Source of the DNA: a virus
Lineage: Duplodnaviria; Heunggongvirae; Uroviricota; Caudoviricetes
Virus record (IMG/VR): IMGVR_UViG_2537562173_000005
Length of the DNA: 11,084 nt
Reading direction: 5' to 3' (one strand)
Shown piece by piece: positions 1 through 11,084 of the stretch. Each line of letters opens with the position of its first letter. Positions within the stretch are counted from its first letter, which is position 1. The notes under the pieces are model-generated. The model was not told where the DNA came from, ran no database searches, and worked only from the letters and a program-made list of their open reading frames with translations. The position numbers were made by a program, and so were the translations under genes.

Positions 1-369
1 CTTATTAATATTCTGGATAAGTTCTCCACCTGGTATGACACGAATAGCGTGACGCTGGGCGGTGTCAAAATTCCGCACCTTTTCCCCGGTGATGATCTGA
101 AACTTCAGACCGCGCAGGATTCAGACAATGGATTTTCGGCGCTTGAACAGGCGCTGCTGCGGTATATCGCCGCCGGCCNNNNNTCTGAGCCGGGTTCGTA
201 AGCTGTGCTGACTGCGGGATCAGGTAAGGCCGAACCGGTCTCTGCATCCACAACCGCCCTGTTTGAACATTTCATGGCGAATCATTCACCGGCAGCGGTG
301 CGGGGTGGCGTGTCACAGACGTCAGCAGACGGTGATGCGGACGTGAAAATGCTCATGGCCATGTCATGA
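1..369 (+). CDS. 3' end of an upstream head gene, probably the scaffold/prohead protease (lambda C/Nu3 position); interrupted by an N gap at 179-183
   Basis: Frame 1 is open from 1 to the N run, and frame 1 is open again from 202 to the TGA at 367-369, 36 nt upstream of the D start. Position immediately before D matches lambda Nu3/C. Frame continuity across the gap is unknown and I see no clear sequence match. Confidence 0.3.
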
Positions 370-405
370 AGTCAGTGCTGACCATCAATATGAGGTTTTA
401 ACAAA

Positions 406-753
406 ATGGTGACGAAAACCATCACTGAACAGCGTGCGGAAGTACGTATTTTTGCCGGTAATGATCCGGCTCATACCGCCACAGGCAGCAGCGGGATTTC
501 TTCTGCAACACCGGCTCTGACGCCCCTGATGCTGGATGAAGCCACCGGGAAACTGGTGGTCTGGGATGGACAGAAAGCCGGTAGTGCGGTTGGCATACTG
601 GTACTGCCGCTTGAAGGCACAGAGACGGCGCTGACGTATTACAAGTCGGGGACCTTTGCGACGGAGGCAATCCGCTGGCCTGACAGTGTGGATGAACACA
701 AAAAGGCAAATGCCTTTGCCGGCACAGCCCTGAGTCACGCGGCGCTGCCGTAA
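406..753 (+). CDS. D: head decoration protein (lambda gpD family)
   Basis: 115-aa ORF with a GAGG ribosome-binding site about 10 nt upstream. Shares motifs with lambda gpD (DPAHTAT, TPLMLD, KLV.WDG, AVGIL, YKSGTF, AFAGTA) but is clearly diverged. Confidence 0.9.
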   Translation: MVTKTITEQRAEVRIFAGNDPAHTATGSSGISSATPALTPLMLDEATGKLVVWDGQKAGSAVGILVLPLEGTETALTYYKSGTFATEAIRWPDSVDEHKKANAFAGTALSHAALP

Positions 754-810
754 CACGTTATCAGGCCACCATGGTGACCTGACTGATTTCTGAATGAAAG
801 GAACTGATTT

Positions 811-1482
811 ATGGGATTGTTTACGACCCGCCAGTTACTCGGTTATACCGAACAAAAAGTGAAATTCCGTGCGCTGTTTCTGGAGCTGTTTTTCCGCCGT
901 ACGGTGAATTTCCACACCGAAGAGGTGATGCTGGACAAAATTACCGGAAAAACGCCGGTGGCGGCCTATGTCTCCCCGGTTGTTGAAGGAAAAGTGCTTC
1001 GCCATCGCGGTGGTGAAACCCGCGTGTTACGTCCGGGCTACGTCAAGCCGAAACACGAATTTAATTACCAGCAGGCGGTTGAGCGCCTTCCTGGTGAAGA
1101 TCCGGCTCAGCTGAACGACCCGGCCTACCGTCGTCTGCGTATCATTACCGATAACCTCAAACAGGAAGAGCACGCCATTGTCCAGGTGGAAGAAATGCAG
1201 GCGGTGAATGCCGTGCTGTATGGCAAATACACCATGGAAGGGGAGCAGTTTGATACTGTCGAGGTGGATTTCGGGCGCTCTGAAGGAAATAACATTGAGC
1301 AGGCTGACGGTAAAAAATGGTCTGAGCAGGACCGTGATACGTTTGATCCGACGCATGATATTGACCTCTACTGCGATCAGGCCAGCGGCCTTGTGAATAT
1401 CGCCATTATGGACGGTACGGTCTGGCGTCTGCTGAATGGCTATGTCGGGGAGTGCTGCGGATATTGCTCAACGTGTGTCTGA
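811..1482 (+). pseudogene. E: major capsid protein (lambda gpE family), C-terminally truncated
   Basis: The first ~210 aa align with lambda gpE (QLL...FLRLFFR, YVSP, PGYVKPKHE, DPAYRR.RII, IAQVEEMQAV.AVL.GKYTM.GE.FD.VEVD.GRSE.NNI, VNI). Homology then stops and the ORF ends after 13 unrelated residues; lambda gpE is 341 aa. Confidence 0.8.
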
Positions 1483-1756
1483 GTGGGAAGAGGAGCTTGC
1501 TGTTTCCCCGGAGGGCATTATGCACTCTGATGAGAGCGGGGCTGATCAAAATCACACAGACGATGGTGAGCAGTTGAACAACACGGATGCTCCGGATGAT
1601 GTTAAAGCCGTCCGGGTACGGAAGTGCCTGCAAGTAATGGGGTATTGCCCGGAGACAGGTCGTCCCGTTGAGCTGGCGTTACGGGGTATGCGTGTTCTGG
1701 TGCCATCATCACTGGCAACGGCCATGATACAGCACGGAACGGCTGAATATGCGTGA
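1436..1756 (+). CDS. FI: FI-like head protein (DNA packaging / head-tail joining accessory), apparently missing its N-terminus
   Basis: Acidic 106-aa ORF between E and FII, the FI position; the segment RVSEWEEEL resembles lambda gpFI RVAELKEEL. Its stop (1754-1756) overlaps the FII start. About 25 N-terminal residues seem to be absent and the start codon lies in the E/FI junction. Confidence 0.55.
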   Translation: MAMSGSAADIAQRVSEWEEELAVSPEGIMHSDESGADQNHTDDGEQLNNTDAPDDVKAVRVRKCLQVMGYCPETGRPVELALRGMRVLVPSSLATAMIQHGTAEYA

Positions 1757-2102
1757 TTTTCAGAATGCCTTTGATGCTGCCCTCGCCGGGGTAGACAGTA
1801 CGATCGTTGAAGTGATGGGGCTCTGTGCGCAGTTCACCTCGGGGGCACAGTGTGGCAGCGAAGTTCAGGGGGTTTTTGATGATCCGGAGTCGCTGGGGTT
1901 TGCCGGTGGCGGGGTCCGTATTGAAGGAAGCAGCCCGTCATTATTTGTGCGGACGGATACGGTTCGTGCCGTGCGGCGTGGTGACACGCTGACCATTAAT
2001 GGTGAGATATTCTGGGTGGATCGTGTTTCTCCGGATGACGGGGGCAGCTGTTATCTCTGGCTCAACCGTGGTCAACCACCCGCAGTTAACCGGCGACGAT
2101 AA
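1749..2102 (+). CDS. FII: head-tail connector protein (lambda gpFII family)
   Basis: 117 aa, same length as lambda gpFII, with conserved motifs (GVFDDPE, GVR.EGSSPSLFVRTD, RRGDTLTI, FWVDRVSPDDGGSC.LWL.RG.PPAVNRRR). Confidence 0.9.
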   Translation: MRDFQNAFDAALAGVDSTIVEVMGLCAQFTSGAQCGSEVQGVFDDPESLGFAGGGVRIEGSSPSLFVRTDTVRAVRRGDTLTINGEIFWVDRVSPDDGGSCYLWLNRGQPPAVNRRR

Positions 2103-2117
2103 ACGCAGGGTGAAATT

Positions 2118-2651
2118 ATGGCGATAAAAGGGCTTGATCAGGCGATTGACAATCTGAGCCGGGTTCGTAAAAACGCCATTCCGGCGGCTTCAGCAATGGC
2201 CATTAACCGCGTGGCCACAACGGCGATTAATCAGTCTTCATCACAGGTTGCCCGGGAGACAAAGGTTCGCCGGAAACTGGTTAAGGAACGGTCCAGACTG
2301 AAACGGGCGACGGTCAGAAATCCGAATGCCAGAATTATCGTTAACCGCGGTGATCTCCCTGTGATTAAGCTGGGGATCAGGATGCTGGGGCGTCGCCCGA
2401 ACAGCATACTTAAAGCCGGTCAGCATCGGTATCAGCGGGCATTTATTCAGAGATTAAAAAATGGTCGCTGGCATGTCATGCAGCGTGTGGCCGGGAAAAA
2501 CCGTTACCCCATTGATGTGGTGAAAATCCCGATGGCGGCCCCACTGAAACAGGCATTTGATGAGAATGTTGACCGTATCCGGCGTGAACGCCTGCCTAAA
2601 GAACTGGCATACGCGCTGAAACAACAACTGAGGATTGCAATAAAACGATGA
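2118..2651 (+). CDS. Z: tail completion protein (lambda gpZ family)
   Basis: 177 aa; MAIKGL...AMAINRVA...SQVARETKVRRKLVKER.RLKRATV...NRGDLPVIKLG...FIQ.LKNGRWHVMQRVAGKNRYPIDVVKIPMA closely matches lambda gpZ. Confidence 0.9.
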   Translation: MAIKGLDQAIDNLSRVRKNAIPAASAMAINRVATTAINQSSSQVARETKVRRKLVKERSRLKRATVRNPNARIIVNRGDLPVIKLGIRMLGRRPNSILKAGQHRYQRAFIQRLKNGRWHVMQRVAGKNRYPIDVVKIPMAAPLKQAFDENVDRIRRERLPKELAYALKQQLRIAIKR

Positions 2652-3043
2652 AACACACTGACATTCGTGCCGCAGTGCTGGATGCACTCGAGCAGCATGA
2701 ACACGGGGCGACGCTGTTTGATGGTCGCCCCGTTGTTTTTGACGAAGAGGATTTTCCTGCGATCGCGGTTTATCTGACGGATGCAGAGTATACCGGTGAA
2801 GAGCTGGATGCAGATACCTGGCGGGCCACGCTGCATATTGAGGTGTTTTTACCGGCACAGGTACCGGATTCAGAGCTTGATCAGTGGATGGAAAGCCGGA
2901 TTTACCCGGCGATGACCGCGATCCCGGCACTGGCAGGACTGATTACCACGATGGTTACGCAGGGCTATGAGTATCGTCGTGATGACGATATGGCGTTATG
3001 GAGTTCTGCAGATCTGACTTATTCCATTACATACGAGATGTGA
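2648..3043 (+). CDS. U: tail terminator protein (lambda gpU family)
   Basis: 131 aa, same length as lambda gpU and near-identical along its length ([13 protein letters not shown]...[24 protein letters not shown]...[19 protein letters not shown]). ATGA overlap with the Z stop. Confidence 0.92.
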
Positions 3044-3050
3044 GGACGAT

Positions 3051-3803
3051 ATGGCAACACCAAATCCCCTTGAGCCGGTAAAAGGTGCCGGTACCACTCT
3101 GTGGGTTTACAACGGCAAGGGTGATGCTTATGCAAACCCGTTGTCAGACGATGACTGGCAGCGACTGGCTAAGGTGAAGGATCTGACGCCGGGCGAGATG
3201 ACGGCAGAATCCTACGATGATAACTACCTGGATGATGAAGACGCGGACTGGACCGCGACCGGGCAGGGGCAGAAATCTGCAGGTGATACCAGTTTTACGC
3301 TGGCCTGGAAACCGGGAGAGGAAGGCCAGAAAGGGCTTATAGGCTGGTTTGAAAGCGGCGATGTCCGGGCCTATAAAATCCGTTTTCCGAATGGCACGGT
3401 GGATGTGTTTCGTGGCTGGGTCAGCAGTATCGGTAAGGCCGTGACGGCGAAAGAAGTGATCACCCGCACGGTGAAAGTCACTAACGTGGGTAAACCTTCT
3501 GTAGCGGAAGAACGCAGCAAAATTACGCCGGTCAGTGCGATTAAGGTGACGCCGACATCCGGTACGGTGGCAAAAGGGAAAACAACCACCCTGACGGTTT
3601 CTTTTGAGCCGGAAAGTGCAACCGACAAGACGTTCAGAGCGGTTCCCGCCGATCCGTCGAAAGCCACCATTAGTGTGAAAGATATGACAATTACGGTAAA
3701 CGGCGTGGCGACAGGTAAGGTGCAGATCCCTGTGGTGAGCGGAAATGGTCAGTTCGCCGCAGTGGCTGAAGTCACCGTTACTGAAGCGGGCGCTGCAGGG
3801 TAA
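3051..3803 (+). CDS. V: major tail tube protein with C-terminal Ig-like domain (lambda gpV family)
   Basis: 250 aa; [70 protein letters not shown] and [42 protein letters not shown] match lambda gpV. GGAGG-like ribosome-binding site upstream. Confidence 0.95.
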
Positions 3804-3816
3804 ACGGAGGTAATAC

Positions 3817-4248
3817 ATGTTTCTGAAAACAGAACAATTTGAATATAACGGTGTGTCTGTCACGCTTTCCGAATTGTCTGCGCTGCAGCGTATCGAGCAT
3901 CTTGCCCTCCTGAAACGGCGTGCAGAACAGGCAGAATCCTGCGGCAACCTGCAGGTAAGCGTGGAAGATCTCGTCAGAACCGGCGCGTTTCTGGTGGCGA
4001 TGTCCCTGTGGCATAACCATCCACAGAAAACGCAGTCACCGTCAATGAATGAGGCCGTGATGAAGATAGAGCAGGAAGTGCTCACCACCTGGCCTGCCGA
4101 TGCCATTGCCCGGGCGGAAGACGTGGTGTTGTGCCTGTCCGGGATGATCGAAGCTGTTCGTCCGGATACTGATATTACTGAAGTGGCGAAAAATAACACG
4201 CTGACTGATGATGATTTTTCTGCGGGAAAGTCTTCGACGGCGAGCTGA
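3817..4248 (+). CDS. G: tail assembly chaperone G (zero-frame product)
   Basis: 143 aa; MFLKTE.FE.NGV.VTLSELSALQRIEHLAL.KR.AEQAES and TGAFLVAMSLWHNHPQKTQ.PSMNEAV..IEQEVLTTWP match lambda gpG. GGAGG ribosome-binding site at 3806-3810. Confidence 0.9.
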   Translation: MFLKTEQFEYNGVSVTLSELSALQRIEHLALLKRRAEQAESCGNLQVSVEDLVRTGAFLVAMSLWHNHPQKTQSPSMNEAVMKIEQEVLTTWPADAIARAEDVVLCLSGMIEAVRPDTDITEVAKNNTLTDDDFSAGKSSTAS

Positions 4249-4688
4249 ACTTTGCCCTCAGACTGGCGCGTGAGATGGGGAGACCCGACTGGCGCGCCAT
4301 GCTTGCCGGGATGACATCCACCGAATATGCCGACTGGCACCGTTTTTACCGCACGCATTATTTTCAGGATACCCAGCTGGATATGCATTTTTCCGGGCTG
4401 ACGTACGCTGTACTCAGCCTGTTTTTTTGCGATCCGGATATGCATCCCTCTGATTTCAGTCTGCTTGTCCCCCGGCATGAGGAAGAGCAGGTGGAGAGGC
4501 CGGATGAGGACAAAATGCTGATGCAGAAAGCGGCAGGACTTGCCGGAGGCGTCCGGTTCGGTGGGGACGGAGGGCGCGATATTTTATCGTCTGCGGATGT
4601 GGCGGATGTCATGGTGGATGATGCCGCATTAATGATGGCTTCAGCGGGGATTCCGGGAGGTGTGAGATATGTCCCAGCCGGTTGGTGA
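3817..4688 (+). CDS. T: tail assembly chaperone G-T fusion made by programmed -1 ribosomal frameshift at 4224-4230
   Basis: After the slippery heptamer the -1 frame reads GKVFDGELNFALRLAREMGRPDWRAMLAGM...GVRYVPAGW, matching lambda gpT (VFDGEL.FAL.LAREMGRPDWRAMLAGM.STEYADWHRFY). The T frame has no start codon or ribosome-binding site of its own until 4275. Confidence 0.8.
4224..4230 (+). other. programmed -1 frameshift slippery heptamer G GGA AAG (G to T frame)
   Basis: GGGAAAG sits near the 3' end of G, with GGA and AAG as zero-frame codons. This is the same heptamer and the same relative position as the known lambda G-T frameshift site. Confidence 0.75.
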
Positions 4689-6828
4689 TCTTGTTATTGA
4701 CCTGAGTCTGGATGCTGTCCGTTTCGATGAGCAGATGAGCCGGGTAAGGCGTCATTTTTCAGGTCTGGATACCGACGCCAGAAAAACCGCCAGTGCTGTT
4801 GAACAGGGCCTGAGCCGCCAGGCGCTGGCTGCACAAAAAGCCGGGATTTCCGTCGGGCAGTATAAAGCGGCCATGCGAACCCTGCCCGCACAGTTTACGG
4901 ATATCGCCACGCAGCTTGCCGGTGGTCAGAATCCCTGGTTGATCCTGCTGCAACAGGGCGGTCAGGTGAAGGACTCCTTCGGCGGGATGATCCCCATGTT
5001 CAGGGGGCTTGCCGGTGCGATCACCCTGCCGATGGTCGGGGTCACCTCGCTGGCGGTGGCGACAGGTGCGCTGGCGTACGCCTGGTACCAGGGCGACGCC
5101 ACGCTTTCAGAATTTAATAAAACGCTGGTCCTTTCCGGCAATCAGGCCGGACTGACTGCCGATCGTATGCTGACGCTCTCAAGAGCCGGGCAGGCAGCAG
5201 GGCTGACGTTTAACCAGGCGAGAGAGTCACTGGCAGCCCTGGTGAATGCCGGTGTGCGTGGTGGTGAACAGTTTGATGCCATCAACCAGAGTGTCGCGCG
5301 TTTTGCGTCTGCATCCGGTGTGGAGGTGGATAAAGTCGCTGAAGCCTTCGGGAAGCTGACCACTGACCCGACGTCGGGACTGATGGCGATGGCGCGCCAG
5401 TTCCGTAACGTGACGGCAGAGCAGATTGCGTATGTTGCACAGCTGCAGCGTTCCGGAGACGAGGCCGGGGCATTGCAGGCGGCGAACGATATCGCCACGA
5501 AAGGCTTTGATGAGCAGACCCGTCGCCTGAAAGAAAACATGGGAACACTGGAGACCTGGGCGGATAAAACAGGGAAGGCATTCAAATCGATGTGGGATGC
5601 CATTCTGGATATCGGTCGTCCGGAATCCTCAGCGGATATGCTCGCCAGTGCGCAGAAGGCATTTGATGAGGCGGATAAAAAATGGCAGTGGTACCAGAGC
5701 CGGAGCCAGCGCCGGGGAAAGACCTCCTCTTTTCGTGCGAACCTTCAGGGGGCATGGGATGACCGGGAAAATGCCCGTCTGGGTCTGGCAGCGGCCACGC
5801 TGCAGTCGGATATGGAAAAAGCCGGTGAACTGGCGGCAAGGGACAGGGCTGAGCGTGAGTCGTCACAGCTGAAGTATACCGGAGAGGCGCAGAAGGCGTA
5901 TGAGCGCCTGCAGACGCCGCTGGATAAATATACCGCCCGTCAGAAAGAGCTGAATAAGGCCCTGAAAGACGGAAAAATCCTGCAGGCGGATTACAACACG
6001 CTGATGGCGTCGGCAAAAAAGGATTATGAATCGACGCTGAAAAAGCCGTCAGGTGTGAAGGTGTCTGCCGGTGAGCGCCAGGAAGACCGGGCGCATGCAG
6101 CCCTGCTGGCGCTTGAAACCGAGCTCAGGACGCTGGAAAAACACAGCGGTATGAATGAGAAAATCAGCCAGCAGCGCCGGGATTTATGGGAATCTGAAAG
6201 TCAGTATGTGGTCCTGAAAGAGGCCGCCACGAAACGGCAGTTATCTGAGCAGGAAAAATCCCTGCTGGCTCATGAGAAAGAGACGCTGGAGTACAAACGC
6301 CAGCTGGCTGAGCTGGGAGACAAGATTGAACACCAGAAGCGGCTGAATGAGCTGGCACAGCAGGCGGCGCGGTTTGAACAGCAGCAAAGCGCGAAGCAGG
6401 CGGCAATCAGCGCAAAAGCCCGCGGCCTCACCGACCGTCAGGCGCAGCGGGAGTCGGAAGAGCAGCGCCTTCGTGAGGTGTACGGTGATAATCCGGCTGC
6501 GCTGGCGAAGGCCACATCGGCACTGAAGAACACCTGGTCTGCGGAGGAGCAGCTTCGTGGAAGCTGGATGGCCGGGATGAAGTCCGGCTGGGGAGAGTGG
6601 GCGGAAAGTGCGACGGACAGTTTTTCGCAGGTTAAAAGTGTGGCCACGCAGACCTTTGACGGTATTGCACAGAATATGGCGGCGATGCTGACCGGCAGCG
6701 AACAGAACTGGCGGGGATTCACCCGTTCCGTGCTGTCCATGATGACAGAAATTCTGCTTAAGCAGGCAATGGTGGGGATTGTCGGGAGTATCGGCAGCGC
6801 CATTGGCGGGGGGGGCGCCTCCGCCTGA
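4669..6828 (+). CDS. H: tail tape measure protein (lambda gpH family), N-terminal 719 aa; reading frame ends prematurely at a G homopolymer
   Basis: Long Ala/Gln/Glu-rich ORF; N-terminus PVGDLV.DLSLDA.RFDEQM.RVRRHFSG and many internal blocks match lambda gpH. It ends ...IGSAIGGGGASA* at TGA 6826-6828, directly after a G8 run. Confidence 0.9.
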   Translation: MSQPVGDLVIDLSLDAVRFDEQMSRVRRHFSGLDTDARKTASAVEQGLSRQALAAQKAGISVGQYKAAMRTLPAQFTDIATQLAGGQNPWLILLQQGGQVKDSFGGMIPMFRGLAGAITLPMVGVTSLAVATGALAYAWYQGDATLSEFNKTLVLSGNQAGLTADRMLTLSRAGQAAGLTFNQARESLAALVNAGVRGGEQFDAINQSVARFASASGVEVDKVAEAFGKLTTDPTSGLMAMARQFRNVTAEQIAYVAQLQRSGDEAGALQAANDIATKGFDEQTRRLKENMGTLETWADKTGKAFKSMWDAILDIGRPESSADMLASAQKAFDEADKKWQWYQSRSQRRGKTSSFRANLQGAWDDRENARLGLAAATLQSDMEKAGELAARDRAERESSQLKYTGEAQKAYERLQTPLDKYTARQKELNKALKDGKILQADYNTLMASAKKDYESTLKKPSGVKVSAGERQEDRAHAALLALETELRTLEKHSGMNEKISQQRRDLWESESQYVVLKEAATKRQLSEQEKSLLAHEKETLEYKRQLAELGDKIEHQKRLNELAQQAARFEQQQSAKQAAISAKARGLTDRQAQRESEEQRLREVYGDNPAALAKATSALKNTWSAEEQLRGSWMAGMKSGWGEWAESATDSFSQVKSVATQTFDGIAQNMAAMLTGSEQNWRGFTRSVLSMMTEILLKQAMVGIVGSIGSAIGGGGASA

Positions 6829-7234
6829 GGGGGGTACAGCCATTCAGGCCGCCGCGGCGAAATTCCATTTTGCAACCGGAGGATTTACGGGAACCGGCGG
6901 CAAATATGAGCCAGCGGGGATTGTTCACCGTGGTGAATTTGTCTTCACAAAGGAGGCAACCAGCCGGATTGGCGTGGGGAATCTCTATCGGCTGATGCGC
7001 GGCTATGCCACCGGTGGTTATGTCGGTACACCGGGCAGTCTGGCTGACAGCCGGTCGCAGGCGTCCGGGACGTTTGAGCAGAATAACCATGTGGTGATTA
7101 ACAACGACGGCACGAACGGGCAGATAGGTCCGGCTGCTCTGAAGGCGGTGTATGACATGGCCCGCAAGGGTGCCCGTGATGAAATTCAGACACAGATGCG
7201 TGATGGTGGACTGTTCTCCGGAGGTGGACGATGA
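6779..7234 (+). CDS. H: C-terminal part of tape measure protein H in the +1 frame (frameshifted continuation)
   Basis: From about 6830, frame 2 reads GGTAIQAAAAKFHFATGGFTGTGGKYEPAGIVHRGEFVFTKEATSRIGVGNLYRLMRGYATGGYVGTPGS...RDGGLFSGGGR, matching the lambda gpH C-terminus. The ATG at 6779 is probably not a real start. Confidence 0.8.
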   Translation: MSGVSAAPLAGGAPPPEGGTAIQAAAAKFHFATGGFTGTGGKYEPAGIVHRGEFVFTKEATSRIGVGNLYRLMRGYATGGYVGTPGSLADSRSQASGTFEQNNHVVINNDGTNGQIGPAALKAVYDMARKGARDEIQTQMRDGGLFSGGGR

Positions 7235-7560
7235 AAACCTTCCGCTGGAAAGTGAAACCCGGGATGGATGTGACATCGGCTCCTTCCGTCAGGGAGGTGC
7301 GCTTTGGTGATGGCTATTCCCAGCGTGCGCCTGCCGGGCTGAACGCTGACCTGAAAACGTACAGCGTGACGCTGTCTGTCTCCCGTGAGGAGGCCACGGC
7401 GCTGGAGTCGTTTCTGGCTGAGCACGGGGGCTGGAAGGCCTTTCTGTGGACGCCGCCTTATGGTTACAGGCAGATAAAGGTGACCTGCGCAAAATGGTCG
7501 TCGCAGGTCAGTATGTTGCGTGTTGGGTTCAGCGCAGAGTTTAAACAGGTGGTGAACTGA
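7231..7560 (+). CDS. M: tail tip assembly protein (lambda gpM family)
   Basis: 109 aa, same length as lambda gpM and near-identical (MKTFRWKVKPGMDV...RFGDGYSQRAPAGLNA.LKTYSVTLSV.REEAT.LESFL.EHGGWK.FLWTPPY..RQIKVTCAKWSS.VSMLRV.FSAEF.QVVN). ATGA overlap with the H stop. Confidence 0.93.
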   Translation: MKTFRWKVKPGMDVTSAPSVREVRFGDGYSQRAPAGLNADLKTYSVTLSVSREEATALESFLAEHGGWKAFLWTPPYGYRQIKVTCAKWSSQVSMLRVGFSAEFKQVVN

Positions 7561-8258
7561 TGCAGGATATCCGGCAGGAAACACTGAATGAATGCACCCG
7601 TGCGGAGCAGTCGGCCAGCGTGGTGCTCTGGGAAATCGATCTGACAGAGGTCGGTGGAGAACGTTATTTTTTCTGTAATGAGCAGAACGAAAAAGGTGAG
7701 CCGGTCACCTGGCAGGGGAGGCAGTATCAGGCGTATCCCATTCAGGGGAGCGGTTTTGAACTGAATGGCAAAGGCACCAGTACGCGGCCCACGCTGGCAG
7801 TCTCTAACCTGTACGGCATGGTCACCGGTATGGTGGAAGATATGCAGAGTCTGGTCGGCGGAACGGTGGTCCGGCGTAAGGTTTACGCCCGTTTTCTGGA
7901 TGCGGTGAACTTCGTCAACGGAAACAGAGACGCCGATCCGGAGCAGGAGGTGATCAGCCGCTGGCGCATCGAGCAGTGCAGCGAACTGAGTGCGGTCAGT
8001 GCCTCCTTTGTACTGTCCACACCGACGGAAACGGATGGTGCCGTTTTTCCGGGGCGCATCATGCTGGCTAATACCTGCACCTGGACCTATCGCGGTGATG
8101 AGTGCGGTTATCACGGTCCGGCAGTCGCGGATGAATATGACCAGCCGACGTCCGATATCACGAAGGATAAATGCAGCAAATGCCTGAGCGGCTGTAAGTT
8201 TCGCAATAACGTCGGCAACTTTGGCGGCTTCCTTTCCATTAACAAACTTTCGCAGTAA
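7560..8258 (+). CDS. L: tail tip assembly protein (lambda gpL family), cysteine cluster near C-terminus
   Basis: 232 aa, same length as lambda gpL. C-terminal region contains CTWTYRGDECGY and CSKCLSGC, consistent with the cysteine-rich metal/Fe-S site described for gpL. Start overlaps the M stop by 1 nt. Confidence 0.92.
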   Translation: MQDIRQETLNECTRAEQSASVVLWEIDLTEVGGERYFFCNEQNEKGEPVTWQGRQYQAYPIQGSGFELNGKGTSTRPTLAVSNLYGMVTGMVEDMQSLVGGTVVRRKVYARFLDAVNFVNGNRDADPEQEVISRWRIEQCSELSAVSASFVLSTPTETDGAVFPGRIMLANTCTWTYRGDECGYHGPAVADEYDQPTSDITKDKCSKCLSGCKFRNNVGNFGGFLSINKLSQ

Positions 8259-8262
8259 TCCC

Positions 8263-9006
8263 ATGACAGAGACAGAATCAGCGATTCTGGCGCACGCCCG
8301 GCGATGTGCGCCAGCGGAGTCGTGCGGCTTCGTGGTAAGCACGCCGGAGGGGGAAAGATATTTCCCCTGCGTGAATATCTCCGGTGAGCCGGAGGCGTAT
8401 TTCCGGATGGCTCCGGAGGACTGGCTGCAGGCAGAGATGCAGGGTGAGATTGTGGCGCTGGTCCACAGTCATCCCGGTGGTCTGCCCTGGCTGAGTGAGG
8501 CCGACCGGCGGCTGCAGGTGCAGAGCGATTTGCCGTGGTGGCTGGTCTGCCGGGGGGCGATTCACAAGTTCCGCTGTGTGCCGCATCTCACCGGGCGGCG
8601 CTTTGAGTACGGGGTGACAGACTGTTACACACTGTTCCGGGATGCTTACCATCTGGCGGGGATTGAGATGCCGGATTTTCATCGCGGGGATGACTGGTGG
8701 CGTCACGGTCAGAATCTCTATCTTGACAATATGGAGGCTACTGGTTTTTACCGTGTCGCACTGACAGAGGCGCAGCCGGGCGATGTGCTGCTGTGCTGTT
8801 TTGGTTCATCGGTGCCGAATCACGCCGCCATTTACTGCGGCGACGGTGAGCTGCTGCACCATATTCCTGAACAACTGAGTAAACGAGAGAGGTATACCGA
8901 CAAATGGCAGCGACGCACACACTCCCTCTGGCGTCACCGGGAATGGCACGCATCTGCCTTTACGGGGATTTGCAACGATTTGGCCGCCGCATCGACCTTC
9001 GTGTGA
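8263..9006 (+). CDS. K: tail tip assembly protein (lambda gpK family) with MPN/JAMM-like and NlpC/P60-like regions
   Basis: MTETESAILAHARRCAPAESCGFVVSTPEGERYFPCVNISGEPEAYFRM matches the lambda gpK N-terminus. HSHPGG...SEAD fits a JAMM-type motif and DCYTLF...H fits an NlpC/P60-type Cys/His pattern. The ORF track starts at an in-frame ATG at 8221 that overlaps L; the ATG at 8263, just after the L stop, is more likely. Confidence 0.88.
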   Translation: MTETESAILAHARRCAPAESCGFVVSTPEGERYFPCVNISGEPEAYFRMAPEDWLQAEMQGEIVALVHSHPGGLPWLSEADRRLQVQSDLPWWLVCRGAIHKFRCVPHLTGRRFEYGVTDCYTLFRDAYHLAGIEMPDFHRGDDWWRHGQNLYLDNMEATGFYRVALTEAQPGDVLLCCFGSSVPNHAAIYCGDGELLHHIPEQLSKRERYTDKWQRRTHSLWRHREWHASAFTGICNDLAAASTFV

Positions 9007-9545
9007 AAACGGGGGCTGAAGCCATCCGGGCACTGGCCACACAGCTCCCGGCGTTTCGTCAGAAACTGAGCGATGGCTGGTATCAGGTACGGATTGCCGG
9101 GCGGGATGCAGGAGAAACCGAATTATCATCCCGTCTTAATGAGCCGCTGGCAAATGGTGCCGTGATCCACATCGTGCCGCGTCTTGCGGGAGCAAAAAGT
9201 GGCGGTGTGTTTCAGGCGGTGCTGGGTGCGGCGTTGATTGCTACGGCAATCTGGATGCCGGGGATCAGTATCGCTTTCAGTGACATTCTCTTTTCAATGG
9301 GTGCGGCGATGACGCTTGGTGGTGTGGCGCAGATGCTGGCACCGAAAGCCAGAACTCCCCGTACACAGACAACGGATAACGGCAAACAGAACACCTATTT
9401 CTCCTCACTGGATAACATGGTTGCCCAGGGCAATGTTCTGCCGGTTCTGTACGGTGAAATGCGCGTGGGGTCACGTGTGGCATCTCAGGAGATCAGCACG
9501 GCAGATGAAGGGGATGGTGGTCAGGTTGTGGTAATTGGGCGGTAA
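8904..9545 (+). CDS. I: tail tip assembly protein (lambda gpI family)
   Basis: 213 aa. The N-terminal ~65 aa (MAATHTLPLASPGMARICLYGDLQRFGRRIDLRVKTGAEAIRALATQLPAFRQKLSDGWYQVRIAGRD) and the C-terminus (VLGGVAQMLAPKARTPR.QTTDNGKQNTYFSSLDNMVAQGNVLPVLYGEMRVGSRV.SQEISTADEGDGGQVVVIGR) are essentially identical to lambda gpI. GAGAGG ribosome-binding site upstream; overlaps the K 3' end in another frame, as in lambda. Confidence 0.93.
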   Translation: MAATHTLPLASPGMARICLYGDLQRFGRRIDLRVKTGAEAIRALATQLPAFRQKLSDGWYQVRIAGRDAGETELSSRLNEPLANGAVIHIVPRLAGAKSGGVFQAVLGAALIATAIWMPGISIAFSDILFSMGAAMTLGGVAQMLAPKARTPRTQTTDNGKQNTYFSSLDNMVAQGNVLPVLYGEMRVGSRVASQEISTADEGDGGQVVVIGR

Positions 9546-9551
9546 TATTAT

Positions 9552-9580
9552 TTTACTCATGTTCTAACTAATTTAATATT
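9552..9580 (+). promoter_or_regulatory. candidate sigma70-type promoter for the moron ORF
   Basis: TTTACT (9552-9557), a 17-nt spacer, then TAATAT (9575-9580), in an AT-rich block about 40 nt upstream of the lipoprotein ATG. Consensus match is only moderate, and GATAAT at 9594-9599 is an alternative -10. Sequence-only prediction. Confidence 0.25.
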
Positions 9581-9618
9581 TATATCGAACACTGATAATT
9601 ATTCTATTGGTTAGCTAT

Positions 9619-9957
9619 ATGAACAAAACGATTTTATTCTGCACGATTATTGCCTTAACAGGATGTAAATCTTTGGATTACGTAAAATCCGGAAAACCTG
9701 TAATGGAAGGTAATTCATTAAAAAATATTGATGAATTGTCAGGCTGCATATCCAGACAATGGGCTGGTAATGGAACACCTATAACATCCCTTCCTATTGA
9801 GAATGGGGTAAGCCTTTTAGTTCCACAGGCTATGGGGGGATATGATGTTGTGCTTGATATCAAAAAAGCAGGAAATGGCAGTAGTTTTACTCTTTATGAA
9901 CGTGTACCAGCATTAACGCCAAAAATTTTTGCTGATAGTGTTAATGCATGTAAATAA
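9619..9957 (+). CDS. predicted lipoprotein encoded by a moron inserted between tail genes I and J
   Basis: 112-aa ORF from ATG 9619. N-terminus MNKTILFCTIIALTGC is a classic type II signal peptide with lipobox L-T-G-C. The ORF and its flanks are visibly AT-rich compared with the GC-rich phage genes. The six-frame track starts at TTG 9607; the ATG is more plausible. The ribosome-binding site is weak. Confidence 0.7.
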   Translation: MNKTILFCTIIALTGCKSLDYVKSGKPVMEGNSLKNIDELSGCISRQWAGNGTPITSLPIENGVSLLVPQAMGGYDVVLDIKKAGNGSSFTLYERVPALTPKIFADSVNACK

Positions 9958-9981
9958 TAGTTAATCCTGTCGTAACTCATG

Positions 9982-10009
9982 AGCCGCCTTTTGGGCGGCT
10001 TTGTTGTTT
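9982..10009 (+). terminator. rho-independent terminator downstream of the moron ORF
   Basis: AGCCGCC (9982-9988), loop TTTTG, GGCGGCT (9994-10000) form a perfect 7-bp GC-rich stem, followed by the T-rich tract TTGTTGTTT (10001-10009), about 25 nt after the ORF stop. Confidence 0.65.
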
Positions 10010-10023
10010 ATGGAGTGTGAGGA

Positions 10024-11084
10024 ATGGGTAAAGGAAGCAGTAAGGGGCATACCCCGCGCGAAGCGAGGGACAACCTGAAGTCCACGCAGCTGCTGAGTGT
10101 GATCGATGCCATCAGCGAAGGGCCGGGTGAAGGGCCGGCCCCCCGGACCTCAACNNNNNCGGGCCGGTGAGCAGGAGCAGACACCGCCGGAGGGATTTGA
10201 ATCCTCCGGCTCCGAGACGGTGCTGGGTACGGAAGTGAAATATGACACGCCGATCACCCGGACCATCACGTCGGCAAACATCGACCGTCTGCGCTTTACC
10301 TTCGGTGTGCAGGCACTGGTGGAAACCACCTCAAAGGGGGACAGGAATCCATCGGAAGTCCGCCTGCTGGTTCAGATCNNNNNATTCTGCAGGTGCCGTC
10401 GAACTATAACCCGCAGACGCGGCAATACAGCGGTATCTGGGACGGAACGTTTAAGCCAGCATACAGCAACAACATGGCCTGGTGTCTGTGGGATATGCTG
10501 ACCCATCCGCGCTACGGCATGGGGAAACGTCTTGGTGCGGCAGATGTGGATAAATGGGCGCTGTATGTCATCGGCCAGAATTGCGACCAGTCGGTGCCGG
10601 ATGGCTTTGGTGGCACGGAGCCGCGCATCACCTGTAATGCCTACCTGACCACACAGCGCAAGGCGTGGGATGTTCTCAGTGATTTCTGCTCGGCGATGCG
10701 CTGTATGCCGGTATGGAACGGGCAGACGCTGACATTCGTGCAGGACCGACCGTCGGATAAGGTGTGGACCTATAACCGCAGTAATGTGGTGATGCCGGAT
10801 GATGGTGCGCCGTTCCGCTACAGCTTCAGCGCCCTGAAAGACCGCCATAATGCTGTTGAGGTGAACTGGATTGACCCGGATAACGGCTGGGAGACGGCGA
10901 CAGAGCTTGTGGAGGACACGCAGGCCATTGCCCGTTACGGTCGTAACGTCACGAAGATGGATGCCTTTGGCTGTACCAGCCGGGGGCAGGCACACCGCGC
11001 CGGGCTGTGGCTGATTAAAACGGAACTGCTGGAGACGCAGACCGTGGATTTCAGCGTCGGCGCAGAAGGGCTTCGCCATGTACC
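10024..11084 (+). CDS. J: tail tip / central tail fibre protein (lambda gpJ family), 5' partial, with two internal N gaps
   Basis: Starts MGKGSSKGHTPREA.DNLKSTQLLSVIDAISEGP, and later AGEQEQTPPEGFESSGSETVLGTEVKYDTPITRTITSANIDRLRFTFGVQALVETTSKGDRNPSEVRLLVQI and ILQVPSNYNPQTRQYSGIWDGTFKPAYSNNMAWCLWDMLTHPRYGMGKRLGAADVDKWALYVIGQ, all essentially identical to lambda gpJ. GGAG/GAGG ribosome-binding site upstream. The gene runs past the window end; N runs at 10155-10159 and 10379-10383 break the apparent frame. Confidence 0.92.

What the first reader, a model, noticed from the sequence alone, without database searches (positions are those of the whole stretch)
179..201. N gap upstream of D followed by an exact 18-nt copy of a Z-gene segment
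Right after the N run (179-183), the 18-mer TCTGAGCCGGGTTCGTAA (184-201) is identical to 2153-2170 inside the Z coding sequence (DNLSRVRKN region). In its position at 184-201 it puts stop codons in all three forward frames. An 18-nt exact match within 11 kb is very unlikely by chance. It sits at a gap edge, so the likeliest explanations are a chimeric contig end or scaffolding artefact, or alternatively a short recombination or duplication scar disrupting the 3' end of the scaffold/protease gene.
Basis: seen in the sequence. Interest (0 to 1): 0.4.

Follow-up and report, generated by a model that had tools for sequence, protein, structure and literature searches.

The report
Chimeric junk at assembly gap edge
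The 18-base copy of a tail-gene segment next to the N run is real in the deposited sequence, but it is almost certainly a chimeric leftover at an unclosed gap in a 2011 short-read draft assembly of an E. coli prophage, not a biological feature.

Summary
TCTGAGCCGGGTTCGTAA occurs exactly twice, at 184-201 and at 2153-2170 in gene Z, and no shuffle of the window reproduced this. The window is the whole GenBank record AEYT01000020.1. That record is a scaffold of the Illumina GA IIx draft of E. coli clone A strain i1 (ST95).

Near-identical intact prophages in SF-088 and APEC O1 show that the 5-N run hides 1,835 bp: the 3' part of the portal gene and most of C/Nu3. In those prophages the 18-mer occurs only in Z. 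None of 1,476 complete-genome records that match the C 3' end carries the 18-mer there. The junction string is also absent from three public contig collections.

The 201|202 join is blunt, with no microhomology. The copy's left end is simply where the Ns begin.

The rest of the scaffold looks equally poor:
- two more 5-N gaps in J, one edged by 16 nt of orphan sequence
- a corrupted poly-G block that frameshifts the tape-measure gene
- a unique 518-bp E/FI deletion junction
- mismatches enriched 14-fold near breakpoints

Best reading: an assembly artefact. The topology and the 2,487-bp spacing fit a junction read from a circularised (mate-pair) fragment. A real tandem duplication cannot be excluded without reads, but it is unlikely.

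The parts
1..178 (+). Internal fragment of the portal (B) gene. Positions 1-176 are identical to SF-088 and APEC O1. Base 177 is a T-to-C mismatch two bases from the gap.
   Evidence: annotation of L001 and L003
179..183 (.). A 5-N scaffold gap. It stands for 1,835 bp of the intact prophage: the 3' third of the portal gene and the first ~1.3 kb of C/Nu3.
184..201 (+). The chimeric 18-nt tail, an exact copy of Z 2153-2170. Its left end is cut by the N run. Its right end joins the C 3' sequence bluntly, with 0 nt of microhomology.
202..369 (+). Genuine 3' end of the C/Nu3 (S49 peptidase/scaffold) gene, in frame with position 184. A211 differs from both relatives examined.
406..753 (+). Head decoration gene D, intact
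   Evidence: (PF02924)
2118..2651 (+). Tail gene Z, intact. It holds the source copy of the 18-mer at 2153-2170, which is the only copy in the intact relatives.
   Evidence: (PF06763)
1441..1442 (+). Second breakpoint of the same scaffold, without Ns. E codon ~210 is joined to the middle of FI, and 518 bp are missing relative to the intact prophages.
6805..6835 (+). Corrupted block in the tape-measure gene H, with poly-G runs, many mismatches and a net loss of 8 nt. It splits H into two ORFs.
10139..10154 (+). Orphan 16 nt (CCCCCCGGACCTCAAC) at the left edge of the second gap. It is preceded by two T-to-G mismatches.
10155..10159 (.). Second 5-N gap, inside J. 89 bp of the reference are missing.
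10379..10383 (.). Third 5-N gap, inside J. 300 bp of the reference are missing, and both edges are clean.

Best explanation
The 18-mer at 184-201 is not part of the strain's prophage at this position. It is a chimeric tail left at the edge of an unclosed scaffold gap.

The record is a scaffold from a 2011 Illumina GA IIx draft of E. coli clone A strain i1. It covers a lambda-like prophage head-tail region that is present in two or more related copies in ST95 genomes and is therefore hard to assemble from short reads.

The contig carrying the C 3' end, D and E was probably extended at its left end by one or a few reads, or by a gap-closing step. In those reads, DNA ending at Z position 2170 is ligated bluntly to DNA starting at position 202. 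The scaffolder then placed 5 Ns between that tail and a 178-nt portal-gene fragment. This step is inferred.

The two joined points lie on the same strand, in the order 'downstream end then upstream start', and 2,487 bp apart in the intact prophage. That is what a read across the ligation point of a circularised 2.5-kb mate-pair fragment looks like. I think this is the most likely source of the chimera, but it is inferred, not shown.

The consequences are purely annotational. One is an apparent truncation of C/Nu3. The other is a spurious 50-aa ORF (49-201) that reads through the Ns and stops at the TAA of the 18-mer.
For: Source of the sequence:
- The window is identical to the whole of AEYT01000020.1 in GCA_000233675.2.
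- Its paper describes a draft from Illumina GA IIx paired-end reads, with 56 scaffolds holding 79 contigs, ordered on APEC O1. Sister isolates were sequenced with 1.5-4.5 kb mate-pair libraries (PMC3203180).

What the gap hides:
- Against the intact prophages of SF-088 and APEC O1 (99-100% identical), the window breaks at the same five points. The first gap hides 1,835 bp.

The 18-mer does not belong at this locus:
- It occurs once in each intact prophage, in Z, with no copy near the C 3' end even at 3 mismatches.
- In 1,476 records from complete E. coli genomes that match 184-300, every listed alignment starts at query base 19, which is window 202.
- The junction string is absent from viral contigs, genome contigs and metagenome contigs.

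Nature of the junction:
- It has zero microhomology on either side. That fits ligation, not homology-driven recombination or a k-mer mis-join.
- The copy's left boundary is the N run itself.

General quality of the scaffold:
- 16 orphan bases at 10139-10154 are found in none of 3,521 matching records.
- No full-length match to the corrupted H block 6805-6835 exceeds 88% identity among 3,132 matching records.
- The E/FI junction is found in none of 704 matching records.
- Mismatches are 14-fold enriched within 30 nt of breakpoints (7/232 against 24/10,772; p = 3e-6).

The region is repeated:
- ST95 genomes hold 2-5 places matching these head and tail genes.
Against: - No reads were available, so the chimera was not observed directly.
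- The paper says strain i1 was sequenced 'paired-end'. A mate-pair library is documented only for the sister isolates, and the assembler is not named.
- The same topology (downstream end joined to upstream start, same strand) would also come from a real 2.5-kb tandem duplication.
- I could not show that the missing segments are more repetitive than the retained ones. Both have 2 places in SF-088 and APEC O1.
Confidence: 0.88

Rival explanations
1. Strain i1 really carries a tandem duplication, or another rearrangement, of about 2.5 kb running from the C 3' end to the Z 5' end. The 18-mer|202 join is its novel junction. The assembler collapsed the two copies and kept the junction as a contig end.
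For: The topology fits: the end of the segment (Z 2170) is followed by its start (202), on the same strand and 2,487 bp apart in intact relatives. Blunt, homology-free duplication junctions do occur in bacteria (general knowledge).
Against: - No complete E. coli genome among 1,476 matching records has this junction, and it is absent from three contig collections.
- The sequence runs through 2170/2171 without any break. A full-coverage duplication would normally also fragment a short-read assembly there (inference).
- The junction sits exactly at an N gap in a scaffold whose other gap edges carry junk and errors.
- Base 211, nine bases from the join, differs from both relatives examined, and no complete genome matches 202-300 perfectly. 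This suggests poor read support.
Confidence: 0.06
2. The prophage of strain i1 has a real deletion from the portal gene to the C 3' end. It was repaired with a short filler copied from Z, leaving a templated-insertion scar.
For: The portal fragment and the C 3' end were placed next to each other by the scaffolder. The scaffold also contains another deletion-type junction, E/FI, without Ns.
Against: - The left side of the supposed filler is an N run, so no continuous sequence links it to the portal fragment.
- There is no microhomology at the right junction.
- A 5-N run only says that the assembler had no sequence there.
- All near-identical ST95 prophages are intact across this interval.
Confidence: 0.03
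3. The 18-mer is a natural repeated element, such as a shared protein-binding or regulatory site, present both upstream of D and inside Z. Alternatively it is a chance match.
For: None beyond the exact repeat itself.
Against: - Intact relatives have it only in Z, with no degenerate copy at up to 3 mismatches in a 30-kb locus.
- None of 1,476 matching records has it at the C 3' end.
- About 0.002 such pairs are expected by chance, and 0 of 200 shuffles produced one.
Confidence: 0.01

Closest known systems
Chimeric or low-quality contig ends at scaffold gaps in early short-read draft assemblies
   Same: It lies directly against an N run in a scaffold of a 2011 Illumina GA IIx draft. The sequence is foreign to the locus in all relatives. 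Other gap edges of the same scaffold carry orphan bases and excess mismatches.
   Different: Nothing material. The only unusual point is that the foreign piece can be traced exactly to a site 2.5 kb downstream in the same prophage.
Junction reads of circularised mate-pair fragments (Illumina mate-pair protocol without a junction adaptor; from general knowledge)
   Same: The join is blunt and homology-free. The end of a fragment (Z 2170) runs into its start (C 3' end, 202) on one strand. The implied fragment of 2,487 bp lies within the 1.5-4.5 kb range that the same paper used for mate pairs.
   Different: The paper describes strain i1 as 'paired-end' only, so use of a mate-pair library for this isolate is not documented. 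No reads were examined.
Tandem duplication junction in a prophage
   Same: It has the same head-to-tail topology and a blunt join.
   Different: There is no independent occurrence in any finished genome, no second break at 2170/2171, and it sits at an assembly gap.
Lambda-like prophage head-tail module (B, C/Nu3, D, E, FI, FII, Z, U, V, G, T, H, M, L, K, I, J) of ST95 E. coli such as APEC O1 and SF-088
   Same: Gene order matches, with 99-100% nucleotide identity over all aligned segments.
   Different: The window lacks 1,835, 518, 89 and 300 bp at four breakpoints and has a corrupted block in H. All of these are private to this draft.

Membership tests
Assembly artefact (chimeric tail at a scaffold gap edge) | Lies directly at an N run or contig end of a draft assembly | tested here: met
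   The 18-mer starts at the base after the N run at 179-183. The record is a scaffold of a draft assembly.
Assembly artefact (chimeric tail at a scaffold gap edge) | The sequence is absent from that locus in closely related finished genomes | tested here: met
   Among 1,476 matching records, the listed best alignments all start after the 18-mer. SF-088 and APEC O1 have it only in Z.
Assembly artefact (chimeric tail at a scaffold gap edge) | Other signs of poor assembly at neighbouring breakpoints | tested here: met
   Orphan 16 nt at 10139-10154, a corrupted H block, a private E/FI junction, and 14-fold mismatch enrichment near breakpoints.
Assembly artefact (chimeric tail at a scaffold gap edge) | The junction is unsupported, or supported only by rare or aberrant reads | not testable with these tools
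   No access to the reads of strain i1.
Mate-pair circularisation junction chimera | Same strand, with the downstream locus end joined to the upstream locus start | tested here: met
   Z 2153-2170 is followed by the C 3' end from 202, both on the + strand.
Mate-pair circularisation junction chimera | Separation of the two loci lies within the library's insert range | tested here: met
   The separation is 2,487 bp in SF-088 and APEC O1. The paper's mate-pair range is 1.5-4.5 kb.
Mate-pair circularisation junction chimera | Blunt ligation junction without homology | tested here: met
   0 nt of microhomology on either side.
Mate-pair circularisation junction chimera | A mate-pair library was used for this isolate | tested here: inconclusive
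   The paper says 'paired-end' for i1 and 'mate-pair and pair-end' for the 12 clone D isolates. The assembler is not named.
Real tandem duplication | The novel junction is seen in independent genomes or supported by doubled read depth | tested here: not met
   The junction is absent from 5,426 complete E. coli genomes and from three contig collections. Read depth is not testable.
Deletion with templated filler (recombination scar) | Continuous sequence across both sides of the filler | tested here: not met
   The left side is an N run.
Natural repeated motif | Conserved at both loci in relatives | tested here: not met
   There is one copy only, in Z, in the intact prophages, at up to 3 mismatches.

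The most novel reading that the evidence does not exclude
Strain i1 truly carries a homology-free head-to-tail junction between Z and the C 3' end. This would be a 2.5-kb tandem duplication spanning the C 3' end, D, E, FI, FII and the Z 5' end, or a rearranged second prophage copy. It would be a fresh illegitimate-recombination event inside a lambda-like prophage of a clinical ST95 isolate.
Probability: 0.06. Interest if true: 0.25.

Novelty: not a real feature. Interest (0 to 1): 0.05.

Why it matters
It matters only as a data-quality warning. AEYT01000020.1 should not be used to infer prophage decay in clone A strain i1. The apparent truncated portal, C/Nu3, major capsid and J genes, and the frameshifted tape measure, most probably reflect assembly defects. 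The deposited ORF 49-201 that reads across the Ns is spurious. If the junction were real, it would be a single illegitimate duplication or rearrangement in one prophage, which is of modest interest.

Tried and rejected
- **Chance:** rejected. 0 of 200 shuffles produced the repeat, and about 0.002 are expected.
- **Natural two-locus repeat:** rejected. The intact SF-088 and APEC O1 prophages have one copy, and no complete genome has the 18-mer at the C 3' end.
- **Independent occurrences of the junction:** exact scans of viral contigs, genome contigs and metagenome contigs found nothing. The E/FI junction was also absent from viral contigs.
- **k-mer overlap artefact of a de Bruijn assembler (k-1 = 18):** considered and set aside. 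That would need the 18-mer to precede GCTGTG in real sequence, and the junction shows no shared bases.
- **Repeat-driven breaks:** I tried to show that the segments missing from the scaffold are the repeated ones and the retained ones unique. This was inconclusive. Both the missing 1,835 bp and the retained 1,240 bp have 2 places in SF-088 and APEC O1.
- **Source of the orphan 16-18 nt at 10137-10154:** no match at up to 3 mismatches in the 30-kb APEC O1 prophage locus. It stays unexplained, probably low-quality reads.
- **Assembly method:** the paper and its supplement list name neither the assembler nor the library of strain i1.
- **Other contigs of the i1 assembly:** these might hold the missing portal/C segment, but they could not be retrieved with the available tools.

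Full report
**1. The observation**

The window has a 5-N run at 179-183. It is followed at once by TCTGAGCCGGGTTCGTAA at 184-201, and the same 18 bases occur at 2153-2170 on the same strand. Allowing two mismatches gave no further copy. None of 200 dinucleotide-preserving shuffles gave two matches, and about 0.002 exact 18-mer pairs are expected in 11 kb. It is the longest exact repeat in the window; the next longest are 14 nt.

The second copy lies in the ORF 2118-2651 (Pfam Minor_tail_Z) and encodes N-LSRVRK. The ORF after the gap, 406-753, is the head decoration protein D.

TGA at 186-188 and TAA at 199-201 are inside the 18-mer. The third frame's TGA is at 209-211, outside it.

**2. Where the window comes from**

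The truncated capsid ORF 811-1482 is a private protein. An exact-sequence look-up found it on a single contig: NCBI GCA_000233675.2, record AEYT01000020.1, 11,084 bp. That record is identical to the window from end to end.

AEYT00000000 is the draft genome of E. coli clone A strain i1 (ST95, close to APEC O1). [quoted passage not shown] The twelve sister isolates in the same paper were sequenced with paired-end (300-700 bp) and mate-pair (1.5-4.5 kb) libraries (PMC3203180). Neither the assembler nor further details for i1 are given.

By that count the assembly has only 23 gaps, and three of them lie in this 11-kb scaffold.

**3. Comparison with intact relatives**

Many complete E. coli genomes carry this lambda-like prophage at 99-100% identity. 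I aligned the window to the prophage of SF-088 (L001) and of APEC O1 (L003). The breakpoints are the same in both:

| Window | SF-088 (L001) | Content |
|---|---|---|
| 1-176 | 9001-9176 | inside the portal gene |
| 202-1441 | 11012-12251 | C/Nu3 3' end, D, first ~210 codons of E |
| 1438-10138 | 12766-21474 | middle of FI through the start of J |
| 10160-10378 | 21564-21782 | J |
| 10384-11084 | 22083-22783 | J |

The first N run therefore stands for 1,835 bp, made up of the portal 3' part and about 1.3 kb of C/Nu3. The second and third N runs stand for 89 and 300 bp of J. A further 518 bp are missing at 1441|1442, with no Ns there.

The missing 1,835 bp are present at 99.9% identity in APEC O1, S88 and many other ST95 genomes.

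**4. The 18-mer does not belong upstream of D**

- In both intact prophages the 18-mer occurs once, in Z. Where the window has the 18-mer, the relatives read ...GGAGAACGCCCGG before GCTGTGCTG. No degenerate copy with up to 3 mismatches exists in the 30-kb APEC O1 locus.
- A search with window 184-300 against 5,426 complete E. coli genomes found 1,476 matching records. Every listed alignment begins at query base 19, which is window 202.
- The 35-nt junction string is absent from viral contigs, genome contigs and metagenome contigs.

They do not.

**5. Anatomy of the junction**

- The Z copy stops exactly at 201. The next Z base is A, while window 202 is G.
- The C sequence starts exactly at 202. 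The preceding reference base is G, while window 201 is A.
- The join is therefore blunt, with no microhomology.
- The left end of the copy is the N run, so '18 nt' is just where the assembler stopped.
- Base 211, nine bases in from the join, differs from both relatives, and no complete genome matches 202-300 perfectly. The base two positions before the gap (177) is also a mismatch.

**6. The whole scaffold is error-prone at its breakpoints**

- The left edge of the second gap carries 16 orphan bases, CCCCCCGGACCTCAAC, preceded by two T-to-G mismatches. None of 3,521 matching records extends into them, and they have no source in the APEC O1 locus.
- At 6805-6835 the tape-measure gene reads TGGCGGGGGGGGCGCCTCCGCCTGAGGGGGGTAC. 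The relatives read TGGCGGGGCTGTTGGTGGCGGCGCATCCGCGTCAGGCGGTAC. The net loss of 8 nt splits H into ORFs 4669-6828 and 6779-7234. No full-length match to this stretch exceeds 88% identity among 3,132 matching records.
- None of 704 matching records has the E/FI junction as one piece.
- Mismatches to SF-088 are 14 times denser within 30 nt of a breakpoint than elsewhere (7/232 against 24/10,772; Fisher p = 3e-6).
- ST95 genomes contain 2-5 places matching these head and tail genes. That makes the region a repeat for short reads.

**7. Mechanism**

Shown:
- The 18-mer is foreign to this locus.
- It lies at an unclosed gap of a short-read draft.
- It joins bluntly.
- It is copied from a site 2,487 bp downstream on the same strand in the intact prophage.

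Inferred:
- It comes from a chimeric read, or from a gap-closing step, that extended the contig end.
- The order 'end of a 2.5-kb segment followed by its start', on one strand and without homology, is what a read across the ligation point of a circularised mate-pair fragment looks like (general knowledge of the Illumina mate-pair protocol without a junction adaptor).
- The implied fragment size falls in the 1.5-4.5 kb range used in the same study. A mate-pair library is not documented for i1, so this sub-hypothesis carries perhaps 0.35-0.4 of the probability.
- A random ligation chimera or a gap-closer misplacement of a locally recruited read are the other artefact routes.

**8. Rivals**

- A real 2.5-kb tandem duplication has the same topology and cannot be excluded without reads. 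It has no independent occurrence. The sequence shows no break at 2170/2171. The junction coincides with a gap in a scaffold full of other defects.
- A deletion with a templated filler fails because no continuous sequence links the 18-mer to the portal fragment.
- A natural two-site motif and chance are both excluded (sections 1 and 4).

**9. Verdict**

This is not a biological feature. Its only consequences are annotational: an apparently truncated C/Nu3 gene and a spurious ORF at 49-201 that reads through the Ns to the TAA of the 18-mer. Interest is low.

Noticed in passing
window 1441-1442: The major capsid gene E (from 811) is joined after about 210 codons to the middle of FI. 518 bp are missing relative to intact prophages, with at most 1 nt of exact microhomology and no Ns. 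None of 704 matching records from complete E. coli genomes has this junction as one piece. It is either a misassembly or a private inactivating deletion.
   Followed up: partly
window 6805-6835: A corrupted block in the tape-measure gene H, with poly-G runs, 6 substitutions and a net loss of 8 nt. It splits H into ORFs 4669-6828 and 6779-7234. No full-length match to this stretch exceeds 88% identity among 3,132 matching records. It looks like two low-quality contig ends merged.
   Followed up: partly
window 10127-10165: The second 5-N gap (10155-10159) lies in J. Its left edge has two T-to-G mismatches followed by 16 orphan bases, CCCCCCGGACCTCAAC, found in no complete E. coli genome and not in the APEC O1 prophage locus. 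Its right edge has an A-to-C mismatch. 89 bp of J are missing.
   Followed up: partly
window 10379-10383: The third 5-N gap lies in J and has clean edges. It stands for 300 bp of the intact gene. All three gaps are written as exactly 5 N whatever their true size (1,835, 89 and 300 bp), so the N count carries no size information.
   Followed up: yes
window 49-201: The deposited assembly has a called gene of 50 aa. It starts in the portal fragment, reads through the N run and stops at the TAA of the 18-mer. It is a spurious ORF created by the scaffold join.
   Followed up: yes
window 9600-10000: An AT-rich island (37.5% GC against 51-63% elsewhere) lies between the tail genes I and J. It holds ORF 9607-9957 (116 aa, with a lipoprotein-like N terminus ending in ...LTGC). 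Intact relatives have it too, annotated as a hypothetical protein (WP_001332187.1). It looks like a moron-type cargo gene.
   Followed up: no
window 7991-8086 and 8469-8502: Clusters of substitutions relative to SF-088 and APEC O1 lie in the L and K tail genes: 8-9 in about 95 nt and 3 in 34 nt, mostly transitions. The surrounding sequence is identical. This could be a small recombination patch from a paralogous prophage, or paralogous copies mixed in the assembly consensus.
   Followed up: no
window 651-726: The 3' end of the D gene differs from APEC O1 at 8 positions but is identical to SF-088. This is mosaic allelic variation among ST95 prophages, not an error.
   Followed up: no

What the first reader, a model, noticed from the sequence alone, without database searches (positions are those of the whole stretch)
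1380..1500. Major capsid gene E truncated and joined to an N-terminally shortened FI: apparent ~0.5 kb deletion in the head module
The E-like ORF matches lambda gpE for about 210 residues, then loses homology at about nt 1440 and terminates at 1482 (223 aa against 341 aa in lambda). Immediately overlapping, in another frame, an FI-like ORF begins whose homology to gpFI appears to start about 25 residues in. The simplest reading is a single deletion that removed the 3' third of E and the 5' end of FI. A phage with this lesion could not build capsids, so this would be a defective (cryptic) prophage, or one dependent on a helper, that still keeps an intact-looking tail module.
Basis: partly seen in the sequence, partly recalled or inferred. 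Interest (0 to 1): 0.6.

Follow-up and report, generated by a model that had tools for sequence, protein, structure and literature searches.

The report
Capsid gene gap, probably misassembly
The 518-base gap that truncates the capsid gene E and the neighbouring FI gene is really in this sequence, but the sequence is an error-ridden 2011 short-read draft scaffold, so the gap is more likely an assembly fault than a real lesion, and it would be an ordinary one even if real.

Summary
Compared with intact relatives, exactly 518 nt are missing at window 1441|1442. E stops matching after codon 210 and ends in a 13-aa out-of-frame tail. FI lacks its first 23 codons.

The biological reading is doubtful. 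The window is the whole record AEYT01000020.1 of E. coli cloneA_i1 (ST95), an Illumina GAIIx draft from 2011. The same 11-kb scaffold has other faults:
- Three NNNNN runs hide 1,835, 89 and 300 nt of missing sequence.
- A garbled 21-nt patch breaks the tape-measure gene.
- An 18-nt copy of gene Z sits beside one N run.
- 21 substitutions carry the allele of a second prophage found in close ST95 relatives.

The junction is absent from 5,426 complete E. coli genomes and from three contig collections. Close relatives keep this region intact.

One point favours a real deletion. The junction is clean and carries no Ns. The lost stretch is only 90.7% identical to the second prophage, so repeat collapse does not explain it.

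My estimate is about 0.7 artefact and 0.27 genuine strain-specific deletion. The equivalent prophage in two relatives already has a frameshifted endolysin. PCR across the junction or long-read resequencing would settle it. Interest is low.

The parts
1..176 (+). Internal fragment of the portal gene (gpB-like). The contig starts inside the gene.
   Evidence: 100% identical to SF-088 and to APEC O1 copy 1 inside the annotated portal CDS.
177..201 (.). Scaffold gap 1. It consists of 2 non-matching bases, NNNNN (179-183) and 18 nt of foreign sequence. 1,835 nt of the relatives are missing here (portal 3' end and most of C/Nu3).
   Evidence: The 18 nt at 184-201 duplicate gene Z at 2153-2170.
202..369 (+). 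3' end of the C/Nu3 gene (S49 peptidase/scaffold).
   Evidence: Alignment to the annotated SF-088 CDS.
406..753 (+). Head decoration gene D, complete (115 aa).
   Evidence: PF02924 hit on record.
811..1441 (+). E', codons 1-210 plus one base. It is identical to the intact 342-aa major capsid protein over all 210 residues.
   Evidence: Pfam PF03864 positions 1-204 of 329.
1441..1442 (.). Junction where 518 nt are missing relative to all relatives. There is 1 nt of microhomology (T), no Ns, and both flanks are error-free.
   Evidence: A 44-nt query across the junction finds nothing in 5,426 complete E. coli genomes. Junction-spanning patterns of 42 nt and 30 nt find nothing in genome, viral or metagenome contigs.
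1442..1482 (+). Out-of-frame tail of E' (13 aa plus stop), read from FI sequence.
1442..1756 (+). FI', codons 24-127 plus stop. It has lost its own start codon and ribosome-binding region.
   Evidence: PF14000 positions 22-129 of 131, 26.4 bits against a cut-off of 27.
1749..2102 (+). FII head-tail joining gene, complete.
   Evidence: The identical protein sits next to a 342-aa E and a 127-aa FI in all 10 other contexts shown.
6812..6832 (+). Garbled patch in the tape-measure gene H. It has a net loss of 8 nt plus 5 substitutions, creates a TGA, and splits H into 719-aa and 151-aa ORFs.
   Evidence: The patch occurs in no complete E. coli genome and in neither prophage copy of APEC O1.
10139..10159 (.). 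Scaffold gap 2 in gene J. 89 nt of the relatives are replaced by 16 nt of unmatched sequence plus NNNNN.
10379..10383 (.). Scaffold gap 3 in gene J. 300 nt of the relatives are replaced by NNNNN.

Best explanation
The 518-nt gap is most likely a fault of the draft assembly, not a lesion in the bacterium's DNA. The likely cause is a join made during scaffolding, gap closing or redundancy removal. The window is a small scaffold built from 2011 Illumina GAIIx paired-end reads. It covers the head-tail module of a lambda-like prophage ('copy 1'). In the close ST95 relatives examined (APEC O1, SF-088), copy 1 coexists with a second, related lambda-like prophage ('copy 2'). Scaffolding this two-copy family produced a patchwork: missing stretches, stray bases at piece ends, alleles from the other copy, and one unmarked garbled patch. 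The E-FI junction is probably one more unmarked fault. What is shown: the gap, its exact ends, the provenance of the contig, the other faults, and the uniqueness of the junction. What is inferred: that the join was made by software rather than by the cell.
For: (1) Provenance. The window equals the whole of AEYT01000020.1 from E. coli cloneA_i1. [quoted passage not shown] (2) All 30 best complete genomes align to the window in 5 pieces that span exactly 13,783 nt, so the window lacks the same four stretches in every comparison. (3) Three of those stretches are marked by NNNNN and flanked by unmatched bases. One flank is an 18-nt copy of gene Z. (4) An unmarked fault lies between the same two N runs as the junction: the 21-nt garbled patch in H, which is absent from all complete genomes and from both prophage copies. 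(5) 21 of the window's substitutions relative to copy 1 sit in blocks and all carry the copy-2 base. No complete genome has this mosaic; the best match over 7700-9600 is 99.4%. (6) The junction is absent from 5,426 complete E. coli genomes, from one genome per species in GTDB, from IMG/VR and from JGI metagenomes. The exact 223-aa product is on record on this contig only. (7) The region is structurally invariant in finished genomes. All 25 best hits span 2,239 nt. In an evenly spaced sample, 27 of 27 records at 93.6% identity or more match in one piece over 2,237-2,239 nt. All 10 contexts that encode the identical FII have a 342-aa E and a 127-aa FI. (8) Only 1 nt of microhomology lies at the join. 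From general knowledge, spontaneous RecA-independent deletions in E. coli usually use longer short repeats.
Against: The junction differs in kind from the three marked gaps. It has no Ns and both flanks are perfect to the last base. A de Bruijn-graph contig can contain such a join only if reads span it. The missing stretch is not a repeat in close relatives: it is only 90.7% identical between copy 1 and copy 2 in APEC O1, the longest exact run is 93 nt, and 24% of 31-mers are shared. That is less similar than the retained E 5' part (93.5% identical, 39% shared). SF-088 copy 2 encodes the same E and FI proteins as APEC O1 copy 2. I therefore cannot name the mechanism of the misjoin. Allele blocks from copy 2 can also arise naturally: the finished APEC O1 genome has such a block at the 3' end of D. 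No reads were available.
Confidence: 0.7

Rival explanations
1. The deletion is real. A recent, strain-specific, homology-independent deletion in prophage copy 1 of cloneA_i1 removed E codons 211-342, the spacer and FI codons 1-23. The prophage then cannot make its HK97-fold capsid protein and is head-defective. This would be a further step in the decay of an element that is probably already cryptic.
For: The junction is clean and unmarked, with error-free flanks. The lost stretch is not a repeat, so the usual short-read failure mode does not apply. Truncated E alleles do occur on long contigs elsewhere, for example a 317-aa form on a 5.0-Mb contig and a 248-aa form on a 115-kb contig. The equivalent prophage in SF-088 and APEC O1 already has a frameshifted lysozyme gene, so selection on its head genes is probably relaxed.
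Against: The junction is unique among all collections searched. The region is structurally invariant in sampled finished genomes. The same scaffold holds at least four other faults, one of them unmarked. There is only 1 nt of microhomology.
Confidence: 0.27
2. The deletion existed only in part of the sequenced DNA, either as a subpopulation of cells or as a chimeric library fragment, and the assembler followed that minority path.
For: This would explain a clean, read-supported junction that no relative shares.
Against: There is no direct evidence. Assemblers normally discard low-coverage paths, and a minority path would compete with a well-covered intact path.
Confidence: 0.03

Closest known systems
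Prophage 'copy 1' of ST95 E. coli (APEC O1 NC_008563.1, about 1.338-1.372 Mb; SF-088 NZ_CP012635.1, about 2.664-2.690 Mb)
   Same: It has the same gene order (portal, C/Nu3, D, E, FI, FII, Z, U, V, G, T, H, M, L, K, I, small lipoprotein ORF, J). Identity to the window is 99.6-100% over all retained stretches.
   Different: The relatives have a 342-aa E, a 127-aa FI, an 857-aa tape measure, a complete portal, C and J, and 2,699 more bases over the same span (13,783 against 11,084 nt).
Phage lambda genes E (major capsid protein, PDB 7vi9) and FI (DNA-packaging protein)
   Same: The intact relative's E aligns end to end with lambda gpE (residues 1-341, E = 1e-132). Both belong to PF03864, and FI belongs to PF14000. 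Gene order is as in the lambda head module.
   Different: The window's E' stops at the equivalent of lambda residue 210 and lacks the C-terminal 132 residues. FI' lacks its N-terminal 23 residues and its own start.
Escherichia phages PhiR12_1, PhiR12_2, PhiR12_4 and PhiR12_5 (PV340549 and others) and phage 21
   Same: The D-E-FI-FII-Z region is 98.1% (PhiR12) and about 92% (phage 21) identical to the window. They are deposited as phage genomes with laboratory hosts.
   Different: All carry full-length E and FI and align to the window in two pieces around the same 518-nt gap.
Second lambda-like prophage of ST95 strains ('copy 2', APEC O1 1.189-1.221 Mb, next to sitABCD and carrying iss)
   Same: It has a related, complete head-tail module. 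Its E is 94.4% identical in protein to copy 1. It is the source of the allele blocks seen in the window.
   Different: Its FI is only 53% identical and its tail genes Z to H are about 79-82% identical at DNA level. Its J is annotated as frameshifted in APEC O1.

Membership tests
Lambda gpE-type major capsid protein (Pfam PF03864, HK97 fold) | Significant match to the family profile | tested here: met
   E' scores 127.9 bits against a cut-off of 22.9.
Lambda gpE-type major capsid protein (Pfam PF03864, HK97 fold) | Full-length domain (about 329 profile positions, about 341 aa) as in solved lambda capsids | tested here: not met
   E' covers profile positions 1-204 of 329. The intact relative covers 1-329 and aligns with 7vi9 over residues 1-341.
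gpFI DNA-packaging protein (Pfam PF14000) | Match above the curated cut-off over the whole profile | tested here: not met
   FI' scores 26.4 bits against a cut-off of 27 and covers positions 22-129 of 131. The intact relative scores 54 bits over 1-129. The retained 104 residues are identical to the relative's FI.
Deletion-inactivated (cryptic) prophage | Loss of essential gene sequence relative to intact relatives | tested here: met
   518 nt are missing at 1441|1442.
Deletion-inactivated (cryptic) prophage | The junction is confirmed by independent sequence (other isolates, other assemblies or reads) | tested here: not met
   No other occurrence in complete E. coli genomes, GTDB representatives, IMG/VR or JGI metagenomes. 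The product is on record on this contig only. Reads were not available.
Short-read assembly artefact | The source is an unfinished short-read scaffold of a multi-copy region | tested here: met
   The source is a GAIIx paired-end draft. ST95 relatives hold two related prophage modules.
Short-read assembly artefact | Other demonstrable faults in the same contig, including unmarked ones | tested here: met
   Three N5 gaps hide 1,835, 89 and 300 nt. There is also a stray 18-nt duplicate, a garbled H patch and copy-2 allele blocks.
Short-read assembly artefact | The missing stretch is a repeat that the assembler could collapse or mask | tested here: not met
   It is only 90.7% identical to copy 2 and shares 24% of 31-mers. 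The N5-marked gaps are 96.6-98.0% identical and share 49-61%.
Short-read assembly artefact | Reads contradict the join | not testable with these tools
   No read data were accessible.

The most novel reading that the evidence does not exclude
The deletion is real, and the head-defective copy-1 prophage is mobilised with capsid protein supplied in trans by the co-resident copy-2 prophage. Copy 2's E protein is 94.4% identical, so the two prophages would form a helper-dependent pair. A further stretch of this idea is that the head-gene losses at both gaps are real and mark the domestication of a lambda-type tail module.
Probability: 0.04. Interest if true: 0.35.

Novelty: not a real feature. Interest (0 to 1): 0.08.

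Why it matters
It matters mainly as a caution. Truncated phage genes in old short-read drafts should not be read as prophage decay without checking where the contig came from. This contig has been public since 2011, and the truncated protein (EHG01475.1) is in the protein databases. If the deletion were real, it would be one more inactivating lesion in a prophage whose equivalent in two relatives already has a frameshifted endolysin. That is a common and well-understood process, so little would change either way.

Tried and rejected
(1) Repeat collapse as the cause of the E-FI gap. I located the second ST95 prophage by querying with a divergent E variant from locus L015 and fetched both APEC O1 copies and SF-088 copy 2. 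The three N-marked gaps lie in the stretches most like copy 2. The 518-nt stretch does not, so this mechanism is rejected for the junction itself.

(2) A same-length 223-aa cluster member (P0013) as a possible second carrier of the deletion. It has a different C-terminus and is unrelated.

(3) The natural recombinant L015. It switches from copy-2-like to copy-1-identical sequence between reference positions 13620 and 13659, an interval that contains the left breakpoint. It has no matching right boundary, so I treat this as coincidence.

(4) Partial E proteins of 190-232 aa in other drafts as a sign of a common contig break at the left breakpoint. Their ends are scattered, so they are not informative.

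(5) GTDB representatives as a way to find copy 2. Only non-ST95 genomes were returned.

(6) A literature search for prophage coordinates in UTI89 was not useful.

(7) The source paper was read for the assembler used on strain i1. It is not stated.

Full report
**1. Is the observation there?**

Yes. The ORF list and the sequence show an E-like ORF at 811-1482 (223 aa) and an overlapping FI-like ORF at 1436-1756. Window 400-2120 matches 1,909 E. coli records. The best match, strain SF-088, is 100% identical, but always in two pieces that span 2,239 nt instead of 1,721.

A base-by-base scan against SF-088 places the left match through window 1441 and the right match from 1441. Exactly 518 nt are therefore missing, and a single shared T sits at the join. 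Base 1441 is the first base of E codon 211. The 210 residues before it are identical to the intact 342-aa protein. Because 518 mod 3 = 2, the frame then runs into FI sequence as YVGECCGYCSTCV*.

FI loses 69 nt, which is 23 codons, and resumes at Met24 at 1442. The ATG at 1436 is E-derived sequence that happens to be in frame.

In Pfam, E' covers positions 1-204 of 329 of PF03864. FI' covers positions 22-129 of 131 of PF14000 at 26.4 bits, just under the cut-off of 27. The intact proteins cover both profiles fully. The intact E aligns end to end with lambda gpE from the solved capsid 7vi9.

**2. Where the window comes from**

An exact look-up of the 223-aa product finds one contig in 153 billion gene positions. 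That contig is AEYT01000020.1 of GCA_000233675.2. It is 11,084 nt long and identical to the window, Ns included. The source names the product 'putative capsid protein of prophage [Escherichia coli cloneA_i1]'.

AEYT00000000 is the draft genome of strain i1 (clone A), an ST95 urinary isolate. [quoted passage not shown] No assembler is named (PMC3203180).

**3. The rest of the contig is faulty**

Against SF-088 the window aligns in five pieces. All 30 best complete genomes give the same five pieces, spanning exactly 13,783 nt. Besides the E-FI gap, the window shows the following:
- **First N run.** At 177-201 it lacks 1,835 nt (the portal 3' end and most of C/Nu3). That site holds NNNNN plus 18 nt that duplicate gene Z at 2153-2170.
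- **Second N run.** At 10139-10159, 89 nt of J are replaced by 16 unmatched bases plus NNNNN.
- **Third N run.** At 10379-10383, 300 nt of J are replaced by NNNNN.
- **Garbled patch in H.** At 6812-6832 there is an unmarked patch in the tape-measure gene with a net loss of 8 nt and five substitutions. It creates a stop codon and splits H into 719-aa and 151-aa ORFs. The patch is in no complete E. coli genome and in neither prophage copy of APEC O1.

**4. A second prophage and allele mixing**

The missing 518 nt occur in two places in ST95 genomes such as APEC O1, UTI89, IHE3034 and UM146. I found the second place by querying with a divergent E variant. It is a second lambda-like prophage, 'copy 2', at APEC O1 1.189-1.221 Mb, and it has a complete, related head-tail module. 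'Copy 1' is the window's counterpart, at 1.338-1.372 Mb.

Of the window's substitutions relative to copy 1, 21 lie in blocks (7991-8072, 8469-8502, 9437-9443 and 10165-10734), and every one carries the copy-2 base. No complete genome shows this mosaic; the best match over 7700-9600 is 99.4%. This looks like an assembler switching between the two copies. Natural gene conversion cannot be excluded, because the finished APEC O1 genome has a similar block at the 3' end of D.

**5. Does the repeat explain the E-FI gap?**

No. The table compares copy 1 with copy 2 in APEC O1, stretch by stretch.

| Stretch | Identity, copy 1 vs copy 2 | 31-mers shared |
|---|---|---|
| N-marked gap of 1,835 nt | 97.4% | 49% |
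| N-marked gap of 89 nt | 96.6% | 58% |
| N-marked gap of 300 nt | 98.0% | 61% |
| Small retained island, window 1-176 | 94.9% | 7% |
| Small retained island, window 10160-10378 | 95.4% | 24% |
| Missing 518 nt (E 3' end to FI 5' end) | 90.7% (longest exact run 93 nt) | 24% |
| Retained part upstream of the junction (window 202-1441: C/Nu3 3' end, D, E 5' part) | 93.5% | 39% |

The N-marked gaps behave as expected for repeat-induced gaps. The 518-nt stretch does not: it is less like copy 2 than the retained part just upstream of it. SF-088 copy 2 encodes the same E and FI proteins as APEC O1 copy 2, so the closest relative gives the same answer.

The junction also has no Ns and has perfect flanks. 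It therefore differs in kind from the marked gaps, and I cannot name the step that produced it.

**6. Uniqueness and base rate**

A 44-nt query across the junction finds nothing in 5,426 complete E. coli genomes. Exact junction-spanning patterns of 42 nt and 30 nt find nothing in one genome per GTDB species, in IMG/VR or in JGI metagenomes.

In finished genomes the D-E-FI-FII region is structurally constant:
- All 25 best hits span 2,239 nt.
- In an evenly spaced sample of the ranking, 27 of 27 records at 93.6% identity or more match in one piece over 2,237-2,239 nt.
- All 10 distinct contexts that encode the identical FII protein carry a 342-aa E and a 127-aa FI.

**7. Weighing**

- **For an artefact.** The source is an early short-read scaffold of a region that is two-copy in close ST95 relatives. 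Four other faults lie within 11 kb, and one of them is unmarked and sits between the same two N runs as the junction. The junction is unique. The region is invariant elsewhere. Only 1 nt of microhomology is present. From general knowledge, benchmarks of assemblers of that period reported tens of unmarked indel errors per bacterial genome, concentrated in repeats. Real deletions of 0.5 kb or more at this locus appear to be rare.
- **For a real deletion.** The junction is clean and unmarked, and the lost stretch is not a repeat. A graph-based contig needs reads that span such a join. A join made by a scaffolder, a gap closer or a redundancy filter does not.
- **Estimate.** About 0.70 artefact, 0.27 real strain-specific deletion, and 0.03 minority or chimeric template.

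**8. If it were real**

The prophage could not make a complete HK97-fold capsid protein. FI would lack its N-terminus and its own translation start, so no heads would come from this element's own genes.

In SF-088 and APEC O1 the equivalent prophage already has a frameshifted lysozyme gene, so it is probably cryptic anyway. The co-resident copy 2 encodes an E protein that is 94.4% identical and could in principle supply capsid protein. That idea is speculation.

**9. Comparison and novelty**

The element is an ordinary lambda-like head-tail module. It is 99.6-100% identical to a prophage widespread in ST95 and other E. coli, 98.1% identical to the PhiR12 phages and about 92% identical to phage 21. 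The truncated ORFs fail the full-length tests for PF03864 and PF14000 only because sequence is missing.

Nothing here is a new kind of system. I file it as probably not a real feature. PCR across the site or long-read resequencing of cloneA_i1 would decide.

Noticed in passing
window 179-183, 10155-10159, 10379-10383: Each NNNNN run stands for much more missing sequence (1,835 nt, 89 nt and 300 nt in the relatives). It is a scaffold-gap placeholder, not five unknown bases. Gene calls that read across these runs are meaningless.
   Followed up: yes
window 184-201 and 2153-2170: The 18 nt to the right of the first N run (TCTGAGCCGGGTTCGTAA) are an exact copy of a stretch of tail gene Z, 2 kb downstream. 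At this position they match nothing in the relatives.
   Followed up: partly
window 6812-6832: An unmarked garbled patch in the tape-measure gene (net loss of 8 nt, five substitutions, new TGA) splits H into 719-aa and 151-aa ORFs. It is absent from all 5,426 complete E. coli genomes.
   Followed up: yes
window 7991-8072, 8469-8502, 9437-9443, 10165-10734: 21 substitutions in blocks all carry the allele of the second ST95 prophage (APEC O1 1.189-1.221 Mb). No finished genome has this mosaic. The cause is either assembler path switching or gene conversion between prophages.
   Followed up: partly
window 651-726 (3' end of D), compared with L022 (APEC O1 copy 1): The finished APEC O1 genome carries copy-2 alleles at eight sites here, while SF-088 and the window do not. 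Natural gene conversion between the two co-resident prophages therefore does occur.
   Followed up: no
window 9607-9957: A 116-aa ORF with a lipoprotein-type signal (LTGC) lies between tail genes I and J. It has no Pfam match and is annotated as hypothetical in relatives. It looks like a moron-type insert.
   Followed up: partly
L003 21334-21868 (SF-088) and L022 7170-7704 (APEC O1): The lysozyme gene of the equivalent prophage is annotated as frameshifted in both finished relatives, so this prophage lineage is probably already defective for lysis.
   Followed up: no
L015 (GCA_000461495.1 KE702475.1), E gene: This is a natural hybrid prophage. It is copy-2-like up to reference position 13620 and identical to copy 1 from there on. 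The crossover interval (13621-13658) happens to contain the window's left breakpoint.
   Followed up: partly
L011 and L012 (GCA_900449515.1, 2.05 Mb and 2.53 Mb): One chromosome holds two copies of this head-tail module. They show the same mismatch positions relative to the reference across the E-FI region, which shows how readily this module becomes a within-genome repeat.
   Followed up: no

What the first reader, a model, noticed from the sequence alone, without database searches (positions are those of the whole stretch)
6805..6836. Tape measure gene H split by a frameshift in back-to-back G homopolymers
The H frame reads ...IGSAIGGGGASA and hits TGA at 6826-6828, directly after a G8 run (6808-6815). 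From about 6830, after a G6 run (6829-6834), the +1 frame continues with GGTAIQAAAAKFHFATGG..., which is the lambda gpH C-terminus. Joined, the two pieces give about 854 aa against 853 in lambda, so a single-base indel in or beside the G tracts breaks an otherwise intact gene. This is either a homopolymer sequencing error or a genuine inactivating or phase-variable lesion; H is essential and sets tail length.
Basis: seen in the sequence. Interest (0 to 1): 0.5.

Follow-up and report, generated by a model that had tools for sequence, protein, structure and literature searches.

The report
Assembly garble splitting prophage tape-measure gene
The break in the phage tail tape-measure gene is real in the deposited sequence, but it is almost certainly a garbled contig join in a 2011 short-read draft assembly and not a biological frameshift or a switchable G tract.

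Summary
A G8 run lies at 6808-6815, an in-frame TGA at 6826-6828 and a G6 run at 6829-6834, and the lambda-H-like reading continues in the +1 frame to 7234.

The lesion is not a single-base homopolymer indel. Against lambda and prophages 99.6% identical to the window, it is a 9-nt gap, five transversions and a 1-nt insertion within 6812-6834. These are the only indels in 8.7 kb. The stop comes from a TCA-to-TGA substitution. No relative has a G run longer than 4 here.

The window is the whole record AEYT01000020.1, from the E. coli cloneA_i1 draft, which was made from Illumina GA IIx reads only. The record also carries three NNNNN gaps, two of them with similarly garbled, G/C-biased edges.

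In at least nine other short-read drafts, contigs end at the equivalent of 6807-6809, and 407-408-nt contigs start at the next base. The patch therefore sits on a recurrent assembly breakpoint. Both halves of the patch are absent from every collection searched.

Putting the reference 37-mer back gives an 857-aa H protein that is 855/857 identical to the SF-088 prophage H protein.

Verdict: assembly or sequencing artefact (about 0.88). Interest is low.

The parts
4669..6828 (+). N-terminal 719-codon piece of the lambda-type tape-measure gene H, deposited as EHG01483.1. It ends at the in-frame TGA.
   Evidence: ORF list and translation. Pfam TMP_2 and Tape_meas_lam_C. Exact protein found only on AEYT01000020.1.
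6807..6811 (+). Position equivalent to a recurrent contig boundary in other short-read E. coli drafts. Long contigs end at 6807-6809 and 407-408-nt contigs start at 6810/6811.
   Evidence: Partial proteins P0005, P0010, P0026 and P0028. The contig ends map to L004 10135-10137 and the contig starts to L004 10138/10139.
6812..6834 (+). Garbled patch. There is a 9-nt gap after 6811, transversions at 6813, 6819, 6825, 6827 and 6831, and one extra G within 6829-6834. The net change is -8 nt relative to every homologue.
   Evidence: Alignments with lambda, ev207, ATCC 11775 and SF-088. Substitution signature. Both halves of the patch are absent from all collections scanned.
6808..6815 (+). G8 run. 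It is created by the 9-nt gap plus a C-to-G change and is not present in any homologue.
6826..6828 (+). TGA in the H frame, standing where all homologues have the TCA (Ser) codon.
6829..6834 (+). G6 run. It comes from a GGC-to-GGG change plus one inserted G and is not present in any homologue.
6830..7234 (+). C-terminal 134 codons of H plus the stop, in the +1 frame. Deposited from 6803 as EHG01484.1. The stop overlaps the ATG of gene M, as in lambda.
   Evidence: There is no difference from the SF-088 prophage between 6835 and 7990.
179..183 (.). NNNNN scaffold gap. 1835 nt of portal and protease genes are missing relative to the SF-088 prophage, and both edges are garbled.
10139..10159 (.). 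Garbled gap edge (C6 run at 10139-10144, T-to-G and A-to-C changes nearby) followed by the NNNNN gap at 10155-10159. It has the same to-G/C signature as the H patch.
10379..10383 (.). NNNNN scaffold gap inside gene J. 300 nt are missing relative to SF-088, and the edges are clean.

Best explanation
The split of gene H is an artefact of the deposited draft assembly.

The window is a scaffold from an Illumina GA IIx-only assembly of E. coli cloneA_i1. In genomes that carry several lambdoid prophages, short-read assembly graphs branch at exactly this point in H. To the left the sequence is unique to this prophage. To the right, a segment of about 407 nt forms a separate contig, which I infer is shared between H copies.

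The true sequence here is most likely the conserved, GGC-dense 37-mer CGGGGCTGTTGGTGGCGGCGCATCCGCGTCAGGCGGT. The two contig ends were bridged using low-quality or dephased reads. That produced a consensus 8 nt too short, with miscalls that copy the preceding base. Those miscalls create the G8 and G6 runs and turn TCA into TGA.

**Shown:** the source and platform, the complex nature of the lesion, its uniqueness, its coincidence with a recurrent contig boundary, and the error signature it shares with the gap edges.

**Inferred:** the exact technical step that went wrong (gap filler, manual join or dephasing), and that strain i1 really carries an intact H.
For: 1. **Source.** The window is the whole of AEYT01000020.1 (GCA_000233675.2, E. 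coli cloneA_i1). The paper describes a draft from paired-end Illumina GA IIx reads only, with 56 scaffolds and 79 contigs ordered on APEC O1. That implies about 23 intra-scaffold gaps genome-wide, and three N runs lie in this 11-kb record.
2. **Nature of the lesion.** Over 8.7 kb the window is 99.6% identical to the ATCC 11775 and SF-088 prophages. The only indels are the two in the patch, and five substitutions fall within 22 nt. The chance of that at the background substitution rate is about 1e-6.
3. **Natural alleles.** All 120 natural alleles sampled are in frame, with a spacer of 37 nt (113 contigs) or 25 nt (7 contigs). None has a G run longer than 4 at this site.
4. **Uniqueness.** Both halves of the patch are absent from genome contigs, metagenome contigs and IMG/VR. 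No complete E. coli genome (5,426) or phage record exceeds 97.2% identity across the patch. The exact 719-aa product is found on one contig only.
5. **Recurrent breakpoint.** In at least nine other drafts, contigs end at L004 10135-10137 (window 6807-6809). In four drafts, 407-408-nt contigs begin at L004 10138/10139 (window 6810/6811). The window diverges from the reference from 6812. This 451-nt region is present in a median of 2 copies per E. coli genome.
6. **Error signature.** All five patch substitutions are transversions to G or C, and four of the five copy the preceding reference base. In the background, 4/26 are transversions, 6/26 go to G/C and 5/26 copy the preceding base (Fisher p = 7e-4, 3e-3 and 0.017). 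The garbled edges of the N gaps show the same bias, plus a C6 run that is absent from the reference. Nakamura et al. [quoted passage not shown] The reference patch is 75% GC (99th percentile of 40-nt windows) and holds 5 GGC/GCC motifs (95th percentile).
7. **Repair.** Putting the reference 37-mer back gives a single 857-aa ORF that is 855/857 identical to the SF-088 H protein.
Against: - No reads were available, so the call is circumstantial.
- Dephasing explains the substitutions and the extra G. It does not by itself explain the 9-nt gap, which needs a mis-join or gap-filling step that the paper does not describe.
- The record also lacks 514 nt at 1441/1442 without any N. The prophage could therefore be genuinely degraded, and a real H lesion would not be out of place in a degraded prophage.
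- Only one isolate of clone A was sequenced, so the uniqueness of the patch does not strongly exclude a private mutation.
Confidence: 0.88

Rival explanations
1. A genuine, strain-private complex mutation (a multi-nucleotide event such as error-prone repair or template switching) has inactivated H in a decaying prophage of cloneA_i1. On this reading H is a true pseudogene.
For: The sequence as deposited carries both a nonsense codon and a frameshift. The record lacks 514 nt of the E/FI genes without an N run, which could reflect real prophage decay. Defective lambdoid prophages are common in E. coli (established knowledge).
Against: - The lesion starts within 1-4 nt of a contig boundary seen in at least nine independent assemblies. 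For a random mutation in a 2.6-kb gene that is roughly a 0.3% coincidence.
- Its substitution spectrum matches Illumina GA dephasing and the record's own gap-edge garble. It does not match the transition-rich natural differences.
- No copy of the patch or of its reverse complement lies nearby to serve as a template.
- The rest of H differs from the intact SF-088 H at 2 of 857 residues.
Confidence: 0.08
2. The G8 tract is a contingency locus. Slipped-strand mispairing changes its length and switches tape-measure (tail) production on and off.
For: G8-to-G7 or G8-to-G10 restores a single ORF of 854 or 855 aa. G runs of 8 or more are slippage-prone (established knowledge).
Against: - No homologue has the tract; the longest G run in 120 alleles is 4.
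- The 'on' form would encode a non-native APPPE segment in place of the conserved AVGGGASAS.
- The tract is found in no other record.
- Everything that supports the artefact reading also counts against this one.
Confidence: 0.03
3. Programmed +1 ribosomal frameshifting or another recoding event at GCC-TGA-G joins the two pieces, by analogy with the G-T frameshift just upstream.
For: A stop codon followed by the continuing frame at +1 superficially resembles the prfB-type arrangement. The same gene cluster does use a programmed -1 shift at G GGA AAG, 4224-4230.
Against: The site is not conserved in any of the 120 natural alleles, or in the homologues listed from the E. coli genome and phage searches, all of which are annotated or read as a single ORF. 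The P-site codon GCC cannot re-pair on CCU in the +1 frame (inference from codon-anticodon rules). No recoding of H is known (own knowledge).
Confidence: 0.01

Closest known systems
Bacteriophage lambda gpH (tail length tape measure protein, NP_040595.1, 853 aa) and its E. coli prophage homologues (e.g. WP_000082348.1, 857 aa)
   Same: The domains are the same (TMP_2, Tape_meas_lam_C). The gene order is the same, V-G-T-H-M-L-K-I-J. The DNA around the site is 92% identical to lambda, and the window is 99.6% identical to the ATCC 11775 and SF-088 prophages over 8.7 kb. The 4-nt H/M overlap is also shared.
   Different: As deposited, the gene is in two frames with an in-frame TGA. The conserved GGAVGGGASASGG linker is replaced by GGGGASA* followed by GG.
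Sequence-specific errors of the Illumina Genome Analyzer (lagging-strand dephasing after GGC motifs; Nakamura et al. 2011, PMC3141275) and garbled contig ends or joins in early short-read draft assemblies
   Same: The platform is the same, GA IIx. The context is GGC-dense. The miscalls are C-to-G and A-to-C and copy the preceding base. The patch lies at a graph-node boundary. The same signature appears next to the record's N gaps.
   Different: A 9-nt loss is not a dephasing product. It needs an additional mis-join or gap-filling step, which I infer and have not shown.
Homopolymer contingency loci (phase-variable poly-G tracts, e.g. in Neisseria or Haemophilus surface genes)
   Same: There is a G8 tract inside a coding region, and a change in its length could toggle the reading frame.
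   Different: The tract is absent from all relatives. No length variants were observed. The 'on' form is non-native. The tract is most likely not real.

Membership tests
Lambda-type tail tape measure protein (gpH) | Pfam TMP_2 (PF06791) and Tape_meas_lam_C (PF09718) domains | tested here: met
   E = 1.6e-69 and 2.8e-21, both above the curated cut-offs.
Lambda-type tail tape measure protein (gpH) | Position between the G/T chaperone genes and M-L-K-I-J in a lambdoid tail cluster | tested here: met
   The window is collinear with the annotated prophages of ATCC 11775 and SF-088 and with lambda. The G-T slippery site is present at 4224-4230.
Lambda-type tail tape measure protein (gpH) | One uninterrupted ORF of about 853-857 codons | tested here: not met
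   As deposited, the gene is split at 6826-6830. It is restored to 857 aa if the reference 37-mer is substituted.
Assembly or sequencing artefact at a contig join | The variant is confined to one low-quality record and absent from all other records | tested here: met
   The record carries N gaps and garbled gap edges.
Assembly or sequencing artefact at a contig join | Coincides with an assembly-graph breakpoint | tested here: met
   Contigs of at least nine other drafts end at the equivalent of window 6807-6809, and 407-408-nt contigs start at 6810/6811.
Assembly or sequencing artefact at a contig join | Error spectrum typical of the platform and unlike natural polymorphism | tested here: met
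   All 5 substitutions are transversions to G/C and 4 of 5 copy the preceding base, against 4/26, 6/26 and 5/26 in the background. This is the spectrum described in PMC3141275.
Assembly or sequencing artefact at a contig join | Raw reads or re-sequencing contradict the deposited consensus | not testable with these tools
   There is no access to reads or to the strain.
Phase-variable homopolymer (contingency) locus | The tract is present in relatives and varies in length | tested here: not met
   The longest G run in 120 natural alleles is 4, and every spacer length is in frame.
Phase-variable homopolymer (contingency) locus | A change in tract length alone restores the native protein | tested here: not met
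   G8-to-G7 opens the frame but gives IGGGAPPPEGGT, not the conserved sequence. G6-to-G5 leaves TGA in frame.
Programmed ribosomal frameshift site | A conserved slippery or stop context at the frame junction in homologues | tested here: not met
   No homologue has the stop or the two-frame arrangement.

The most novel reading that the evidence does not exclude
The patch is real. A private multi-nucleotide mutation in the cloneA_i1 prophage created a new, slippage-prone G8 tract inside the tape-measure gene, so the prophage's tail assembly is switched off and could in principle revert through G8-to-G7 slippage to a variant H with an altered linker.
Probability: 0.04. Interest if true: 0.3.

Novelty: not a real feature. 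Interest (0 to 1): 0.06.

Why it matters
There is little biological significance. The value is curatorial.

- EHG01483.1 and EHG01484.1 are most likely two halves of one intact tape-measure protein. They should not be counted as a pseudogene, a truncated tape-measure protein or a phase-variable locus.
- Lambdoid H genes break at one reproducible base position in short-read assemblies (the start of the GGAVGGGASASGG linker). A genome scan can use that to flag similar false frameshifts.
- If the lesion were real, it would only be one more inactivating mutation in a resident prophage.

Tried and rejected
- **Single-base homopolymer indel.** Rejected. Alignments show a 9-nt gap, 5 substitutions and 1 insertion. 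G6-to-G5 leaves TGA in frame. My first repair attempt, G8-to-G9, was the wrong direction and gave 4 stops. G8-to-G7 and G8-to-G10 do reopen the frame.
- **Natural allelic variant or mosaic patch from another lambdoid H gene.** Rejected. No allele with this spacer turned up in 120 IMG/VR contigs. Both halves gave no exact match in three collections. Both flanks belong to the same lineage.
- **Template switch from a nearby inverted or direct copy.** No second copy of the 27-mer lies on either strand of the window, even with up to 3 mismatches. I did not test shorter templates.
- **Gap-edge and junction sequences as natural alleles.** The sequences at 10130-10154 and 184-210, and the 1441/1442 junction 27-mer, are absent from IMG/VR.
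- **Locating the paralogous H copy.** I could not find it in cloneA_i1 or in a close complete genome. That the 407-nt segment is a repeat in strain i1 therefore remains an inference from other assemblies.
- **GC and GGC content as the sole cause.** The reference patch is in the top 1-5% of 40-nt windows but is not the most extreme. This is only supporting evidence.
Full report
**1. The observation**

- A G8 run lies at 6808-6815, a TGA at 6826-6828 and a G6 run at 6829-6834.
- ORF 4669-6828 encodes 719 aa ending ...IGSAIGGGGASA*.
- From 6830 the +1 frame reads GGTAIQAAAAKFHFATGG... and runs to the stop at 7232-7234.
- The N-terminal piece carries Pfam TMP_2 and Tape_meas_lam_C.
- The surrounding genes are collinear with the lambda V-G-T-H-M-L-K-I-J tail cluster.

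This is a lambda-type tape-measure gene H, and in the record it is split.

**2. What the lesion actually is**

I aligned the site with lambda, phage ev207 and the closest E. coli prophages (ATCC 11775 and SF-088). Those two prophages are 99.6% identical to the window over 8.7 kb. The window differs from all four in the same way.
- Nine nucleotides (GCTGTTGGT) are missing after 6811.
- There are five substitutions, at 6813, 6819, 6825, 6827 and 6831.
- One extra G lies within 6829-6834.
- The net change is -8 nt.

These are the only indels in the 8.7-kb block. Five substitutions within 22 nt has a chance expectation of about 1e-6 at the background rate.

The stop codon comes from a TCA-to-TGA substitution, so it is not a consequence of a frameshift. 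The G8 and G6 runs are created by the changes themselves.

Shortening G6 to G5 leaves TGA in frame. Only G8-to-G7, or G8-to-G10, opens the frame. It then encodes IGGGAPPPEGGT or IGGGGAPPPEGGT in place of the conserved IGGAVGGGASASGGT.

Replacing the patch with the reference 37-mer gives an 857-aa protein that is 855/857 identical to the SF-088 H protein.

**3. Comparison with intact homologues**

I scanned IMG/VR with the two conserved anchors and a variable gap. The spacer between the anchors is 37 nt in 113 contigs and 25 nt in 7. It is always in frame, and no G run is longer than 4. The window has 29 nt, which is out of frame.

The patch appears nowhere else.
- Both halves of it are absent from the species-representative genomes, the JGI metagenomes and IMG/VR.
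- Among 5,426 complete E. coli genomes and 50,697 phage records, nothing exceeds 97.2% identity over 451 nt spanning the site.
- The exact 719-aa product is encoded on one known contig only.

**4. Where the window comes from**

That one contig is the window itself. It is AEYT01000020.1 of GCA_000233675.2, E. coli cloneA_i1. The two H pieces are deposited as EHG01483.1 and EHG01484.1.

The paper describing the strain (PMC3203180) states that i1 is a draft from paired-end Illumina GA IIx reads. It has 56 scaffolds comprising 79 contigs, ordered on APEC O1.

The record contains three NNNNN runs, at 179-183, 10155-10159 and 10379-10383. At these places 1835, 89 and 300 nt are missing relative to SF-088. 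A further 514 nt is missing at 1441/1442 without any N.

Two of the three gaps have garbled edges.
- There is a C6 run at 10139-10144 that is absent from the reference.
- There are T-to-G and A-to-C changes nearby.
- About 25 nt at 184-208 do not align with the reference.

These edge sequences are absent from IMG/VR.

If 79 contigs in 56 scaffolds implies about 23 internal gaps, three of them fall in this 11-kb record. That would make it one of the worst-assembled parts of the genome (inference).

**5. The decisive coincidence**

The 90%-identity cluster of the 719-aa protein holds many tape-measure proteins annotated as partial, from other drafts.
- P0005 (713 aa, 9 contigs) and P0010 (714 aa) end at ...IGSAIG(G).
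- P0026 (136 aa) starts at AVGGGASASGG..., on 407-408-nt contigs.
- P0028 (141 aa) starts at SAIGGAVGG..., on a 422-nt contig.

At the DNA level, the long contigs (one of 241 kb) end at L004 10135-10137, which is window 6807-6809. The 407-408-nt contigs begin at L004 10138/10139, which is window 6810/6811. They run to 25 nt before the H stop. The window departs from the reference from 6812.

So the patch starts within a few bases of a node boundary that independent short-read assemblers hit repeatedly.

The simplest reading is that the roughly 407-nt segment is shared between paralogous prophage H genes. The region occurs in a median of 2 copies per E. coli genome, and in 1 to 4 copies in the closest listed relatives, most of them with 2 or more. 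A natural allele that differs by G/T exactly at this base exists (CGGT|GCTGTT...).

**6. The error signature**

| Set of substitutions | Transversions | New base is G/C | Copies the preceding reference base |
|---|---|---|---|
| H patch | 5/5 | 5/5 | 4/5 (5/5 within two bases) |
| Gap edges | 3/4 | 4/4 | 3/4 |
| Background (elsewhere in the window) | 4/26 | 6/26 | 5/26 |

Fisher tests for patch against background give p = 7e-4, 3e-3 and 0.017 for the three columns.

Nakamura et al. 2011 (PMC3141275) describe this behaviour on the Illumina GA.
- GGC motifs and inverted repeats trigger runs of consecutive miscalls.
- A-to-C and C-to-G miscalls are over-represented.
- The effect hinders de novo assembly.

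The reference patch is 75% GC (99th percentile of 40-nt windows). It holds five GGC/GCC motifs (95th percentile).

**7. Mechanism**

The most likely course of events is as follows. In the cloneA_i1 assembly the contig carrying the unique part of H ended at ...ATTGGCGGGG. It was joined to the following segment through poorly supported, dephased sequence. The consensus lost 8 nt and acquired G/C miscalls.

The facts in sections 2 to 6 are shown. The particular software or manual step responsible, and the true sequence in the strain, are inferred. I put this explanation at 0.88.

**8. Rival explanations**

- **A genuine private complex mutation (0.08).** This is not excluded, because no reads were available and the record has one N-free 514-nt loss. 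It requires the mutation to coincide with the assembly breakpoint and to have a sequencing-error spectrum.
- **A phase-variable G tract (0.03).** This fails the tests for that class. The tract is absent from relatives, no length variants were seen, and the 'on' product is non-native.
- **Programmed +1 recoding (0.01).** There is no conservation to support it, and the P-site codon is unsuitable.

**9. Comparison with what is known, and novelty**

The gene is an ordinary lambda-type gpH homologue. The break is best filed under draft-assembly artefacts, so this is not a real feature. Interest is 0.06.

The one practical point is that lambdoid H genes have a reproducible short-read breakpoint at the start of the GGAVGGGASASGG linker. 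This can generate false partial genes or false frameshifts.

**10. What would settle it**

Sanger or long-read sequencing of strain i1 across 6700-6950 would decide the matter. So would remapping the original reads to the deposited version and to the version with the 37-mer restored.

Noticed in passing
window 179-183, 10155-10159, 10379-10383: There are three NNNNN runs. Relative to the SF-088 prophage the record lacks 1835 nt (most of the portal and S49 protease genes), 89 nt and 300 nt (both in J) at these points. The edges of the first two gaps are garbled and G/C-biased, so these are unassembled stretches and not deletions.
   Followed up: partly
window 1441/1442: 514 nt are missing relative to SF-088, with no N run. 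The loss fuses the major capsid gene E (ORF 811-1482, 223 aa instead of about 342) to FI. The junction 27-mer is absent from IMG/VR. It could be a silent mis-join or a real deletion, and I did not resolve which.
   Followed up: partly
window 4224-4230: The lambda-type slippery heptamer G GGA AAG lies in the zero frame of G (3817-4248), with the T frame at -1. The programmed G-T frameshift of the tail assembly chaperones appears to be conserved.
   Followed up: partly
window 7991-8072: There are eight substitutions relative to SF-088 within 82 nt of gene L, and seven of them are transitions. This looks like a small natural recombination or mosaic patch. It contrasts with the all-transversion H patch.
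   Followed up: no
other drafts: L127-L130 (contig ends) and L131-L134 (407-408-nt contigs): Many unrelated E. coli short-read assemblies break contigs at the same base inside H, at the start of the GGAVGGGASASGG linker. They leave a stand-alone contig of about 407 nt that covers most of the H C-terminus. This is a recurrent source of tape-measure annotations marked as partial.
   Followed up: yes
window 6151, 6193, 6195: Outside the patch, H differs from the SF-088 H at only two residues (M495V, S509A). So apart from the patch there is no sign of pseudogene decay in H.
   Followed up: yes

What the first reader, a model, noticed from the sequence alone, without database searches (positions are those of the whole stretch)
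9546..10023. AT-rich moron between tail genes I and J encoding an uncharacterised lipoprotein with its own promoter-like region and terminator
In phage lambda, I is followed after a short spacer by J. Here about 480 bp lie between the I stop (9545) and the J start (10024). The insert is conspicuously AT-rich (roughly one-third G+C by eye, against clearly GC-rich phage genes either side). It carries a single 112-aa ORF with a textbook lipoprotein signal peptide (MNKTILFCTIIALTGC, Cys at the lipobox +1 position), an upstream AT-rich promoter-like stretch, and a clean hairpin plus T-tract terminator before J. That is the signature of a lysogenic-conversion moron. I do not recognise the mature ~97-aa protein as Lom, Bor, Cor or any characterised family. 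Because it sits next to the receptor-binding protein J, one inference is that it is a surface-exposed or periplasmic factor that modifies or blocks a phage receptor (superinfection exclusion, as Cor and Llp do) or otherwise alters the envelope of the lysogen.
Basis: partly seen in the sequence, partly recalled or inferred. Interest (0 to 1): 0.8.

Follow-up and report, generated by a model that had tools for sequence, protein, structure and literature searches.

The report
Uncharacterised lipoprotein cargo gene in prophage tail
A 430-base low-GC insertion between two tail genes of a lambda-like E. coli prophage carries a real, conserved gene for a small outer-membrane lipoprotein.

Summary
The physical observation holds. 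About 430 bp of low-GC DNA (0.34-0.40, against 0.55-0.62 in the flanks) lies between the I stop (9545) and the J start (10024). It carries one 112-aa ORF (9619-9957) with a canonical lipobox (LTG|C) and Lys at +2.

Two attributions fail:
- No sigma-70 match above chance lies upstream.
- The hairpin plus T-tract is the ancestral lambda I-J spacer, not cargo.

The gene is real. It shows 10 synonymous against 6 non-synonymous polymorphic sites. One identical protein (WP_001332187.1) occurs in UTI89, O104:H4 and CE10. The insert is present in 338 of 5,426 complete E. coli genomes.

It belongs to PHROG 914 ("unknown function"), with at least 125 clusters at 50% identity. Nearly all are lipoproteins of about 112 aa with three invariant Cys. 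phiKO2 Gp19, annotated "putative moron", is a member. There is no match in Pfam, PADLOC or PDB sequences. The model shows a small alpha+beta fold, weakly Flpp3-like.

Relatives occupy other tail-module slots (K|I, and T|H, the slot of HK97 gene 15). Identical copies sit beside three different J C-terminal domains, so a Cor/Llp-style blocker matched to J's receptor is disfavoured.

My best guess, at low confidence, is a receptor-independent exclusion factor acting in the envelope. It is a new member of a known kind, of moderate interest.

The parts
8904..9545 (+). Tail assembly gene I, the left flank of the insertion (context only).
   Evidence: ORF 8904..9545. 100% identical to the UTI89 'tail assembly protein' region.
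9546..9975 (+). The inserted low-GC cargo segment (moron), about 430 bp. The right edge is approximate, within about 15 nt.
   Evidence: Alignment with the insert-free mEp460 and lambda junctions. GC profile. Present in 337-338 of 5,426 E. coli genomes.
9546..9618 (+). AT-rich 73-nt leader upstream of the ORF. It is a candidate promoter region only and is unproven. The Shine-Dalgarno sequence is weak (TTGGTTAGCTAT before the ATG).
   Evidence: No + strand match of at least 9 of 12. Best matches are 8 of 12: TTTACT-16-TAATAT and TTAATA-18-AATTAT.
9619..9957 (+). Lipoprotein ORF of 112 aa plus stop, identical to WP_001332187.1. The mature form (Cys16-Lys112) is 97 aa, 10.3 kDa.
   Evidence: Translation. 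phrog_914 E 7.3e-33 over the full length. Polymorphism of 10 synonymous against 6 non-synonymous sites. Same protein in strains with 97.7-100% DNA identity. Mass and pI.
9619..9666 (+). Signal peptide (residues 1-15) and the lipobox L-T-G-C, with the acylated Cys16 codon at 9664-9666. Lys at +2 means no inner-membrane retention signal.
   Evidence: Sequence. Cys16 is invariant in 58 diverse family members. Nearly all of the 121 family representatives listed have a lipobox, mostly near residues 14-20, and none has Asp at +2.
9745..9951 (+). Span between the codons of Cys43 (9745-9747) and Cys111 (9949-9951). These are the two other invariant cysteines, and I infer they form a periplasmic disulfide linking helix 37-50 to the C-terminal helix 103-111.
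   Evidence: Invariant columns C43 and C111. Helix positions in the AF2 model. The disulfide itself is an inference.
9981..10009 (+). GC-rich hairpin plus T-tract. It is ancestral I-J spacer sequence shared with lambda and mEp460, not part of the cargo. It could still end a transcript that starts in the insert.
   Evidence: Terminator scan. Folding energy -21 kcal/mol, z -2.8. Homologous hairpins in mEp460 and lambda.
10024..10154 (+). Start of central tail fibre gene J, the right flank. It is interrupted by a scaffold gap (N5 at 10155-10159).
   Evidence: The first 300 aa of J in related loci are 98-99% identical to lambda J.

Best explanation
**Identity (high confidence, about 0.9)**
This is a horizontally acquired cargo gene (a moron in Hendrix's sense), dropped into the I|J junction of a lambda-like prophage. 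It encodes a member of PHROG 914.

**Inferred processing**
The precursor is probably exported and lipidated at Cys16. Because +2 is Lys, it should be sorted by Lol to the inner leaflet of the outer membrane. There, a 97-aa alpha+beta domain hangs in the periplasm on a short linker (KSLDYVKSGKP). A Cys43-Cys111 disulfide probably staples the domain.

**Mechanism (inferred, low confidence)**
The protein is an envelope-acting exclusion factor that protects the lysogen against incoming phage. It would act at a step that does not depend on which receptor J's C-terminus recognises. One example is interference from the periplasmic side with tail-tip penetration or DNA entry. This is analogous in logic to HK97 gp15, not to receptor masking by Cor or Llp.

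**Expression**
The gene lies co-oriented inside the late operon. It would therefore also be made late in lytic growth. Expression from the repressed prophage is assumed, not shown.

The confidence value given (0.35) refers to the mechanism, not to the identity.
For: **It is an insertion.**

**It is a real, selected gene.** phrog_914 E 7e-33. At least 125 family clusters at 50% identity, almost all 105-125 aa with a lipobox and three Cys. C16, C43 and C111 are invariant. Polymorphism is 10 synonymous against 6 non-synonymous sites. The protein is identical at 97.7% DNA identity.

**It has a confident compact fold.** pLDDT 83.6, about 90 over the mature part.

**It behaves as mobile cargo in tail-module slots.**
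- I|J in the window and in O104:H4 and CE10.
- K|I in Fraca, phiKO2 and L066/L074/L075.
- Between G/T and the tape measure in L067-L072. This is the slot of HK97 gene 15, a prophage-expressed exclusion protein that does not block receptors (PMC3594210).
- Distant members lie on the opposite strand in phage early or head regions. This argues for autonomous expression there.

**It is found in prophages and temperate phages.** Family members turn up in prophages and in five isolated phages: Fraca, LMessi, phiKO2, OS31 and phiAH14a. phiKO2 is a known prophage. That the other four are temperate is my reading and was not checked. No known virulent phage (for example T1- or T5-like) appeared among the hits.

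**It is decoupled from J's receptor-binding end.**

**There is precedent.** Small phage lipoproteins in structural modules do exclude phages (Lpp010/Lpp021, PMC11893012; Cor and Llp).
Against: - No experiment, and no homology to any protein of known function.
- No promoter above chance, and a weak ribosome-binding site in this copy. Expression in lysogens is therefore unproven.
- Decoupling from J argues against one exclusion model. It does not positively support exclusion.
- An identical protein across phylogroups and hosts fits a host-benefit role equally well.
Confidence: 0.35

Rival explanations
1. A Cor/Llp-type receptor blocker matched to the phage's own receptor. The lipoprotein would bind the outer-membrane protein recognised by this prophage's J and inactivate it. 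That would exclude homologous phages and protect progeny from debris.
For: Small outer-membrane lipoproteins with disulfides do this: Llp/FhuA and Cor (PMC9586334 listed). mEpimmI Lpp010 and Lpp021 track LamB- and OmpA-using phages. The gene lies in the tail module.
Against: - Identical lipoprotein sits beside three different J C-terminal classes.
- The UTI89-type J C-terminus occurs in VT1-Sakai/PPompW phages, and no phage record carries the insert.
- The gene adjoins J's conserved N-terminus, not its receptor-binding end.
- Homologues sit at K|I, T|H and non-tail positions.
- There is no sequence or fold similarity to Cor or Llp.
- Similarity to Lpp010/021 is limited to the signal peptide.
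Confidence: 0.1
2. A host-fitness or virulence conversion factor unrelated to phage. It would be an outer-membrane lipoprotein that alters envelope properties such as serum resistance, stress tolerance or host interaction, as lambda Bor/Iss does.
For: Many carriers are extraintestinal pathogens: UTI89, S88, APEC O1, IHE3034, CE10 and APEC O78. The best structural neighbour, Flpp3, is titled 'F. tularensis Virulence Determinant' in its PDB entry. Conservation is independent of the phage's receptor specificity.
Against: It also occurs in O104:H4 and in isolates from pig, water, seawater and bat. Homologues occur in Klebsiella, Enterobacter, Kluyvera, Jejubacter and many non-enteric lineages. There is no similarity to Bor/Iss. 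The pathogen bias may simply reflect the content of the database.
Confidence: 0.2
3. A lytic-cycle accessory expressed only as part of the late operon. It might modify the outer membrane during virion production to limit re-adsorption of progeny to debris or vesicles, or to tune lysis. It would not be expressed in lysogens.
For: In all enterobacterial tail-module copies it is co-oriented with the late genes. No promoter above chance lies upstream here. The downstream hairpin belongs to the native junction.
Against: It is dispensable: about 96% of lambda-type junctions lack it. No known virulent phage (for example T1- or T5-like) was among the hits. Distant members lie on the opposite strand among early or head genes. 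Low GC and a slot shared with HK97 gene 15 fit a classical moron.
Confidence: 0.15
4. A neutral passenger or decaying remnant with no current function.
For: 3 of 59 IMG/VR alleles are frameshifted (L062-L064). This copy has a weak ribosome-binding site.
Against: Purifying selection is evident: 10 synonymous against 6 non-synonymous sites, and an identical protein at 97.7% DNA identity. Three cysteines are invariant across at least 58 diverse members. The family spans many lineages.
Confidence: 0.05

Closest known systems
Klebsiella phage phiKO2 Gp19 (YP_006599.1) and PHROG 914
   Same: Same protein family: both hit phrog_914 over the full length. Pairwise identity is 26%, E 1e-7. Both are lipoprotein precursors of about 111-112 aa lying in a tail-module junction. 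Gp19 is followed by a hairpin annotated as a putative terminator and is annotated 'putative moron gene product'.
   Different: Gp19 sits between the K-like and I-like genes, not between I and J. It is only 26% identical. Neither protein has a known function.
HK97 gp15 (the first described moron; a superinfection-exclusion protein)
   Same: Extra low-GC gene inside the tail operon. Homologues of the window protein occupy exactly the gp15 slot, between the tail chaperone and the tape measure. gp15's exclusion does not block receptors, which fits the decoupling from J seen here.
   Different: gp15 is a YebO-like inner-membrane protein, not a lipoprotein, and there is no sequence relationship. Prophage expression and exclusion are shown for gp15 and untested here.
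Cor (phi80/N15/T1) and Llp (T5) receptor-blocking lipoproteins
   Same: Small phage-encoded outer-membrane lipoproteins with Cys pairs, encoded in or near tail and receptor-binding modules.
   Different: The window protein does not match Cor's PHROG 1119. Fraca's homologue touches it only through the signal peptide (E 0.15). No Llp or FhuA-Llp chain appears in the sequence search or in the listed fold-search hits. The mature domain is larger (97 aa). It is not linked to the receptor-binding domain.
mEpimmI Lpp021 / Lpp010 exclusion lipoproteins (PMC11893012)
   Same: Lipoproteins encoded within the structural gene cluster of temperate coliphages. They have been shown experimentally to exclude phages.
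   Different: They are 72-82 aa, lie downstream of J on the opposite strand, and have unrelated mature sequences. They track receptor type (OmpA, LamB).
Francisella Flpp3 (DUF3568; PDB 6pny, 2mu4, 9nlt)
   Different: 6-9% identity. There is no sequence-profile match to any PDB chain or to Pfam. The fold class is generic: KA1, DUF302 and BamC-N score almost as well. Flpp3's function is unknown as far as I know; this was not checked here.
Lambda Bor / Iss
   Same: Prophage-encoded lipoprotein of about 100 aa that converts the lysogen.
   Different: No sequence similarity (no Pfam hit at E <= 10). From my own background knowledge, bor lies elsewhere in lambda, next to the lysis genes.

Membership tests
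Bacterial lipoprotein precursors (SPase II substrates) | Positively charged n-region, hydrophobic h-region, and a lipobox [LVI][ASTVI][GAS]C about 15-25 residues from the start. | tested here: met
   MNK-TILFCTIIA-LTG|C, Cys16. Cys16 is invariant in the family. Nearly all of the 121 representatives listed have a lipobox.
Bacterial lipoprotein precursors (SPase II substrates) | Actual diacylglyceryl modification and LspA cleavage, and outer-membrane sorting. | not testable with these tools
   Needs globomycin sensitivity, palmitate labelling and membrane fractionation. Lys at +2 predicts Lol export (inference).
Moron (Juhala/Hendrix definition, as summarised in PMC3594210) | Extra DNA between genes that are adjacent in related phages. 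| tested here: met
   Lambda and mEp460 have a 60-nt I-J spacer, the window has 478 nt. About 350 of 8,687 junctions carry the insert.
Moron (Juhala/Hendrix definition, as summarised in PMC3594210) | Base composition different from the surrounding genes. | tested here: met
   ORF GC 0.36 against 0.58/0.59 in the flanks. The same holds for enterobacterial homologues (0.41-0.46 against about 0.45-0.56).
Moron (Juhala/Hendrix definition, as summarised in PMC3594210) | Own promoter. | tested here: inconclusive
   No + strand site of at least 9 of 12. Best is 8 of 12 in AT-rich DNA. A consensus scan can neither prove nor exclude a promoter.
Moron (Juhala/Hendrix definition, as summarised in PMC3594210) | Own terminator. 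| tested here: not met
   The hairpin and T-tract at 9981-10009 are homologous to the insert-free lambda and mEp460 spacer. They may be co-opted. Homologues in other slots are each followed by a hairpin and T-run.
Moron (Juhala/Hendrix definition, as summarised in PMC3594210) | Expressed from the repressed prophage. | not testable with these tools
   No expression data were found for this gene.
PHROG 914 (phage protein family, unknown function) | Full-length match to the family HMM. | tested here: met
   E 7.3e-33, residues 1-112 on profile positions 1-118 of 118. phiKO2 Gp19, Fraca and six distant members match the same HMM.
Cor superinfection-exclusion lipoproteins (PHROG 1119) | Sequence match to the family profile beyond the signal peptide. 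| tested here: not met
   The window protein has no hit at E <= 1. Fraca's homologue hits only through residues 1-29, E 0.15.
T5 Llp-type FhuA blockers | Sequence or fold similarity to Llp. | tested here: not met
Cor/Llp-like systems (functional class) | Exclusion gene co-inherited with the receptor-binding domain it matches. | tested here: not met
   Three J C-terminal classes lie beside 99-100% identical lipoprotein. The UTI89-type J C-terminus occurs in VT1-Sakai/PPompW phages, and no phage record carries the insert.
Bor/Iss, TraT, Lom and other known conversion envelope proteins | Match to the Pfam family. | tested here: not met
   0 Pfam families at E <= 10. 0 relevant families in 58 members.
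Known anti-phage defence proteins (PADLOC-DB 2.0) | Match to any defence-system HMM. | tested here: not met
   0 families at E <= 10.
DUF3568 / Flpp3 | Sequence-profile membership. | tested here: not met

The most novel reading that the evidence does not exclude
PHROG 914 could be a widespread and so far unrecognised class of prophage exclusion factors. These would be disulfide-stapled, Flpp3-like lipoproteins anchored to the outer membrane. From the periplasmic side they would stop incoming siphophage tails from completing envelope penetration or DNA delivery, whichever surface receptor the phage uses. That would explain two things: why the gene hops between tail-operon junctions, including the HK97 gp15 slot, and why it stays constant while J's receptor-binding domain is swapped.
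Probability: 0.25. Interest if true: 0.6.

Novelty: new member of a known kind. Interest (0 to 1): 0.35.

Why it matters
About 6% of complete E. coli genomes carry this exact gene, including reference ExPEC/APEC strains and the O104:H4 outbreak lineage. Relatives are spread through prophages of many Proteobacteria. Yet the family has no Pfam entry, no solved structure and no assigned function.

If it proves to be an exclusion or envelope-conversion factor, it would add a new protein family to the small set of characterised tail-operon morons. It would also be relevant to phage-therapy host range in ExPEC.

On present evidence it is a well-defined but ordinary kind of object: a moron of unknown function. 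Its family was already flagged as such in the phiKO2 annotation.

Tried and rejected
**Searches that found nothing**
- Pfam, NCBIfam, PADLOC and PDB-sequence searches gave no informative hit.
- The Rfam scan of 9300-10200 gave only a sub-threshold GcvB hit (19.6 bits against a 42-bit gathering score), taken as chance.
- P0041 and P0188 gave nothing in the phage collection.

**Homology ideas rejected**
- The mEpimmI exclusion lipoproteins Lpp010/Lpp021 looked promising. They are unrelated beyond the signal peptide.
- The 'lipoprotein' defence gene of Vassallo et al. 2022 has no PADLOC match to this protein, so I take it not to be the same protein.
- The Tai tail-assembly-interference systems are described as interfering with tail assembly, which I take to be cytoplasmic, and are encoded elsewhere in the genome. 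I rejected them for a protein with an export signal.
- 'Prophage lipoprotein' in the APEC vesicle proteomics paper is Bor.

**Tools or sources that were unavailable or failed**
- The AFDB50 fold library was unavailable.
The scan with A2 returned only one Kluyvera locus.
- The second word-indexed protein search added only a few new proteins.
- Casjens 2004 (phiKO2) and Cumby 2012 (gp15) are not held.
- No paper mentions WP_001332187.
- No expression data for this gene were found in the UTI89 or LF82 literature sampled.

- One search was a wasted alignment.
Full report
**1. What is in the sequence**

Gene I ends at 9545 and J starts at 10024. The 478 nt between them hold one sizeable + strand ORF, from ATG 9619 to the stop at 9955-9957. 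It encodes 112 aa: MNKTILFCTIIALTGCKSLDYVKSGKPVMEGNSLKNIDELSGCISRQWAGNGTPITSLPIENGVSLLVPQAMGGYDVVLDIKKAGNGSSFTLYERVPALTPKIFADSVNACK.

GC falls to 0.335-0.405 across 9500-9999, against 0.55-0.62 on either side. The ORF is 0.36, against 0.58/0.59 for the 1-kb flanks.

The N-terminus has a textbook lipoprotein signal: a Lys n-region, a hydrophobic core, the lipobox L-T-G-C16, and Lys at +2. The mature product would be 97 aa, 10.3 kDa, pI 7.9.

A 9-bp hairpin at 9981-10001 is followed by TGTTGTTTAT. It folds at -21 kcal/mol, z = -2.8.

**2.

- *The hairpin is not cargo.* The insert-free I-J spacers of mEp460 and lambda read ...GAAACCGCCT(C/G)CGGGCGGTTTTGTC(G/A)TTTATGGAGCGTGAGGA-ATG. This is homologous, arm for arm, to window 9981-10023. 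The hairpin and T-tract therefore belong to the ancestral junction. The insertion is about 9546-9975, roughly 430 bp.
- *No promoter is demonstrable.* The consensus scan finds nothing on the + strand upstream, and its total count equals the shuffled expectation. My own scan of the 160 nt upstream gives at best 8 of 12 matches, which is unremarkable in AT-rich DNA. The Shine-Dalgarno sequence of this copy is poor.
- Rfam finds nothing above threshold.

**3. It is a true insertion, and a common one**

A query made of the two flanks joined together finds 8,687 lambda-type I-J junctions in 4,297 of 5,426 complete E. coli genomes. Nearly all have the short spacer.

The insert itself is present at about 350 places in 337-338 genomes, at 95-100% identity. 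No record in the phage collection contains it: 107 records match the flanks only.

Carriers include UTI89, S88, APEC O1, IHE3034, NU14 and the type strain ATCC 11775. They also include O104:H4, O7:K1 CE10, APEC O78, and isolates from pig, dog, water and bat. In UTI89, O104:H4 and CE10 the gene lies in the same I|J slot. RefSeq calls it 'hypothetical protein' WP_001332187.1.

**4. It is a real gene under selection**

Among 59 IMG/VR copies I found 10 synonymous and 6 non-synonymous polymorphic sites. The non-synonymous changes are mostly conservative. Three alleles are frameshifted.

The CE10 insert differs at 2.3% of its 430 bp, yet its ORF encodes the same protein accession.

**5. The family**

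- The protein matches PHROG 914 ('unknown function') over its full length, E 7e-33.
- An exhaustive HMMER search with a profile of close relatives finds 125 clusters (at 50% identity) with E <= 1e-3. Almost all are 105-125 aa. Nearly all have a lipobox, mostly near residues 14-20, and most have exactly three cysteines. None has Asp at +2.
- In a 58-sequence alignment the only invariant columns are C16, C43 and C111. P27, W48 and G63 are nearly invariant.
- There is no match in Pfam, NCBIfam, PADLOC or PDB sequences.
- Database names are 'hypothetical protein', 'Lipoprotein' or 'Phage protein'.
- The earliest annotated member I found is phiKO2 Gp19. It lies between the K-like and I-like tail genes and is labelled 'putative moron gene product; similar to Xanthomonas gene XCC2962', with a putative terminator after it. 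It matches the same PHROG and aligns to the window protein at 26% identity, E 1e-7.
- Other isolated phages with members are Fraca, LMessi, Serratia OS31 and Pseudomonas phiAH14a. phiKO2 is a known prophage; that the others are temperate is my reading and was not checked. No known virulent phage (for example T1- or T5-like) was among the hits.

**6. Structure**

AlphaFold2 with a 12-sequence alignment gives pLDDT 83.6 and pTM 0.75. Confidence is about 90 across the mature domain. The topology is beta-alpha-beta4-alpha.

The two non-lipid invariant cysteines lie in helix 37-50 and in the C-terminal helix 103-111. I infer a stapling disulfide, consistent with a periplasmic location.

**7. Genomic behaviour: mobile cargo, not a partner of J**

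Homologues at 48-59% identity sit in other junctions of the tail operon:
- between K and I in L066, L074, L075 and Fraca;
- inside a 4.8-kb K-I island in L065;
- between the G/T chaperone genes and the tape measure in L067-L072.

The last of these is the slot of HK97 gene 15, the archetypal moron. Its product is a prophage-expressed exclusion protein that does not block receptors (PMC3594210).

In these enterobacterial tail-module copies the gene has lower GC than at least one flank. Most (L002, L066, L067/L072, L074, L075) are followed by a hairpin plus T-run.

More distant members lie on the opposite strand in a phage replication region (L078), next to a head module in a small capsid-encoding element (L080), and in a genomic island (L076).

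**8.

Among the IMG/VR loci, lipoprotein copies that are 99-100% identical lie next to J proteins whose first 750 residues are mostly 95-100% identical. The last 120 residues of those J proteins fall into three classes: 96-98%, 58-60% and 42-44% identity to the UTI89 J. All three classes are only 36-43% identical to lambda's LamB-binding end.

The UTI89-type C-terminus also occurs, at 97% identity, in VT1-Sakai and the PPompW phages. No record in the phage collection carries the insert.

The lipoprotein is therefore not co-inherited with a receptor-binding domain. That co-inheritance is the hallmark of Cor/Llp-type systems and of the mEpimmI Lpp proteins. Physically, the gene abuts J's conserved N-terminus, 3.3 kb from the variable end.

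**9. Mechanism**

*Shown:* insertion, composition, coding constraint, the lipoprotein signature, invariant cysteines, family breadth, slot mobility, and decoupling from J's C-terminus.

*Inferred:* Sec export, lipidation and Lol sorting to the outer membrane; the disulfide; periplasmic exposure; and late-operon read-through expression.

*Guessed:* the biological role.

I commit, at about 0.35, to an envelope-level exclusion factor acting at a receptor-independent step. That step could be tail-tip penetration or DNA entry, blocked from the periplasmic face of the outer membrane. The reasons are the distribution in prophages and temperate phages, the shared slot with gp15, the precedent of small phage lipoproteins that exclude phages, and constancy across receptor-domain swaps.

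The rivals are:
- a host-fitness factor of the Bor type (0.2);
- a late-expressed lytic accessory (0.15);
- a neutral passenger (0.05).

The remaining probability is reserved for something not considered.

**10. Novelty and score**

The object is a moron-borne lipoprotein of unknown function. Its family is already catalogued (PHROG 914), and a member is flagged as a putative moron in the phiKO2 record. I file this as a new member of a known kind.

It is a clean, testable candidate, present in many clinically important strains.

Noticed in passing
window 179-183, 10155-10159, 10379-10383: Three NNNNN runs are scaffold gaps. Relative to UTI89 they hide about 1.8 kb (portal and protease region), about 90 bp and about 300 bp (both inside J). 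J's broken reading frame in the window is therefore an assembly artefact, not evidence of a pseudogene.
   Followed up: yes
window ~1438-1441: About 515 bp present in UTI89 (the 3' end of the major capsid gene and the start of FI) are missing here, with no N marker. This is either a real deletion, giving a defective prophage, or a mis-join.
   Followed up: partly
window 6812-6832: A cluster of small indels (net -8 nt against UTI89) splits the tape-measure gene into ORFs 4669..6828 and 6779..7234. It is either a frameshifted tape measure or a local assembly error.
   Followed up: partly
L083 (VT1-Sakai) 3191-3430: The same I|J junction in VT1-Sakai holds a different, unrelated 240-bp filler that contains a short ORF of about 39 aa by eye. 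The junction appears to be a recurrent insertion site.
   Followed up: no
L006-L064, J gene 3' ends: Otherwise near-identical prophages carry at least three different J C-terminal (receptor-binding) domains. All are only 36-43% identical to lambda's. This is modular swapping of host specificity within one prophage lineage.
   Followed up: partly
L065 2064-6910: A 4.8-kb island of several ORFs, on both strands, lies between the K-like and I-like tail genes and includes the lipoprotein homologue. It is a multi-gene cargo cluster inside a tail operon.
   Followed up: no
L002 (phage Fraca) 3725-3994: An 89-aa ORF (phrog_2320, unknown function) lies immediately upstream of Fraca's lipoprotein homologue in the K|I slot. 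It may be a second cargo gene.
   Followed up: no
L062, L063, L064: Three of 59 IMG/VR copies of the lipoprotein gene are frameshifted. L062 and L063 diverge from ORF nucleotide 221, which corresponds to the G run at about 9836-9841 in the window.
   Followed up: partly
window 9954-9925 (- strand) and 9784-10009 (+ strand): A promoter-like site with 9 of 12 matches lies on the minus strand inside the 3' end of the ORF. There is also a sub-threshold Rfam GcvB match (19.6 bits against a 42-bit gathering score). I take both as chance.
   Followed up: partly
L001 (UTI89) 20529-21197 and 22112-22237: The UTI89 prophage ends beside a truncated ompW fragment, next to yciE/yciF/trpA. It carries a SAM-dependent methyltransferase on the opposite strand after the tail-fibre genes. 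The carrier prophages examined (UTI89, O104:H4, CE10) also carry a Lom homologue just after J.
   Followed up: no
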